A DNA stretch of 64,000 bases from Planctomycetota bacterium (GTDB taxonomy: Bacteria > Planctomycetota > Brocadiia > SM23-32): the NCBI GenBank assembly GCA_021161675.1, contig JAGHAF010000096.1, positions 6,201 to 70,200 of the forward strand, in the 5' to 3' direction. This document shows positions 1 to 64,000 of the stretch, piece by piece. Position 1 is the first letter of the stretch. Each line of letters begins with the position of its first letter. The translations under genes were made by a program, and so were the position numbers. Below the pieces are notes generated by a model that was not told the DNA's origin, ran no database searches, and saw nothing but the letters and a program-made list of their open reading frames with translations.

Positions 1-511
1 GCATGAGAACGATCATGTCCGTCTCGCAGCGAACCACCGAGTTCAGCATCAACCCTCCCGTCAGCAGCCACAGCAACACCGTAAAGCAAGACGGCCAGCC
101 GGAGTCACGTCGGCAGGAAGCGGCAAGGCACTTGACAGACCAGAAGGTCATCATGGTCATCAGGATGAGCGCGGCGGCAGCGCTCAGGCCCGCCTGCCAC
201 TGTCGCTTCGGGGTGGTCTGCGCCAGCATGTTATCCTTATCGGCCAGCGCCCCGCGAGGAAACAGGCCGAAAGGCGCCCAGAAAAGCGAGAAAGTGGGAG
301 GATACGCGCGGACGTGATGAATGTCACGGTAAGGGTTCTTGCCCTGGATGAGACTGACCTGGACGATCTTGCGAAAGCCCCTGAACTCGGAGGAGCCCCG
401 CAGGGCGCGCTCCGTCCCCGTGGCAACAACGAAGACGCCCGAAACCAGTATCAGCGCCAGCAAGGCGAACCGCGCTCGCCGTCTGTCCCAAAGCCGGCAA
501 AAGGCGCGCAT
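1..511 (-). CDS. polytopic membrane protein, partial (C-terminus beyond window start)
   Basis: Minus-strand frame is open from ATG at 511-509 to position 1 with no stop. That ATG overlaps the TGA of the upstream FAD-oxidoreductase gene by 1 nt (TGATG). Translation MRAFCRLWDRRRARFALLALILVSGVFVVATG...AAAALILMTMMTFWSV...VLLWLLTGGLMLNSV has at least 4 hydrophobic helices. It is absent from the ORF track because the stop lies outside the window. Confidence 0.4.
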   Translation of the reverse strand, partial: MRAFCRLWDRRRARFALLALILVSGVFVVATGTERALRGSSEFRGFRKIVQVSLIQGKNPYRDIHHVRAYPPTFSLFWAPFGLFPRGALADKDNMLAQTTPKRQWQAGLSAAAALILMTMMTFWSVKCLAASCRRDSGWPSCFTVLLWLLTGGLMLNSVVRCETDMIVLM

Positions 512-1935
512 CACTCCTCCTTCGACAGGGTCTCGGCGTAGCCCGACTCCCGTCCGATCAGGCGCAGGTCATGCTCATGGCCCAGGACGTTCTCCGCCGC
601 CTTGAGTCCCATGTCGATGTAATGGTCCGAACTCGTGTAAAGGAACGTCGCATTGCGACCCACGTTGTAGAGGTTCTCGAAACGCGCCAGGTAATCCTCA
701 AGCGTCTGAAGGGACTGGCGATAGCCGATCTCATAGACGGGATAGGCCTTCGGCATGTGGAAAGTCATGTAGTCGTGGAGCCAGTCGCGTTCGATGAATC
801 CGGTGGCGGCCAGGTCCTCGACGGCCCTGGAGGCGAGCTCGGCGTCGCTTGCGCTCCATGTTTCGTCTCCCTGCTGGCAGAAGTATTCCACCACCAGGGC
901 CGTCCTGTCAGGAGGAGCCATCTCGGGGCTCCAGTTCTTGGGCTCGTGGAAGCGACAGAACCCGATCTTTTGACTTGGCACGTAGATCCACTGATCCGGA
1001 GTCACCTGCGCAGCGTCCAGGAAAAGCGTCAGCACGACCATGTCGCGATAGCGCAAGTCCTTCGCCGCCTGGAGCGCCTCGGAGGGCGGGGCCGGACGCA
1101 ACATGCCCGCCAGCGCGCTGATGGGAATGGAGCTGATGAACTCGCAGCAGGGCTGACGCTCCTCGCGTCCGTCCGGGGATTCCGTGACCACGCCGCGGAT
1201 GCGCTTGCCATCGTGTTCGACGCCGACCACGGGCCGCCGGGTGAGAATTCGGTTCGGCTCCCGGATCGAGGCGGCCATCCCGTCCGGTATCTGGCCGAAG
1301 CCGTAGCGCGGGTAGAGGAACCGCCGCACGAGGGATTCATCCTGCCCCTTCTTGAAAATCGCGTCCTTGACGGCCTCCCGAAACGAGAGCCCCTTTATGC
1401 GTTGCTCGGCGAAATCGGCGGACAGCCGGGCGCATGGGATGCCCCACGTCTTCTCCGTGTAGCCCTTGAAGTATATCTCGTAGAGGTGTCTGCCGAACCG
1501 ATTCAGCGCCCACCGCTCGAATGTCTCTTCCGCCGCGTCGCCGGAAAGCAGGTTGCCCAGCTTCATGGCCCCGTAGTCGAGAACCGCCTTGCCCGCCCCG
1601 CGCAGGCCCAGCGAGCGGAGCGCATTGAGCGGACGGAGCGGGTAATTAATCAGCCGTCCGCCGAACAGGATGCGGCTCGTCCGATCCACTTCCAGCAGGT
1701 CATCCCCCACCACTCGTCGCACGACTTCTTCGACGTGGGGCTTCTTCGTATAGAAACGGTGCCCGCCCAGGTCGAACCGAAAATCACCTCTCCGGATCGT
1801 ACGGGAATACCCGCCGATATAGGATTCCTTCTCGAAGACGACGAAAGGCGCCTCCCCCGCGCCCTGGAGCCGGTAAGCGGCCGAAACGCCGGCGATTCCC
1901 GCGCCGGCGATCACAATCGGACAATCTGCATTCAT
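511..1935 (-). CDS. NAD(P)/FAD-dependent oxidoreductase (amine-oxidase/UDP-galactopyranose-mutase-like fold)
   Basis: 486-aa ORF. The likely true start is MNADCPIVIAGAGIAGVSAAYRL, carrying the Rossmann GxGxxG dinucleotide motif, 4 nt after the stop of the upstream deacetylase gene. Confidence 0.8.
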   Translation of the reverse strand: MNADCPIVIAGAGIAGVSAAYRLQGAGEAPFVVFEKESYIGGYSRTIRRGDFRFDLGGHRFYTKKPHVEEVVRRVVGDDLLEVDRTSRILFGGRLINYPLRPLNALRSLGLRGAGKAVLDYGAMKLGNLLSGDAAEETFERWALNRFGRHLYEIYFKGYTEKTWGIPCARLSADFAEQRIKGLSFREAVKDAIFKKGQDESLVRRFLYPRYGFGQIPDGMAASIREPNRILTRRPVVGVEHDGKRIRGVVTESPDGREERQPCCEFISSIPISALAGMLRPAPPSEALQAAKDLRYRDMVVLTLFLDAAQVTPDQWIYVPSQKIGFCRFHEPKNWSPEMAPPDRTALVVEYFCQQGDETWSASDAELASRAVEDLAATGFIERDWLHDYMTFHMPKAYPVYEIGYRQSLQTLEDYLARFENLYNVGRNATFLYTSSDHYIDMGLKAAENVLGHEHDLRLIGRESGYAETLSKEE

Positions 1936-1939
1936 TCTG

Positions 1940-2713
1940 TCAGTTCCCTCGGTCTTTCTGGCGCGCGTCATCCAGTATCTCGCCGCAACTTCTAAACTTC
2001 CCGCCCAGCGCTGTCAACGTTCGATCCAGTATGTCCCATGCTTTGCGCCCGCAGTTGCGCGTCAGGACTCGCCTCAGTGGCAGCGGCAGACAGGCGGCCG
2101 TCTGAGGCGGCAGAAACTCATGCAAGTGCAAGTACAACAGCGACGGCGAGTCCGAGAGGCATTTCGCCGCCACAGGGGCCAGCAAGCGCAGATACGTCAG
2201 CGAAAAGGGCGCCAGGCCGCAACACGCGGCGCAGGTCGAAAACTCATACACGCCCTCCCGCCTGCAGGGCGAGTCCAACATGCTCAACCGCCCGTTATGC
2301 GGCCCCGGCAGCACACTTCCCATCGAGGCATCATAGCAATAGCCGGCCTTGCGCAGCAAGGCGAAGTGCCCGGGCGCGCGGGCGAAGAAGGGCGCCCGGA
2401 ACCCACGGACAGGTTTGCCGAACTCCTGGAGTCGGAGCCGGGAGCGGCGCAGCTCCTCAAGCGCCTCTCCCGCGCCCAGGCGCGAGAGGAGCCGATGGCT
2501 GCAGCCGTGCGACGCCACTTCGTTGCGCTCCGCGATGGCGGCGACCGGTTCCCGCGCCGTGTCCAGCAAATCACTGACTATAAAGAAGGTCGCTGTTATT
2601 CCGCGGTCCTCGATGAACCGCAGGAACTTGGGCGTGACCTCCCGGTATGCGCGGGCGCCCTCGATGCCCCAGTCCGGCTCCAGGTCCACGGTCAGTGCGA
2701 TGGATTCGCTCAT
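1940..2713 (-). CDS. polysaccharide deacetylase (NodB/CE4 family)
   Basis: ALTVDLEPDWG...ATFFIVSDLL...EVASHGCSH resembles the NodB TFDDG and HxxxH motifs. The start is placed at MSESIALTV. Confidence 0.75.
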   Translation of the reverse strand: MSESIALTVDLEPDWGIEGARAYREVTPKFLRFIEDRGITATFFIVSDLLDTAREPVAAIAERNEVASHGCSHRLLSRLGAGEALEELRRSRLRLQEFGKPVRGFRAPFFARAPGHFALLRKAGYCYDASMGSVLPGPHNGRLSMLDSPCRREGVYEFSTCAACCGLAPFSLTYLRLLAPVAAKCLSDSPSLLYLHLHEFLPPQTAACLPLPLRRVLTRNCGRKAWDILDRTLTALGGKFRSCGEILDDARQKDRGN

Positions 2714-2890
2714 TCTCCGCCAGTTGTTGAGGGACGGACAACGCCCATTCACGGGCAGACACCCCGTGAAGCGGATTATGCCGGAAACGGCGGCCCGTTT
2801 GCAACAACGAAGGTTCGTTGCGCCTCAGAGCCGTTGGTGGTAATCTAACGGGGCATAGCGTTGCACTTATCCTTCCCCCGGAGATCGCCA

Positions 2891-3778
2891 ATGCTTACAG
2901 ACAGCATACTGGACCTGATCGGCAATACTCCCCTTCTAAAGCTGGAAGGCGAAGACGTATATGCCAAAGCCGAATTCCTGAACCCCGGCGGAAGCATCAA
3001 GGATCGCGTCGCGCTCGCCATGCTGGAAGGGGCGGAGCGGGACGGCAAACTGAACAAGGATTCAATCATCGTCGAGCCGAGTTCCGGCAACACTGGCATC
3101 GGTCTGGCCCTGGTGGGGCGTCTGAAGGGCTACAAGGTGCGCGTCGTGATGCCGGAAGGCATGAGCGACGAGCGCAAGAAACTGATCTCCATGCTGGGGG
3201 CGGAGCTTGTCCTCACGCCGGATGAAGAGGGCATTGCCGGCGCGGTCGCCCGGGCCGAAGAGATATGCGCCCAAGACCCGCGGGTGTTCATGCCCCAGCA
3301 GTTTGAGAACCCCGATAACCCGCGCGTCCACTACGAGGGAACCGCCAGAGAGATATGGCGACAAATGGGCGGCGACATCTCGGCCTTCGTGGCGGGCGTC
3401 GGCAGCGGCGGAACGCTTCAGGGCGTCGGCGCTTATATGAAAGAGCGCAAACCAGACGTGCGGGTGATCGCCGTAGAGCCGAAGAACGTCTCCGCCCTGC
3501 TGGGGCACGAGCCGGGACTGCACCAGATACAGGGCATCGGAGACGGGTTCGTCCCCGGGGTGCTGGACGTTTCGCTCGTGGACGACGTGGTGGAAGTCAC
3601 CGACGAGGACGCCATAGAGACCACCCGGCAACTGGGCCGAGACTTCGGCCTGCTGGTCGGCATCTCCTCCGGGGCCAACGTGTGGGCCGCCCGCAAGGTA
3701 GTCATATCCCTGGGCGGCAACGTCGCCACAGTGCTGCCGGACCGGGCCGAACGTTACTTCAGCACCACCCTCCTCTGA
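2891..3778 (+). CDS. cysK: cysteine synthase (O-acetylserine sulfhydrylase), PLP-dependent
   Basis: LIGNTPLLKL...NPGGSIKDRVALAML...SSGNTGIGLA...GVGSGGT are PLP-fold type II motifs typical of CysK/CysM. The start is placed at MLTDSIL. Confidence 0.9.
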   Translation: MLTDSILDLIGNTPLLKLEGEDVYAKAEFLNPGGSIKDRVALAMLEGAERDGKLNKDSIIVEPSSGNTGIGLALVGRLKGYKVRVVMPEGMSDERKKLISMLGAELVLTPDEEGIAGAVARAEEICAQDPRVFMPQQFENPDNPRVHYEGTAREIWRQMGGDISAFVAGVGSGGTLQGVGAYMKERKPDVRVIAVEPKNVSALLGHEPGLHQIQGIGDGFVPGVLDVSLVDDVVEVTDEDAIETTRQLGRDFGLLVGISSGANVWAARKVVISLGGNVATVLPDRAERYFSTTLL

Positions 3779-3905
3779 CCACGAAAACAACCATCCCACC
3801 CTTGCACGGGTGAGAAGGTCTCGGATAAGCGATTTTGAATTAACGCACTCCTGTTTCCAGGTAAGTGGCGCGGCGGGGATGCCGCGCCTACCGGCCCATG
3901 GGGTA

Positions 3906-3927
3906 GCTGAGGCGTCCCCGCCTCAGC
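3906..3927 (+). terminator. GC-rich hairpin downstream of cysK (9-bp stem gctgaggcg/cgcctcagc, 4-nt loop)
   Basis: A perfect inverted repeat about 130 nt after the cysK stop. It is followed by a gtttcc T-containing stretch but no clear U-run. Confidence 0.3.
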
Positions 3928-3997
3928 GAGGTGACGTTTCCCAAGACCGGAAAAGATTCATGTAGAAGTGCTTAGACCACTCTTACAGGAGAGGAAA

Positions 3998-5041
3998 ATG
4001 ACCGATACCGTTCGCATAGCAGTGCTGGGACTCGTGCATGACCACATCTGGGGCGCCATGCCCCACTTTGCCGAAGTGGAGGGAGTGGAACTGGTCGGAG
4101 CGGCTGATCCCAACCAGCCGCTCCTGGAGAAGTTCCAGGCGCAAAGCGGCTGCGACAAGGTGTATCGCGACTACGAGGAATTGCTGGATCGCGAACAGCT
4201 CGACGCCGTGCTGGCCTACGGAACAAATCGCAGCACGGCGGAGCTCGTCGAGATGGCGGCCGAGCGCGGCCTGCACGTCATGACCGAGAAACCGATGGCC
4301 AGCAGCCTGGAAGTGGCCGATCGCATGCTCGTCGCCGCCCGCAAGGCGGGCGTTATCCTGATGGTCAACTGGCCCATCGCCTGGTCGCCGTCCATCCAGC
4401 ACGCATACCGGCTCGTGCGGGAAGGGCGGATCGGCCGGCCCTGGCAGCTCAAATGGCGCGGCGGACACGGCGGCCCACGGGAACTCGGCTGTAGTAAGTA
4501 TTTCTGCGACTGGCTGTTCGACCCGCAGGAGAACGGCGCGGGCGCCCTGTTCGACTACCTGGGATACGGGGCCAGCCTGGCGCGCCTCTTCATCGGCCTG
4601 CCCAATCGGGTCACCGCAATCGCCGGCCGACTGGTCAAAGACTACATCCCCGTGGATGACAACGCGATCGTGGCGCTCGAATACGCCCACGCGAACGCCG
4701 TGATCGAATGCACCTGGACGGAGGCAGTGCCGGATCATCCGCCGCACGATCTTATCGTGTACGGCACGGAGGGCGTCCTCGTCGCCGGAGGGGACAACGT
4801 CATTACCCGCCGCAAGGGCGATGATGACGACCAGGTTCATCAGCCCCCGGCGCTGGAAGCTCCCCGCAGGAACAGCCTCCAGTACTTCGTCCACTGTATC
4901 CGCGCCGGAGAGCCCGTCGAGGGCGTTTGCAGCCCGGAGAACAGCCTGGACGCCCAGCAGGTCATGGACGCGGCCCGCCTCAGCGTGCTGACCGGCAGCC
5001 ACATTTCACTGCCGCTGGTGGACCATCTTTATCCCATGTGA
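3998..5041 (+). CDS. Gfo/Idh/MocA family NAD(P)-dependent oxidoreductase
   Basis: The N-terminal VRIAVLGLVHDHIWGA Rossmann segment and ...EKPMA motif are typical of the family. Confidence 0.8.
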   Translation: MTDTVRIAVLGLVHDHIWGAMPHFAEVEGVELVGAADPNQPLLEKFQAQSGCDKVYRDYEELLDREQLDAVLAYGTNRSTAELVEMAAERGLHVMTEKPMASSLEVADRMLVAARKAGVILMVNWPIAWSPSIQHAYRLVREGRIGRPWQLKWRGGHGGPRELGCSKYFCDWLFDPQENGAGALFDYLGYGASLARLFIGLPNRVTAIAGRLVKDYIPVDDNAIVALEYAHANAVIECTWTEAVPDHPPHDLIVYGTEGVLVAGGDNVITRRKGDDDDQVHQPPALEAPRRNSLQYFVHCIRAGEPVEGVCSPENSLDAQQVMDAARLSVLTGSHISLPLVDHLYPM

Positions 5042-5060
5042 CAGGCGGATCAGGGACAGA

Positions 5061-6830
5061 ATGGATGGTGTAGTCCCCGAGGAAATACGGACCCTCGCCG
5101 ACGCTCTTCCCTTCTGGAGCAGAGAGAATCCCTCGCACACGGCCCTCATGGAACTGAACGGGGACGACGAGCTGGACCGGATTACGTTCCACGAACTGGC
5201 GGAACAGGTCGACGCCTTCGCCGCCCACCTGCGCCGCCGGGGCGTGGGGCCCGGCAGGACGGTAGCCCTCCTGATGCCGAACTCCGCGCGCTGGATAGTG
5301 GCTTACTGGTCGGTGTTCCGGCTTGGGGCCGTGGCGGCGCCGCTCGAGTACGCCGTCCTGGACACGGAGCCGGAACGCATCGAGTTCGCCCTTGCGAACT
5401 GCGATGCGCACGTGGTCGTCTGCGAGCCGGAGGACGCGCGGCGCGTCGCGGAGCTTACGTCGGCGGGCATTGTCTCCGCGCGGGCCGAGCCGCGGGGGAC
5501 CCCTCCCAGCCAGCCTGAGGTCGAGCCGGACGACCTGGCGCAGATACTCTACACCTCAGGCGCCACCGGTCCGAAGAAAGGGGTGGAACTGACCCATCGC
5601 AACCTGATCTCCAACGTCAGGGCCTGCTGCAAGCGGATGGACGTGAGAAGAGACGACTGCCTGCCCGCGCTGCTGCCCTATCACCACGCTTATCCGCTGA
5701 CCACCACGATCATCCTTCCCGCCTGCGCGGGCGTGCCGAACGCCGTCGGGGACGTGCGGACGCAGCGTTCGAAGACGCTTCTTCGCAAGTGCCGGCCCAC
5801 GGTATTTGTGGGCGTTCCGCGCGTCTTCGATGCGATGCTGGACGGCATCCGCCGCGCAGCGCAGCGCGCCGGGCGGGGCGGGCAGCTTCGCCGGGCCCGT
5901 TGGACCTGCGCAGCGCTCAAGAAGCTGCTCGGCCTGAACACGGGCAAGCTACTGCTGCGGCGGCTGCATGCGGAGTTGTTCGGTGGCCGGCAGCTACGGT
6001 TCTGCATGAGTGGTGGCGCCCGGATATCGCCGCGCACACTGCGGGAGTTTTTCCTGCTGGGCATTCCGGTCCTTCAAGGGTGGGGCATGAGCGAGATATC
6101 GCCGGTGGGGACGGCCCAGGCGTTCAGCCCGCTCCGGTTCTACCTGACCCGCCACTACGAGCGCAAGGCGGGCTCCATCGGAAAGCCGCTGGACGGCGCC
6201 ACGATCACTTTCACGCAGAGCAGCGTGGAAGACCTCTCGTTCGACCTGGAGCAATGGGGAGAGATGCTGGTCAGCGGGCCGCACGTCATGCGAGGCTACC
6301 ACAACGATCCCGAGAGCACCGCGCGACTGATGGTCGGCGGCGCCATCCGCACGGGTGACATAGCCCGCCGAGACGAGGACGGCGACCTTTACATCGTGGG
6401 GCGCGTCAAGCACGTGATCGTCCTGCCATCGGGCAAGAAGGTCTTCCCGGAGGAGCAGTTGGATGAGCCGCTGCGCAGATGCCGCACGATCCAGGAGGCG
6501 GCCGTCCGTCCCATCCGGGACGGGCAGGACAGGGAGCAAATCGGCCTGGCGCTGCGGCCCAACCTGGCGGAGGTCCGTGAGGCGAAGACGCTCGGCGAGC
6601 TGTACTCAACCATAAAGCGGGATATTGACGCGGCGCTCGAAGGTGGGCCCGCCTACCTGAAGCGCTACGACTTCTGCCTCTCGGCCTGGCGCGGCGGCGA
6701 GTATGAGGAGCTGATCAAAACCGGCATGGGCGACCCCTCCCCTCTCAGAAACCCCTTCACGCGGGAAACAGCCTACAGCAGCCTGAAAGGCAGCGACGAA
6801 CCTGTCCCGTGGAGACAAAATCAAGCGTGA
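5061..6830 (+). CDS. AMP-dependent acyl-CoA synthetase/ligase (long-chain fatty-acid-CoA ligase-like)
   Basis: 589 aa. The ILYTSGATGPKKGV AMP-binding P-loop and GWGMSE...RTGD motifs of the ANL adenylating superfamily are present. Confidence 0.8.
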   Translation: MDGVVPEEIRTLADALPFWSRENPSHTALMELNGDDELDRITFHELAEQVDAFAAHLRRRGVGPGRTVALLMPNSARWIVAYWSVFRLGAVAAPLEYAVLDTEPERIEFALANCDAHVVVCEPEDARRVAELTSAGIVSARAEPRGTPPSQPEVEPDDLAQILYTSGATGPKKGVELTHRNLISNVRACCKRMDVRRDDCLPALLPYHHAYPLTTTIILPACAGVPNAVGDVRTQRSKTLLRKCRPTVFVGVPRVFDAMLDGIRRAAQRAGRGGQLRRARWTCAALKKLLGLNTGKLLLRRLHAELFGGRQLRFCMSGGARISPRTLREFFLLGIPVLQGWGMSEISPVGTAQAFSPLRFYLTRHYERKAGSIGKPLDGATITFTQSSVEDLSFDLEQWGEMLVSGPHVMRGYHNDPESTARLMVGGAIRTGDIARRDEDGDLYIVGRVKHVIVLPSGKKVFPEEQLDEPLRRCRTIQEAAVRPIRDGQDREQIGLALRPNLAEVREAKTLGELYSTIKRDIDAALEGGPAYLKRYDFCLSAWRGGEYEELIKTGMGDPSPLRNPFTRETAYSSLKGSDEPVPWRQNQA

Positions 6831-6854
6831 AAGCTGAAAGACGGCGCCGTTTTT

Positions 6855-7805
6855 TCACCCTTCATCCGCCACCGTGAATCGCCTTAGCTCTGGCTGGGCG
6901 ATGCGCTCGAATCGGCCCTCCAGGAACGCCCGGATTTCATCGAGCGCAATGGGCGCCGTGCCTCCCTCGCGGGTGGCGACCAGCGCGCCCAGCGCGTTGC
7001 CCAGCCGCAGGCATTCGCCCAAACTCCCCCCTTGCAGCAGCTTGTGGATGAAGCCGGCAGTGAAGGCGTCGCCCGAGCCGCAGGTGTCCTCCATCTCAAC
7101 TTTGAAGCCGGGGTCGTATGCCTTCTCGCCATCGGCGGCCGCGGCGAACGCGCCCCGCTCTCCGAAGGTCACCACGCAGTGAGAGAGGCGCCACCTGTCC
7201 ATCATCGCGTCGGCGAAAGCGGGGATCGCGCCGGCGCGTATCTCCAGCATGGCATTCAGCTCGCGGGCCTCTTGGTCGTTGAGCTTCAGCACGTCCGCTT
7301 CCGAAAGTGACGACGCGACGCTGCCCGCCGTGTAGCATTCTTTGCGCAGGTTGACGTCCAGCAGTTTCACGGCCCGCCCGGCCTCGGCGAGGAGCGCCTG
7401 GAGCGTCAGGCGGGCGCGCTCCGTGCGCTGCGCAAGCGTGCCAAAGCATAGGCAATCGGCCTGAGACGCGGCGATTAGCAGCTCTTCCGTGAGTTCGATG
7501 TTATCGTAGGCCACGCCGGGGACGATGTGGAAGTCCGGGCTGTTCGGATCGCTCAGGTCCACCTCGACCGTGCCGGTGGGCGCCGTCTCATCCCACTGCA
7601 CGAAGCGGGTGTCCATCCCCAGTTCCCCTATCCTGTGGAAGGCCTCCCGCCCCAGCGCGTCGCGGCCCAGGCGGGTGACGGTTATCGCACGATCGCCCAG
7701 GGAGCTGGCGCGATACGCGAAGTTGAACGGCGCGCCGCCCAGCGCCGCGCCGGAAGGCAGCAGGTCCCAGAGCGTCTCTCCGTAGGCCAGGATCGCTTTT
7801 GCCAT
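6855..7805 (-). CDS. PfkB-family carbohydrate kinase (fructokinase/ribokinase-like)
   Basis: AYGETLWDL...GGAPFNFA at the N-terminus and the DTCGSGDAFTAGF anion-hole/ATP motif at the C-terminus. Confidence 0.8.
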   Translation of the reverse strand: MAKAILAYGETLWDLLPSGAALGGAPFNFAYRASSLGDRAITVTRLGRDALGREAFHRIGELGMDTRFVQWDETAPTGTVEVDLSDPNSPDFHIVPGVAYDNIELTEELLIAASQADCLCFGTLAQRTERARLTLQALLAEAGRAVKLLDVNLRKECYTAGSVASSLSEADVLKLNDQEARELNAMLEIRAGAIPAFADAMMDRWRLSHCVVTFGERGAFAAAADGEKAYDPGFKVEMEDTCGSGDAFTAGFIHKLLQGGSLGECLRLGNALGALVATREGGTAPIALDEIRAFLEGRFERIAQPELRRFTVADEG

Positions 7806-7839
7806 GGTGCTCAGCCTCGCCCGCTCCGGGTATTGCGGC

Positions 7840-10800
7840 TCATGAGTCCGGGGTGAACATGGGCGCGGGCACGGAGCCGTGGGTCTCTATGTTGTATTCC
7901 TGGAGGGTCTTGACGGACATCTCGTTGTCCTCCAGTTCCCTGACTGCCTGGACTACGGCGATGGCGCCCTGGATGGTGGTGATAATGGGTACCCGGCGCG
8001 CCCACGACGTGCTCCGGATGGCAACTTCATCCTTCCTGGGATGCTTGCCGCTGGGGGTGTTGATCACCAGGGCGATCTCGCCGTTGATGATGCTGTCCAC
8101 GACGTGCGGCCTTCCTTCCCGAACCTTGTTGATCCGCTCGCAGGGCACGTCGCCTTCGCGCAGCCAGTCGGCCGTCCCCTGTGTGGCCACCAGTTGGAAG
8201 CCCATCTGGTGGAACTGGCGTGCGACCCGGGCTGCGTCATCGGTCTTATCCCGATCACACAGGCTGAAGAAGACGGTCCCCTCCCGAGGCAGGTTCTGGC
8301 CGGCCGCGATCTGGGACTTGGCGAAGGCCATGCCGAAGTTCTTCGCCAGGCCCATAACCTCGCCGGTCGACTTCATTTCCGGCCCTAACACGGTGTCCAC
8401 GCCGGGGAAACGGGCGAATGGGAAGACTGCCTCTTTGACAGCGATGTGCCCGATCCGGACTTCCTCGGTGAGACCGAGTTCGCGCAGGGAGTAGCCCATC
8501 ATGACCTTAGTGGCCAGTTTTGCAAGGGGCACGCCCGTGGCCTTCGAGACGAAGGGGATGGTCCGCGATGCGCGCGGATTGACCTCCAGCACATAGAGGT
8601 CCCCATCCTGCACGGCGTATTGGACATTCATCAGGCCGACTACCTCCAGCGCCGCGGCCAGGGCCCTGGTCTGGCGCAGTATCTCGTCCTGAATCCGGGG
8701 GGAGAGGGTCTGCGGCGGAATGACGCACGCGCTGTCGCCACTGTGGACGCCTGCCTCTTCGATGTGCTCCATGATGGCGCCTATGATGGTGACGTTCCCG
8801 TCACTGATGGCGTCCACGTCGACCTCGATGGCGGCCTCCAAGAACTTATCGACGAGGACGGGCCGCTCAGGGGAGGCTTCGACGGCCTCGGCCATGAAAT
8901 GTTCCAGCTCCTCGGCGTCATACACGATCTCCATGGCGCGCCCGCCCAGGACGAAGCTGGGCCGTACCAGCACGGGGTAGCCGATCTGGACCGCCAGCTC
9001 CAGCGCCTCTTCGTAGGTGGTTGCGGCGCCGCTGGGGGCCTGCCGGAGGCCGAGTTCCTCGAGCAGAGCGCGGAAGTGCTTGCGATCCTCGGCCAGTTCG
9101 ATGCTGCGCGGGCTGGTCCCCAGCAGTGGCGCGCCGTTCTGCTCAAGTTCGGCCGATATGTTTAGCGGAGTCTGGCCGCCGAACTGGAGAATAACGCCCC
9201 AGGGTTTCTCCACTTCCACTACGTTCAGGACGTCCTCGGGCGTCATGGGCTCGAAGTAGAGGCGGTCGGTGGTGTCATAGTCCGTGCTGACGGTCTCCGG
9301 GTTGCAATTGATCATGATGGCTTCGTAGCCTTCCTCCCGGACGGCCAGCGCCGCGTGGACGCAGCAGTAGTCGAACTCGATGCCCTGACCGATGCGATTC
9401 GGGCCGCCGCCCAGGATGATGACCTTTTTCTTATCGGTGGCGCGGCATTCGTCGAGCTGCTCGTAGGCGGAGTAGAAATAGGGCCTCTCGCAGTCCACCT
9501 CCCCGGCGCAGGTATCCACCAGTTTGTAAACCGGCACGACGCCGAGCTCTTTGCGCCGGTTTCTGACCGTCCACTCGTCGCAGCCGAGGAGGAAGGCGAG
9601 CTGGCGGTCGCTGAAGCCCCATTCCTTCGCCTTCCGGAGGAGCCTTTCCTCTATGCTCCGGATACTGCCGGCGGCGCGGATCTCGTCCTCGAAGTCGACG
9701 AGCTGCTTGTAGTTGAACAGGAACCAGCGATCGACGTGAGACAGCTCGTAAATACGATCGATGCTGAAGCCGCGCTGGAAGGCGTAGCGGATGTAGAAGA
9801 AACGCTCGTCGTTGGGCACGGAGAGCTTCCGGATCACTTCATCCTCTTCAGGCAGTTGGGCCGGGTCTTTGCCGTCGGCGCCGAAACCGTAGCGGCCGAT
9901 CTCCAGGGAACGCAGCCCTTTCTGGAAGGCCTCCTTGAAGTTGCGCCCGATGGACATGGACTCGCCCACGGCCTTCATGCTGGTGTTGATGACGCGCTCG
10001 GCCTGGGGGAACTTCTCGAAGGCGAACCGGGCCGTCTTGTAGACCACGTAATCAACGGTCGGCTCCTGCAGCGTGTAGGTGTTGCCCGTTACGTTGTTGA
10101 GCACCTCGTCCAGTGTATAGCCGACGGCCAGCTTGGTGGCCACCCTGGCGATGGGGAAGCCGGTGGCCTTGCTGGCCAGTGCCGAGGAGCGGGACAGGCG
10201 GGGGTTCACCTCGATCACCTCTATCTTGTCGCTCCGGGGGTCGCCGGCCAACTGGATATTCACCCCGCCGCCTTTGACGCCTATGCGGCGGATAATCCGT
10301 TTGCAGTAGTCCACGTATCTGCCGTATTCCTCGGCTGTTAGCGTCTGGGCCGGGGCGATCACCGCGCTGTCACCCGTGTGAACCCCCATCGCGTCCACAT
10401 TCTCCATGCTGGTGATCATGATGACGTTGTCTTCACAGTCCCGCATGACCTCATACTCGATCTCCTTCCAGCCCAGCACGCTCTGCTCGACCAGCACCTG
10501 GTGAACGGGGCTAGCGCCCAGGCCGCCGGCCAGCAGCTCGGGCGCTTCCTCGAGGTTGTATGCGGTGCTGCCGCCCGTCCCTCCCAGGGTGAACGCCGGC
10601 CGTATGATGATGGGCAGGCCTATGTCATCGATTATCGCCATGCCTTCTTCGACCGACTCGGCTATGCCGCTGTCCGGCACGCTGAGCCCGATCTGGAGCA
10701 TGGCTTCTTTGAATAGCTCACGGTCTTCAGCGGTGGATATGGCCTCGGGGTCGCAGCCCAGAACTTCCACCCCGTAGCGCTCGTAGACGCCCTCGCGGGC

Positions 10801-11106
10801 CAGGAAGACGGCTACGTTCAAACCGGTCTGGCCGCCGAGGGTCGGAAGCACGGCGTCGGGCCGCTCGCGGGCGATGATCTTCTCGATAATCTCCGCCGTG
10901 ATCGGCTCCACGTAAGTGCGGTGGGCCATCACGGGATCGGTCATGATGGTGGCCGGGTTGCTGTTAATCAGGACGACTTCGTAGCCCTCTTCCAGCAAAG
11001 CTTTGCACGCCTGGCTGCCACTGTAATCGAACTCGCAGGCCTGCCCGATGATGACCGGCCCGCTGCCGATCATCAATACCTTCCGGATATCCGTGCGTTT
11101 CGGCAT
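7840..11106 (-). CDS. carB: carbamoyl-phosphate synthase large subunit
   Basis: 1088 aa beginning MPKRTDIRKVLMIGSGPVIIGQACEFDYSGSQACKAL. Duplicated ATP-grasp halves and a C-terminal MGS-like domain. Confidence 0.95.
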   Translation of the reverse strand: MPKRTDIRKVLMIGSGPVIIGQACEFDYSGSQACKALLEEGYEVVLINSNPATIMTDPVMAHRTYVEPITAEIIEKIIARERPDAVLPTLGGQTGLNVAVFLAREGVYERYGVEVLGCDPEAISTAEDRELFKEAMLQIGLSVPDSGIAESVEEGMAIIDDIGLPIIIRPAFTLGGTGGSTAYNLEEAPELLAGGLGASPVHQVLVEQSVLGWKEIEYEVMRDCEDNVIMITSMENVDAMGVHTGDSAVIAPAQTLTAEEYGRYVDYCKRIIRRIGVKGGGVNIQLAGDPRSDKIEVIEVNPRLSRSSALASKATGFPIARVATKLAVGYTLDEVLNNVTGNTYTLQEPTVDYVVYKTARFAFEKFPQAERVINTSMKAVGESMSIGRNFKEAFQKGLRSLEIGRYGFGADGKDPAQLPEEDEVIRKLSVPNDERFFYIRYAFQRGFSIDRIYELSHVDRWFLFNYKQLVDFEDEIRAAGSIRSIEERLLRKAKEWGFSDRQLAFLLGCDEWTVRNRRKELGVVPVYKLVDTCAGEVDCERPYFYSAYEQLDECRATDKKKVIILGGGPNRIGQGIEFDYCCVHAALAVREEGYEAIMINCNPETVSTDYDTTDRLYFEPMTPEDVLNVVEVEKPWGVILQFGGQTPLNISAELEQNGAPLLGTSPRSIELAEDRKHFRALLEELGLRQAPSGAATTYEEALELAVQIGYPVLVRPSFVLGGRAMEIVYDAEELEHFMAEAVEASPERPVLVDKFLEAAIEVDVDAISDGNVTIIGAIMEHIEEAGVHSGDSACVIPPQTLSPRIQDEILRQTRALAAALEVVGLMNVQYAVQDGDLYVLEVNPRASRTIPFVSKATGVPLAKLATKVMMGYSLRELGLTEEVRIGHIAVKEAVFPFARFPGVDTVLGPEMKSTGEVMGLAKNFGMAFAKSQIAAGQNLPREGTVFFSLCDRDKTDDAARVARQFHQMGFQLVATQGTADWLREGDVPCERINKVREGRPHVVDSIINGEIALVINTPSGKHPRKDEVAIRSTSWARRVPIITTIQGAIAVVQAVRELEDNEMSVKTLQEYNIETHGSVPAPMFTPDS

Positions 11107-11129
11107 CTGTTCACCTTCCGTAAGTAGGG

Positions 11130-12182
11130 CTATCCCGAGATCTGTGCCACGAACTCATCCAGATGCGTATTCATCACTGTGCAGTAAGGGCCGCTCCAGA
11201 TCGGCTGCAGGCCGATGGCCGAGACTTCAGCAGCGCGAATCCCCTCTACCGAACCGTCGTTGATGTTCTCCCAGAGAAGCTCCACGCCGTCGGCCTGTTC
11301 GACGCTTTTACGATCTAGTGCTACGCTGTGCCGCTGGTGCGTGACTGCCACCGCGCCGGTCTTCACGTTGCGCACCGGGTAATTGGCGCCGTGGTGTCCC
11401 CGGCGCAGGAACACAGATCTGCACCCAAGGGCCAGCCCCAGGGCGACGTGGCCCAGCCCGCATCCCATCACCGGCACCTTTCCGAGAAGCGCGCTCGTGG
11501 TTTCGACGACCTGCGCCGGCGGCACGCTCATGCACGGCCCGTCGGAGACGTAGAGCGCCGCCGCCCCCGAGGCCAGGATGTCCTCCGCAGTCGCGTCGGG
11601 GTGGAACACGATCGGCGCGCAGCGCTCTTTGAGCCGGCCGAGCTGCGAGCGTCGCATGCCCAGGTTCAGCACGGCGACGCTGAGCCCCTCTGCGCCGTTT
11701 TCGGCGGGATGCTCGGACGGTGGCTCGAAACCGGGCCGGCCGGCCTCCTTCAGGCGCTCCTGAAGTTCCTCCGGCGAGACATGCGATGGGGCGATCGCCG
11801 CCATCATCTCGCCACATTCTCTGAGGTGAACCGCCAGTCCCCGCGTGTCCACTCCTGACAGACAGGGCACTGCGGCCCGCCGGAGCATCTCCCCAAAGTC
11901 ACCCTCCGCCTGATAGTGGCTGTGGAACTCACTGAGCACCCTCACCACGACGCCCGCCGGCTGCGCACGCTCCGATTCGGAGAATGCCTCCGTCAGTCCG
12001 ACGCTGCCTATCTCGGGATAAGTGAACGTCAGGATGGCGCTCTTGTAGGCGGGATCGGTGACCATCTCCTGGAAGCCCACCACGGCAGTGTTGGCGATGA
12101 TCCAGCCGATTGCCGTCTCGGCCGCTCCTTCCAACGCGCCGTCCAGTCGCATGCCGTCAGATAGCAGAATGTAACCGTCCAT
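11130..12182 (-). CDS. carA: carbamoyl-phosphate synthase small subunit (glutamine amidotransferase)
   Basis: 350 aa with a CarA N-domain plus a class-I GATase domain (GICLGHQ-like GCGLGHVAL, catalytic Cys and His). It lies immediately upstream of carB. Confidence 0.9.
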   Translation of the reverse strand: MDGYILLSDGMRLDGALEGAAETAIGWIIANTAVVGFQEMVTDPAYKSAILTFTYPEIGSVGLTEAFSESERAQPAGVVVRVLSEFHSHYQAEGDFGEMLRRAAVPCLSGVDTRGLAVHLRECGEMMAAIAPSHVSPEELQERLKEAGRPGFEPPSEHPAENGAEGLSVAVLNLGMRRSQLGRLKERCAPIVFHPDATAEDILASGAAALYVSDGPCMSVPPAQVVETTSALLGKVPVMGCGLGHVALGLALGCRSVFLRRGHHGANYPVRNVKTGAVAVTHQRHSVALDRKSVEQADGVELLWENINDGSVEGIRAAEVSAIGLQPIWSGPYCTVMNTHLDEFVAQISG

Positions 12183-12216
12183 TCGTCCTCCTCGTGCGGT
12201 GCTGGTGCGGGGTGTC

Positions 12217-13149
12217 TTAGACGTACTCGACAGTGGCCGGGGGCTTGGGCGTCAGGTCGTAAAGGCAGCGGTTGACACCCTCGATCGAGGTGATCCGTTC
12301 GCAGATTTGGTTCAGCTTATCCCAGGGCAACTGCGTGGCGGTCGCGGTCCTGGCATCCACGCTCTCGATGCAGCGCAGCACGATTATTCGCCCGAACTCA
12401 CGTTTATTGTCGCGAATGCCCGTGGCGCGATCACCGAGCAGCACGGCCATGTATTGGAACGCTCCGCTGTCGGCCAGCTCCTCCTCCACAACTGCTGTCG
12501 CTTCACGTACGAGTTCCAGCTTCTCCTCGGTCACCTCGCCCACGATCCGTGTCGCCAGCGCCGGGCCGGGGAAGGGGATGCGCTCGCTGATCTCCTTCGG
12601 CAGGCCGAGAAGGCGCGCCACCTCCCGCACGCCATCCTTGCGCAGCGTCTTCAAAGGCTCCACGACGGTGTAGCCGTAGGCATCCTCGGGATCGATGCCG
12701 ATCTGTTCTAGGATGTTATGCTGACGCTTGATGCCGTCCACGGTCTCCTCGATGTCAGTGAGGATAGTGCCGTGCAGCAAATACCGGGCTCCGGACTCCT
12801 TCACCAGCCTGACGAACACGTCGGCGTAGAAGGTGTCCGTGATGGCCTGGCGTTTCTGCTCGGGGTCGGTGACGCCCCTCAGCGCGGAGAGGAACTCCTC
12901 CCGGGCGTCGACCAGTTCTACGGGGATGCCCACGTCGGAGAAAACCCGGACCACGTGTTCCGGCTCTCCCTTGCGCATCAGCGCATTGTCAACGAAGTAA
13001 GTCTTCAGCCGATCCCCCAGCGCCTTGTGGCCCAGCATAGTAACCACGGAGCTGTCCACGCCGCCGCTGAGTGCGTTGATGGCAATACCGTCGCCGACGG
13101 CCTCCCGGATATCCTCAACCTGCTTTTCTACGAACTTGTTATAATCCAT
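12217..13149 (-). CDS. guaA: GMP synthase ATP-pyrophosphatase subunit (split, archaeal-type subunit B)
   Basis: MDYNKFVEKQVEDIREAVGDGIAINALSGGVDSSV is a PP-loop SGGxDS motif closely matching the GuaA C-terminal domain. A C-terminal dimerisation domain is present. No GATase domain is fused. Confidence 0.8.
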   Translation of the reverse strand: MDYNKFVEKQVEDIREAVGDGIAINALSGGVDSSVVTMLGHKALGDRLKTYFVDNALMRKGEPEHVVRVFSDVGIPVELVDAREEFLSALRGVTDPEQKRQAITDTFYADVFVRLVKESGARYLLHGTILTDIEETVDGIKRQHNILEQIGIDPEDAYGYTVVEPLKTLRKDGVREVARLLGLPKEISERIPFPGPALATRIVGEVTEEKLELVREATAVVEEELADSGAFQYMAVLLGDRATGIRDNKREFGRIIVLRCIESVDARTATATQLPWDKLNQICERITSIEGVNRCLYDLTPKPPATVEYV

Positions 13150-13390
13150 ACACGTTCCCTGTGGGTTGGAGCGTGAAACTCTCACCCGGCGCGCCGCACG
13201 TCGGGTAATGCGGGGAATAATGCGGATAATAAGGGCTCTTGGAAAGCTGCGCAAGTCACAGGCGCAAGTACACGTCGCCGACCCGCAGAGCCCGTCAGGG
13301 CGAGCAGGCGCAAGCGAATCGGAGCCTTGATTTCTCCTTCAAGCCCGGTTAGGCTGATCCCTGACCCTTGACCCCTGACCCCTGGCATCT

Positions 13391-14446
13391 ATGGCCGAGT
13401 TCGACCTGGAGGTGCGATGTCCCGCCTGCGGAGCGCGGTTCAAGGTCCCCCGCATCCGGCGGGGCGCCCGACAAGAATGCCCGGTGTGCGGGCACGCAAT
13501 GAGGATCGGCGGCGCCGACGCCTACGACGAGGACCTGGCCGAAGCGGGTCGCTTTCCCGAAGGGGCCCCCGCGCCGCTACCCCGGCCGCCTGGCTTTGCT
13601 TCCCCCGGCAAGAGCTGGGACCGGCCCGCGGCGACGCCAAGCGGCAGATGCGTTATCTGCGCCGTGGAAGAGAAGCATCCCAACCCGAAAACGGTGGCGT
13701 CGGTCGTCTGTGAGCTGACGGATATCCTTCCCCTGGAGGCCAGGGTGCAGGTGGCCGAAGGAATGGGCGTGCTGGCGGAAGATATTGACGCAAGGGTGGC
13801 GGAGGATATTGTCGCCCGACTGGGGAGGGAAGGCGTCGAGGCGTTCGCACTGGACCACGCGCTGATCCCCGAGGTCAAGGACGTCTCTTTCGTCCGCGTC
13901 AGCGACCTGACCGACGAGGGTCTCCACCTGCAGGTCGACGTCCACGGGAACGTGCAAATCATATCGTGGGACCGGATCATGGGTGGGTTCTGCACGAAAC
14001 GAAGGATTTCCCCCGGTCCGCCGCGACGCAAGGCCGGGGGTGGAATCCGATCGCCGATACACATGCCAGGTTACGGGACATTCAGAACCATGACGCGAGT
14101 TAGAACCAGGTCACACCAGCCCTCGGCGCGGGAGCAGGAAGCCAGGTGCGCCCTGCTGGCGCGCGCCGGCGGGGGCGGGCTGGGAGCCGTGACGTTCAGC
14201 GAAAGCCAGGTCAGCTACGCTTACCTGAAAGAGCGCCTCAAGCCCCGCGGCCCCTCTAAGTTCCAGCTGCTCATCTCCGACATACTGCGCCACACTCCGG
14301 GCGCCTTCTATCCGCCCAGCACGTGGGACGTAGCCGTGGGACAGCTCATGCGCATCGCGTGGATGAAAGAGGACGACGATTATCCCGCCTACCGCAGGTG
14401 GATGGTCTGCAAGATAGCTTATCACTGGCGCAGGGCTTCGGAGTAG
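13391..14446 (+). CDS. hypothetical protein with N-terminal zinc-ribbon
   Basis: MAEFDLEVRCPACGARFKVP...CPVCGH is a CxxC...CxxC zinc ribbon. The remainder has no recognisable family. Confidence 0.5.
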   Translation: MAEFDLEVRCPACGARFKVPRIRRGARQECPVCGHAMRIGGADAYDEDLAEAGRFPEGAPAPLPRPPGFASPGKSWDRPAATPSGRCVICAVEEKHPNPKTVASVVCELTDILPLEARVQVAEGMGVLAEDIDARVAEDIVARLGREGVEAFALDHALIPEVKDVSFVRVSDLTDEGLHLQVDVHGNVQIISWDRIMGGFCTKRRISPGPPRRKAGGGIRSPIHMPGYGTFRTMTRVRTRSHQPSAREQEARCALLARAGGGGLGAVTFSESQVSYAYLKERLKPRGPSKFQLLISDILRHTPGAFYPPSTWDVAVGQLMRIAWMKEDDDYPAYRRWMVCKIAYHWRRASE

Positions 14447-14643
14447 AAAAACGGCGGGGGCGGGGCGCTTTTCGGGGCAAGGCGCCAAATCGCTTTGACC
14501 CGCGCTTCCCCGGCCGGTATAGTCTGGCGGTGGATATCACCACGGAGGTTCTACATCCAGGCGCCACAGCTCCGCGCCCAACATTTGACTTGTGCTTCCC
14601 CGCGTCATCCCATAAAATACCATGCCTACGGAGGGAGGCGGCG

Positions 14644-15837
14644 ATGGGGTCAAAGGTTCCCAGCAGATTCGGCAAGTGGATGCTGGTCAAGAGGATTGGC
14701 GTGGGCGCCAGCGCCATCGTCTACCTGGCCAAACACGAACAGTTGGGGATTCAGGTGGCCCTGAAGGTGCTGCGCAAGGGCCTGTCCAACCGCCGGCCGG
14801 AATATGCCAAACGCTTCCTGCGAGAGGCCCGAACCGCCGCCCGCCTGGAGCATCCAAACATCGTCCGGGTTATCGATTGCGGAATACAGAACGGCTTCCA
14901 CTACATGGTCATGGACTATGTGGACGGGCAGGACTGCAAAGAGATGCTCGAGGCGCGGGAAGGTGGCCTGGACTGGCGAAACGCCACCGACATAGTGCAG
15001 CAGACGGCGAGGGGCCTGGCGCACGCCTCCGAGAAGGGGATTGTCCACAGGGACGTTAAGCCCAGCAACATCATCATCGACAAGGGCGGACGGGCGCGCG
15101 TGACGGACCTGGGCCTGGCCAAACTCAGCATCGAGGGGGCTGAGGAACTGACGCAGGAACTGCACACGGTCGGCACGCCCAATTACATGAGCCCGGAACA
15201 GATTCGCTCCCCCCGCCATCTGGACATACGGGCGGACATCTACTCGCTGGGCGCCACTTACTACCACCTAGTCACGGGGAGACCGCCATACATCGGGGAA
15301 TCCCCCATGGACGTGATCAGCAAGCACCTGACTGAGACGTTGACTCCACCCTCCAAGGTTCTCCCCGATCTGCCGGCCACCCTCTCCCAGGTCATATCGA
15401 AGATGATGGCCAAATCGCCCGGCCGGCGCTACCAGACTTACGATTCTCTCCAGGAAGACCTGCAGAACCTCCTTCACGGCAACCGCGTTGCGGCCCTTGA
15501 CTTCCGCGAAACCTATACCGCGACCGAAGAAGACGCGAACTTCCTGAAACTGCTGGACCGGCTCAGCGAAGGCGCAGTTTTCGAGATCGAGGAGGACGAA
15601 AGACCAGGACACACCGAAGGGCTGAAGCAAGAAAAAGCGAACGCCACAACCTACATCGCGCCTTTTGACCGCTCCGACATGGCAATCTACGCAGAACCCC
15701 CGGAAGAGAAGAGCACGCGTCTGGCGGCCCTCTCAGAATCCAACGAGTCCCCCGTGGCCCTGGTGGGGATACTGGTCATGATCGGGATCATCATCATAAT
15801 CGCCGTCCTCCTCCTTACTTTTTTCCCCAGCCATTGA
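14644..15837 (+). CDS. serine/threonine protein kinase, C-terminal membrane anchor
   Basis: Hanks-type motifs GVGASAIVYLAK, VALK, HRDVKPSNIII, DLGLAK, GTPNYMSPE. C-terminal hydrophobic segment ALVGILVMIGIIIIIAVLLL. The upstream in-frame extension from 14323 overlaps the previous gene and was rejected. Confidence 0.8.
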   Translation: MGSKVPSRFGKWMLVKRIGVGASAIVYLAKHEQLGIQVALKVLRKGLSNRRPEYAKRFLREARTAARLEHPNIVRVIDCGIQNGFHYMVMDYVDGQDCKEMLEAREGGLDWRNATDIVQQTARGLAHASEKGIVHRDVKPSNIIIDKGGRARVTDLGLAKLSIEGAEELTQELHTVGTPNYMSPEQIRSPRHLDIRADIYSLGATYYHLVTGRPPYIGESPMDVISKHLTETLTPPSKVLPDLPATLSQVISKMMAKSPGRRYQTYDSLQEDLQNLLHGNRVAALDFRETYTATEEDANFLKLLDRLSEGAVFEIEEDERPGHTEGLKQEKANATTYIAPFDRSDMAIYAEPPEEKSTRLAALSESNESPVALVGILVMIGIIIIIAVLLLTFFPSH

Positions 15838-15850
15838 GTCCCCCCTGTTC

Positions 15851-17134
15851 ATGGAACAACTCAAAGAGGACGCCCGTGAACTGATCCGCCTTTTCAAAGG
15901 CGGCCGCTACGCCTTCGGCCCGGGCGCCATCGAAAAGGCGGGCTCCCTCGCAGCCGAACTCGGGCAGCGATTCCTGCTGGTCCGCGGGCGCTCTTGCTCC
16001 CGCAACAATATGCTGGAGCGACTGAGGGGCTCGCTCTCCCGACAGGGGCTCGCCATAGAGAGCGAGTGCCCGGGCGCCGCCCCGAATTCCCCTGTCCAGG
16101 ACGTGGAGCGCGTGCGCGACGTGATACTCGACGCCTCGCCCGAAGCCGTCATCGGACTTGGCGGCGGCAGCCTGATCGACGGGCTCAAAGGGTCCATCAC
16201 GCTGGCCACGCTGGGCGGCTCCTGCGAGGACTACTACGGCGTCGGCAAGGTGAGCGAACGCCTCGAGGAAACCGGCCTAAAACTGATCCCCTTCCTCGCC
16301 GTCCAGACAGCAAGCGGCTCCGGAGCGCACCTGACAAAATACGCCAACCTCACCGATCTTACCACCATGCAGAAGAAGCTGTTTATCGACGACGCCGAGG
16401 CGCCGCCGCGCGCCCTTTTCGACTACGACGCCACCAGGACAATGCCAGCCGAGTTCACAAAGGTGGGGGCATTCGACGGGATCTGTCACCTGCTGGAAGT
16501 CTACTTCGGCCTGCCCCCGGACCATCCGAAAAGCGAACTGGTGGGACGGATAGCCCTGGTCGGCCTGGAGCTGATAATCGCCGCCCTGCCAGAGGCGCTC
16601 GAGCGGCCGCAAAGCGGCCCAGCGCGGGAAAGCATCGCCCTGGGGACCGACCTGGGCGGCTACGCAATCATGATCGGCGCCACCAACGGGCCGCACCTCA
16701 ACAGCTTCTCCCTGGTGGACGTCATGGACCACGGGAAGGCCGCGGCCCTGCTGACCCCTTACTACACGTGTTTTTTCGCCCCGGCGATTCCGCGGCGGCT
16801 GCTCCGCGCCGGTCGAGTGTACCAGCGCTACGGGCATATCCCCCCCGCAGTGAAATTAGACGCGCTTTCCGCGTTCGATCTCGGTCTGGCGGTGGGTCGG
16901 GGGATGGCCGCGCTCGCGCGGAGCGTGGGATTCCCCACAAGGCTGGACGATGTGGACGGGTTCGGGGACGAGCACGTCGAGCGGATGCTGCGCGCCGCCG
17001 GGGACCCGGCGCTCGCCTCCAAGTTGAAGGGCATGCCCATCCCCTTGCGGCCGGAGGACGTGGATCGCTACATGCGCCCGATCCTCGAGGCCGCCCGGTC
17101 GGGCGACTTCTCCCTGATCGAGTCGCACGACTGA
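15851..17134 (+). CDS. iron-containing alcohol dehydrogenase family protein
   Basis: GLGGGSLIDGLK glycine-rich NAD motif with downstream His-rich metal-binding region, on the Fe-ADH/glycerol dehydrogenase fold. 427 aa. Confidence 0.75.
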   Translation: MEQLKEDARELIRLFKGGRYAFGPGAIEKAGSLAAELGQRFLLVRGRSCSRNNMLERLRGSLSRQGLAIESECPGAAPNSPVQDVERVRDVILDASPEAVIGLGGGSLIDGLKGSITLATLGGSCEDYYGVGKVSERLEETGLKLIPFLAVQTASGSGAHLTKYANLTDLTTMQKKLFIDDAEAPPRALFDYDATRTMPAEFTKVGAFDGICHLLEVYFGLPPDHPKSELVGRIALVGLELIIAALPEALERPQSGPARESIALGTDLGGYAIMIGATNGPHLNSFSLVDVMDHGKAAALLTPYYTCFFAPAIPRRLLRAGRVYQRYGHIPPAVKLDALSAFDLGLAVGRGMAALARSVGFPTRLDDVDGFGDEHVERMLRAAGDPALASKLKGMPIPLRPEDVDRYMRPILEAARSGDFSLIESHD

Positions 17135-17302
17135 AGGCGGACGCCTGAGCGCGGAGGTCCCCTTCTGCGCTAAGAACTGGATTCCATGGTCTAAAGTTTT
17201 GTGTGTAAATTCGCTTTGGATGGGGTTGGCGCCCTTGCCCCACCGCCCCCCGCGCAGACCTTTTTACACGAATTACTTGACAGCATCAGCCGCGCGCTGC
17301 CC

Positions 17303-17330
17303 TTGACAACGGGAGCGGCGCTGGTAGAAT
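17303..17330 (+). promoter_or_regulatory. sigma70-like promoter candidate (TTGACA-N16-TAGAAT) upstream of pckG
   Basis: TTGACA at 17303-17308 and TAGAAT at 17325-17330, about 140 nt upstream of the pckG start. Confidence 0.35.
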
Positions 17331-17472
17331 GCGTTCGTCAATACTGGCAGCGCTTCCCAGCCAGTTTTCCTGCCAGACTCGCCGGTCAGCAACGAGCCTG
17401 GCTATTTCATAAATGCGCCAGACGGCGGTGGCACACATTGCAGCCTTCATAGTGAGCGGAGTTGCCCTCAGA

Positions 17473-19374
17473 ATGGTGTCCGAATACAACCAAATCCTCA
17501 AGGAGCGGCTCGACAACGAGAACTACGAGAAACTCGCTGCCCTTCAGAACCCCAAACTCCACGCCTTCGTGGCGGATTACGTCCAGCTTTGCAATCCGGA
17601 TACTATCTTTGTGGGCACGGACTCGGCCGAGGACGTCGCCTACACCCGCCGGCGGGCCGTCGAGCTGGGCGAAGAGCTGCCCCTCGCCACCGAAGGACAT
17701 ACCGTACACTACGATGGCTACTACGACCAGGCCCGCGACAAGGAGAACACCCGTTATCTCGTGACCCCCGGCGTGGACCTGGGCGAGCACCTGAACACCA
17801 TTGACAAGGAACAGGGCGTGCGCGAGGTGCGCGATTACCTGCGCGGCGGCATGGAAGGCAAGGAGATGTTCGTTCGCTTCTTCTGCCTGGGGCCGCGCAA
17901 CTCCGAGTTCGCCATCCCCTGTGTCCAGGTGACTGACTCCGCCTACGTGGCCCACAGCGAAGATATCCTCTACCGTCCGGGCTATGAGACCTTCCGCGCC
18001 ATCGGCGATTCGCAGGACTTCTTCCGGTTCATTCACAGCGCCGGCCCTCTCACCGAGAGCAACACCAGCGAACAGGTCTCCAGGCGCCGCATCTACATCG
18101 ACTTGGAGGAGAACCTCGTCTACAGCGCCAATACCCAGTACGCGGGCAACACCGTGGGGCTGAAGAAACTGGCCCTCCGCCTGGCGATCAACAAGGCCGA
18201 CAAAGAAGGGGGCTGGCTTGCGGAGCACATGATGCTCATAGGGGTCCACGGGCCGGGCGGCCGGGTCAGCTATTTCGCCGGCGCTTTCCCCAGCGCCTGT
18301 GGCAAAACCTCCACCGCCATGGTGCCGGGCGAGACCATCGTGGGCGATGACATAGCCTACCTGCGCAGACGCGGTGGGCGCGTCTGGGGAGCGAACGTCG
18401 AAAACGGCATCTTCGGCATCATCCGGGACGTCAATTCCCAGAATGATCCTGTCATCTGGAACTCTCTGCACACCCCGGGCGAAGTTATCTTTACAAATAT
18501 TCTGGTCGCCCCCGACGGCGCGCCCCACTGGCTGGGCATGGACGAGGGCTGCCCCAACGCGGGCCGCAATCATTCCGGCCAGTGGCGGGCGGGCGACACC
18601 GATCCGGACGGCAACCGGATAACGCCCTCACACAAGAACGCACGCTATACCATCCGGTTAGATTCCCTGAGCAACTGCGATCCGAAACTGGAGGCCCCCG
18701 AGGGCGTGCCTGTCGCCGGAATCATCTACGGCGGACGTGACAGCGACACGTGGGTCCCCGTGGAGGAGTCCCTGGACTGGGCGCACGGCATTATTACCAA
18801 GGGGGCCAGCCTGGAGTCGGAGACCACCTCCGCCACGCTGGGCGCCGAGGGCGTGCGCAAGTTCAACCTGATGGCCATCCTGGACTTCCTCGCCATCCCG
18901 CTCGGCCGATACGTCCGCAACAACCTGGAGTTCGGACGCAACCTGGAGAAACCTCCCCTGGTGTTCGGCGTCAACTATTTCCTGAAGGACGAGGACGGCA
19001 ATTACCTGAATTCCACTGCTGACAAGCGCGTTTGGTTGAAGTGGATGGAGCTGCGCGTCCACGGAAGCGCACGCGCCATCGAGACCCCCACCGGCCTTAT
19101 CCCGCGCTACGAGACGCTGCGCGAGCTGTTCCGGGAAGCGCTGAAGAAAGAGTACACCAGGACCGAGTACATGCAGCAGTTCTCAACCCGAGTGGCGCAG
19201 CACCTGGAGAAGCTGGAGCGCATCGAAAACATCTACCGCAAGCAGGCGCCCGACGCCCCCGCCCAGCTCTACGAGATCATAGCGGCCCAGCGCCGCCGCC
19301 TGGAGGAGGCCCGCGCCGCCCACGGAGACGTCATCTCCCCCGATTGCTTTTCGACTCCCGACGAGATGAAGTAG
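17473..19374 (+). CDS. pckG: phosphoenolpyruvate carboxykinase (GTP)
   Basis: 634 aa. Kinase-1a P-loop FPSACGKTS and conserved N-terminal MVSEYNQILKERLDNENYEKLAALQNPKLHAFV typical of GTP-dependent PEPCK. Confidence 0.9.
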   Translation: MVSEYNQILKERLDNENYEKLAALQNPKLHAFVADYVQLCNPDTIFVGTDSAEDVAYTRRRAVELGEELPLATEGHTVHYDGYYDQARDKENTRYLVTPGVDLGEHLNTIDKEQGVREVRDYLRGGMEGKEMFVRFFCLGPRNSEFAIPCVQVTDSAYVAHSEDILYRPGYETFRAIGDSQDFFRFIHSAGPLTESNTSEQVSRRRIYIDLEENLVYSANTQYAGNTVGLKKLALRLAINKADKEGGWLAEHMMLIGVHGPGGRVSYFAGAFPSACGKTSTAMVPGETIVGDDIAYLRRRGGRVWGANVENGIFGIIRDVNSQNDPVIWNSLHTPGEVIFTNILVAPDGAPHWLGMDEGCPNAGRNHSGQWRAGDTDPDGNRITPSHKNARYTIRLDSLSNCDPKLEAPEGVPVAGIIYGGRDSDTWVPVEESLDWAHGIITKGASLESETTSATLGAEGVRKFNLMAILDFLAIPLGRYVRNNLEFGRNLEKPPLVFGVNYFLKDEDGNYLNSTADKRVWLKWMELRVHGSARAIETPTGLIPRYETLRELFREALKKEYTRTEYMQQFSTRVAQHLEKLERIENIYRKQAPDAPAQLYEIIAAQRRRLEEARAAHGDVISPDCFSTPDEMK

Positions 19375-19477
19375 AGCAGACGCCGGGGAAAGCCATTCGA
19401 GCGTCAAAGCGCGCCCCGAGCGTCCCGCGCTCCGCCTGAAGACGCCAAAAGCGCGTAGCTTCATCTCTCAGGCCGGG

Positions 19478-19864
19478 TTACGGGTGGCAGCGCCCGAAGC
19501 GACGCATCACTTCGGCAAGCATATCCGGCGAATCCTCGGGAGCCGCCCGGCACTTCTTGACGGCCCCGCACCGCTGGCACCGGTAAACGATCACGTAGCG
19601 GCCGCGCTGCTTGCGGACCTCCACCGGCTTCATCATGCCCCCGCAGTCCGAAGCGCGGTCCCCCGGCATCACGTCCACGTGCCGGCTCCACAGACAATGC
19701 GGGCAGTGGTCCGTGTATCCCCCGCCACGCACGTCACTGCCGCAATTGGCGCAGGTGAAATCCTCAATCCGCTTTTGGAATCTCCTGCTCACGGTCTGTC
19801 CTTCATAGCCCCGCTGAGCGGGGCGGAGTTGGAAAGCAGCGCGGCCCGGCCATCGGGCAATCAA
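19478..19864 (-). CDS. RNHCP-domain zinc-binding protein
   Basis: FTCANCGSDV...GYTDHCPHCLWSRHVD...YRCQRCG resembles the RNHCP signature (HCPxCLWSxHVD) flanked by CxxC pairs. Confidence 0.55.
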   Translation of the reverse strand: MIARWPGRAAFQLRPAQRGYEGQTVSRRFQKRIEDFTCANCGSDVRGGGYTDHCPHCLWSRHVDVMPGDRASDCGGMMKPVEVRKQRGRYVIVYRCQRCGAVKKCRAAPEDSPDMLAEVMRRFGRCHP

Positions 19865-19955
19865 TAATATCGCGGCTCCGCGCCTCGGGGCAAGGGGGGG
19901 CGCGCGTGGCGTTCGCTTTCTCGCGCGGCCGAATCGCAGTACAATGCCCCGCAGA

Positions 19956-20045
19956 GGGCGAGTGGCGGAATCGGCAGACGCACTGGGCTTAAAACCCAGT
20001 GGGCCGCTAAGGCCCGTGGGGGTTCGAATCCCCCCTCGCCCACCA
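19956..20045 (+). tRNA. tRNA-Leu (anticodon UAA), class II with long variable arm, CCA encoded
   Basis: Acceptor GGGCGAG/CTCGCCC. Anticodon stem CTGGG/CCCAG with loop CTTAAAA. Variable arm GGGCCGCTAAGGCCC. T-arm GGGGG-TTCGAAT-CCCCC. Discriminator A then CCA. Confidence 0.9.
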
Positions 20046-20069
20046 GCATTTTCGGGGCCGCGAAAATGC
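20046..20069. terminator. hairpin (9-bp stem gcattttcg/cgaaaatgc) between convergent tRNA-Leu and SMC-like gene
   Basis: Inverted repeat immediately 3' of the tRNA and 20 nt from the stop of the minus-strand gene. Possible bidirectional terminator. Confidence 0.3.
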
Positions 20070-20089
20070 TGGTAGAGCAGGAGAGCTGC

Positions 20090-22426
20090 TCATACTCTCA
20101 GCCCGCCGACCTCCCGATAGACAACTGCGCCGTCCGCGATGGGCCCGGCCAGGGCATCCTTGACCTCGCCCTTTGCAGTGAAGTAGACGACCTGCCAGCC
20201 CTGCTCACATATCCGCATCAGGACATCCAGCTGCTCCCTAAGTCTTACCGGGTCAGCCTTTACGAACGGGTCGTCCATGATGAAAAAGCCCTTGCCGCCC
20301 TGTAGAAGTTTCTCGCCGAGGGCAAGACGGATGGAAAAATAGAGCTGGTCCCACGCCCCGCCGGATAGCTTGCGAGCGGCCAGCGCCTCGCCGTCACGCC
20401 TCTTGACCTGGACGGCGCCCGTCCCCTGATCAAATAACACCTCGCCGTAGCGCCCGCCCGTTATAGTCGAGAAGTGTTCGGAAACTGGGCTGTCGGCGCC
20501 GAAGAGCATGGAGACCTTCTCCTTCTCCTCCTCGCCGATGGAGTCCATCAATTCAATAACCTGCAGCGCATCCTGTGCCTTCTCTTCCGTTCTGGCGACA
20601 AAGCTCTCGAGCCTCCGTCGAATCGCTTCAAGGTCTACCGTGCTCTCGCAAAGCAGGTTTTCCCCCTCCAGGTACGGCCCCAGCACCTCGCTGGCACGCC
20701 GCTCTATTTCTTTGAACTCTCTGCTGAAGTCGGACATCCGCTGCTCTATTTCTTCGAGAGCCTTTTTCAGTTTCTCCTCCTTGGACTCCCGTTCGCGCAC
20801 GGCGGTTTCGCTGTATTCGGTCTGCCGGGCGGCGTCCTGGAATTGCTCCAACTCGCTCACCCGGGCGTTCCAGAAGGTGATTCTCTCCTGCAAGTCTGCC
20901 CCTTCCGTCCCGAAAATATTATCGAGCACGCTTTGCTGGGTTTGAACCTGTCCCTCCAGGCTCTCCTTCTCCCGGAGTTTCTGCAGGTAGCCCTCGAGGG
21001 AATCCTCCTTCGACTTCCGCATAAGCTCGTCCAGCTTGTCGCGGGCGCCTTTTCTTTCCTGGCGCAGGCGCGGAATTATCTCGTCCCGGAGCTCTTCAAC
21101 CTTGTCCTGTGTGCCCTGGGCCTTCACGCTTGCATTGTTGCGACGATCGTCCGCCCCACTGTATTCCTCATCGAAATTGCGGACGGCGCCGAGAAGGGCT
21201 CCCAGCTCGCCCCCCTCCACGGCGATGGCGGACATACCGTTCCTGAGGGCCTCAAATGCGCTTTGCAGCCCGGAGCGGTCTTTCGCCAGGCGAAGTCCGT
21301 ACCAGCCGGCAGCCAGAGAACAGGGGAGAAAGACTATCCCCGTCAAGTAGAAAAGAGAGGAATGACTGAGAATGAGCCCGATCATGCTCAGCGCCAGCAG
21401 GGCGGCGCAAACCAGGCCGAATCGCCGCACAGAACGGCTCAGGGGCACCCTGCCGGCCACCCGTTCGGCCTTCTCCCTGTAGTCACTCAACTGTCCTCTA
21501 AGCCGTTCATCCAGGACTTTTTTCCGCTCCGAGAGCTTGCTGAACTCGCGCTCCGCCTCCTGAAGCTCCTGTCTTTGCCTTTCGAGCAGGTCTTTGAGCT
21601 CGTCCAGTTCAGAACTCCGCCGCCCTTCGTCTTCCCGGCATCGCACAATCTCCTCCTGGAGGCGCCGCCACTGTTCCCCGTCCTCTTGATTGAAGATTTC
21701 CAGCCTTCTTAGCTTCTCGCGGGCGTCTTTGAGCGTGCTAAGCGCTGCGCGCCCTTTTTCATACGTCTCGCGGCGCCGCGCATCCGCCAGGCTCTCAAGT
21801 TCGTGTTCTATCCTCGCAATCAGGCGCCTCTGCGCGACAGCTTTCTCTTCCAAATCTTCATAGCCTTCCTCTTCCGCTCTTGCCGCTATCTGATGTACAT
21901 CGGCGAGCGCTTTTTTTGCGTGCCCCATCCTATCCCTCATCTTGTGATGCTCAGACGTGTTGCTGAGCAGCCCGGTCTCCGTGACCTCCCCCAGTTTCAG
22001 CAAGGCCCCCCGGATGCGGTTCAGGTCATCCGTTCTGAGTCCCGTGAGCTTGTCCGTCACAGTGACGTAGAACTCGCTTTCGCCCGCAATTGACAGATCG
22101 CTGTCGCGTATGACGAAGATGTTCCTCAGCTCCGCCCCGGACAAATCCGTCAAATCACATAGAGAGCCTTTCTCGGGCAGCTTTAGTTCGCCACCCTCAT
22201 CGTCACGAATGATCACGTAGCCTTCCGGCGCTTCGTCCACACGGTCGAGACGCTCAAAATCCCGGCTCCTGGCCTTTTGTCCCAGCAGCAGCTTCACCAA
22301 AGCGTCTATCGTCAGCGTTTTGCCGTCCTCGTTGTGCCCGAAAAGCAGCGTGAAGTCCCCCAGGCTGACAACGCCTGTTTCCCTCAGCGGGCCGTAACGC
22401 GTCATGGCGAATTCGGTCACTCTCAC
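20090..22426 (-). CDS. SbcC/Rad50-like SMC ATPase with mid-coiled-coil transmembrane hairpin (SbcE/YhaN-like)
   Basis: N-terminal Walker A LFGHNEDGKT. A roughly 500-aa E/R/K/L-rich coiled coil is interrupted by two TM helices (FGLVCAALLALSMIGLILS and LTGIVFLPCSLAAGWYGL). C-terminal ABC signature LSGGAWDQ and Walker B FFIMDDPF. Confidence 0.8.
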   Translation of the reverse strand: MRVTEFAMTRYGPLRETGVVSLGDFTLLFGHNEDGKTLTIDALVKLLLGQKARSRDFERLDRVDEAPEGYVIIRDDEGGELKLPEKGSLCDLTDLSGAELRNIFVIRDSDLSIAGESEFYVTVTDKLTGLRTDDLNRIRGALLKLGEVTETGLLSNTSEHHKMRDRMGHAKKALADVHQIAARAEEEGYEDLEEKAVAQRRLIARIEHELESLADARRRETYEKGRAALSTLKDAREKLRRLEIFNQEDGEQWRRLQEEIVRCREDEGRRSSELDELKDLLERQRQELQEAEREFSKLSERKKVLDERLRGQLSDYREKAERVAGRVPLSRSVRRFGLVCAALLALSMIGLILSHSSLFYLTGIVFLPCSLAAGWYGLRLAKDRSGLQSAFEALRNGMSAIAVEGGELGALLGAVRNFDEEYSGADDRRNNASVKAQGTQDKVEELRDEIIPRLRQERKGARDKLDELMRKSKEDSLEGYLQKLREKESLEGQVQTQQSVLDNIFGTEGADLQERITFWNARVSELEQFQDAARQTEYSETAVRERESKEEKLKKALEEIEQRMSDFSREFKEIERRASEVLGPYLEGENLLCESTVDLEAIRRRLESFVARTEEKAQDALQVIELMDSIGEEEKEKVSMLFGADSPVSEHFSTITGGRYGEVLFDQGTGAVQVKRRDGEALAARKLSGGAWDQLYFSIRLALGEKLLQGGKGFFIMDDPFVKADPVRLREQLDVLMRICEQGWQVVYFTAKGEVKDALAGPIADGAVVYREVGGLRV

Positions 22427-23484
22427 GGTGCGGCCTCCATCATGGCGCGGATGGCAAGCTCCCGCATTCTCACCCTCCTGGCCTCATCCTGCACGGTCTC
22501 GTCCAGCCGCCGGGCAAAACTCTTGAACAGCTCGTCTTCCATGACTCGGCCGATGTCGCTGAACTCGAGGACAGGATCAACTGCCCTCGAGCCGGCTAAC
22601 TGCCTGATGCGGCCGGCGAGTTCGGTCTCCGTCATGCCCATCTTTTGGCTGTTCACAAAGCCGGAGACCGTCAGAAGTATCCGGGCGCGAGGGTGGACTT
22701 CGCTGAGGCGCTCACGGATCATGGCCAGAGGGCCGGCGTCACGAAACGGGTCAAGCCTTACGGCGATATCCTCGAAATGGCTGGTGTCCAGCGCGTGCGG
22801 CTGCGGAGGCCCTCCCACCTCGAAGAGATTGACCTTTCTCTGCCCGGTCTCCCTTCGCGTCACCGACACCGGCGAACCGGGATAGACAAAATAGCCGCCG
22901 TTTCCCAGGCGCCGGACGTCAAACCTCGAGTGAAAATGCCCGGCCAGCACGTAATTGACGCTGAGTTCCTCAAAATAGGCCAGTCTGGCCGGCATGTACC
23001 TCTTGGGGCCCTCCTCGCCGAAGTCACTTCTGGAGAAGAAGGTGTCCAGCAGCTCCCCGTGGAAAAGCAGGATGTTGGTTCGGTCGGCCTCCATCTCGTC
23101 CGCGAGCGCGTGGAGCGTTTCCAGCACGCCCTCCGTTCCCACCGGCCGAAACGGGATGCCGAATATGCTCACGTCCCCCAGCCTCACGGGACTGTGGACA
23201 TCGTCCAGTATTGCCACGTCCTCGCCGAAATACATGCCGCCCGCGTAGGAATCCGCATCGTGGTTGCCGGGGAGAATCACCACTTTCATGCCGGTTCCGG
23301 AGAAAAGCGGCCTGACATAGCCCTTCAGGTCCTCGGCATTGATCCCCCGGTCGAACAGGTCACCGCTTATCACCAGCGCTTTGACTTTCTCCTCCGCGCC
23401 GAGCGCCACCACGGCGCGAAGGGCCTCCCACCTCTCATCATCATGTTGTCGCAAATGCACGTCTGCGGTGTGGAGTATTCTCAT
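22423..23484 (-). CDS. Mre11/SbcD-family metallophosphoesterase nuclease (SbcF/YhaO-like)
   Basis: Calcineurin-like motifs DVHL, GDLFD, GNHD, HGE, GHFH. Its stop overlaps the ATG of the downstream SMC-like gene (ATGA), indicating one operon. Confidence 0.8.
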   Translation of the reverse strand: MRILHTADVHLRQHDDERWEALRAVVALGAEEKVKALVISGDLFDRGINAEDLKGYVRPLFSGTGMKVVILPGNHDADSYAGGMYFGEDVAILDDVHSPVRLGDVSIFGIPFRPVGTEGVLETLHALADEMEADRTNILLFHGELLDTFFSRSDFGEEGPKRYMPARLAYFEELSVNYVLAGHFHSRFDVRRLGNGGYFVYPGSPVSVTRRETGQRKVNLFEVGGPPQPHALDTSHFEDIAVRLDPFRDAGPLAMIRERLSEVHPRARILLTVSGFVNSQKMGMTETELAGRIRQLAGSRAVDPVLEFSDIGRVMEDELFKSFARRLDETVQDEARRVRMRELAIRAMMEAAP

Positions 23485-23573
23485 GGCGCACCGTTCCCAG
23501 AACGGTCAACGAATCACACAGCCGTATACCGGCTGAAAAGCTGCCATTCAACGTTTCAATGCGCCCGGCCCGC

Positions 23574-24698
23574 TTATGCGTCGCCGGAGCCGGATTCGAG
23601 GTCGTATGCGCCCCAGCGGTGCGCCGTGCGCACCATGGCGATGTAGTTCTCGGGCCGGCATCCGGGATGGATGGAGTTGGAGGAGATCATAACGTATCCT
23701 CCGCCGGGCGCGGCCTGCTCGATGGTTTCCTTCACCGTCCGCTCGACCTCTTCGACGCTGCCGCTGACCAGCAGGTCCCGGCAGTCTACGTTGCCCAGCA
23801 CGCATAACCTGCCGGCCAGGTGTCGCTTCACCTCCGCGATGTCCATGCACTGCGGCTGCACCGGATGGAACCCGTCGAAGCCCACTTCTACTATGTCGTC
23901 CATTATGGGCCAGGCATTGCCATCGGTGTGTTTGACGATCAGCGAGCCGCGATCGTGGACGTGCTCGACGATCTCCCGGTGATAAGGTTTGATGTATTCA
24001 CGGTAGTGCTTGGGCGACATCAGGGTGGTGAACTCGCCCGCCACGTCCCCGGGCATGAAGAAGGCGTCGGCGCCGGCGTCCAGCGCCACATCAACGGCGG
24101 CCTTGTCGAATTCGGTGGCGGCGCGCGCCAGCCCGTGCACCAGCTTCGGGTTCTGGATGTAGTCCATCAGCAATGGCTCCATCCCTCCGCGGCGCCTCCA
24201 GCTGACCTTAAACGGATCGGTGACGCAAACCGTGTTGGCCGTCCTGCCGCCCATCTTGTCGAACACGTAGCGGATGCCGGAGAAGTCGTCCGGCCCCACT
24301 TTGGAGGCCATGTCGAAGCCCTCCAGGTCGCTGAGCGTCTGAACGGGGCCCTTGATGGGGAAGGGTTCTCCGTGCTCGCTGAGCCGGAAGATGGTACCGA
24401 ACTTATCGCGCGCGCGGTCCTGCGAGATCGGCTCCAGCCCGATGGAGAAAACGCCGCAGGTGGCGTCCAGCTCCAGCTCGTCCACCACCAGGCAGTAGAG
24501 GTCCAGGACCTGCCGGGTCTCCTCGCCGACGCGTTCCACCACCACCTCTACGTCCACGGCATCCGGGCGAAGGGCGTGCGCCAGACGCACTATGCTGGAC
24601 TCGTTGATGTAAAGTTCGGTCAGCGGCACCCGATCCGGCGTGCCGCATCTCAGGGCCGTCATAACCCGCTCTTTGCGTTTCATGGCTTGCTCCCGCAA
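23574..24698 (-). CDS. uroporphyrinogen-decarboxylase (URO-D) family protein, MtaA/CmuA-like
   Basis: 374 aa on the URO-D (beta/alpha)8 fold. The C-terminal VKHTDGN...HPGC region is typical of URO-D-like methyltransferases. Exact substrate unknown. Confidence 0.65.
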   Translation of the reverse strand: MREQAMKRKERVMTALRCGTPDRVPLTELYINESSIVRLAHALRPDAVDVEVVVERVGEETRQVLDLYCLVVDELELDATCGVFSIGLEPISQDRARDKFGTIFRLSEHGEPFPIKGPVQTLSDLEGFDMASKVGPDDFSGIRYVFDKMGGRTANTVCVTDPFKVSWRRRGGMEPLLMDYIQNPKLVHGLARAATEFDKAAVDVALDAGADAFFMPGDVAGEFTTLMSPKHYREYIKPYHREIVEHVHDRGSLIVKHTDGNAWPIMDDIVEVGFDGFHPVQPQCMDIAEVKRHLAGRLCVLGNVDCRDLLVSGSVEEVERTVKETIEQAAPGGGYVMISSNSIHPGCRPENYIAMVRTAHRWGAYDLESGSGDA

Positions 24699-24722
24699 CC
24701 TTTGGAGAAGCCGAAATCAGCC

Positions 24723-26381
24723 CTAATCGGCGACGTTGGGCAGGTGCAGCGCCACCAGCCTGGTCATGGTCTTTTTGCTTATGCCGTCGAGCGGGGCCGT
24801 GCTCTTCTCGCGCGCCGATTCTTCAGCGCGCCGCGCTTTTTCGTCGCGTATCTCGCCGACGATGCCGGCGCAATCATCCGCGCTGACGCAGGCCTCGCCC
24901 CTGAGGCCGTACTCTCTGTTTACGTAGGCCGGCACAGCGGCCTCCGGCACGTGCAGCAGCAGTTGCGATACCATTTCGTCGTCGGAGATGCCAGTGGTGC
25001 GCCCCAGCGCATTATACTGGTAGTTCACCCACCTGGCGATTTGCACCAACCGGGTCTTCTTGACGGAGACCTCTTTGCGCTCGGGCACCATCTCGGCCAG
25101 GTAGCACTGCACCCAGAAGACGATTCCCTGAAGGCCGGATTTATCCGTGATGGTGATGCTGGGGGGCGTGCCCAACAGGGAGGCGCTGTCGAAGACCTGG
25201 TAGATGCGTTCGTCCATCATCAGGCCGTGACCATGAATGCCGGCGCGGGTCCTGTAGGCGTCCCTGCCCACCAGAGGGTGTTGCGGCGGAATGAGAACCC
25301 CCATTGCTCTGAAGTATTCGGCGATCTCGGTGATGGCCTCAGTTCTGGTGCCGTTGGCGCCCTTCAGGGCGCGGTACATGATGATCGCGCCTTCAATGGG
25401 CGGGTTGCCGGTGCGTTCGCCGAATCCCAAAAGGGTGCCGTTCAGTATGTCGCAGCCGTAGAGCCACGCGGCCACGGCGTTTGCAATAACCAGGTGGAAA
25501 TCGTTGTGGCCGTGCCACTCCAGCCTGCTGGAGGGAATGCCTTCACGCACGACCTTGTGGACCAGCTTGGGCACGCTTCGCGGCAGCGCCACCGACGGAT
25601 ACGGCAGCCCGAACCCCATCGTGTCGCACAGCCTGACTTTGGGTTTCAGTTCCTCCGGCAGCTCGTCCGCAAAGCGGGCTATCATGTTGATGAACGGCAG
25701 CACGAAGCCGTCCATGTTGGCCCTGGTGACGTCCTCCAGGTGGAACCGCACCCGGATGTCGCGCTCGGCCGCCATCTTGGCCATTGTCAGGTACTCCTCG
25801 GCGGCCGTCTTCCAATTCTTCTTCAGCTTCAGGAATATATGATAATCGGAACACGAGGACAGGAGCCCCGTTTCCTTGATGCCCAGGTGCTGCATCAGCT
25901 TCAGGTAGAGGGCGTCGCCCTGCAGTCCCCTGATCCACGCCGTCGGCTCCGGGTAGTGCGGATGATCCTTGTATATCTCCAGGCAGCGGGTGACGGCATC
26001 CACGTCGCTGTCGGAGTAGAGGAAGAACTCCGTGTTGTCAATGACCTTGTTCGGCCCTGAAAGCTTGCCCAGCAGCCTGTAAAGGTCGACCATTTGCTCC
26101 GGCGTGTAAGGCGGCCTGGCCTGCTGGCCGTCACGGAACGTGGTGTCGCTCAAGACCAGCGGCGCTTGCGTGCGTTTTGCGAAATCAAACTCCACCAGCT
26201 CTCCGTCAATCTCTTCGTAGGCCTTCCCCGTCATGACCGCCTGCGGGACCTCTGTGAAGGGGAAAATGCTCTCCAGCAGGTCTGGTTTCCCCTCGCTGAT
26301 ATGCGCCAAAGCCGAAGGGTCGGCCTTTACCTCGCGCGTGGTCGGCAGATTCAGTATCTTCCGCTTCAGTTCTTTGTCCAT
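24723..26381 (-). CDS. HMGL-like (pyruvate carboxyltransferase) family synthase; 2-isopropylmalate/homocitrate/Re-citrate-synthase-like
   Basis: LSDTTFRDGQQ matches the DTTLRDGEQ motif and HGHNDFHLVIANAVAA matches the HxH metal site. 552 aa with an N-terminal extension of about 80 aa. Confidence 0.7.
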   Translation of the reverse strand: MDKELKRKILNLPTTREVKADPSALAHISEGKPDLLESIFPFTEVPQAVMTGKAYEEIDGELVEFDFAKRTQAPLVLSDTTFRDGQQARPPYTPEQMVDLYRLLGKLSGPNKVIDNTEFFLYSDSDVDAVTRCLEIYKDHPHYPEPTAWIRGLQGDALYLKLMQHLGIKETGLLSSCSDYHIFLKLKKNWKTAAEEYLTMAKMAAERDIRVRFHLEDVTRANMDGFVLPFINMIARFADELPEELKPKVRLCDTMGFGLPYPSVALPRSVPKLVHKVVREGIPSSRLEWHGHNDFHLVIANAVAAWLYGCDILNGTLLGFGERTGNPPIEGAIIMYRALKGANGTRTEAITEIAEYFRAMGVLIPPQHPLVGRDAYRTRAGIHGHGLMMDERIYQVFDSASLLGTPPSITITDKSGLQGIVFWVQCYLAEMVPERKEVSVKKTRLVQIARWVNYQYNALGRTTGISDDEMVSQLLLHVPEAAVPAYVNREYGLRGEACVSADDCAGIVGEIRDEKARRAEESAREKSTAPLDGISKKTMTRLVALHLPNVAD

Positions 26382-26483
26382 TTACGGTTCTCCGAGGCAA
26401 GATTACAGGGGACACAGGCGGGGCAGAGATCGCCCGTTGGCGAGTATACAGGGCTGGGCCGGAAACGTCAAAGCGATACGGGC

Positions 26484-27071
26484 TTATCCAGGGGGCGCGT
26501 CGGGCGCCTGGCCCGGCCGCCGGAATTGCTCGCGCCGGGGCAGGTCGCTGAGCGCGCCCATGCCGAACGCCTCCAGGAATTGCCGCGAGGTGCCGTAGAG
26601 CATGGGGCGGCCGAGTTCGTCCTTTCGGCCGGTGATACGAATCAGGCGCCTCTCCACCAATGAGCGCAGGATATGCCCGCACTGCACCCCCCGGATGTCC
26701 TCGATCTCGGCCCGCGTGATGGGCTGGCGGTAGGCGACGATGGCGAGCGTCTCCAGCGCCGCCTTGCTGAGCGTCTGCTCCCGGCGCTGCTCCTGGAGCC
26801 GCTCGACGTAAGGGGCGAACTCGCCCAGCGTCAGCACCTGGTATCCGCCTGCGATCTTCTCGATGCGGAAGGCGTTTCCCCGGGATTCATACTCCGATTG
26901 AAGCTCCGCCACGGCGTCGCGCACCTGGCCTGAGCCCTCGACCCCGCATAGCTGGGCCAGTCTGCCCGCGCTGAGAGGACGATCCGCGCTGAAAAGCAAC
27001 GCCTCCACGACGCGCTTCAAAGGAGTCCTATCGGCCCGTGGCGCCCTGCCGGAGGGCTGTTCACCGCTCAT
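26484..27071 (-). CDS. scpB: segregation and condensation protein B
   Basis: Tandem winged-helix ScpB signature LKRVVEALLFSADRPLS...ETLAIVAYRQPITRAEIEDIRGV. The start overlaps the rnfG stop (ATGA). Confidence 0.85.
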   Translation of the reverse strand: MSGEQPSGRAPRADRTPLKRVVEALLFSADRPLSAGRLAQLCGVEGSGQVRDAVAELQSEYESRGNAFRIEKIAGGYQVLTLGEFAPYVERLQEQRREQTLSKAALETLAIVAYRQPITRAEIEDIRGVQCGHILRSLVERRLIRITGRKDELGRPMLYGTSRQFLEAFGMGALSDLPRREQFRRPGQAPDAPPG

Positions 27072-27817
27072 TCGCCGTATACCTCTTGGGTGCGGGTCTG
27101 GATTCTCTGGACAGCCCGGCGGACGGCCATCGTGGCGCCCCGGCTGGTGATGGTCGCCCCGGTGACGGCGGCTATCCTATCAGTTTGCCTTTCCTTCACC
27201 ACTACCAGGTCGCTCAGGCGTTTCCGCTCGAACTGCGTCTGAAACCTGGGACGCCCGGGCGTGCTCTTCTCACCTGCCAGCGCGCCCCAGATGGAGACGT
27301 CCTTCTCCACGTCCTTGATTCTCTCGCCCAGGCCCGGCGTCTCCAGGCTGGAGACGACGGCCATCTTGTGAATGGTGGGGTCCTTGCCCACCGGGACGTT
27401 GGGGCGGCCCACCTCCACCGCGACCAACACGATGATCTCGCTCTGGTAGCCCCGGGCTCTGCCCGAAGCGGCGTAGAGGACGCCGGAAGGGGTATCCCTT
27501 TTGTAGACCTTCTCCAGCGGGTTAACATCACTCTCGTATTCGCCCACCGTGTCGTAGCTCTCCGCTTCGCCCAGGACGGTGGCAAGCGTGTTCAAGAAGA
27601 CGCTGCGCTCGTTCGCTTGGATATCGTTTTTCATGCGTTGGTAGAGCAGTCCGACGCCCAATCCGCTTGCCAGGCAGATGAGCGTGAGCACGAGCACGCC
27701 CTTCAGCAGCCCGCCGGGCGCTTTTTCGTAAGCGGCGCCTTCCTTGCGCGAGGCGCATGCCAGACCGCATCCTTCACATTCAGAACCTGATGCTTTCTCG
27801 TCGGCGCTGTCTTGCAT
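27068..27817 (-). CDS. rnfG: Rnf electron transport complex subunit G (FMN-binding)
   Basis: N-terminal TM helix and AAVTGATITSRG, the covalent-FMN threonine motif of RnfG/NqrC. Confidence 0.8.
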   Translation of the reverse strand: MQDSADEKASGSECEGCGLACASRKEGAAYEKAPGGLLKGVLVLTLICLASGLGVGLLYQRMKNDIQANERSVFLNTLATVLGEAESYDTVGEYESDVNPLEKVYKRDTPSGVLYAASGRARGYQSEIIVLVAVEVGRPNVPVGKDPTIHKMAVVSSLETPGLGERIKDVEKDVSIWGALAGEKSTPGRPRFQTQFERKRLSDLVVVKERQTDRIAAVTGATITSRGATMAVRRAVQRIQTRTQEVYGE

Positions 27818-27840
27818 GATTCACTTTATCCTTCCCAAGG

Positions 27841-28833
27841 TCAGGCCCGCGCGGCGGCCTTCGGCGTCCGCGACCCGTAGAGTCGAGGCCGCACCCAGCG
27901 GTCTATCAGCGGAGTGCAGGTGTTCATAAGCACAATCGAGTAGGCCACCCCTTCCGGATAGCCGCCGTAGCGGCGTATAATAGAGACCAGTATCCCGCAT
28001 CCGACGGCGAAGATGATCCGTCCCAGGCGCGTGATGGGCGTGGTCACTATGTCAGTGGCCATGAAAAAAGCCCCGATAATCAGCCCGCCGCTCAGCACGT
28101 GGTAAAGTGGGTCCCGTGCCCAGGCGGCGGGCTCCTTGCCCGCCGGCAACAGATAGGTGAGCGCGAAGACCGTCCCAATGTAGAACACTGGAATGCGCCA
28201 GTCCACGATGCGGCGAACGATCAGATATATCCCGCCGACCAGCAGGGCCACCTTGCAGGTTTCGCCGAGGCTGCCGGGCACGCCGTTGCCGAACAGCAGG
28301 TCCAGGTAGTGATATCCCCGTGCAACCTGCTCGGTGGCGAGCGGGGTGGCGCGGGAGACGGCGTCCACGGCGGGCCCCCAGAGCTTATGCGGCACAACCC
28401 ATTCAGAAAGACTTATCTGTTTTGCGTATGCGAACTGGAGGAACACCCGGGCCGCAAGGGCGGGGTTCCATATATTATGGCCCAGCCCCCCGAAGGCGTG
28501 TTTCACCAGCGCTATGGCGAAGACCGCGCCGACCAGCGGGCAGTACCAGGCGCAGCCGGCCGGCAGGACCATCGCCAACAGCAGGCCGGTCACCAGCGCG
28601 CTGCCGTCCGCGGCGCGCCCCAGCGGACAGCCACGCATCTTCAGGCACACTAACTCCGTAAGCTCGGCGGCGCCTATGCTTATGGCATACACCCACAGCG
28701 CGCCAGACCCGAAGAAATAGATACTGATGGCGACCGCCGGCGCAAGGGCGCACGCGACGCTCCACATGATGCGATTGATGTCATCCCGCGCCCGCAGGTG
28801 CGGAGACGGACTGACTAATAACATGCCCTCCAT
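27841..28833 (-). CDS. rnfD: Rnf electron transport complex subunit D
   Basis: 330-aa polytopic protein with RnfD/NqrB-type conserved segments PSPHLR...SGALWVYAISIG...GGLGHNIWNPAL. Confidence 0.85.
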   Translation of the reverse strand: MEGMLLVSPSPHLRARDDINRIMWSVACALAPAVAISIYFFGSGALWVYAISIGAAELTELVCLKMRGCPLGRAADGSALVTGLLLAMVLPAGCAWYCPLVGAVFAIALVKHAFGGLGHNIWNPALAARVFLQFAYAKQISLSEWVVPHKLWGPAVDAVSRATPLATEQVARGYHYLDLLFGNGVPGSLGETCKVALLVGGIYLIVRRIVDWRIPVFYIGTVFALTYLLPAGKEPAAWARDPLYHVLSGGLIIGAFFMATDIVTTPITRLGRIIFAVGCGILVSIIRRYGGYPEGVAYSIVLMNTCTPLIDRWVRPRLYGSRTPKAAARA

Positions 28834-28861
28834 GGCCGGCTTGTTCCTTTCCAGCGGTAAT

Positions 28862-30211
28862 CTACTTTTCTTTTTCCAGTTTTTTCTTCTGCCGCCGCAG
28901 TTCCACCTTGCCCTGTTTGATCAACTGCACGATGCGGCGGCGCGCCGGGCAGACGTAAGCGCAGCAGCCGCATTCCTTGCACTCCAGGATATCCAACCGG
29001 CGGGCGGCCTCCCAATCGCCGGCTTCGCAGGTGATGCTCAGCTCAGCCGGCAGAAGCCCCAGCGGACATGCCTCCACGCAGCGCCCGCACCGGATGCAAG
29101 CCCGGGGCAAAGGCGCCTCCACGTCCCGGCGAACGATAATGGCATTGTTGCCTTTCACGAGTGGCAAGTCCACCGTCCCCTGCGCAATGCCCATCATCGG
29201 GCCGCCGAGGATGACCTGGTTCGCCCCGGGACGCACGCCCTGTCGCTCCAGAAGGTCTGCGACGTTCGTGCCGATCAACTCGATGAAGTTGCCTGCGTTC
29301 TCGATGCCGTCGCCCGTTATGGTCACGGCCCTCTCGATCAGCGGGCGGCGCAGGCGGATGGCGTCCCGGATCGCCAGCGTGGTGGCCACGTTATGCACGA
29401 GGCATGCAACGTCGGCGGGCAGTCCGCCTCCGCTGGGCACCTCTCGGCCGGTGATGGCGGTGATAAGCTGCTGTTCGGCGCCCTGCGGATAGCGAACGCT
29501 CAGCGGCGCCACGCGGATGTTCGGCTCGCCGCGCAGCGCCTGCTCAAAGGCTTCGATCGCGTCCGGCTTGTTGCGTTCGATGGCGACCCAGCCGGTCTCG
29601 CAGTCCACCACGCGCATTATGAGCTTGAGGCCGTCAATGATCTGATCGGTGCGCTCCAGCATCAGGCGGTGGTCCACGGTGACGTAGGGCTCGCACTCGG
29701 CGCCGTTGATAATAACGTCGCTGATTGGGCTGCCGGCCGGAGGGCTGAGCTTGACGTGGCTGGGGAAGGTGGCCCCGCCCAGCCCGACGACGCCGCACTC
29801 ATGGACCAGCGAGCGCATCTGGGCTGCGTCCATGGATTCGACTCGCTGCGGTTGATTCAGCCCCTCGGCCCAGGCGCCCTCGCCGTCGCTCTCGATGATG
29901 ACGGCCTCCACGAGAGCGCCGGTGACGCTGAAGATACGGGGTTCGACGGCCTTGACCACGCCGCTGAAGGGCGCGTGGACGTTGGCGCTTATGAAGCCCC
30001 GGGCCTCTCCCACGAGCTGGCCCTTCTTCACCTTGTCACCGCGCTGTACCACCGGCGTGGCCGACGCGCCGATGTGCTGCGCCATAAGGACGGCCACCTG
30101 TGCGGGCGGCGCCATGCGCGCCAGGGGCTTGCCGCTGGTGCGGGCCTTGAAATCGTCCTTTGGATGGACGCCGCCTCGGGGGAATCTTTTCGTGTCTGTC
30201 TGCGGAGTCAT
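28862..30211 (-). CDS. rnfC: Rnf electron transport complex subunit C (NADH-binding, 2x[4Fe-4S])
   Basis: GGATFPSHVKL NADH-binding motif, two CxxCxxCxxxCP ferredoxin motifs (CIRCGRCVEACP, CKECGCCAYVCP), and RnfC N-domain. Confidence 0.85.
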   Translation of the reverse strand: MTPQTDTKRFPRGGVHPKDDFKARTSGKPLARMAPPAQVAVLMAQHIGASATPVVQRGDKVKKGQLVGEARGFISANVHAPFSGVVKAVEPRIFSVTGALVEAVIIESDGEGAWAEGLNQPQRVESMDAAQMRSLVHECGVVGLGGATFPSHVKLSPPAGSPISDVIINGAECEPYVTVDHRLMLERTDQIIDGLKLIMRVVDCETGWVAIERNKPDAIEAFEQALRGEPNIRVAPLSVRYPQGAEQQLITAITGREVPSGGGLPADVACLVHNVATTLAIRDAIRLRRPLIERAVTITGDGIENAGNFIELIGTNVADLLERQGVRPGANQVILGGPMMGIAQGTVDLPLVKGNNAIIVRRDVEAPLPRACIRCGRCVEACPLGLLPAELSITCEAGDWEAARRLDILECKECGCCAYVCPARRRIVQLIKQGKVELRRQKKKLEKEK

Positions 30212-31404
30212 TTATCCTCTCTCTTGCTTCTCAGCGCGCGTCCGATCTGCCGGACGGCCTGGCGGAGGCGCTGCTCGTTCTCCACGAGGGCCATGCGCAC
30301 GAAGCGGTCGCCCCCCTCGCCGAAGGCGGCGCCGGGCGCGACCGCCACCCCGGCTTCCTCCAGCAGCATGAAGGCGAAATCCACCGATCCCATCTCCAGG
30401 AAAGGCTCCGGCAGCGGCGCCCAGACGAACATGGCGCCTTTCGGTTTTTCGACCGGCCAGCCGATGCGCCCTAGCCCTTCGCACAGCACGTCGCGGCGCG
30501 ACTCGTAAACGGCGGCCTGCCGGTGGGCATCGTCCATGCAGTCCCGCAGGGCAATGATACTGGCAATCTGGATCGGCATAAAGAGCCCGTAGTCGTAGTA
30601 GCCCTTTATCCGCGCCAGGCCGGAGACCACCTCCTCGTTCCCAACGCAGAAGCCGATCCGCCAGCCGGCCATGTTGAAGCTCTTGGACATGGAGGTGAAC
30701 TCCACCCCCACTTCCTTCGCCCCCTCGGCCTGGAGGAAGCTGGGCGCCCGGTAGCCGTCGTAGGTGATCTGGCAGTAGGCGAAGTCATGGACGATGGGAA
30801 TCTGCCGCTCCCGGGCGAACTGGACCGCCCGCTCGTAGAACTCCGGCTCGACCGTCAGCGTGGTCGGGTTATGGGGGTAGTTCAGGAGAGCGAACTTCGG
30901 TTTCTTCTCCATCCCGGCCACCATTTCATCCATGCGGTCGAACAGCTCCGGCCGGTTCGACAGGGGCAGTGTAACGGCCTGCCCGCCCGCCAGGGCTATG
31001 CTGTGCAGGTGCGGCGGGAAGGCCGGCGTGGGCACGATAGCCGTCTGGCCCGGCTCCACCATGACCAGGGACAGGTGCGAGAGGCCCTCTTTGCTCCCGA
31101 TGGTGCAGACGACTTCCCGCTCCGGGTCAATCCGGACGCCGTACTGGCGATCGTACCAGCGGGCGACCTCCCGCTTCAGGCTGATCAGGCCGTCGGCGCT
31201 TACGCTGTAGCCGTGGGTGCGGGGGTCCTCGACTTTCTCGATCAGTTTGTCAATGATACGCCGGGGCGTCGGATCGTTCGGATTGCCCATGCCAAGGTCA
31301 ATAATATCTTCCCCGGCGCGGCGCCGCGAGAGCTTGGCCGCGTTCAGCCGGCCAAAGACATACTCCGGCAGCTCTCCCATCCGAGCGGCAAATCTGATCC
31401 TCAT
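30208..31404 (-). CDS. class I/II PLP-dependent aminotransferase (aspartate/alanine/LL-DAP-type)
   Basis: Pyridoxal-lysine motif SMSKSFNMAGWRIG. YPHNPTT. 398 aa. The stop overlaps the rnfC ATG (ATGA). Confidence 0.85.
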   Translation of the reverse strand: MRIRFAARMGELPEYVFGRLNAAKLSRRRAGEDIIDLGMGNPNDPTPRRIIDKLIEKVEDPRTHGYSVSADGLISLKREVARWYDRQYGVRIDPEREVVCTIGSKEGLSHLSLVMVEPGQTAIVPTPAFPPHLHSIALAGGQAVTLPLSNRPELFDRMDEMVAGMEKKPKFALLNYPHNPTTLTVEPEFYERAVQFARERQIPIVHDFAYCQITYDGYRAPSFLQAEGAKEVGVEFTSMSKSFNMAGWRIGFCVGNEEVVSGLARIKGYYDYGLFMPIQIASIIALRDCMDDAHRQAAVYESRRDVLCEGLGRIGWPVEKPKGAMFVWAPLPEPFLEMGSVDFAFMLLEEAGVAVAPGAAFGEGGDRFVRMALVENEQRLRQAVRQIGRALRSKREDK

Positions 31405-31415
31405 CCTTCCCCCTG

Positions 31416-33146
31416 CTACAAATCCATTTCTATGTCGGCTTCGGCCCTGAGTTTGAGCAGCAGGGCCTGGATTCTCTGATTTGCCTTGCGCATGAGCAGC
31501 CGGCGCTTCAGCTCGTCGCGCACGGCCTCCAGGGGTGGAAGCTCCGTGGCAGAGGGGTGGCGCACCACCTGAAGTATGTGATACTTGTCTTTGAGCATAA
31601 ACACCGGGCTCAGCTCACCCGGTTGTAGGTCCTTTACGTAAGGGAAGTATGGATGCGACGGTGGAATTGTCACCAGCGATGAGCCTGGAATCCAGGCGCC
31701 CGGCGCCGCCGAGTTCACCTGGCGCACCAGGTCGAAGTCAGCGCCTTCCTTCAATCTCTGGTAGAGGCGTTTAGCCTCCGCGAGCGAGTCCGCCGTCATC
31801 TCCTTGGCCACCACGCGCTCGCCGAACTCCGCCCCGAGGGCGGCCCCCAGCTCCTCCTCTGGGACTTTGATCTCGCCGGCCACCATTTTCCGCGCCAGCA
31901 GCGCGGCCCGCACGTCCTGGCGGCACACGCTTTCATCCACAAGCATCTGCTTGTAGCGCTCGGTGGTAATGCCGTTGCCGGCGAGAGACTTCTCGAATTC
32001 CTCCGGCGTCATGCCGCGCCGGGCGGCCTGCGCCTCGATGAGCTGCTCGCCGATCCTGTCCAACCGCGCGTCCACCTCCTCCGCAGTTATGGTTACGGCG
32101 CGCCTGCGGGCTTCCTGGGAAATGAGGAGTTTTTCAATGTACACCCAGATCATGGACGCCCCGAACCGCTCGATCAGTGCGTCGGCCATATCGGAGACGA
32201 GCAGGGGTTCGCCGTTGACGTACGCGCCCGCCTCCTTTCCCAGCAAGCGCCGCGCCCCTGGATCGGAGGACAGGTTCATCACAATCACCGCGTTACTGTA
32301 CAGGTCCGCCAGCAGGTCGTAATGCTGCTCGTCGGCTTTCACGGCGAGCAGCTCCGCTCGCAGTTGATCCTTGATCTGCTCGAAGGGACGACCTGCTGCC
32401 GGGATGAACTCCAGGCGGCGCAGCAGGCTCCAGCCGTCGTCCAGCTTGCGCAGTTTTACCTCGTTCGGTTGCATGTTCGCCAGGGCCAGTCCCAGCTCTG
32501 AATCGGCGGGCACGGGTGGGATGCGGCCCTTATAGGGCGCGCTGCCCCGGTCGAGGCTGTAGCGCAGCACGGCCGTCGTCCACGAGTCCGGGTTCTCCTT
32601 GATCTGTTGGAGCAACTGCTCGGCGCGCTGCCGGCTTTCCACCACGACGTGAGCGGCGGAATAACGAGGGCCGCGTGTGCGGCGGAAGTACGCCGCCAGC
32701 GCATCCTCCCCCAGGTCCAAACGGGGCTGGAGAAGTTTTTCCGCCAGCGCTTTGAAACGGATTGAGGAGTCGGTGACGTTCGCCGCCAGCTTCTCTCGTA
32801 GGTCGTCCATCTTCCATCCGTACCCTTCGGCCATCTGCCGGAACTGCTCTTCACTGAGGCGGCTCTCCCGGTAGAGCTGGCGCATACCCAACTCGAGTTC
32901 CAGCCGTTTGCGTTCCTTTAGCTCCTTCTCGGTGACGGTGACGCCGCGGGCCTGCGCCTCCTGCTCGAGCAGGGCGCGATCAATCAGGCTCTCGGAGGCG
33001 GCCCTGCCCAGGGATTGCACCAGGGCGCTGCCGAATTCGTCGCGCTCGATCGGCTCGCCGTTGACGCGCGCCACTACCTGCGCCGACGCCCCGGCGCCGA
33101 GCGGCGCAACAAGCAGAAGGCATAAGGCGATCTTTTGGAATGTCAT
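31416..33146 (-). CDS. SurA/PpiD-like periplasmic chaperone with parvulin-type PPIase domain
   Basis: Signal peptide MTFQKIALCLLLVAPLGAGASAQ. Two SurA-N-like VNGEPI modules. A rotamase region AAHVVVES...LG and the C-terminal LKDKYHILQVV. Confidence 0.7.
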   Translation of the reverse strand: MTFQKIALCLLLVAPLGAGASAQVVARVNGEPIERDEFGSALVQSLGRAASESLIDRALLEQEAQARGVTVTEKELKERKRLELELGMRQLYRESRLSEEQFRQMAEGYGWKMDDLREKLAANVTDSSIRFKALAEKLLQPRLDLGEDALAAYFRRTRGPRYSAAHVVVESRQRAEQLLQQIKENPDSWTTAVLRYSLDRGSAPYKGRIPPVPADSELGLALANMQPNEVKLRKLDDGWSLLRRLEFIPAAGRPFEQIKDQLRAELLAVKADEQHYDLLADLYSNAVIVMNLSSDPGARRLLGKEAGAYVNGEPLLVSDMADALIERFGASMIWVYIEKLLISQEARRRAVTITAEEVDARLDRIGEQLIEAQAARRGMTPEEFEKSLAGNGITTERYKQMLVDESVCRQDVRAALLARKMVAGEIKVPEEELGAALGAEFGERVVAKEMTADSLAEAKRLYQRLKEGADFDLVRQVNSAAPGAWIPGSSLVTIPPSHPYFPYVKDLQPGELSPVFMLKDKYHILQVVRHPSATELPPLEAVRDELKRRLLMRKANQRIQALLLKLRAEADIEMDL

Positions 33147-33168
33147 CCGATTATCACCACGCGCAGTC

Positions 33169-33783
33169 CTAAACCATTCCCGTGAAGCCGAGGAAAGCCA
33201 TCGCCATCAGGCCCGTGCAGATAAGGGCGATCGGGACGCCCTGCAATGGCTCGGGCACGTCGGCGCGGGCCAGCCTCTCCCGGATTGCGCTCATCAGCAG
33301 CATGGCCATGGTGAAGCCCACTCCCGAGCAAACGCCCCACCACGAAGCCGCCACCAGCCCAGCGAGCAGGCTCAGGCTCTGCATCTGGGCCGAGGCGCCC
33401 GCGGTGTTCAGCAGGGCCACGCCCATCACGGCGCAGTTGGTGGTTATCAGGGGCAGGTAAATGCCCAGGGCATCGTAGAGTCTGGGCATCCTGGCCCGCA
33501 TGAACAGCTCCACCAATTGCACCAGCGCCGCGATCACCAGGATGAACATCGGCGTCTTCAGCGGCAAAACCAGGTCATAAGGCACAAGGAGTGTCCGATA
33601 CAGCAGGAACGTCGCGAAACTGGCCAGAAACATGACGAACGTGACGGCGGCGCCCATGCCCACGGCGCTCTTGATCTTCTGCGTCACCCCCATGAAGGGG
33701 CACAGCCCCAGGAACTTCGCCAGCACCACGTTGGATACGAAGATAGCGGCGAACGCTATGGTTAACAGTTGCGCTATGTCCAT
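33169..33783 (-). CDS. rnfA: Rnf electron transport complex subunit A
   Basis: 204-aa six-helix membrane protein strongly matching RnfA/NqrE (FLGLCPFMGV...GIYLPLITTNCAVMG). Confidence 0.85.
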   Translation of the reverse strand: MDIAQLLTIAFAAIFVSNVVLAKFLGLCPFMGVTQKIKSAVGMGAAVTFVMFLASFATFLLYRTLLVPYDLVLPLKTPMFILVIAALVQLVELFMRARMPRLYDALGIYLPLITTNCAVMGVALLNTAGASAQMQSLSLLAGLVAASWWGVCSGVGFTMAMLLMSAIRERLARADVPEPLQGVPIALICTGLMAMAFLGFTGMV

Positions 33784-33794
33784 TACCGCCTCGC

Positions 33795-34415
33795 CTAGGT
33801 GGTTAATTTCCTACGCAGCCACTTGAACAACCCCATCAGCAGCCCGAGCACCAGGAATGCGCCCGGGGCCTGGACCAGTATCGCCGCTGGAACGTATCGG
33901 ACCGGCCAGGACGTCGGCGTCCAGGGATAGCCCCAAATCGTCCCGCTGCCAAGCACCTCCCGCACGGTCGCCAGCAAGCAAATCGCCAGCGCGAAGCCCA
34001 ACCCGGCGCCCAGCGCGTCGAGCAAGGACCTCACGATGCCGTTCTTGTAGGCAAAGGACTCGGCCCGGTAAAGTATGATGCAGTTCACCACAATCAGAGG
34101 TATGAATATGCCCAGGCTGGCGTTTATCTCCGGCGGAAGCTCGCCCTTGAAGATGATCTCCACCATGGTGACGAACGAACCGATGATCACGATGAAGCAG
34201 GGAATGCGCACTTGCGCCGGTATGAAGCGGCGCAGAACGGACACCAGGCAATTCGCGCAAGCCAGCACGGCGATCACGGCCATCCCCATGGCCACGGCGT
34301 TCTTCAGCGAGGCGCTGACCGCCAGCGTGGGGCACAGCCCGACGACCAGAACGAAAATGGCGTTCTGCGCGATCAGGCCCTTGCTGAACTCTTTACGAAG
34401 GGACGTTTCAGCCAT
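33795..34415 (-). CDS. rnfE: Rnf electron transport complex subunit E
   Basis: RnfE/NqrD signature LVVGLCPTLAVS...GIFIPLIVVNCIIL. The start is placed at MAETSLRKEF. Confidence 0.85.
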   Translation of the reverse strand: MAETSLRKEFSKGLIAQNAIFVLVVGLCPTLAVSASLKNAVAMGMAVIAVLACANCLVSVLRRFIPAQVRIPCFIVIIGSFVTMVEIIFKGELPPEINASLGIFIPLIVVNCIILYRAESFAYKNGIVRSLLDALGAGLGFALAICLLATVREVLGSGTIWGYPWTPTSWPVRYVPAAILVQAPGAFLVLGLLMGLFKWLRRKLTT

Positions 34416-34499
34416 CGCGGACTCCGGGCGTTCAACCCCTTGCAAAAAGAAACGTATACTATAGCGAATCCCCGCCCCCCTCTCAAGGCAGGTTGCCCG

Positions 34500-34817
34500 T
34501 TACCTGAGCGCCAGTCCGGCGAAGTTCACCGCCACCAGCAGCGGCCATAAAATCCAGCAGATAAGCGCCGGATACGTCATCTCCAGGCAGAACACCGCGA
34601 AGGCCCTGTCAATCACGTAGAGCAGCAGCGCCAGAAGCGGCAGCCCCAGGCCAAAAGCGAGCAGCGCCACCGCCAGAACGGGGCTCAGCGGCCAGTAAAC
34701 GACTAACGTCGCCGCGGCCGCGGCCGGCACGAACACCCCCCCGCAAACGAGCATGGAGAGCGTTCTGCGCCGGCCGAAAGCCACGGCGGCCGCTCCCAGA
34801 AACGCCAGTGAGAGCAC
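34500..34817 (-). CDS. small hydrophobic membrane protein (hypothetical)
   Basis: 105 aa with 3 predicted TM helices and no recognisable motif. Coding status uncertain in high-GC DNA. Confidence 0.3.
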   Translation of the reverse strand: MLSLAFLGAAAVAFGRRRTLSMLVCGGVFVPAAAAATLVVYWPLSPVLAVALLAFGLGLPLLALLLYVIDRAFAVFCLEMTYPALICWILWPLLVAVNFAGLALR

Positions 34818-34959
34818 GTTGAGGTGGAGACAGAAAATGCCCAGCCCTCCCGCAGCAGTAACACGTGACTTGCGCCGCTATTCTAACGCGTTACTTCGGG
34901 CTGAAGAAAGGAACCGGCATGGCCGGCCTCCTCGAACGGACGCCGGATTTCCCGCTCTT

Positions 34960-35274
34960 CTACTCGCCGTAGACCCGGATGGTCTTTGTGGAGTAGATTC
35001 CCAGGATATTCTGCTCCTCGGAATCCACGTGATGAATCCTGGTGATCCCGGCCTCTTCCATGGCCGCCTTGATGGAAGCGTCGCCTTTGGAAAGGAAGAG
35101 GATGCCCTCGCAGGTGGCCTCGCCGACCTTGCTCATCCCCACTGAAGTGTCACCTACCGCCACCGCGCTCTTCGTATTCATGATCGGCGCAATGACCGCG
35201 CCCGACGGATACGTGCATCCGGTGAGCACGACGCCGACCAACAGCAAGGCTCCAACCGCCAATTTACGCAACAT
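34960..35274 (-). CDS. small lipoprotein (TRL-like family candidate)
   Basis: Lipobox LTGC after a hydrophobic signal. Conserved-looking core IKAAMEEAGI...IHHVD...ILGIY...IRVYGE. Confidence 0.5.
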   Translation of the reverse strand: MLRKLAVGALLLVGVVLTGCTYPSGAVIAPIMNTKSAVAVGDTSVGMSKVGEATCEGILFLSKGDASIKAAMEEAGITRIHHVDSEEQNILGIYSTKTIRVYGE

Positions 35275-35431
35275 TTACGTCCCTCCCTCTTTGAACAAAG
35301 AAGAGCTTCTTGCACAGACAGCGAGAACGCTTCCCTCTTGCTTGCAATCTTAGGATTCCGGCGGCCGGAAAGCAAGTGTGAAAAATCTCCCATTCAGGGC
35401 CATGCCCGGGTCAGTCGTCGCACGCGACAGT

Positions 35432-35460
35432 TTGATTTGTCGTTGCGCCAGCCGTAATAT
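35432..35460 (+). promoter_or_regulatory. sigma70-like promoter candidate (TTGATT-N17-TAATAT) upstream of etfB
   Basis: Lies about 65 nt upstream of the etfB ATG. Confidence 0.35.
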
Positions 35461-35525
35461 GTCTCGCGCCACAGGGACGGTCATCGTGACAGAACCCCGG
35501 CCTTAACTGAAAATGCGGCTGAATC

Positions 35526-36311
35526 ATGCGTATCGTCGTTTGCATAAAACACGTGCCCGACACCGCCGAGGTGCGCATTGACCAGGAGCGCGGCACATTG
35601 ATCCGCGAGGGCGTGCCCGGCATTCTGAACCCCCTCGATGCGCACGCGGTGGAGGCGGCGGTGCGCCTGAAAGACGAACTCAGCGCCCGGACCACCGCAC
35701 TCACCATGGGCCCCCCCCAGGCCGAAGAGGCCCTCCGGGAAGCCCTGGCCCACGGCTGCGATGAGGGCGTCCTGCTGACTGATCCGGCCTTCGCCGGCGC
35801 CGACACGTTGTCCACCTCGTACACCCTCGCCTGCGCCATCCGTCAAATGGGGGATGTGGACCTCGTGCTCTGCGGCAAGCAGGCCATTGACGGGGACACC
35901 GCACAGGTCGGCCCGGGCATCGCCGCCCACCTCGGCTGGCCCCAGCTCACCTACGCCCGGCGCATCACCTCGCTCGGCGGCGGAACAATTGAGGTCGAGC
36001 GTATGACGGATTACGGCAACGAAACCATACGAGCGAAGCTGCCGGCTGTCGTAACCGCGCTGAAGGACCTGAACGTCCCCCGCCTGCCATCGCTGGTCAG
36101 TCGCATGTCCGCGCGACGCGCTGAGATACAGCGCCGGGGGGCCGGCGACGTGGAGGGTGAAAGGAGCATGTTCGGGCTGGACGGTTCGCCTACCCACGTG
36201 GTCCGCGTTTTCACGCCTCCCCCACGGGGGGAGTGCGCCATTTTCGACGGCGAGCCCGAACAGGCCGCCGCCGACCTGGTCCGCGCGCTGAAGGAGAGAA
36301 GGATTATCTGA
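35526..36311 (+). CDS. etfB: electron transfer flavoprotein beta subunit (LctB/EtfB-like)
   Basis: MRIVVCIKHVPDT...LNPLD is the typical EtfB N-terminus. 261 aa. Its stop overlaps the etfA start by 1 nt (TGATG). Confidence 0.85.
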   Translation: MRIVVCIKHVPDTAEVRIDQERGTLIREGVPGILNPLDAHAVEAAVRLKDELSARTTALTMGPPQAEEALREALAHGCDEGVLLTDPAFAGADTLSTSYTLACAIRQMGDVDLVLCGKQAIDGDTAQVGPGIAAHLGWPQLTYARRITSLGGGTIEVERMTDYGNETIRAKLPAVVTALKDLNVPRLPSLVSRMSARRAEIQRRGAGDVEGERSMFGLDGSPTHVVRVFTPPPRGECAIFDGEPEQAAADLVRALKERRII

Positions 36312-37501
36312 TGGGCCTCCTGATAGAGCACGAGACATGCACCCTCTGCGGGCTGTGCGTGGAGAAGTGCCCGTACGGCGCGCTTCAACAGGTCGGCGGA
36401 CGCATCCGCGTAACCGAGCAGTGCACCCTCTGCGGCGCTTGCGTGGAAGCATGTCCCGCCGCCGCCCTGTCCATCGAAGAGGGGGCCGCCGCAGCGCCCG
36501 AGAGCGGCGCATGGCGGGGCGTCTGGGTCTACGGGGAACATGACGACGGGCGCTTCCACCCCGTCGTATTCGAATTGATTGGAAAAGGAGCGCAGCTTGC
36601 CCGCGCGCTCAACTGCCCCCTGTCCGTTGCCACGGCCGGCGTGGCGTCCGGCCAGATGGTCTCTGAACTGACAGGGCTGCCCGTGCAGAGCCTCTACGTT
36701 GCCGAAAACAAGGCGCTCGGCCCTTACCGCGACGCTCCTCACGCGCGCGCCCTGGCGACGCTTGTGCAGCGGCATCGCCCCGAGGCGCTGCTCGCCGGCG
36801 CCACCGCGCGCGGCCGCTCCCTTATGCCGCGCGTTGCGGTGCTGTGCCGCACCGGGCTGACCGCCGACTGCACCGGGCTCGATATAGACGCCCAGACGGG
36901 CAACCTGCTGCAAACCCGGCCTGCCTTCGGCGGTAATATCATGGCCACCATCGAGACGCGGCGCCACCGCCCCCAGATGGCCACCGTGCGCCCCAGGGTC
37001 ATGACGCCCCCCTCCAGGCGGGGGACGGCTGTCCCGGCCTTGCGGCGCGTGCCCGTGCCCGAACCGACGAGCGATCATCTGGTCCAGGTAATCTCCCGCG
37101 CAGTCCGGGAGGAAGAGCGCGTCCACCTGACGGAGGCGGACGTGCTGATTGCCGGCGGGCGTGGTCTGGGCGGGGCGGCTGGCTTCGAGCTGCTTCGGGA
37201 GCTGGCGGAGACCCTCGGCGGAGAGATCGGCGCGAGCCGCGCCGCCGTAGACGCCGGCTGGATCCCCTACGCCCACCAGGTGGGCCAGACGGGCAAGACC
37301 GTCCAGCCTGACCTCTACGTGGCCGTCGGCATCTCAGGGGCCCTGCAGCACCGAGCCGGCATGCAGTCCTCGGGGACTATCGTAGCCGTCAACACCGATC
37401 CCAACGCGCCCATCTTCCAGGTTGCCGACTACGGCGTGGTCGGCGACTACCGGGCCGTGCTGCCACAACTCATTCGGCGACTCCGTCAGGAGGAAAGGTG
37501 A
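36311..37501 (+). CDS. etfA: electron transfer flavoprotein alpha subunit with N-terminal 2x[4Fe-4S] ferredoxin domain (LctC/CarE-like)
   Basis: N-terminus [12 protein letters not shown] + [12 protein letters not shown]. EtfA FAD domain [15 protein letters not shown]. This architecture matches bifurcating EtfA subunits such as LctC of Acetobacterium. Confidence 0.85.
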
Positions 37502-39090
37502 ACGAACTGCGCCCATATCCACTCGACGAGCCGGATCGCAACTACCGCGCCGTAAGCGGCGCCGACAATGTCCGGCAGGGATACGCCAAGTATCTGGAGG
37601 ACGAGTCGCGGCTGGCGGCGGACGCAGTGGAGGCCATAGACTTCCCCACCAACCCGCGCCAGGTCGCCACCGCACTGCTGGACGCCCTCCGGGCCGGCGG
37701 CCGCGTCGCGGTGTCCGGCGGCCGCACCGGCATTACGGGCGCCGCCGTCCCCATCGGCGCCGAGCGGATAATATCGCTCGAGCTGCTGAAGTCCACGCCC
37801 CTGGTGAGGAAGCTCGACGACGGGCAGTGGGCCGTCCACGTGGGCGCGGGCCTCACCCTCCAGGAACTCGGCGACGCCCTGGCGCACGGGCTTTGCGAGT
37901 ATCCCGACGGCAAACCCGAACAGGCGCTTTTCTACCCCGTTGACACCACGGAGACCACGGCGCAGCTCGGCGGAACCATCGCCACCAACGCCTCCGGAGC
38001 GCGCACCCTGTTTTACGGCCCAACGCGGCGCTGGGTCGAATGGCTGCGCATCGTCACGCCGGACGGCCGTCTCCTGGACCTGAGGCGCGGGCAGGTCGCC
38101 GCGCAGGACGGCGCGCTGCGCTACGCCCGCGCGGACGGCCGCGTCGCCCGGCTCGACATTTCCGACCTTCCCATGCCGCCGACCAAGCACACCGCCGGCT
38201 ATTACCTGCGGCCGGGGATGGACGCCGTGGACCTGTTCGTGGGCAGCGAGGGCACGCTGGGCATTATCGTGGAGGCCGAGCTGCGGCTTGCGGAGCGGCC
38301 CGCCGGGCGGCTTTTCTTCACACAGTTCGCGCCCGGGCCGGATGCGGCCGCCGAGCTGTGCGCCGCCTGCAAGGAGCATCCGGATCTCACTCCCCTGGCG
38401 CTCGAGTACATGGGCCCGCGCGCGCTCGCGCTGCTGCGCAGCAAGGGCCGCCAGACGCCGGCCTACATGGAGGTCGCCCGGCTCCCCGCTGAGGCCGAGG
38501 CGGCGCTCTACACGGAACTTCCCTTCGAGGATGAGCCACAGCTCGACCGTATATACCAGGCTCTGCGGAACATCCTGGGCTCGCTGGGGCTGGAGGCGGA
38601 ACATAGCTGGGCGGGGTTCTCCGAGAAAGACCTCCAGCAGATGAAACGGCTGCGACACGCCATCCCCGAGGCGATAAACACCATCATCGGGCAGCGAAAG
38701 GCGCAGGCGGCCGAACTGCACAAGGTCGGCACGGACATGGCGGTTCCCGACCGTCACCTGAAGCAGATGATGTCCATCTATCGGGAGCGCCTCCGGGAAT
38801 CCGGCCTGGAGAACGTGACGTTCGGCCACATCGGCAATGGGCACCTGCACGTCAACATCCTGCCCCGCAGCGCCGAAGAGCTCGCGCAGGCCGAGCGGCT
38901 TTACCTGGAGTTCGCGCGGGAGGCCGTGCGGCTGGGGGGAAGCGTGGCCGCCGAGCACGGCATCGGCCGGATAAAGAAGCCGTTCCTCGCCGTCCAATAC
39001 GCTCCGGAGCATATCGAGGCTATGCGCCGCATCAAACGTACGCTCGACCCGGCGGGCATCCTCAACCCGGGGGTGCTGTTCGACGACTGA
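37498..39090 (+). CDS. FAD-linked oxidase (GlcD/D-lactate dehydrogenase-like; LctD-like)
   Basis: 530 aa with FAD-binding PCMH domain plus FAD-oxidase C-terminal domain. The start overlaps the etfA stop by 4 nt. Confidence 0.8.
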   Translation: MNELRPYPLDEPDRNYRAVSGADNVRQGYAKYLEDESRLAADAVEAIDFPTNPRQVATALLDALRAGGRVAVSGGRTGITGAAVPIGAERIISLELLKSTPLVRKLDDGQWAVHVGAGLTLQELGDALAHGLCEYPDGKPEQALFYPVDTTETTAQLGGTIATNASGARTLFYGPTRRWVEWLRIVTPDGRLLDLRRGQVAAQDGALRYARADGRVARLDISDLPMPPTKHTAGYYLRPGMDAVDLFVGSEGTLGIIVEAELRLAERPAGRLFFTQFAPGPDAAAELCAACKEHPDLTPLALEYMGPRALALLRSKGRQTPAYMEVARLPAEAEAALYTELPFEDEPQLDRIYQALRNILGSLGLEAEHSWAGFSEKDLQQMKRLRHAIPEAINTIIGQRKAQAAELHKVGTDMAVPDRHLKQMMSIYRERLRESGLENVTFGHIGNGHLHVNILPRSAEELAQAERLYLEFAREAVRLGGSVAAEHGIGRIKKPFLAVQYAPEHIEAMRRIKRTLDPAGILNPGVLFDD

Positions 39091-39118
39091 TTGAATCTGC
39101 GGGGCTTTCTGCTATAAT
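39091..39118 (+). promoter_or_regulatory. sigma70-like promoter candidate (TTGAAT-N16-TATAAT)
   Basis: Immediately after the LctD-like stop and about 70 nt upstream of the zinc-metallopeptidase gene. Confidence 0.35.
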
Positions 39119-39186
39119 GGAGCGTCTTAGCCCGGGGGCATGTAGAAAGGCTTCAATAGTCAGCAGACTGACAGGAGATTACAGAG

Positions 39187-39906
39187 ATGTTCTACTTTCT
39201 CGACCCGACGTTCTTGCTCTTGATCCCGCCGATGCTGCTTGCGTTTTACGCCAGCGCGAAGGTGAAGTCCGCCTTCTCGGAATACTCGCAGGTCCGGAGC
39301 GCCTCCGGCATCACCGGGGCGGACGCGGCGCGCGGCGTCCTGCGCAGCGGCGGCGTGCAGAACGTCAGCATCGAGCGCACGTCGGGACACTTGAGCGACC
39401 ATTACGACCCGCGCAAGCGCGTGCTGCGCCTCAGCGCGGACGTGCATGACTCCTCAAGCCTGGCGGCGCTCGGCGTGGCCGCCCACGAGGCCGGACACGC
39501 CCTGCAGGACGCCCGGGGTTACGTGCCGCTCAAGCTGAGGCAGGGAATCTGGCCGGTGGCCTCTTTCGGCAGTAACCTGGGGCCGATGCTGGCCTTCGTC
39601 GGCATTCTCATACTGGCTTTTGCGAAGGGCCAGCCCGAGTGGGCCATGACCCTGGCCAAGGCCGGCATCTTCCTTTTCGCGGGGGCCACGGTCTTCACCG
39701 TAATAACGATCCCCGTGGAGCTGAATGCCAGCAGAAGGGCGCTGTTGATGCTTGAGAGTTCCGGATACATCACTGAACGCGAAAGGCCGCACGTGAAGAA
39801 AGTGCTGGACGCCGCGGCGCTGACATACCTGGCGGCGGCGTTCATGTCCGTCATGATGCTGGTGCGACTCATTCTGCTGTTGACAATGGTGTCCCGCCGC
39901 GACTAG
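39187..39906 (+). CDS. membrane zinc metallopeptidase (YugP-like)
   Basis: HEAGH zinc-binding motif in a membrane-embedded 239-aa protein with N- and C-terminal TM helices. Confidence 0.7.
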   Translation: MFYFLDPTFLLLIPPMLLAFYASAKVKSAFSEYSQVRSASGITGADAARGVLRSGGVQNVSIERTSGHLSDHYDPRKRVLRLSADVHDSSSLAALGVAAHEAGHALQDARGYVPLKLRQGIWPVASFGSNLGPMLAFVGILILAFAKGQPEWAMTLAKAGIFLFAGATVFTVITIPVELNASRRALLMLESSGYITERERPHVKKVLDAAALTYLAAAFMSVMMLVRLILLLTMVSRRD

Positions 39907-39920
39907 GAGGAAGGAACTTC

Positions 39921-41186
39921 ATGGGAGCGACCATCACAGAGAAAATCCTGGCTGCGCACTGCGAGGGTCAGGACGTCACGCCCGGCGCCTACGTGATGGC
40001 GAAGGTGGATTTCTGTCTCGGCAACGACATCACCGCCCCCATCGCCATCGAGCAGTTCGAGAAGTCGGGCTTTGAGGAAGTCTTCGATCGGAGCCGCATC
40101 GCACTCGTTCCCGACCACTTTACGCCGAACAAAGACATCAAAACCGCAACTCTCTGCAAGCAACTGCGCCGGTTCGCCCGAAAGCATGACATCGAGCACT
40201 ACTGGGAAGTGGGCCGGGTGGGCATCGAGCACGCGCTTCTGCCCGAACAGGGGCTCGTCGGACCGGGGGACTTGGTCGTTGGGGCGGACTCGCACACGTG
40301 CACCTACGGCGCGCTGGGCGCCGTGTCAACGGGGGTGGGTTCGACGGACCTGGCCGCGTGTTTCGCCACGGGGGAGGTGTGGCTGCGGAGCCCGGAGTCC
40401 ATGAAGTTCACCTTCAGGGGCCGGCTGCCCCGCTGGGTCGGCGGCAAGGACTTGATCCTCTACACCATCGGCCGGATCGGCGTGGACGGGGCGCTCTACC
40501 GCGCCATGGAGTTCTGCGGCCCGGTCATCGAGACGCTCTCGATGGACGGGCGCCTGACGATGTGCAACATGGCGATCGAAGCGGGCGGGATGAGCGGCAT
40601 CGTGCCGCCGGACGAAGTGACCAGGGACTACTGCGAGGGTCGCCTGAAACGAGAGGCCCGCTACCTAAGAAGCGACGAGGACGCCAAATATGTTGAAACT
40701 TACGACTGGGACGTCAGCGAGCTGAGCCCCCAGGTGGCGGCGCCGTTCCTGCCATCGAACGCCGCGCCGGTGGAGGAGTTCAAGGGAGTCGAGATTGACC
40801 AGGTGGTTATCGGCTCCTGCACGAACGGCCGCATCAGCGACCTGCGGGAGGCGGCGCGCATACTGGAGGGCCGGACGGCAGCCCCGTCGGTAAGAGTGAT
40901 AGTGCTGCCGGCCACGCGGCGGATATACCGGCAGGCGTTGGACGAGGGGCTGATCGCCACGTTCATTGAGGCAGAAGCCGCCGTCTCGACCCCCACCTGC
41001 GGCCCCTGCCTGGGGGGGCACATGGGAGTGCTGGCCGCCGGCGAACGGGCTCTGACCACGACGAACCGCAACTTCCGAGGCCGAATGGGGCACCAGACCA
41101 GCGAGGTATACCTGTGCGGCCCGGCGGTAGCCGCGGCCAGCGCCGTAACGGGGCGAATTACGCATCCGGACGAACTTGAGGGCTAA
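39921..41186 (+). CDS. leuC: aconitase-family dehydratase large subunit (3-isopropylmalate dehydratase/homoaconitase LeuC-type, archaeal-size)
   Basis: 421 aa with the three cluster cysteines in conserved contexts (GADSHTCTYGA, GSCTNGR, TPTCGPCLGG). Confidence 0.85.
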   Translation: MGATITEKILAAHCEGQDVTPGAYVMAKVDFCLGNDITAPIAIEQFEKSGFEEVFDRSRIALVPDHFTPNKDIKTATLCKQLRRFARKHDIEHYWEVGRVGIEHALLPEQGLVGPGDLVVGADSHTCTYGALGAVSTGVGSTDLAACFATGEVWLRSPESMKFTFRGRLPRWVGGKDLILYTIGRIGVDGALYRAMEFCGPVIETLSMDGRLTMCNMAIEAGGMSGIVPPDEVTRDYCEGRLKREARYLRSDEDAKYVETYDWDVSELSPQVAAPFLPSNAAPVEEFKGVEIDQVVIGSCTNGRISDLREAARILEGRTAAPSVRVIVLPATRRIYRQALDEGLIATFIEAEAAVSTPTCGPCLGGHMGVLAAGERALTTTNRNFRGRMGHQTSEVYLCGPAVAAASAVTGRITHPDELEG

Positions 41187-41212
41187 AACGAGTAGTCGTG
41201 GGGTTCACAACC

Positions 41213-44200
41213 ATGTCGCTCTACATAGGACTTGACGTCGGTTCTATCAGCGTAGACGTAGTTGTAATGAACGAGGACGGACACGTCCTCGATTCGCGTT
41301 ACGTGCGTGTGCTGGGGCGGCCACATGCGGTCGCGCTCGAAGAGCTTGAAAATGCGCTCGATCGCTATCAGGCCGCCACGAAGTTGTGCGTGACCGGCAG
41401 CGGGGCGAAGACAATCTCCGAGCTGCTTGAGGCGCCGTTCGTCAACGAGATCATCGCGCACAGCAAGGCCACCGCGCATTTCCATCCCGAGGTGCGCACC
41501 ATCATTGAGATAGGCGGCTCCGAGTCAAAGCTCATTCACCTCCAGCGAGACGCAAGCGGCGGCGTTCGCATCGCGGATTTTGCGATGAATCCCCCCTGCG
41601 CCGCCGGCACGGGCTCCTTCATCGACCAGCAGGCCAGCCGCTTGAAGGTGAGCATCGAGGAGTTCAGCCGGCTCGCGCTGAGAAGCGAGCATCCCCCCCG
41701 GGTGGCCGGGCGTTGCTCTGTGTTTGCGAAGAGTGACATGATCCACCTCCAGCAGCAGGGCGCGCCGGACTACGACATCATTGCGGGCCTGTGCTATGCG
41801 ATGGCGCGAAACTTCAAAGCCAGCGTGGGCATGGGCAAGGAATTCATCTCGCCCATCGCGTTTCAGGGCGGCGTGGCCGCCAACGCGGGAATAATCCGCG
41901 CCTTCAAGGACGTGCTCAACCTTCAAGAGAATGAGCTGGTCATTCCCGAACACTTCAACTGCATGGGCGCCATCGGGGCCGTGCTGCACGTGCTTGAGGA
42001 CGGGCGCGACTGTTCACTCAAAAGCCTGGCGCCGCTGCGCCGGTATGTCACCCAGCCCCACGTGGACTCCGAACGGCTGCCCAGGCTGCAAGACGACGGC
42101 TACCAGACCGATATCTCGACTTACCCCATGCCTGAAACCGAGGAGAAGATAGACGCTTACATCGGAGTCGACGTCGGTTCTATCAGCACGAACGTGGTCG
42201 CACTGGACGCCGAAGGCCACGTGCTCGCCCGACGCTACCTTATGACGGAGGGCCGGCCGATCGAGGCGGTCAAGAAGGGGCTCTACGAGGTGGGTCGCCA
42301 GATAGGGGATCGCGTCACTGTGCGCGGCTGCGCCACAACGGGCAGCGGACGCTACCTGACCGGAGCCTTCATAGGCGCCGACATCATCAAGAACGAGATA
42401 ACGACTCACGCGCGAGCCGCAGTGGCCATCAACCCGCGGGTGGATACGATATTCGAAATCGGAGGCCAGGACGCCAAATACATATCCCTGGAGAACGGCG
42501 CCGTTGTGGATTTCGCCATGAACAAGGTCTGCGCGGCGGGCACCGGTTCCTTCCTGGAGGAGCAGGCGGAACGGCTCGACCTGAAGATCGAAGAGGAGTT
42601 CGGCGCCGAGGCGCTCTCCAGCGCCGCCCCCTGCCAGCTCGGAGAGCGATGCACCGTCTTCATGGAAAGCGACCTGAACTTCCACCAGCAGCGAGGGATG
42701 CCCCGGGACGACCTGGTGGCCGGCCTCTGCTACTCCATCGTCTACAACTACCTGAACCGCGTGGTCGAGGACCGCAAAGTCGGCGACGTCATATTCTTCC
42801 AGGGCGGTGTGGCTTTCAACCGGGGGGTGAAGGCGGCCTTCGAGGCCGTTCTGGGCAGGAAGGTCCTCGTGCCCCCCCAGCAGGACATCCTGGGCGCCAT
42901 CGGGGCCGCGTTGATCGCGCGGGAAGAGCGCGACGGCGAGTCGGACTTCCGGGGTTTCGACCTGCGCTCGGTCAGCTACGAACTGGAAACGTTCGAATGC
43001 CACGGCTGCTCGAACCGCTGCGAAATCCACAAAGTCTCCATAGAAGGGCGCGCGCCGCTGTATTACGGCAGCCGCTGCGGCAAGTACGATGAGGCGAAAG
43101 AGGACAAAAAGGGCCTGCGCCTGCCCGACCTTTTCGCCGAACGCCGCCAGGCGCTGCTGGGAACTTATCCCGACCGGGACCCGGAGGAGCCGCTCGGCGT
43201 GAAGGTGGGCATCCCGCGGGTGATGACCTTCTTCGACTTGTATCCGTTCTGGAAGGCGTTCTTCACGGAAATCGGCTGCCAGGTCGTCCTGTCCGAACCT
43301 ACCAACAGGGAGACGGTCAACACGGGCGCCGGCCTGATGACCACGGAAACCTGCCTGCCGATCATAACGTCACACGGCCACGTGGCCCGGATGCTGGAGT
43401 CGGACGTTGATTATGTATTCGTCCCCAGCGTGATCAACCTTGAACAGGAGGCCCGCGGCTCGGTCAACTCTTACACGTGTCCCCTGGCGCAGGGGCTGCC
43501 TTACCTGCTGGAGAGCGCCCTTCAGATAAATCCCGACGGCCCGGAGTTGCTTGCGCCCATCTTCCACTTCGCGGAGGGCCGCTGCGCCGTCGGCAAGGAC
43601 CTGAAGAAACTCGCCCGCCGTATCGGCGCGCCGGCGGGGCGCGTGGAGCGCGCCACCCGCGCAGCCTGGCGGGCATTGGACGAGTTCCGGGGTGCCCTGC
43701 GGGAGCGCGGGCACCAAATCCTGGAAGGGCTGGCGGATGACGAACCGGCGGTGGTGGTTATCAGCCGGCCTTACAACGGGTGCGACCCCGGCATAAACCT
43801 GGCTATCCCGGAGAAGCTGAAGGACCTCGGTGTGCTGGCAATCCCGCTGGATTTCCTGCCACTCGATCTGGAAGCGCTGGCAGATCAGTTTCCTCACATG
43901 TACTGGAAATACGGCCAGAAAATCCTGGCCGGGGCGAAGTACATAGCCGGGCGCTCGAACCTGCACGCGCTTTACATCACGAACTTCCGCTGCGGGCCCG
44001 ATTCGTTCATCTCGAAGTTCTTCAGCCGCCTTCTGGGCAGGCCTTACCTGACAATCGAAGTGGATCAACACAGCGCGGACGTGGGAGCCATCACGCGGTG
44101 CGAGGCGTTCATTGACGGCTTCAAGAGCATTCAGTCGGCCCGGCGGGGCAAAGCCCACGGCGAAGACCTGTTCTTCGACCTGCATAAGAGCCCTCGTCCC

Positions 44201-45427
44201 CTCAAGATATACATCCCTCACATGCTCGACCACGGCATACTGATGGCCGCTGTGATGCGCAGCAACGGCATAGACGCGGAGCCGCTGCCCATCTCGGACA
44301 ATGAGAGCCTGGAGCTGGGCCGGCAGTTCACCACAGGCAAGGAATGCTACCCCTGCATACTGACGACCGGGGACATCGTGAAAAAGACGCGCGACCCCGA
44401 CTTCGACCCCGACCGGGCCGCCTTCTTCATGCCTCAGGCCAACGGCCCCTGCCGGTTCGGCCAGTATCACAAGTTCCACCGCATGGTGTTGGACGAGCTG
44501 GGTTACGAGCAGGTCCCCATGGTCGTGCTGGACCAGACCACGCAGTTCTCCAAACACATCAAGGCCTTCGGGCCCGACGCCTACCGCAAGTCGTGGGACC
44601 TGCTGGTAATCGTGGATTACATGCAGAAACTGGTTCGCCAGAAGCGCCCCTATGAACTAAACGAGGGCGAGACCGACAGCGTCTACAGCCAGTGCATGGA
44701 GGAACTGGTCGCAGTGGTTGAGAGCAAGGGAGATTATTTCGCCAAGGCCCGAGAGATTCGCCGCCGCCTGCAGGCCGTCCCCACCGCCCAGACGAACGGC
44801 CGGCCTATTATCGGCGTCGTGGGGGAGATATACGTGCGAAGCAACGATTTCGCCAACAACTTCCTGGTGCGAAAGCTGGAGGCGCTGGGCGCCCAGGTCG
44901 TCGTCCCTACCTTACAGGAATGGGTCAACTACATCGCACACGAAAGGCGCCAGATTGACCTCAAGAACGGGGCTCTGCTCCGCCTGGGCAAGGAATGGCT
45001 TGTCGAACTGGTCGCCCGATGGGACGAAGGGCGCGCCGCCCGCGCCTTTAGCGGAGCAATAGACTGTATGCCACGGGAAAGTCCAGTCTCTGAAGTGATA
45101 AAGCTCGGGGCCGAATACCTCGATCCTACCGTTAAGGGGGAGGCCATTCTAAGCATAGGCCGCGCCGTCGAATACGCTCATCACGGCCTGAACGGCATCG
45201 TAAACGTCACGCCGTTCGGATGCATGCCAGGCGCCCTGGTCGACGGGCTCTTGGAGAAGTTCCGCAGGGACTACGGCGCAATGCCATCCCTGAAGCTGGC
45301 CTTCGACGGCACGGAGCAGACCGCCGAGGAAACCCTGCTGGAAGCTTTCGTGCACCAGGCCCAACAGCACATGGAATCTCAGCGGGGAAAAGGACGGGCC
45401 GCCACACTCGATAAGGATAGACCATGA
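41213..45427 (+). CDS. fusion protein: two tandem BadF/BadG/BcrA/BcrD (HgdC-type) ATPase 'activase' domains + large DUF2229-like C-terminal region
   Basis: Domain 1 runs MSLYIGLDVGSISVDVV...MNPPCAAGTGSF...GRCSVFAKSD. Domain 2 runs IDAYIGVDVGSISTNVV...MNKVCAAGTGSF...GERCTVFMESD. Both keep the two Cys that ligate the bridging [4Fe-4S] in HgdC. The C-terminal ~800 aa has cysteine motifs CHGCSNRCEIH, TCLPIITSHGH, CPLAQG. A GTG at 41198 is an alternative start. Confidence 0.8.
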   Translation: MSLYIGLDVGSISVDVVVMNEDGHVLDSRYVRVLGRPHAVALEELENALDRYQAATKLCVTGSGAKTISELLEAPFVNEIIAHSKATAHFHPEVRTIIEIGGSESKLIHLQRDASGGVRIADFAMNPPCAAGTGSFIDQQASRLKVSIEEFSRLALRSEHPPRVAGRCSVFAKSDMIHLQQQGAPDYDIIAGLCYAMARNFKASVGMGKEFISPIAFQGGVAANAGIIRAFKDVLNLQENELVIPEHFNCMGAIGAVLHVLEDGRDCSLKSLAPLRRYVTQPHVDSERLPRLQDDGYQTDISTYPMPETEEKIDAYIGVDVGSISTNVVALDAEGHVLARRYLMTEGRPIEAVKKGLYEVGRQIGDRVTVRGCATTGSGRYLTGAFIGADIIKNEITTHARAAVAINPRVDTIFEIGGQDAKYISLENGAVVDFAMNKVCAAGTGSFLEEQAERLDLKIEEEFGAEALSSAAPCQLGERCTVFMESDLNFHQQRGMPRDDLVAGLCYSIVYNYLNRVVEDRKVGDVIFFQGGVAFNRGVKAAFEAVLGRKVLVPPQQDILGAIGAALIAREERDGESDFRGFDLRSVSYELETFECHGCSNRCEIHKVSIEGRAPLYYGSRCGKYDEAKEDKKGLRLPDLFAERRQALLGTYPDRDPEEPLGVKVGIPRVMTFFDLYPFWKAFFTEIGCQVVLSEPTNRETVNTGAGLMTTETCLPIITSHGHVARMLESDVDYVFVPSVINLEQEARGSVNSYTCPLAQGLPYLLESALQINPDGPELLAPIFHFAEGRCAVGKDLKKLARRIGAPAGRVERATRAAWRALDEFRGALRERGHQILEGLADDEPAVVVISRPYNGCDPGINLAIPEKLKDLGVLAIPLDFLPLDLEALADQFPHMYWKYGQKILAGAKYIAGRSNLHALYITNFRCGPDSFISKFFSRLLGRPYLTIEVDQHSADVGAITRCEAFIDGFKSIQSARRGKAHGEDLFFDLHKSPRPLKIYIPHMLDHGILMAAVMRSNGIDAEPLPISDNESLELGRQFTTGKECYPCILTTGDIVKKTRDPDFDPDRAAFFMPQANGPCRFGQYHKFHRMVLDELGYEQVPMVVLDQTTQFSKHIKAFGPDAYRKSWDLLVIVDYMQKLVRQKRPYELNEGETDSVYSQCMEELVAVVESKGDYFAKAREIRRRLQAVPTAQTNGRPIIGVVGEIYVRSNDFANNFLVRKLEALGAQVVVPTLQEWVNYIAHERRQIDLKNGALLRLGKEWLVELVARWDEGRAARAFSGAIDCMPRESPVSEVIKLGAEYLDPTVKGEAILSIGRAVEYAHHGLNGIVNVTPFGCMPGALVDGLLEKFRRDYGAMPSLKLAFDGTEQTAEETLLEAFVHQAQQHMESQRGKGRAATLDKDRP

Positions 45428-45912
45428 AAGGGAAATGCTGGAAATTCGGCGACGACGTAAATACCGATGAGATCATACCCGCCCGCTACCTGAACGTGAC
45501 GGACGCGGCCGAGCTCGGCGCACATTGCATGGAGGGCGTCGCCCCGGAGTTCGCGGCCACCGCGCGCGCGGGCGACATCATCGTGGCGGACAAGAACTTC
45601 GGCTGCGGCTCCTCCCGGGAGCACGCCCCGATAGCGATCAAGGCGGCCGGCATTCAGTGCGTGGTGGCTAAGTCCTTCGCCCGGATATTCTTCCGCAACG
45701 CCATAAACATCGGCCTTCCCATCGTCGAATGCCCCGAGGCGGCAGGCGACGCCGCCACCGGAGACCTGCTGGAAGTCGCTCTGGCGCAAGGCGCCATCAC
45801 CAACCGGACGAAGGGAAAGCGTTACAGCTTCCCGCCTTTCTCATCGGCCCTCCAGGCCATCATCAACGCCGGTGGGCTGCTTCCCTACACCAGGCGGCGC
45901 CGCGGCGCTTAA
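45424..45912 (+). CDS. leuD: aconitase-family dehydratase small subunit (LeuD-type)
   Basis: 162 aa carrying the swivel-domain GCGSSREHAP motif. The ATG overlaps the stop of the preceding fusion gene (ATGA). Confidence 0.85.
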   Translation: MKGKCWKFGDDVNTDEIIPARYLNVTDAAELGAHCMEGVAPEFAATARAGDIIVADKNFGCGSSREHAPIAIKAAGIQCVVAKSFARIFFRNAINIGLPIVECPEAAGDAATGDLLEVALAQGAITNRTKGKRYSFPPFSSALQAIINAGGLLPYTRRRRGA

Positions 45913-45919
45913 GCCTCAG

Positions 45920-46155
45920 ATGGAAAGAGGGATTGCTCCGTTGCGAAACGTCCGTTTCAGCGCTGGTCTGTCCGCTCGCCTGCTGGCGGTCCTCGCTTGC
46001 TTGCTCCTTGCAGGTTGCGCCCTGGAGGACAGGTATGTCTTCCAGCCGACTCGCACTGCCCCGTTTGGTTGGGCTCCGCCCGATCAACTGGCGCAAGAGC
46101 GCACCTTTCGCACTGAAGACGGTTTGCTGGTCCAGGTGGCTTCCATCCCGGGGAT
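45920..46155 (+). pseudogene. 5' fragment of a lipoprotein alpha/beta-hydrolase gene (truncated)
   Basis: MERGIAPL...LSARLLAVLACLLLAGCALEDRYVFQPTRTAPFGWAPPDQLAQERTFRTEDGLLVQ resembles the N-termini of S33-type alpha/beta hydrolases (signal, lipobox, YxFxPxR...FxTxDG). Similarity ends about 75 aa in, where the frame runs into the convergent AKR gene. Confidence 0.35.
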
Positions 46156-46166
46156 TGACGCGTGCG

Positions 46167-47120
46167 TCACCTCGGTTTCCAGCCCCACATGCTGCCGTCC
46201 GCCGGCAGCATTTCCCAGACTTGCATGCCCGCTTCTGAGATCCGCCGGTATTCTGCGTCGCTGAGCCGCACGTCCAGCGCTCCCAGATTGTCCTGCCACT
46301 GGCCCCACTTGCTGATCCCCACGATGGGGGCGACCATCCCCTCGGTCTGCAGCAGCCAGGCCAGCGCGGCCTGGGAGCTGGTGCAGCCAATCTCGTCGGC
46401 CACCGCGTCCACTACGGCCGCCGCCTCTCTTGCCTTGGTGAAAACCGGCTCGTCAAACAGCACGTTCTTATTGCGAATCCCGGCCCGCTGCTCGGAGCCT
46501 CGGCTGAAACGGCCCGTCAGCAAGCCCTGTGCCAGCGACGAGTAAGAGGTCACTGCGATGCCGTTCTCCCGGCAGAATGGCAGGATGTCGTCTTCGATCT
46601 GCCGCCAGAGCACGTTGTATGGCGCCTGCAGGCAGACCACGCCGTATTCGGCGGCCACTTCCATCTCCTGCAGGTTGAAATTGCTGACCCCAATCTGCCG
46701 GGCCTTTTCCTTCTGTTTCATCTCGGACATCTTGTCCATAAAGGCCCGCAGGTCACCCCTCGGCCACGGCCAATGCACAAGGTAGAGGTCCACGTAATCG
46801 GTGCGGAGCCGCCTCAGGGCGGCGTCCAGTTGTCCTTCAAGGCGCGGCGGGGGACATTGCATGACTTTGGTGGCGATAACGGCGCGCTCGCGCCGGTCAT
46901 CCTGGGCCAGCGCTTTGCCGAGAAGCGCTTCGGCGCGCCCCTTTCCATATCCATGGGCGGTGTCGAAGAAGTTGCAGCCGCTGTCCTGTGCGCGCCGGAT
47001 CAGATCAATGCTCGTCTTGTCGTTCTCAGGACCCCAGCCCTCCTGTCCCGCCATGTTCCACGTTCCCAGGCAGAGCCGGGACACCTGTAGGTCCGAGTCA
47101 CCGAGTTGCAGGTAATCCAT
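46167..47120 (-). CDS. aldo/keto reductase
   Basis: MDYLQLGDSDLQVSRLCLGTWNMAG...FFDTAHGYGKG is the AKR catalytic tetrad context. Confidence 0.85.
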   Translation of the reverse strand: MDYLQLGDSDLQVSRLCLGTWNMAGQEGWGPENDKTSIDLIRRAQDSGCNFFDTAHGYGKGRAEALLGKALAQDDRRERAVIATKVMQCPPPRLEGQLDAALRRLRTDYVDLYLVHWPWPRGDLRAFMDKMSEMKQKEKARQIGVSNFNLQEMEVAAEYGVVCLQAPYNVLWRQIEDDILPFCRENGIAVTSYSSLAQGLLTGRFSRGSEQRAGIRNKNVLFDEPVFTKAREAAAVVDAVADEIGCTSSQAALAWLLQTEGMVAPIVGISKWGQWQDNLGALDVRLSDAEYRRISEAGMQVWEMLPADGSMWGWKPR

Positions 47121-47206
47121 CGGAAGCCCTTTCGAATTGAAAACAATGAGTAATTAATGCGGTTTGCAGATGCCGGCCGCGATAGATTTCACGCCGGCCG
47201 GCGACC

Positions 47207-47581
47207 TCAGGCGCCGTCGCCCAGCGGCTTCACTTCACGCCAGCAGGCGCGTTCGGCCTCGCCCCACAGCAGCTCCAAATCATAGAGCTCCCGCGCCTGC
47301 GGGCTAAAAAGATGCACGACCGCGTCGCCAAGGTCAATCAGAACCCATCCTGCTTCCGCCTCCCCCTCGACACCGAGCGGGAGCTGGCCCAGCCCCTTGA
47401 GGCGCTGCAGTATGTCCTCGGCGATCGCGTTGATCTGCCTCTTGTTGCGCCCCGTGGCGATTACGAAGTAATCGGTGAAGAAAGCGAGCGGCCCAACGTT
47501 GAGCACAACGATCTGTTCCGCCTTGCGTTCGTCGGCCACGTGGGCGCAAGTGCACGCAACGGCCTCTGCGCTGAAGCTCAC
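47207..47581 (-). CDS. rsfS: ribosome silencing factor RsfS (Iojap family)
   Basis: KAEQIVVLNVGPLAFFTDYFVIATGRNKRQINAIAEDI...DLGDAVVHLF is the RsfS core. The start is uncertain (the ORF extends to 47635; a probable GTG lies near 47581). Confidence 0.7.
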   Translation of the reverse strand: MSFSAEAVACTCAHVADERKAEQIVVLNVGPLAFFTDYFVIATGRNKRQINAIAEDILQRLKGLGQLPLGVEGEAEAGWVLIDLGDAVVHLFSPQARELYDLELLWGEAERACWREVKPLGDGA

Positions 47582-47623
47582 AGGCGCCTCACCTTCCACA
47601 CCAGGGGGAGAGCAAAGGGGAAA

Positions 47624-47728
47624 GACAAACGGCAAATATCCAACATCGAGCGCTCAATGTCCAATGTCGAAGGGCAAAGGGAGCGGAATTCGGCAACATT
47701 GGACACTGAGAATGGAGAGTTCGACATT
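47624..47728. repeat. cluster of four 16-20-nt quasi-palindromic repeat units built on ACATTG(G)/ATATTG tandems plus a CGAGCGCTC palindrome
   Basis: Units at 47624-47640, 47643-47662 (reverse complement of CTTCGACATTGGACATTGAG), 47684-47700 and 47711-47728. Overall they form an imperfect inverted repeat of about 105 nt. The same 20-mer and palindrome recur at 60965-61052. Confidence 0.55.
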
Positions 47729-47742
47729 CGATATTGAGTTCT

Positions 47743-48546
47743 TCAGACGTCTTCCATGCCGAGTTCTTCACGGATGGTGGCGGTGCCTTTGAGGCCGGGT
47801 TTCAGATTCAGCGCCTTGGCGAAGATCGTGCGCGCGGCGTCTTCTTCTCCCTCTCGGCAGTGGACTTCCGCGATTTTCTTCAGGATGAAGGCCTTCTCGC
47901 TCTTGTCCAGGCCGAACCCCAGGATGCGCTGGTAACAGGCGATCTCCTCCTGAGCGTCCCTGGCTTCCCGGGGCAACTTACGGCTGTAGAGCTTCTTGAT
48001 GCGCGCCTCGACCTCTTCGAAGAAATATCGCTCCCGGGGGGGGTCCTTCTCCCTCTCGTAGAGTTCTTCATAGAGTTCGGCCGCCTCTCGGAACCGCTCG
48101 ACGCGCTCCATCTGTTCGGCCAGCAGGAAGATACAATCCAGGTAATCCTTGACGTCCAGATAGTCCGCGAGGTTGAAATCTTTGTTCTGCCTCAGTTCGT
48201 CATACACCCGCAGCGCGCTCTGGCCATCCGCGCCCAGCAAGTCAGATAATATCTGCTCAGCATATTCCTGGAAGGTGCGCACCTCGTTGCGGCGCACCTC
48301 CTCCTCCACCGCCGGGCTGGACTGCATCAACACATCATAGCGAGCGCGTTCGCGCTCGTTGCTCAGCACGCGATAGGCGGCGATGATTTCCTTGAGCTTC
48401 TTGGCGAACCGCACGTCCTGATCCCGGTGCGCATCGGGATGATATTTCTTCGCCAGCCTGCGGAACGCCTTCTTGATCTCCGGCTGGGACGCATCGCGAT
48501 TGATGTCGAGAACGTCATAGTACGTCATTTTTAGTGATTCGGTCAT
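47743..48546 (-). CDS. J-domain (DnaJ-like) protein with TPR-like helical repeats
   Basis: MTYYDVLDINRDASQPEIKKAFRRLAKKYHPD is a canonical J-domain HPD motif. The C-terminus is a helical repeat region. Confidence 0.75.
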   Translation of the reverse strand: MTESLKMTYYDVLDINRDASQPEIKKAFRRLAKKYHPDAHRDQDVRFAKKLKEIIAAYRVLSNERERARYDVLMQSSPAVEEEVRRNEVRTFQEYAEQILSDLLGADGQSALRVYDELRQNKDFNLADYLDVKDYLDCIFLLAEQMERVERFREAAELYEELYEREKDPPRERYFFEEVEARIKKLYSRKLPREARDAQEEIACYQRILGFGLDKSEKAFILKKIAEVHCREGEEDAARTIFAKALNLKPGLKGTATIREELGMEDV

Positions 48547-48899
48547 GACTGGCTGTTCGGCTTTCCATCTGATGAAGAAACTGGTTTTGAGGGGCTGTAA
48601 GCCATCAGAAGGGCGTCCCCCCAAGGCAATCCACGCTTCCACCTTCCCAAACTACGTTAGTGGCCCGCAGCGGCAAAAAGTTCACAAATTCGTACCCCTG
48701 CCTTTTCTCTTCGAACCTGGCCAACCCACCGGGCTAACCCCCGCCCCTTTGGCCACAATATCCGCGCCCATACCCTCCGCTGACCCATCCGCCTTCCCGT
48801 CCCTGCGACATGTCTGGCCGATATGCCTAAGAACCTACACGGAAGAGCAGCGCCTCGACGGGCTCCCCCGACACTTCTTCACTCATACCATCATACCAA

Positions 48900-48928
48900 A
48901 TCGCCGTCGCCACGTCAATAGCTAAAAC
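48900..48928 (-). promoter_or_regulatory. strong sigma70-like promoter on minus strand (TTGACG-N17-TATGAT) driving a ~350-nt leader of the J-domain gene
   Basis: On the minus strand TTGACG is at 48928-48923 and TATGAT at 48905-48900, giving a 17-nt spacer. There is no convincing ORF between this promoter and the J-domain start at 48546. Confidence 0.4.
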
Positions 48929-49126
48929 CCGCTGGCAACATGCTGTGAGCAACCCCAAACCCAACCACGACCTCTCCGATCCTCCATGGTCCCGCTACCG
49001 CGTATGACGGAAAAGAACAGCGAACACAACGGTATGGACTGAATGGATTCCATCTTTCCATGTAGTCGGCCTTCGATTCCCAACGGGCGCGGGCTTACAA
49101 TGATCGCGCAGTGAAAAGCGCCTGCA

Positions 49127-49617
49127 ATGTGTGATGGGGGAGTCGCAATGAATGATCTTCTGATACCGGCGGTTATGCTCATCCTGGGCGAAGAGTGCCT
49201 CTTGCTTGACCTTGGTAACAGGGTTTTCGGCTCGTATGCGCGAACGCCGCTGGCCGCACTTTCTCGAATAGCGCTCGCGCTTCTGGCGTGCGCAGCCCTC
49301 GCTATCCCGTTCATCATGGGCCTGGCGCAGCCCGGCGTGAAAGGCTGGTTTCTCGCATCATGCGTGGCCAGCCTTGCCGCAGTCGTCTGCGTTTGCCCGT
49401 CGTCGGCCCCCTGCTTGTGCCCTCAAGATACGGCCGGTTTCCAGACAAGGGATGGTTCCAGTTTGGGGACACGGCAATGTATGTGACCCCGGGGATTGGA
49501 TACCACGGAGCCGTCCTGCCCAAACGAGGCATAGTCACAGAGCTGACCATCAGGAGGGCAAGCGCAGCGGACGGGCTACCGCAGGGCGCCAGTCCGGACT
49601 TACGAAGCGCCGATTGA
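49127..49617 (+). pseudogene. remnant of a YkuE-like metallophosphoesterase gene (internal deletion + frameshift)
   Basis: The C-terminal tail in frame 49288-49617 (LPVVGPLLVPSRYGRFPDKGWFQFGDTAMYVTPGIGYHGAVLPKRGIVTELTIRR) matches YkuE-family C-termini (QLPFYGP..PPYGKVY..G.THIYVNRGLG..LPLRF..PEITVFTL). An upstream frame 49127-49486 encodes only TM helices. The catalytic core of about 200 aa (GDxHx, GDxxD, GNHD/E) is missing. Confidence 0.45.
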
Positions 49618-49688
49618 CAAAGGGGCTGCGAGCGCGGACAATCTGCGGCGTCACGTAACTTTAACCCATCGAATAGGGAGGGTCGAAC

Positions 49689-50471
49689 ATGCGCGCCAAG
49701 GACGTCATGGAGCATTTTCAAAGTGTGGGCCATTGGGTGGACTGGAGCAATACCTGCGACCAGTTCCTGCACGGCGATCCCGACCTGGAGCTGACCGGCA
49801 TAGCCACCGCCTGGATCCCTACCGAAAGGGTTATCCGAAAGGCCGCGGCCAGTGGGGCTAATCTGTTCATAACGCACGAGCCTATGCAGATAAACTTCTA
49901 CGACAAAGAGGGGTCCACCCGGCAGATCATGCAGGCCAAACGAGAGCTGCTGGACGAACTCGGAATGACCGTCATGCGCTGCCACGACACCTGGGACCGT
50001 ATGCCGGAGGTGGGCATCCCGGACGCCTGGGCCGCGCACCTGGGATTTGAGATGGAGCCGCGGCCGGTCGAGTCCTTCTACCGGATTTGCCTGCTGGGGA
50101 AGATGAGCGCCCGGCAAGCCGCGCGGCAAGTGCTGGAGCGCGTCCGTGACCTGGGCCAGGACACCGTGCTCATCTTCGGGGACCAGGATAAAGAGGTCTC
50201 GCGGATGGCCGTGGGGACAGGCGCCATCACCATTCTGCCCAGGATGCAGGCGCTGGGCGCGGACCTGCTGCTGGCCACGGACGACGGCATTGATTCATGG
50301 GCGCGCCTGCTCTGGGCCGCCGAAGTTGACATCCCCGTGCTAATCGTCAATCACTGCACCGCCGAGAAGCCCGGCATGATAGCCATGGCGGGCTACCTGG
50401 CGGAGCGGTTCCCGGGGCTGCCCGTCCAGTTCATTGACAACCCCGAGTACCCCTGGAAGTCGGTGCGCTAA
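49689..50471 (+). CDS. Nif3-family dinuclear-metal-centre protein
   Basis: 260 aa on the NIF3/GTP cyclohydrolase I type 2 homolog fold, with His/Glu metal ligands (ITHEP, CHDTWD, NHCTAE). Confidence 0.75.
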   Translation: MRAKDVMEHFQSVGHWVDWSNTCDQFLHGDPDLELTGIATAWIPTERVIRKAAASGANLFITHEPMQINFYDKEGSTRQIMQAKRELLDELGMTVMRCHDTWDRMPEVGIPDAWAAHLGFEMEPRPVESFYRICLLGKMSARQAARQVLERVRDLGQDTVLIFGDQDKEVSRMAVGTGAITILPRMQALGADLLLATDDGIDSWARLLWAAEVDIPVLIVNHCTAEKPGMIAMAGYLAERFPGLPVQFIDNPEYPWKSVR

Positions 50472-50592
50472 GACGGAATTGCGAATTGTGGGCGGCGCCC
50501 GCCGAGCCGGAATACGCGGGGGTGGCGCTTGCAGCGATGTCCCGCGGGCTGTACCATGCTAATTCCACCCGTCTTTCCTGGGAGGCCGGATC

Positions 50593-51480
50593 GTGAGAAC
50601 CAGGGCTATCGCACTGAGCGGCTTGATCGCTTTGGGCTTGTTGTGCGGCTGCTCGACACTCAGCGCCGAGCAGCGGGCCGCAGCGCAGAGGGACAGGGAG
50701 CAGGTTGCGGCGGTGGTTCACGAATTCTGCGCTCTGATACAGGAGAAAAGCGCTTCTGGTCTGCGCGATCTTCTTGTCCCGTCCATGCCCGGGGGCCGAG
50801 CCGAGACATTTGAGTTCCAACTGACGGCAAGCAGCTGGCTTATGTGCTACTCCGGCCTGAAGCCCGATGTCGAGGCCGCCGTTGCGAAGGTGGGAATTGG
50901 CGCCATGCGGGACGGGCGCGCGCGGCTGGTCATACGGGCGACTAACTACCGTGGCCAGCGCGTCCGCATTCCAATCACTGCGCTCAGGGAACGGGATAAG
51001 TGGTGGATCGCCGATTTCGAGATGACGCCGGCGCTGCCCGGGGACAGGCTCGATCCCCCGGAAGAGGTCCGCAGGCAACTGCGCGAGCAGACGATACCAG
51101 TGATAACATCAATGAAACAGGGCCACATGGCGGACGTCTACTATATGCTCCCGGACAAGGCCAGGTGCAGGTATCGCCCGCCGAAGGCCGGATTCTTCAC
51201 GCGCATGCTTGAGAGACCCAAGTCTATGCCGATCTACAGCGACCTGGTGATAATGTCCAAGATGGATATCATGTCCTGGCCGGACACCTCATTGCCCCTG
51301 GATGTCCGGTATCTTTCGCCCGGTTTGATTGCCGTCTGCTACCAGTTGCCATATAGATGGGCTCCCACCGAGCAAAGCGGTCCGGAGATGCTGGACATGA
51401 AAGTGCTTTTCTTGCGGCAAGATGGTCTCTGGAGCCTGGACACGATTCGGCTCTCCGCGAAGCCCATTCCGTATAGCTGA
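50593..51480 (+). CDS. hypothetical lipoprotein
   Basis: Signal plus lipobox LLCGCS. No recognisable domain. Confidence 0.5.
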   Translation: MRTRAIALSGLIALGLLCGCSTLSAEQRAAAQRDREQVAAVVHEFCALIQEKSASGLRDLLVPSMPGGRAETFEFQLTASSWLMCYSGLKPDVEAAVAKVGIGAMRDGRARLVIRATNYRGQRVRIPITALRERDKWWIADFEMTPALPGDRLDPPEEVRRQLREQTIPVITSMKQGHMADVYYMLPDKARCRYRPPKAGFFTRMLERPKSMPIYSDLVIMSKMDIMSWPDTSLPLDVRYLSPGLIAVCYQLPYRWAPTEQSGPEMLDMKVLFLRQDGLWSLDTIRLSAKPIPYS

Positions 51481-51486
51481 CAGATC

Positions 51487-52488
51487 ATGCCATCTCCAGC
51501 CGAGCACATAGCCGTCGGCCGTGTCCTGGAAGTAAGCCCCCCGGAAGCCCCGCAAGAATTGCTGGAGTTCCTCAGTTCCCGGTTCATAAACGAGTCCAAG
51601 ACCTCACTGCGCCGTTCCATCGCCGGGGGGGAAGTCCGCGTGAATGGCCGGGCCATGCCTCCCTCCCACCTGATGCAGGCGGGGGATCGAGTTCGCGTGC
51701 CGGACGAGCTTGACGCCGCCCCCCCGCCGGCCCACGAGTTGGACTTGACGGTTCTTTTCGAGGACGCCGAGCACCTGTGCATCGACAAGCCACCGCATTA
51801 TCCCGTGCTGCCGGGCCGCCTGGGCCAGAAGGCGCAGCTATTTCACTCGCTGACGGCCCACGTGAATCGGTATGCCCCTCCGGGGGGGCCGTACTGCCGG
51901 CCCCATGTGGTGCACAGGCTGGACACCCAGACCTCCGGCGTCCTCCTGGTGGCGAAGAACGTGGCCGCCGGCCGTGCGCTCAGCGAGCAGTTCCAGCGCC
52001 GGCAGACCGAGAAGACCTATCTGGCAATAGTGGAAGGGGTGTTCCCGGACGAACACGTGAGCGTGGAGCTTCCAATCAAGCGCAAATCCGGCAGCGTCGT
52101 GGAGATGAATGCCCATCCGAACGAGGGCAAGGCGGCAGTCACGCAGCTATGGGTCGAAAAACGCTTCGGGCATTTTACCCTCATGCGAGCCCGGCCCCAC
52201 ACGGGCAGGCAACACCAGATACGAATTCACCTGGCGGCCACGGGCTACCCGCTGGCCGTGGACCACCTCTATGGACGGCGCTGCCGGCTCGACGGCGCGC
52301 AGCTGAACGCGATTGTCGGCGGCCGCGCGCGCGCAAAGCACGGGCCAGCGCTGGACAGGTGCCCCCTCCACGCCGCCTCTATTCGCTATGCCCATCCGGC
52401 CACAGGGGAGCCCATGAGCCAGGAAGCTCCGCTGCCGGAGGACTTGCGAAGGTTCGTGAATCTGCTGGAACATGAGGATCCGGCGTAA
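51487..52488 (+). CDS. RluA-family 23S rRNA pseudouridine synthase (RluC/RluD-like) with S4 domain
   Basis: Catalytic-Asp motif HRLDTQTSGVLLVAKN and an N-terminal S4-like region. Confidence 0.85.
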   Translation: MPSPAEHIAVGRVLEVSPPEAPQELLEFLSSRFINESKTSLRRSIAGGEVRVNGRAMPPSHLMQAGDRVRVPDELDAAPPPAHELDLTVLFEDAEHLCIDKPPHYPVLPGRLGQKAQLFHSLTAHVNRYAPPGGPYCRPHVVHRLDTQTSGVLLVAKNVAAGRALSEQFQRRQTEKTYLAIVEGVFPDEHVSVELPIKRKSGSVVEMNAHPNEGKAAVTQLWVEKRFGHFTLMRARPHTGRQHQIRIHLAATGYPLAVDHLYGRRCRLDGAQLNAIVGGRARAKHGPALDRCPLHAASIRYAHPATGEPMSQEAPLPEDLRRFVNLLEHEDPA

Positions 52489-52620
52489 GTTCGCTGCGCG
52501 CGGGCTTGCAGAGCCGGCGAATTTGGCTTATCTTCCTGTGCGGTTGACGTATCTGTCCGCGCGCAAATTGTCCCAGAAAAGGGAGCGGCGGCCATAGCCT
52601 CGCGACAACCAGTTCTAATC

Positions 52621-53508
52621 ATGATCCAGGGACCCGATCCGGGCGCCGTTTACAATCTGCCCGACAACCGGGTCACCGCCGTGGGGCGTTCGTCTCGCAA
52701 CAGCGTACGGGTGCTCGACCCCTCCGTGAGCCGACAGCACTGCGAGATCGCCTGCGTGGACGGCGAGTGGACAATCCGCGATCTGGACAGCAAGGAAGGC
52801 ACGCTTGTCAACTCTGAACCCGTCAGCGGCAGACGAATACTCACGCCCGGCGATATCATTCGTCTCACCTCGGTGGTGTTCCGTTTCGATACGGTCCACG
52901 AGCTTCCCAGGGATTCCGGGGCGATGGTCGCCATCCGGGAGGCCGAACTCGACCGCAAACTGAGCAGCCCCAGAAAGCCCGGCGGCAGCCTGGAGGATAT
53001 CGTCGCCTCCAACCAGCAGACAGTCGCAGACGGCCGGCAGGAGGCGGAGTCCGCCCCGGCCCGCAAGCCCGACGCGTTGCTGCTCGCCGTTGTGGTCGTC
53101 GTCGTCGCCGCGGCTACCATCGGACTCCTCGTCATCGCTCACAGCGCCAGCTACCAGCGCGATCAGAAGGCCGGTAAGGCCATAGAGGACGTCTTGAGCC
53201 GAGTGCTCCTCGCCGAAAGGCGCGGCAACTACGCTGCGGCGCTGGAAGCATATGACGAACTGGACGCCCGGCCCCTCCCCAAAGCGGCCGCCCGGATCAT
53301 ACAGGACAACAGGAGCTACACCGTGAAACTGGCCGGAGCCGCCTTTGAAACGGTGGCGTCCCGGGCGGAACTCCTCCTGGACGACGGTGACCCGCGGGGA
53401 GCGATTGAGCTGTACCGCACGGTGCAAGATCGCATCGGTTTGGCCGAGCTGTCCAGGCGTGCGAACGCCAGAATCTCAGAAATCAAATCCACAAACAGAG
53501 AGGAATAG
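52621..53508 (+). CDS. FHA-domain protein with central TM helix
   Basis: N-terminal FHA (VGRSSRNSVRVLDPSVSRQHCEIACVDGEWTIRDLDSKEGTLVN), then the TM helix LLLAVVVVVVAAATIGLLVIA, then a helical C-terminus. Confidence 0.75.
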   Translation: MIQGPDPGAVYNLPDNRVTAVGRSSRNSVRVLDPSVSRQHCEIACVDGEWTIRDLDSKEGTLVNSEPVSGRRILTPGDIIRLTSVVFRFDTVHELPRDSGAMVAIREAELDRKLSSPRKPGGSLEDIVASNQQTVADGRQEAESAPARKPDALLLAVVVVVVAAATIGLLVIAHSASYQRDQKAGKAIEDVLSRVLLAERRGNYAAALEAYDELDARPLPKAAARIIQDNRSYTVKLAGAAFETVASRAELLLDDGDPRGAIELYRTVQDRIGLAELSRRANARISEIKSTNREE

Positions 53509-53513
53509 GCGAG

Positions 53514-54404
53514 TTGCCCACCATGAGGGACACTTTGAGCACAAATGAAGCAAGGCTCGCGGAGATTTCTGCCCTGGGCCAGGTCTCAGCGCCCCTGGCA
53601 GGCAATAGATGGCGCCTCAGCCCTGAGGGCCAGCCGACACTGCTGCCCGGCGTGGGCGGCATCACCTATAATTGCAAGGTGGGCGACAGCGCGCTGGAGT
53701 GGGCCGTCGATCACGTAGAGCCGGGGGTCTCGCTCAAGAACGAGGACGAGAAAAAGAACACGGCCCTCAACACACTGGCCTGCGTGGGGAACCGGGGGTG
53801 GGTGGTCTCCGGCGACGCCAAAGGCGATGAAGGTCTTGTCACCGGAAAGCACGGCGGCGTCGAACACGTCATCATGGACTTCCCCGACGAGACGCTGCGC
53901 AAGCTGGTGATCGGTGACAAGATTCAAATCCGCACCCGGGGCCTGGGCCTGAAACTGATCGACATGCCCCGGATCAAAGTGATGAACCTGGACCCCGCGC
54001 TGCTGGAGAAAATGGCCCCCGAGCGCCGGGGCGAGATTCTCCTGGTGAAAGTGGCCCACCGCATCCCCGCCGCTCTGATGGGCAGCGGTCTGGGCCGCGC
54101 CCACGTCTTCACCGGGGACTACGACATGCAACTGAGCCAACCGATCATTGAAGAATACAATCTGGAGCAACTGCGCCTGGGAGACCTGGTGGCCGTTGAC
54201 GACGCGGACAATACGTACGGCCGCGCCTATCAGCCTGGCGCAATCAGCATCGGCGTAGTGGTCCACTGCCGATGCACACAGGCGGGACACGGGCCCGGGC
54301 TCACGTCCCTGATGAGCAGCCGGGAAGGCAAGATCGAGCCGGTCGTGGACCCCGCCGCCAATATCGCGGACCTCCTTCTGATAGGGCGCAAGCGCGCTAC
54401 TTGA
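53514..54404 (+). CDS. hypothetical protein (conserved-looking, no assignable family)
   Basis: 296-aa ORF tightly packed between the FHA and kinase genes, with gaps of 5 and 14 nt. Confidence 0.5.
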   Translation: MPTMRDTLSTNEARLAEISALGQVSAPLAGNRWRLSPEGQPTLLPGVGGITYNCKVGDSALEWAVDHVEPGVSLKNEDEKKNTALNTLACVGNRGWVVSGDAKGDEGLVTGKHGGVEHVIMDFPDETLRKLVIGDKIQIRTRGLGLKLIDMPRIKVMNLDPALLEKMAPERRGEILLVKVAHRIPAALMGSGLGRAHVFTGDYDMQLSQPIIEEYNLEQLRLGDLVAVDDADNTYGRAYQPGAISIGVVVHCRCTQAGHGPGLTSLMSSREGKIEPVVDPAANIADLLLIGRKRAT

Positions 54405-54418
54405 GCGCCGGGTGAAAA

Positions 54419-55738
54419 ATGGAGCCGACGGAGCTGAGCAAATTCACCCTCCTGCAAAAGATGGGCAAGGGCGGTGTGGGAACCGTATACCGCGCCAGGG
54501 ATAACGACACCGGGCGGATCGTTGCCCTGAAGACCTTCACACCCGATCAGGATCGCCCCCCGCAGCGTATCCGCAGGCTGCGCGATCGCGAGGTGAAGAT
54601 GCTGGCGAGCATCCGCCATCCGAATGTGATCCGTTATTTCGAATCCGGACAGTATCGCGACTGCTTCTACTACACCATGGAGTTCGTCGAGGACAGCCTC
54701 CTGAAGTTGCAACGCAGCAACAAGCCGTTGTCCCTGCTGGACAAGGTGCACATCCTGCGTCAGAGCGCCGACGCCCTCGTGGAAATCCACCAGAAGGGCG
54801 TGATCCATCGGGACGTGAAACCCGGCAACATCCTCCTCGACAGGGACCCGAACGGCGCCTTTCACGTGAAGCTGACGGACCTGGGCATCGCGAAGGACGT
54901 GAGCGAGTCGGACATCGTCCGCGAGGGGGCCAATCACCAGGTGCCCGGCACCGCCAAATACCTATCTCCAGAGCAGATCACGCACGTCGCTCTGGACGGG
55001 CGAAGCGACGTCTTCAGCCTCGGCATCGTAGCCTACCAGTTGCTCACCGGCGCCAAGCCCTTCAACGCCGAGGCGCCCGGCGGCTACCTGACAGCAAACC
55101 TCGAGCAAGAAGCGACACCACTGGATCATATCAGCGAAGACCTGCCGGCCTGGCTCTGCCGAATGCTTGAGAAAATGATGGCCAAGGACCGCCAGGAACG
55201 CTATGACTCCGAAACACTGGCGCGCGACCTCGCCCTGGCGGAGCAGCATCTCATCCGTGGGACCCCCCTGGTGGAGGAGGCCAATTCCCTGTCCATCTTC
55301 TACCGGCCGAGCGGCCAGCAAGAACCTGTCCGCAAACGCCGGTTTGGCCGGATCGCCGCATCTACGTGGATTACGGCCCTGGCCGTCCTCATCGCAGGGG
55401 GCATGGCCGCGGACCTGCTGTGGCCAGGGGCGTCCGCCGGACCGCACGCGGACTTGAAGCGGGCGCGCAGGCTCGCCAACGGGGGGGCGCCCTGGTACGC
55501 CCTGGCCCTCCTGCGCGATCTTCCTACCGACAAGATGGACCCACCAGACGCCGCCGCCGTCCGGCGCCTCTCTCTCAGCTCCCAGGACACGCTCGGCAGC
55601 GCCAGCTACCGCTGCGCCATCTACATGCTGGAGCAGGACCGTCGCCCCGAGGCCGAAGTGCTGCTGCGCCAGATGGAGGACATGTTCCCGCAGTCGTCGT
55701 GGACGGACAGGCTGAGACACGAGCTGGAGGCCCGCTAG
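54419..55738 (+). CDS. serine/threonine protein kinase
   Basis: GKGGVGTVYRA, VALK, HRDVKPGNILLD, DLGIAKD, GTAKYLSPE. C-terminal region with a TM-like segment ITALAVLIAGGMAA. Confidence 0.85.
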   Translation: MEPTELSKFTLLQKMGKGGVGTVYRARDNDTGRIVALKTFTPDQDRPPQRIRRLRDREVKMLASIRHPNVIRYFESGQYRDCFYYTMEFVEDSLLKLQRSNKPLSLLDKVHILRQSADALVEIHQKGVIHRDVKPGNILLDRDPNGAFHVKLTDLGIAKDVSESDIVREGANHQVPGTAKYLSPEQITHVALDGRSDVFSLGIVAYQLLTGAKPFNAEAPGGYLTANLEQEATPLDHISEDLPAWLCRMLEKMMAKDRQERYDSETLARDLALAEQHLIRGTPLVEEANSLSIFYRPSGQQEPVRKRRFGRIAASTWITALAVLIAGGMAADLLWPGASAGPHADLKRARRLANGGAPWYALALLRDLPTDKMDPPDAAAVRRLSLSSQDTLGSASYRCAIYMLEQDRRPEAEVLLRQMEDMFPQSSWTDRLRHELEAR

Positions 55739-55753
55739 CCCGGGTTAGGGCCG

Positions 55754-57133
55754 ATGTCGCTTTTCCAAGAACCACCGGACGAAAACGCACTGCACGCCGC
55801 CGGAGATGCGCCGCTTGCCCTTCGGATGCGTCCGCGCACGCTCGAAGAATTCGTGGGGCAGGACCACTTCCTCGGCCAGGAACGGCTCCTGTGGCGCATG
55901 ATCCGGGCCGATCGGCTCGCCTCACTCATCTTCTACGGCCCGCCCGGCACCGGGAAGACCTCCCTGGCGCACATCATAGCCGGCCGCACGGAGGCGCACT
56001 TCGACCCCGTCAACGCCACCACCTCCAACGTCTCCGAATTGCGCGACCTCATAACCCGGGCGGCCGAACGCAAGCGACGGGCCGGCCGGCGCACCGTGCT
56101 TTTCATCGATGAGCTGCACCGCTTCAACCGCGCCCAGCAGGACGTGCTGCTGCCCGACGTCGAAAAGGGCACGGTCATCCTCATCGGCGCCACCACGCAC
56201 AACCCCTTCCACTCGATCAACTCCCCCCTGCTGTCTCGTTCGCAGATATTCCAGTTCAAACCGCTGGACAAGAACCAAATATGCGCCCTGCTCAGGCGCG
56301 CGCTCAGCGACGAAGAGCGGGGCCTGGGGGCCGTGCCGGTCGACATGGAAGAGGAAGCGCTTGACTTCCTGGCCGAGATCAGCGACGGCGACGCCCGCCG
56401 CGCGCTCAGCGCACTGGAGGTGGGCACGCTCAGCGCCGAGCCGGGGCCCAACGGCCGCATCCACTTCGACCTCCATCTGGCCCAGGACTCCATACAACAG
56501 AAGGCCATCCTCTACGATCGCGATGAAGATGAGCACTACGACACGATCAGCGCGTTCATCAAGAGCATGAGGGGCAGCGACCCGGACGCCGCGCTCTACT
56601 GGATGGCGAAGATGCTGGAAGGCGGGGAGGATCCCGGCTTCGTGGCCCGGCGGATCGTAATCTGCGCCGCGGAGGATGTGGGCAACGCCGCCCCTCTGGC
56701 GCTCGTGCTGGCCACCGCCGCCCAGCAGGCCGTCGAATTCGTCGGCATGCCGGAGGCGAAGATCCCCCTCGCCCAGGCGGTTACTTACATCGCCTGCGCG
56801 CCCAAGAGCAACGCCTCCTACCTGGCCATCGCCGCCGCTGAGAAGGACGTCCAGGAGGGCCGCACCCTCCCCGTGCCCGACTACCTGAAGTCCTCCGCCT
56901 ATCCCGGAGCCGAGCGCCTGGGCCACGGCCAGGGCTACCGCTACGCCCATTCATACAAAGACCACTGGGTGGAGCAGGACTACATCCCCACCACGCGGAT
57001 CTATTACCGTCCCACCGAGCAGGGCCACGAGATGAAACAGAAACAGCGGCTGGACGCCCTCCGCCGCGCTCGCGGCATCACCGACGAAGAAACCAAAGGG
57101 GACGAGACCGCCGGGGACCCGGGAGGAATGTAG
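55754..57133 (+). CDS. rarA: replication-associated recombination protein A (AAA+ ATPase, MgsA/RarA)
   Basis: GPPGTGKTSLA Walker A, VLFIDELHRFN Walker B, and the RarA-specific C-terminal domains. Confidence 0.9.
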   Translation: MSLFQEPPDENALHAAGDAPLALRMRPRTLEEFVGQDHFLGQERLLWRMIRADRLASLIFYGPPGTGKTSLAHIIAGRTEAHFDPVNATTSNVSELRDLITRAAERKRRAGRRTVLFIDELHRFNRAQQDVLLPDVEKGTVILIGATTHNPFHSINSPLLSRSQIFQFKPLDKNQICALLRRALSDEERGLGAVPVDMEEEALDFLAEISDGDARRALSALEVGTLSAEPGPNGRIHFDLHLAQDSIQQKAILYDRDEDEHYDTISAFIKSMRGSDPDAALYWMAKMLEGGEDPGFVARRIVICAAEDVGNAAPLALVLATAAQQAVEFVGMPEAKIPLAQAVTYIACAPKSNASYLAIAAAEKDVQEGRTLPVPDYLKSSAYPGAERLGHGQGYRYAHSYKDHWVEQDYIPTTRIYYRPTEQGHEMKQKQRLDALRRARGITDEETKGDETAGDPGGM

Positions 57134-57193
57134 CTCAAGCGCGCCGCCCTGAGCCATCTCATGCGAGCTTCCGCCAAATGGCCGGGCAAAAAC

Positions 57194-57221
57194 TTGACAA
57201 TATCACCCCCCTTCCTACAAT
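57194..57221 (+). promoter_or_regulatory. sigma70-like promoter candidate (TTGACA-N16-TACAAT) upstream of the DNA methyltransferase gene
   Basis: TTGACA at 57194-57199 and TACAAT at 57216-57221, about 145 nt upstream of the MTase ATG at 57368. Confidence 0.4.
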
Positions 57222-57367
57222 GACATCGCGCGTGCCGATGCGGCAGAACAGCCAGATGCGCTATGTTCAGTATCTGGCGGGCTAACCGTCCATGAGGGGA
57301 AGGGGTAAATCCCCTCATGTACACCATTTGGGGAACTCAGTCTGCGCATTCTTATCGGGGAGAGCCA

Positions 57368-58263
57368 TGCTCCCGACACTGGATATCTACTTCGGCGACA
57401 ATCTGCCCATCCTCCGGCAGTTCGCGGATGAGTCCTTTGACCTTGTCTACATCGACCCGCCGTTCAATACCGGTAAAGTGCAGAAACACACACGCATCGA
57501 AACTGTCCGAGACAAAGACGGCGATCGGGTTGGGTTCCAGGGGAAACGCTACAAGACGATCACGCTGGGGAGCATGGCTTTCGAGGACGTGTTTGATGAT
57601 TTCCTCAAGATGCTTGAGCCCAGGCTACGTGAGGCATACAGAATCCTGAAACCCAACGGTAGTTTTTTCCTGCACATTGACTACCGCGAGGCGCACTACT
57701 GCAGGGTGCTGTTAGACGCGATGTTTGGACGCGAGAGCTTCCTGAATGAGATCATCTGGGCCTATGACTTCGGGGCCCGCTCCAGGAGCCGATGGTCCGC
57801 CAAACACGATAACATCCTGTGGTATGCGAAGAACCCGGAAGACTATGTCTTCAACTACGATGAGATGGACAGGATACCTTACATGGCGCCGGGGTTGGTG
57901 GGTAAAGAGAAGGCCGCGCGCGGCAAAACTCCTACGGATGTGTGGTGGCACACAATCGTCGCAACCAACGGTAGCGAAAGGACGGGCTATCCTACCCAAA
58001 AACCGTTGGGAATAATCGAGCGCATCGTGAAGACACATTCCCGCCCTGGTGATACGCTGGTGGACTTCTTCGCCGGGAGTGGAACGCTTGGCGAGGCTGC
58101 GCTGAGAAATGAGCGAAGCGCTGTTCTCATCGACAACAACCCCGAAGCCATGGAAGTGATGGCGCGGCGCCTGGCATTCGCCTGTCCGAAGTGGCACGGA
58201 TACGAACCCGCCTCCCAACCCAATCCCCAGATGAATCTGTTTGACAAGAGTGAGGAACAATAA
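57368..58263 (+). CDS. beta-class N4-cytosine/N6-adenine DNA methyltransferase
   Basis: Motif IV IDPPFN precedes motif I FFAGSGTLGEAA, the beta-class order. DNA_methylase_N-4/N-6 family. Confidence 0.85.
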
Positions 58264-58847
58264 TGCACGAAATACGCGACCCCGAGGTTCGTATACTGGC
58301 TGCCATTTCCGCGCAACTGGAAGGTGACTACAAGGCTGTAGAAGATACATGGAAGGGATCTCCCTTTGCGTGGATAATGAAGCATCCTTCACGCCGGAAA
58401 GGAGCCATCGCCGAACGCCTTGTCGCTGGCTGGCTGGCATCGCGGGGTTTCAACGTCACGCGTTCTGGAGGCGCCGAGTCTGACAGGTGCGTCGAAGGGC
58501 ATCTTACGGAGATAAAATTCAGCACACTTTGGAAAAGTGGATCGTACAAGTTCCAGCAGTTTCGTGAGTAAAACTATGATTTTGCGATTTGCCTTGGCAT
58601 ATCGCCTTTCAACGCACATTGCTGGGTATTGACAAAGCAGGAGATTCTCAGGCGCTGGCATGAGACCGGAGACTTAGCATCACAGCATGGCGGAGCGGCC
58701 GGCACAGATACGGCTTCGTTGAGCGTAAACCCGGAGGACGTGCCAGCATGGCTGCGACCATCTGGCGGGACGCTCAGAGCAGGTCTTCAACAAGTGTCGC
58801 GGTTGCCCGGCTTTACTCCGAACTTTCAGGCGGATTCCGCTGAATAG
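58263..58847 (+). pseudogene. PD-(D/E)xK-like nuclease ORF interrupted by an in-frame TAA (candidate inactivated restriction endonuclease)
   Basis: ATG overlaps the MTase stop (TAATG). The first 102 codons contain SD...EGHLTEIK, a D-(x)n-E-x-K arrangement. A TAA at 58569-58571 is followed in the same frame by 92 more sense codons (58572-58847) with no other stop. Confidence 0.35.
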
Positions 58848-58858
58848 CGCCGCCTCGC

Positions 58859-59110
58859 TCAATTCACCACGTTCTGCGGCTCGCCTCGCAGGAATGTCTC
58901 GACGCTCTCGATGGCGGCCTGGAGCAGGCGCACCCGGGCCGCACGCGTGGCCCAGGCTACGTGCGGCGTGATCAAGTAGTTCTTCACCCCAAGCAGCGGA
59001 TGCCCCGCCGGCGGGGGCCCTTCGGAGAGCGCGTCCAGCGCGGCCCCGGCGATGCGCACTTGGTTCGGAGCCCCCCGCCGAACGCACCTCAGCAGTTCCC
59101 GCCCGCTTGA
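58859..59110 (-). pseudogene. 3'-terminal fragment of a D-isomer-specific 2-hydroxyacid dehydrogenase gene
   Basis: ...RIAGAALDALSEGPPPAGHPLLGVKNYLITPHVAWATRAARVRLLQAAIESVETFLRGEPQNVVN matches only the last ~65 residues of the family (GAALDVF..EP...L..LPNV..TPH.A.AT.EA...M...A..N...FL.G.P). The upstream coding frame is cut off before the tRNA-Ser gene at 59163. Confidence 0.45.
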
Positions 59111-59162
59111 CAGCGCGTCCGCTCTTCTCTACACTCAATGATGTCACATACGTCACGCGGAC

Positions 59163-59254
59163 GGAGAGGTGGCTGAGCGGTCGAAAGCGACGGTTTGCTA
59201 AATCGTTGAGGGGCGAAAGCTCCTCCGGGGGTTCGAATCCCCCCCTCTCCGCCA
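59163..59254 (+). tRNA. tRNA-Ser (anticodon GCU), class II, CCA encoded
   Basis: Acceptor GGAGAGG/CCTCTCC. Anticodon stem ACGGT/ATCGT with loop TTGCTAA. Long variable arm GAGGGGCGAAAGCTCCTCC. T-arm GGGGG-TTCGAAT-CCCCC. G discriminator then CCA. Confidence 0.85.
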
Positions 59255-59335
59255 GTTCTTTCCCGCCGCCTTATCCCTCCCGCGTCTTCTCATGCGGACA
59301 GCGGCCGGTTCTTTGAACCGCAAGGAGAACCCGCA

Positions 59336-60253
59336 TTGCCGGATCACAGCGTGCTGCACGTAGTGTTCACAATGAATTGCCTCCCGGCGGGGGTCCGCAA
59401 ACACATCAGAGGCCCCCGGCGCTGGGACGCTGCTGCGAAGGCCCCGGCGGCCTTCGCAAAGGCGCTAGATGAGGCGGGCCTGAAAGCCACGTTCTTCTTC
59501 GCGCCTGAAGCGCTCAGCAAACTCAAATCCATCGCAAATGACCTGCATGACGAAGCCTTCGAACTGGGGCTGCTCTGCCACCCTCAGCTCTCGGGCTACC
59601 AGACATATCTCGGCTCCTACAGCTACGAGCGGCAGAGAGAAATCGTAGCGCTCGATCGGGACACGTGGTCGCAACGCATGGGGATGGTCCCCACCACCTT
59701 CCGCCCCGGCTTTTTCAGCGCCAACGACTACACCTACCACGTGCTGTGCATGGAGGGCTTCCGCCAGGGCAGTTGCTCGCTGCCCGGCCGGATTGACGAC
59801 GAACAGTGCTCCAGGTGGCTTGAATGCCCTCCCTTCCCCCACCACACCGATCCGCTCGATCGCAGCGCGGCGGGGACCATGGAGTTCTTCGAGGCGCCCG
59901 TGACCAGCGACTTCGAGGCCGCTTCTTTCATACCGTATGAGACCTACACGCCCCCCCACCTGCGCATCGAAGAGCCCGATCTCCATTCCTACGCCAGGGA
60001 CCTGATCCTTCGACACCTGTCCCGTATGCTGGAGGATCAAATTGAGCTGAAGGTCATCAACTTCGTCACCTCCAACTTAGTGGGATGGGGACAGGACGAG
60101 GACCCTCACGTGGACAGGCTCCGCAACCTCTGCGCCATGCTGCGGGAGATCGCCCACGAGCGAGGCATGACCCTCCAATGGGCCAGCCTGGAGGCGCTCC
60201 ACCGCAAGACCGATCGCCTCCTGGGCGTCCCCGATGCTGAAGAAGACACATGA
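59336..60253 (+). CDS. hypothetical protein, divergent NodB/CE4-like deacetylase fold candidate
   Basis: 305 aa. ATFFFAPEAL...LHDEAFELGLLCHP...FRPGFF loosely resembles CE4 motifs. Low certainty. Confidence 0.45.
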   Translation: MPDHSVLHVVFTMNCLPAGVRKHIRGPRRWDAAAKAPAAFAKALDEAGLKATFFFAPEALSKLKSIANDLHDEAFELGLLCHPQLSGYQTYLGSYSYERQREIVALDRDTWSQRMGMVPTTFRPGFFSANDYTYHVLCMEGFRQGSCSLPGRIDDEQCSRWLECPPFPHHTDPLDRSAAGTMEFFEAPVTSDFEAASFIPYETYTPPHLRIEEPDLHSYARDLILRHLSRMLEDQIELKVINFVTSNLVGWGQDEDPHVDRLRNLCAMLREIAHERGMTLQWASLEALHRKTDRLLGVPDAEEDT

Positions 60254-60266
60254 GGCGACTCCCGCG

Positions 60267-60911
60267 TCATCCCGGCAATTCTCTTTTCAGGCGGGCGACC
60301 GCCCGATCCGCCAGCCGGGTCGGTTCCGGCAGGCGATACTTCACGCAGCAACGCAGAACCAACTCCTCGGCGGTCTCGAAGTCCGACAGGTGCCCGGGAC
60401 TGACGAAGAGGGGCCGAACGCCCCTGCGGCTTCGCAGGACAGTGCCGATCTGCTCCTCGCCGTCGTAGAGCGGCGCCGAATCGCCCTTCGCGGGGCCGAG
60501 CTCCTCGTGGGTGCCGATCAGGCGGCTCTTGGCGCAGCCCACCGACGGCAGTCCCAGCCACAGGCCGATGTGACTGGCCAGCCCCAGCCGGCGCGGATGC
60601 GCGTAGCCCTGACCGTCAAAGATCACCACGTCCGGCCTGGCGCTGAGGCGGCGAAACGCCTCGACCAGGCCCGGCCCCTCGCGGAAGGTCAACAGGCCCG
60701 GCACGTAAGGGAAAGAACACTTCACGTGCAGGCCCACCTCCTCGACGATCTTCATCTGCGGGAAGCGCAGCAGCGCCACGCTCACAAAGGCGAGGCCGCG
60801 GCGGCGGCTGAACGCCAGGTCCGCCCCGGCCACAAGCTCGATTCTCTCCGGCAAAGGCTCGATGCGCACGCGCCCCGCAAGCGCCTCCTGAATCCGGCGC
60901 GCCTCCGCCAT
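60267..60911 (-). CDS. nfi: endonuclease V
   Basis: VAGADLAF...FPYVPGLLTFREGP...VVIFDGQGYAHPRRLGLASHIGL is the EndoV catalytic core. The start is placed at MAEARRIQEALAG. The ORF extends to 60947. Confidence 0.85.
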   Translation of the reverse strand: MAEARRIQEALAGRVRIEPLPERIELVAGADLAFSRRRGLAFVSVALLRFPQMKIVEEVGLHVKCSFPYVPGLLTFREGPGLVEAFRRLSARPDVVIFDGQGYAHPRRLGLASHIGLWLGLPSVGCAKSRLIGTHEELGPAKGDSAPLYDGEEQIGTVLRSRRGVRPLFVSPGHLSDFETAEELVLRCCVKYRLPEPTRLADRAVARLKRELPG

Positions 60912-60964
60912 CGTGCAATCCCAGCTATGTAGTTCGGGCACTTCCATGCAATCTGTCCAGAAGC

Positions 60965-61052
60965 GATGTCAAATGTCGGACACTCAACTCCCAACGTTCA
61001 ACGAGCGCTCGTAGCATACTTCGACATTGGACATTGAGCATTCGATATTGGG
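60965..61052. repeat. second copy-cluster of the ACATTGG/ATATTG repeat family with palindrome CGAGCGCTCG
   Basis: The exact 20-mer CTTCGACATTGGACATTGAG lies at 61019-61038, CATTCGATATTGGG at 61039-61052, CCAACGTTCAACGAGCGCTCG at 60992-61011, and a degenerate inverted unit at 60965-60987. It sits about 55 nt upstream of the nfi start. Confidence 0.55.
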
Positions 61053-61075
61053 TATTCCCGTTCCCCCTCCTCCCT

Positions 61076-61750
61076 TTATCTCACCCCCAGGTAGCGCGCC
61101 GCCCGGCGGATGTCGTCCGCGTTGGCCGCCATGTAGACGCGATCGCCGGCCTCGATAGTCACCGGCCCCCGGGGGATGATGAACTGAGCGTCCCTCGGCC
61201 GGAATATGCCTGCAATGACGCAGTCCTTGGGGAAACCGGAGGAATCGGCGATCTGGGCCACCGTGCGCCCGGCCGCCTTCGATTCCTCGGGCACCCGGAC
61301 GAATACGATGCTCGCCTGCCCCTCCCCCAACGCGGTCAGCTCTTGCATGGCAGGCTCCTCGATCTCCCAGGTGAACTGGTTGATGTAGAGTTCCACGATG
61401 TTCAACACCCGGTCGGCCCCCGCCAGCTTGTACGCATCTGCGTAACGCAGGTCGCGCATCCGCACTATCACCCTGGGCGCCTCCATGTGCTTGGCCAGCA
61501 CGGTGAAGCAGAGGTTGTCGCTGTCGCGGCGCATGGCCGCCACGGCACAGTCGGCGCGGTCCAGCTCGGCCTCTTCCAGCGTGTTGATGTCGGTGGCCGA
61601 GCCGTGAATGGTCGTCACACCGAGCTGCGAATAGATCCGTTCGCAGACGTCCCGATCCTTGTCTACGACAACGACGTCGTGCTTGCCGGCCGTCAGCTTC
61701 ATGGTCAGACCCCACCCCACCAGCCCGACACCTGCGATAACTATTCTCAT
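61076..61750 (-). CDS. trkA: K+ uptake system NAD-binding peripheral subunit TrkA/KtrA
   Basis: MRIVIAGVGLVGWGL GxGxxG Rossmann motif (RCK_N) plus an RCK_C domain. The start is placed at MRIVIAG. Confidence 0.8.
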   Translation of the reverse strand: MRIVIAGVGLVGWGLTMKLTAGKHDVVVVDKDRDVCERIYSQLGVTTIHGSATDINTLEEAELDRADCAVAAMRRDSDNLCFTVLAKHMEAPRVIVRMRDLRYADAYKLAGADRVLNIVELYINQFTWEIEEPAMQELTALGEGQASIVFVRVPEESKAAGRTVAQIADSSGFPKDCVIAGIFRPRDAQFIIPRGPVTIEAGDRVYMAANADDIRRAARYLGVR

Positions 61751-61797
61751 CTGTCTTCCTCCGAACGTGGATATCTCATGAGCGTTTCTCACATGCT

Positions 61798-61827
61798 CTT
61801 CGTAGCCCGCCGTAGCGGGCTACGAAG
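61798..61827 (-). promoter_or_regulatory. 13-bp perfect GC-rich hairpin (cttcgtagcccgc-cgta-gcgggctacgaag) in the trkH-trkA intercistronic spacer
   Basis: Perfect inverted repeat 68 nt after the trkH stop and about 48 nt before the trkA ATG. Possible intra-operon attenuator/processing or stability element. Confidence 0.45.
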
Positions 61828-61894
61828 TGTAGCTCAGCCGCCATCGCCCGAGATTCCGCAGCCGGGGGCGGCCGCGCTACACACGGATACACTG

Positions 61895-63391
61895 TCAGTG
61901 CCAGGACCGGCGGCTGAAAAGAATCAGCAACGGCAGAATCTCCAGCCTCCCGGCCAGCATTCCCATTATGTAAACCAGTTTGATGACGGGGCTGAGCTGC
62001 ATCATCGCCTCCACGGAGATATAGCAGGGCCCTATGTTGCCCAACGCGCTGAACATGCCGGACGCGCTGCTGAGCGCGTCGTGCCCGCTCAGGGCCGCCG
62101 TGGTCAGCGCACCGAAAAGCAGCAGCGCCACCCAGGCGAAAAGAAGGGCGGCAGTGCGGTAAATCTCCCGCCTGGGGACCTTCCGGCCGTCCACCAGGAG
62201 CAACTGCACTTCGTCGGGCGGGGCCAGCGAGCGCCGGACCTGCCGTCTCATCAGCTTCCAGAGGATCACGATTCGGATCACCTTCAGCCCTCCGGCCGTA
62301 GACCCGGCGCATCCGCCGACCAGCATCAGCGTGAGAAAGACCAGCCTGGCGAGCGGCGTGAAGTAATGTCCGCCGACGTCCCGGGTGGCGTAACCGGTGC
62401 TGGTCGCTATCGAGGTGACCTGGAACAGGCTGTGGCGAAAGCTCTCGCCCACGGAATTCATGCCCGTCGCCATGAGACGGGAGCCGAACACCAGCGCCAC
62501 CGAAACCCCCAGGATCAGCCACCACGCCTTCATCTCGTCCGATTCCCAGAGGGCCTTTATTCGCCCGGTGAGCACCCGGTAATGGACCAGGAAGCTCGTG
62601 CCGCCGGCCCACATCCCCAGGATCAGCAGATACTCTATGGCCACGTGATGCGCGTAGCCCGCCTGTTCGTAGTGAGCGATGCTCGCGTCGTAAGGCGAGT
62701 AGCCGCCCGTGGATAAACAGGTGAACGCGTGGCAGATCACGTCGTAGAAGCTTACGCCGCACAGGCGAAGCCCGATCGCCAGCAGCAGTGTGAAGGCGGA
62801 GTAGATCAGCCACATGATCTTCAGCGTGTTCCACATCCCGGGGGCGATTCGCTCGCCACGGATCTTGTGGCTCTCCGCGGCGAACAGCACGCGAGAAAGC
62901 CCCCCCTGATGAAGCACCACCAGGAAGAAGGTCAGAATCCCCAGCCCGCCAATCCACTGCGCCATGGCCCGCCAGAGAATCAGCGACTTCGGCATCACGT
63001 CCAGCCCCCTCAGCATGGTGATGCCCGTCGTGGTGAACCCGCTCATCGCCTCGAAGTATGCGTCAAGATAGGAAAGCCCCAGGTGAAAGCTGAAGGGGAT
63101 GGCGCCCACGGCGCTGATGGCCACCCAACTGAACACACAGATCAGCATCGCCTCCGGCGTTCCCATCCGCCGGCGCGACCGGGGACCTCGCACGTTCCGC
63201 CAGGCCACGCTCCCCAGCAGCAGCGAGACCAGAATGGGAATGGCGTAGGTCCCGGACCGAACGTCCTGTGCGCCCCCCTCCGCGAAGACAAAGGAGAACG
63301 CAAATGGGATGAGCAGGAGAAAGGCGAATATCAGCAGAATACTGCCGACGTAGCTGACAGCCCTGTGCAGACGGGCAAAGGAGAATCTCAT
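61895..63391 (-). CDS. trkH: K+ transporter membrane subunit TrkH/KtrB
   Basis: 498-aa polytopic protein with repeated M1-P-M2 selectivity-filter-like segments (TGFTT, TTGGY, STGYA, GGLKV). Confidence 0.85.
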   Translation of the reverse strand: MRFSFARLHRAVSYVGSILLIFAFLLLIPFAFSFVFAEGGAQDVRSGTYAIPILVSLLLGSVAWRNVRGPRSRRRMGTPEAMLICVFSWVAISAVGAIPFSFHLGLSYLDAYFEAMSGFTTTGITMLRGLDVMPKSLILWRAMAQWIGGLGILTFFLVVLHQGGLSRVLFAAESHKIRGERIAPGMWNTLKIMWLIYSAFTLLLAIGLRLCGVSFYDVICHAFTCLSTGGYSPYDASIAHYEQAGYAHHVAIEYLLILGMWAGGTSFLVHYRVLTGRIKALWESDEMKAWWLILGVSVALVFGSRLMATGMNSVGESFRHSLFQVTSIATSTGYATRDVGGHYFTPLARLVFLTLMLVGGCAGSTAGGLKVIRIVILWKLMRRQVRRSLAPPDEVQLLLVDGRKVPRREIYRTAALLFAWVALLLFGALTTAALSGHDALSSASGMFSALGNIGPCYISVEAMMQLSPVIKLVYIMGMLAGRLEILPLLILFSRRSWH

Positions 63392-63523
63392 CCGCGCCCC
63401 GCATCAAGTAGATTTTTAATCAGCGCCTGGAGGCCATTGTAAATGGCGCCCGGGCGAGATTCCAAGGGCGGGGGACTCGGCGCGTTTGACAGCCTCACGG
63501 GGCGCCTCTACCATAACCGAACG

Positions 63524-64000
63524 ATGAGTAGGAACCTTGACGAACTACAATCTGCCCTCGGCTACCGCTTCGAGAACGTAAATCTGCTCCGGCGCGCCCT
63601 TCGCCATGCCTCCGCCGCTCAGGGCACGCCGTCCAACGAGCGGCTGGAGTTCCTGGGCGATGCGGTGGTCGGATTGATCGTCGCCGCGCACCTGTTCCGC
63701 GACATGCCGGATGCGCCTGAAGGCCAGATGACCGTCATCAAGTCCGTCGCCGTCTCGCGCAAGTCCCTGGCGCAGGTGGGATACAAGCTCGGCCTCCATG
63801 AACAGCTCGTTACGGACAACGGGCTCCAGCATCAAGCATTTCCCTCCTCCCTTGCCGCAAACGCCTACGAGGCCGTGGTCGGGAGCATCTTTCTGGACGG
63901 CGGGCTTGAACCGGCCCGCCGGTTCGTCCTCGACACCCTGTCCGAGCGGATCAAGCAGGCGCGCGAAAGCCGCTCCGCCGCCGGTTGGAAGTCCATACTC
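63524..64000 (+). CDS. rnc: ribonuclease III (partial, continues beyond window)
   Basis: MSRNLDELQSALGYRFENVNLLRRALRHAS...NERLEFLGDAVVGLIVAAHLF is the RNase III signature ERLEFLGDA. Confidence 0.85.
   Translation, partial: MSRNLDELQSALGYRFENVNLLRRALRHASAAQGTPSNERLEFLGDAVVGLIVAAHLFRDMPDAPEGQMTVIKSVAVSRKSLAQVGYKLGLHEQLVTDNGLQHQAFPSSLAANAYEAVVGSIFLDGGLEPARRFVLDTLSERIKQARESRSAAGWKSIL

Follow-up and report, generated by a model that had tools for sequence, protein, structure and literature searches.

Two imperfect inverted repeats lie 13 kb apart in the 64-kb window (the whole stretch of DNA analysed here), both in spacers between protein-coding genes and both with a co-directional gene upstream. 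The first (locus 1) lies 4 nt past the stop codon of a gene for a DnaJ-domain/TPR protein and 52 nt before the rsfS start codon GTG 47581. The second (locus 2) lies 20 nt past the trkA stop codon and 17 nt before ATG 60947 of nfi, the gene for endonuclease V (Table 1). A sequence-only reading had set locus 1 about 10 nt too low, at 47624-47728, and had put both elements 40-60 nt upstream of minus-strand gene starts; both are indeed upstream. The four repeat units, the CGAGCGCTC palindrome and the 21-nt centre that it described at locus 1 are all real, and the recurrence 13 kb away of a 20-mer and the same palindrome, which defines locus 2, was confirmed.

Both elements consist of tandem 7-nt units in intergenic DNA; arms of 37 nt show 70% complementarity, and a profile search together with the heptad register places a five-heptad module in the arms of both. 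The exact 20-mer CTTCGACATTGGACATTGAG is present at each locus, and a further copy with three mismatches lies in locus 1; 0.01 such matches are expected by chance, and none of 100 shuffled sequences reached three. The 64 kb contain just two occurrences of the word GAGCGCTC, both within the two loci. No rRNA was found in the window. Searched against Rfam, neither the full window (gathering threshold) nor the locus (E <= 10) gave a match, and 18 related loci matched only tRNAs and one SRP RNA. CsrA, Hfq, Fur, sigma-54, DnaA, parS, dif and DNA-uptake sequences were considered as separate candidates and rejected, both sequence and spacing being unfit.

The suggestion that the repeats fold as a hairpin was borne out at locus 1, where the predicted minus-strand RNA fold has -37.4 kcal/mol (z = -3.9, with none of 200 shuffles as good) and the plus-strand fold -32.8 kcal/mol (z = -1.95). 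At locus 2 the second arm is degenerate and the minus-strand fold (-30.8 kcal/mol, z = -0.7) is not significant on its own, shuffled sequences folding equally well; the predicted stem there has about 30 bp with mismatches, and the degenerate 3' arm pairs with the 5' arm partly via G.U. Of 11 tightly flanked co-directional hairpins of the wider family described below, with flanking genes checked against Pfam, 10 are more stable in the sense than in the antisense fold, both window loci included. G.U counts in the profile register (13 versus 13) show no strand bias, which is partly at odds with this asymmetry in folding energy.

Table 1. Positions of the two elements, their parts and the adjoining genes in the window
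Feature	Position	Strand	Remarks
DnaJ-domain/TPR gene, upstream host of locus 1	47743..48642	(-)	True product 267 aa; stop 47743-47745
rsfS, downstream host of locus 1	47207..47581	(-)	Likely start GTG 47581; PF02410 in syntenic relatives
Locus 1, true span	47634-47738
Locus 1 unit AAATATCCAACATCGAG	47634-47650
Locus 1 palindrome CGAGCGCTC	47647-47655		Within 3' arm
Locus 1 unit CTCAATGTCCAATGTCGAAG	47653-47672
Locus 1 21-nt centre (hairpin loop)	47673-47693	(-)
Locus 1 unit CAACATTGGACACTGAG	47694-47710
Locus 1 unit TCGACATTCGATATTGAG	47721-47738
Locus 1 5' arm in minus-strand transcript	47694..47738	(-)	Heptad blocks CTCAATATCGAATGTCGA and CTCAGTGTCCAATGTTG, 10-nt bulge between
Locus 1 3' arm	47634..47672	(-)	Full five-heptad module, CC TTCGACA TTGGACA TTGAGCG CTCGATG TTGGATA TTT; nhmmer 40.5 bits, E 9e-11
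trkA, upstream host of locus 2	61076..61750	(-)	224 aa; stop 61076-61078
nfi, downstream host of locus 2	60267..60947	(-)	Start ATG 60947 or 60911
Locus 2, span	60964-61056
Locus 2 best-conserved five-heptad module	61018..61056	(+)	5' arm in minus-strand transcript, AC TTCGACA TTGGACA TTGAGCA TTCGATA TTGGGTA TT; nhmmer 47.2 bits, E 7.6e-13
Locus 2 loop	61002..61017	(-)	Includes palindrome CGAGCGCTCG at 61002-61011
Locus 2 degenerate 3' arm	60964..61001	(-)	TTGAACG TTGGGAG TTGAGTG TCCGACA TTTGACA TCG
Exact 20-mer CTTCGACATTGGACATTGAG, locus 1	47653-47672	(-)
Exact 20-mer CTTCGACATTGGACATTGAG, locus 2	61019-61038	(+)
20-mer copy with three mismatches	47719-47738
Period-7 repeats called by TRF	47655-47668, 47720-47735, 61023-61051

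A five-heptad module in several phyla

The module has the consensus (A/C)C-TTCGACA-TTSGAYA-TTGAGNN-TTSRAYR-TTSGAYA-TT, an array of five 7-nt repeats. Further copies do exist: a scan of genomes with a 19-mer gave 52 loci, in several phyla. Two further heptads and the boundaries are present in 33 of 55 matches, though the search pattern had left them free, and the module profile scores E values of 1e-9 to 1e-14. This is a defined module rather than loose low complexity. Orientations were taken from the nhmmer profile, since TTCGAA is self-complementary and a degenerate heptad scorer is therefore blind to orientation.

Carriers include Kiritimatiellia, other members of PVC, Bacteroidota, Gemmatimonadota, Calditrichia, Latescibacterota and Niastella. 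One Kiritimatiellia MAG has hits on 14 contigs, a PVC MAG has 6, a Fulvivirgaceae isolate 5 and Chryseosolibacter 4; the source genome of the window has 2 copies in 73 kb, perhaps 3 counting L062. The better arm of locus 2 is identical at 37 of 43 positions to a Kiritimatiellia copy and at 33 of 43 to a Bacteroidota copy, and at only 34 of 43 to the other copy in the window. The sources of protein homologues place the window in a planctomycete close to Brocadiia. Its close relatives lack the module in the orthologous spacers: eight of their stretches (among them two near-identical copies of a single locus), which have flanking proteins 70-78% identical and add up to about 140 kb, contain none. 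The relatives' dnaJ-rsfS spacer contains a GC-rich hairpin and a TTGAAA-N17-TATAAT promoter in place of the module. An exact 20-mer scan of metagenomes gave nine loci, one of which is locus 1 itself, in a contig that ends inside the element; contigs from other samples likewise end inside the element or have Ns there.

Within the family, the spacers that contain elements are convergent in about 9 cases, co-directional in about 20 and divergent in 1. The elements are almost always located at the 3' ends of genes, 0-20 nt past the stop codon in many loci, or directly 3' of an SRP RNA (L060) or of tRNAs (L010, L045), and the flanking sequence is rich in A 5' of the element and in T 3' of it. All of this would suit a bidirectional intrinsic terminator or another 3'-end hairpin without any mobile origin, as would the GC-rich terminator hairpin in the same spacer of the relatives. 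Against such a reading, a terminator scan was blank at both window loci, which have no GC-rich stem followed by a T-run, and the downstream genes, which begin 17-52 nt past the hairpin, would have to depend on read-through or on a promoter. Nor would terminators be expected to keep the same sequence in different phyla; this explanation appears highly improbable. Some family members are single modules that have no partner arm and no significant fold; the single-module elements in PVC lack a significant fold on either strand, so that the hairpin is not universal in the family.

The same placement bears on the role that the sequence-only reading preferred, that of a promoter-proximal regulatory site. 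The elements could be an operator array for a DNA-binding regulator, or TSGACA-N17-GATATT could be a sigma-70 promoter that drives rsfS and nfi. At both loci this hexamer pair, spaced by 17 nt, agrees with the sigma-70 consensus in 9 of 12 bases, where 0.1-0.2 such sites are expected by chance per 700 nt. The pair in the 3' arm of locus 1 (TGGACA-N17-GATATT) is aimed at rsfS and stands roughly where relatives have their own promoter. Ribbon-helix-helix proteins such as omega bind heptad arrays, which would suit an operator. The hexamer pair, however, follows automatically from any two heptads three units apart, and the good module of locus 2, with its promoter-like half, is aimed into the 3' end of trkA and away from nfi. 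Across the family the best module is aimed into a gene 3' end in about 25 of 33 cases, a single copy is in a divergent spacer, and copies follow tRNA and SRP-RNA genes. The module is also found in Bacteroidota, where the main promoters differ from the sigma-70 type, and rsfS and nfi occur in relatives without it. The promoter-proximal role is thus not supported, and an operator or promoter function for the module is very unlikely.

The family also resembles classical extragenic palindromes (REP, BIME or REPIN), which are spread by RAYT (Y1) proteins and act as stabilisers of mRNA 3' ends or as gyrase or IHF sites. Extragenic location at 3' ends, dimers able to form long hairpins and mosaics are described features of REP sequences (PMC3733652). 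The module shares the first of these and avoids divergent spacers; it forms head-to-head and tail-to-tail dimers, which have a conserved linker in one Kiritimatiellia subfamily, and in the Kiritimatiellia MAG it forms mosaics with GTAG-type palindromes. On the other hand, its five heptads are arrayed directly, in contrast to the 20-40 nt palindromes of REP sequences, and it lacks both an internal palindrome and a conserved GTAG or CGTC tag. The sole GTAG in the window elements is in the loop of locus 2, and a search for further copies of the GTAG palindrome from the trkH-trkA spacer, made with a pattern of the wrong loop length, gave none. A REP family is normally confined to one species or genus, while this module is common to several phyla, and the 350 ORFs surveyed around the copies, over about 0.4 Mb, include no RAYT. 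We therefore give a classical REP origin little probability. The wider suggestion of a mobile palindrome family similar to REP, BIME or MITE sequences holds broadly: the elements are dispersed, multi-copy, intergenic inverted repeats that break assemblies and are absent from relatives' orthologous spacers, but they are tandem heptamers whose full-length partner contains a four-helix-bundle gene rather than a RAYT or transposase gene.

No transposase was seen near the copies. Aligned copies have no consistent target-site duplication, and no empty site was close enough for comparison. Viral contigs gave no match to the 19-mer, and blastn of locus 2 against plasmids gave none. Searches of the literature with strings from the element found no relevant paper.

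Four-helix-bundle genes between heptad arms

When the ORFs around the copies were compared all against all, one cluster, drawn from three phyla, proved to adjoin modules. Its members are PF05635/TIGR02436 proteins (23S rRNA intervening-sequence protein, S23p, Avd-like), the family to which Avd, the DGR accessory protein, belongs. PF05635 is the sole gene that recurrently adjoins modules in several phyla. In L011, L023, L047, L083, L092 and L097 the ORF lies between the arms; the order in L011 is arm, 63 nt, ORF, 46 nt, arm, with the arms agreeing at 40 of 43 positions, and heptad arrays are also found on both sides of the L023 and L047 genes. Loci picked by protein alone present the same pattern, namely five plasmid genes (Bernardetia, Nostoc, Anabaena, Planktothrix and Pseudanabaena) and three metagenomic genes, including one of a Phycisphaerales MAG.

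Heptamer arrays flank every one of the 11 PF05635 genes examined. Scored for inverted repeats from flank to flank against 165 control ORFs, 8 of the 11 rank above the control 95th percentile (Mann-Whitney p = 4e-7), and no controls but IS transposase genes score as high. The four-helix-bundle genes, bracketed either by the same module or by heptamer arms specific to a lineage, occur with inverted arrays in Bacteroidota, PVC, Cyanobacteria and Proteobacteria, and in nearly all loci they are co-oriented with their neighbours. The family of stand-alone proteins is very large, one PF05635/TIGR02436 query having 6613 relatives at E <= 1e-15.

Heptamers are reported as the commonest long simple-sequence repeat in prokaryotes, and polymerase slippage has been proposed as their source (Mrazek 2007, as cited in PMC4679880). 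Cyanobacterial plasmids contain many ORF-less pairs of heptamer arrays of other sequences, including at least six inverted pairs on one Nostoc plasmid, each with its own heptamer, so that arrays could arise by slippage with the genes just landing there. The elements would then be simple-sequence hairpins, like STRR or the GGGAATC arrays of Xanthomonas, born in place by slippage and template switching. Such arrays would be neither mobile nor tied to a protein, and four-helix-bundle genes would merely insert or persist in them. The variation in unit number among Coxiella strains fits such an origin. Several properties of the module do not: in several phyla its five units keep a fixed order, the middle one having TTGAG, and its ends are defined, and whole elements including their loops are duplicated at separate loci (L024 and L025; L004 and L030). 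The proteins argue in the same direction, since same-module proteins from Bacteroidota and Kiritimatiellia are 50% identical, while those of L011 and L023, which have unlike flanking heptads, reach 42% identity over a shorter stretch; this fits a gene and arms that move jointly. The stretch of Planktothrix plasmid, moreover, has 18 period-7 arrays, 9 of them no more than 161 nt from the gene; this gene is flanked by AATCCCC, the complement of GGGGATT. Origin by slippage, with the genes as bystanders, is in our judgement quite unlikely.

Origin of the elements

One PF05635 gene between inverted-repeat arms is the architecture of the ORF-bearing intervening sequences (IVS) of 23S rRNA, here placed in spacers between protein-coding genes. 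The preferred reading, to which we assign a probability of roughly 0.6, is that each locus is a miniature copy, without an ORF, of a selfish element with inverted repeats, the full-length form of which has one PF05635 gene between its arms. No PF05635 ORF is present in the window or in an extra 9.4 kb (73 kb of this genome), where the loops have 16-21 nt, and cassette descent of the two copies is therefore inferred from other genomes. The cassette would have arrived by horizontal spread and lost its ORF later. Once in place, the element would be transcribed within the host transcript, from the dnaJ-like gene into rsfS and from trkH-trkA into nfi, and its arms would pair as an imperfect stem of 30-35 bp. 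By analogy with IVS stems in 23S rRNA, RNase III may cut this stem, or the stem may at least block 3' exonucleases; in either case the upstream and downstream cistrons would be separated.

The ORF-less 23S rRNA IVS of Salmonella and other bacteria are hairpins of about 90-110 nt that are removed by RNase III. Like them, the window elements are short non-coding hairpins, presumably within a transcript, and sporadic among relatives; the host site differs. The ORF-bearing IVS of Leptospira, Coxiella burnetii and Brucella have terminal inverted repeats, a long stem and a loop, as has the window element (PMC4990558). The Coxiella IVS combines an S23p ORF with a terminal stem of 28 bp, which RNase III cuts, and with tandem GACAGAT heptamers, 3-4 in number depending on the strain (PMC4990558). 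The full-length relatives of the window element likewise have a PF05635 gene in the loop and tandem heptamers in the arms. Both kinds of element are viewed as selfish, with no known mechanism of mobility for either, and both would be transcribed within a host transcript. They differ in host site (helix 25 or 45 of 23S rRNA versus protein-gene spacers), in the ORF-less state and short loops of the window copies, and in heptad sequence.

Heptameric families have also been described in intergenic DNA, as STRR in cyanobacteria, GGGGA(C/T)T in Anabaena and GGGAATC in Xanthomonas (PMC4692102), and TAACTGA in Beggiatoaceae (PMC4679880). These are homogeneous arrays of variable length, whereas the window module has five non-identical units in fixed order; the tandem 7-nt unit is common to all. 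The Xanthomonas arrays are mostly convergent inverted pairs, and one of them, GGGAATC x4, overlaps the annotated start of XCC0516, which is the PF05635 structure 2GSC (supplement of PMC4692102). The interpretation given was one of G-quadruplex or translational signals, with no link drawn to PF05635 (PMC4692102, PMC4679880). Miniature transposable elements (MITEs) provide another parallel, being short, non-coding, dispersed and multi-copy, with terminal inverted repeats and kinship to a longer gene-carrying element. They differ in that no target-site duplication was seen here and the gene of the longer element, PF05635, is not a known transposase.

A more far-reaching proposal, which we offer as speculative and rather unlikely, is that the homopentameric four-helix-bundle protein (S23p/IVP, Avd-like) and the 7-nt repeats form a self-propagating system, with the gene-less hairpins as its footprints. 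Putative recognition of one heptad by each subunit of the pentamer would then account for modules of five units. Were this true, such a system would be a main source of the excess of heptanucleotide repeats in bacteria (STRR, GGGAATC, TAACTGA and the FCB/PVC module) and also the origin of the 23S rRNA intervening sequences.

Implications

The results connect a selfish gene cassette with a kind of bacterial repeat that is widespread but has had no explanation, and gene-less hairpins with arms of the cassette type are dispersed through spacers. The data suggest that one phenomenon lies behind three puzzles: the source, mobility and purpose of the 23S rRNA IVS with its S23p ORF, the function of stand-alone PF05635/TIGR02436 genes, and the abundance of heptanucleotide repeats. 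The hairpins break metagenome assemblies and probably cut or insulate operon transcripts, which would make them relevant to annotation and operon prediction.

A pair of heptad inverted-repeat elements that carry no gene

Both loci in the window, one near rsfS and one near nfi, lie in short spacers separating minus-strand genes (see table). The sequence-only reading had described the sequence of locus 1 correctly, with coordinates about 10 nt too low, and had reported a 20-mer and a palindrome (GAGCGCTC) common to the two loci; exact matches to both are indeed present at each. Shuffled sequence yields a mean of 0.01 matches to the 20-mer, and the palindrome has just two occurrences in the 64 kb, each within one of the loci. 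No further copies of the element were found in the rest of the window or in an extra 9.4 kb of the same scaffold. Folded as RNA, the minus (gene) strand of locus 1 reaches -37.4 kcal/mol (z = -3.9) and the plus strand -32.8; locus 2, at -30.8 (minus) versus -24.7 (plus), folds no better than shuffles.

Positions of the repeat features and of the flanking genes in the window
Feature	Position	Strand	Remark
Locus 1 repeat units	47634-47738		
Locus 2 repeat units	60964-61056		
20-mer CTTCGACATTGGACATTGAG, exact	47653-47672	-	
20-mer CTTCGACATTGGACATTGAG, exact	61019-61038	+	
20-mer CTTCGACATTGGACATTGAG, third copy	47719-47738		3 mismatches
DnaJ/TPR gene, upstream of locus 1	stop 47743-47745	-	element 4 nt from stop
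rsfS, downstream of locus 1	GTG 47581	-	52 nt from element to start
trkA, upstream of locus 2	stop 61076-61078	-	element 20 nt from stop
nfi, downstream of locus 2	ATG 60947	-	17 nt from element to start

A scan of genomes with TTCGACATTSGAYATTGAG returned 52 loci. When the matches were set in a 7-nt register, the scanned word proved in 33 of 55 cases (window included) to begin a fixed module of five heptads, of which it makes up the first half; the consensus is (A/C)C TTCGACA TTSGAYA TTGAGNN TTSRAYR TTSGAYA TT(T). The search pattern did not dictate units 4 and 5 or either boundary. A profile made from the family copies scores 47.2 bits at 61018-61056 (plus strand) and 40.5 bits at 47673-47635 (minus strand), and the window loci are two gene-less members of this family. 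The usual layout is two modules pointing apart around a loop of 15-50 nt, with unit 1 on the loop side, so that the pair forms a hairpin. The layout is reversed in one Kiritimatiellia subfamily (fetched loci L013, L033, L036, L038 and L047, the last at 4273-4382), in which the modules face each other across a conserved linker (CCGACGCCGTGCAGGCTCC..GGCAGAA). One of these facing pairs lies immediately 3' of a four-helix-bundle gene.

Single modules also occur. In the PVC MAG B1Sed10_207 (L005, L019, L023, L032, L041) they lie within composites of about 130 nt, for which no significant fold was found; tandem GTGTAAGAGTAC 12-mers precede the module, and the terminal sequence GGACATTCGCTTTTAAC recurs in a Calditrichia MAG (L045, 1049-1090), again after a module, one that lies 3' of a tRNA. 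In Kiritimatiellia MAG CB27_Tmax.59 and related metagenome contigs (L020, L029, L044, L063), single modules are bordered on both sides by GC-rich, GTAG-tagged palindromes of the CACGGGATACCCGTG type, so that two repeat families with no relation to each other make up BIME-like mosaics. A metagenome contig (Ga0180301, 63% GC; L062, 2309-2333) may hold a third copy from the organism of the window; located 3' of a stop codon, it consists of a half module that includes the exact 20-mer, and its partner arm is degenerate.

Arms that bracket four-helix-bundle genes

When 350 ORFs from the fetched loci were compared all against all, one module-adjacent cluster emerged. Its members come from three phyla and belong to PF05635 (23S rRNA intervening-sequence protein) and TIGR02436 (four helix bundle protein). 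In a Bacteroidota locus (L011), the arms agree at 40 of 43 positions and lie 63 and 46 nt from the two ends of the ORF; in a PVC locus (L023), AATGACG-type heptads stand on one side of the gene and their complement on the other; and in L047 a module is on one side and a module pair on the other. Proteins with the same module in Bacteroidota and Kiritimatiellia are 50% identical, and those of L011 and L023, with unlike flanking heptads, share 42% identity across a shorter alignment.

A second set of loci was picked via the protein alone. Heptamer arrays surround all five plasmid genes (Bernardetia, Nostoc, Anabaena, Planktothrix, Pseudanabaena), with AATTCAA x4 and TTGAATT x4 forming perfect 31-nt inverted repeats in Nostoc, and all three metagenomic genes, one of them from a Phycisphaerales MAG, are bracketed by heptads of the window-like type (AATATCC, AATGTCG etc.). 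Flank-to-flank inverted-repeat scores of the 11 genes are far above those of 165 control ORFs (Mann-Whitney p = 4e-7), eight exceeding the control 95th percentile, and the only controls with equally high scores are IS transposase genes. Furthermore, 9 of 18 period-7 arrays in a 50-kb stretch of the Planktothrix plasmid lie at most 161 nt from the gene. The arms of the family bracket PF05635 genes in other genomes, like an ORF-bearing intervening sequence (IVS).

Of two plasmids with a heptamer-flanked four-helix-bundle gene (L076, Anabaena cylindrica pANACY.01; L078, Pseudanabaena pPg_04), one has cas2 and cas1 on either side of the gene, and the other has the gene immediately 5' of cas1. The cassette adjoins ketoacyl-ACP synthase genes in three unrelated sources (L074, Bernardetia; L083, a metagenomic bacterium; L092, the Phycisphaerales MAG), which could reflect a preferred site or coincidence. 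Nostoc flagelliforme pNFSY05 (L080) holds at least six other inverted heptamer-array pairs, none with an enclosed ORF, at 21259-21334, 21433-21653, 22447-22574, 29767-29957, 30286-30352 and 36691-36852; the heptamer differs from pair to pair (AACAGTT, GCAATTC, AAGGGGA, CAATTCG, GGGTAAA, GGGGCAG).

The Coxiella burnetii 23S IVS is described as selfish and 428 nt long; it carries an S23p ORF, RNase III cuts its 28-bp terminal stem, and GACAGAT is repeated three or four times in tandem beside the ORF, the number varying with the strain (PMC4990558). The Xanthomonas S23p structure is a homopentamer (cited in PMC4990558), and PDB entries 2RLD and 2GSC (XCC0516) have five chains apiece. Avd, a DGR accessory protein related to PF05635, is a pentameric, positively charged barrel (PMC6182149, PMC10053308). 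It is tempting to match the five units of the module to a pentameric protein; direct recognition of the heptads by that protein is nonetheless unlikely, since the arrays of cyanobacteria and of Coxiella comprise 3-10 units. In X. campestris, GGGAATC repeats form 84 plus-strand arrays, with 70 cases of convergent array pairs (PMC4692102); one array overlaps the annotated XCC0516 start in the supplement of that paper, which does not mention the protein family. In the open literature searched, no paper was found that draws a general connection of four-helix-bundle genes with heptamer arrays or that reports derivatives lacking the gene at sites other than rRNA.

Distribution and genomic context

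The module is multi-copy in a Kiritimatiellia MAG (14 contigs), a PVC-group MAG (6), a Fulvivirgaceae isolate (5) and Chryseosolibacter (4), and it is also present in Niastella, Gemmatimonadota, Calditrichia, Latescibacterota, Lentisphaerae and Desulfobacterales. Single matches in archaea, Streptomyces and Ruminococcus have no units 4-5 and look like chance. The module was not found in the viral contigs searched, in plasmids at the blastn level or among Rfam families. The window is planctomycete DNA: proteins identical to its own are named "Planctomycetes bacterium", and its nearest relatives are named Brocadiaceae, Brocadiia or Planctomycetota. Eight stretches from relatives with flanking proteins 70-78% identical (about 140 kb in total, two being nearly identical copies of one locus) likewise contain no module. 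Where the window has its element, their dnaJ-rsfS spacer carries a GC-rich hairpin and a TTGAAA-N17-TATAAT promoter. The better arm of locus 2 is identical to a Kiritimatiellia copy at 37 of 43 positions and to a Bacteroidota copy at 33, and to the other window copy at just 34; given these values and the patchy occurrence, horizontal spread is a better account than vertical descent. In other samples, the contigs of this organism break off within the element or have Ns there, as is typical of repeated sequence.

Locus 2 is at a synteny break, since two or three additional genes separate trkA from nfi in the relatives. These are opposite-strand GH31, sulfatase and, once, URO-D genes (L071, 10676-14634; L072; L073); they are missing at 60948-61075 of the window, with the element exactly at the junction, where it may either mark a deletion or rearrangement or have brought one about. 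The trkH-trkA spacer, 144 nt in the window and 24-28 nt in L071-L073, contains a perfect 13-bp-stem palindrome at 61798-61827 (CTTCGTAGCCCGC-CGTA-GCGGGCTACGAAG) that includes GTAG and resembles a REP; a search set for a different loop length showed no second copy of it. The RNase III gene rnc adjoins trkH just past the right end of the window (L069, 9185-9949), about 2.5 kb from locus 2, a proximity probably unrelated to the element because the rnc-trkH arrangement is conserved in relatives.

By simple ORF calls, the spacers are convergent in about 9 cases, co-directional in about 20 and divergent in 1, and most of 20 flanking ORFs compared with Pfam are real genes. Many copies lie 0-20 nt past a stop codon, and others 9 nt 3' of an SRP RNA gene or immediately 3' of tRNA genes. 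The promoter-proximal role favoured by the sequence-only reading is unsupported, as copies track the 3' ends of genes and RNA genes, and this pattern argues against an operator or promoter as the main role. A sigma-70 promoter might be read into the module, whose consensus agrees with the hexamers at 9 of 12 positions, but such a match arises from any heptad pair three units apart, and the site at locus 2 faces away from nfi. Of 11 tightly flanked co-directional loci, 10 have a more stable fold on the sense than on the antisense strand, and in 10 of 11 the arm adjoining the upstream gene is the better profile match. G.U pairs counted in the profile register have no strand bias, which leaves the strand signal no more than suggestive.

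Nature of the window elements

The suggestion of a mobile palindromic repeat was right in kind. The element is not a member of REP/BIME and is best filed as an IVS-like, MITE-like selfish hairpin outside rRNA. The window element fits the definition of an IVS in part only, having no ORF and lying outside rRNA. By comparison with the gene-bearing loci, the window copies would be miniature derivatives of PF05635 cassettes that probably reached this lineage by horizontal transfer. They are predicted to be transcribed within the dnaJ-like-rsfS and trkHA-nfi transcripts, where their stems may act as RNase III substrates or exonuclease barriers and would thereby uncouple the neighbouring cistrons.
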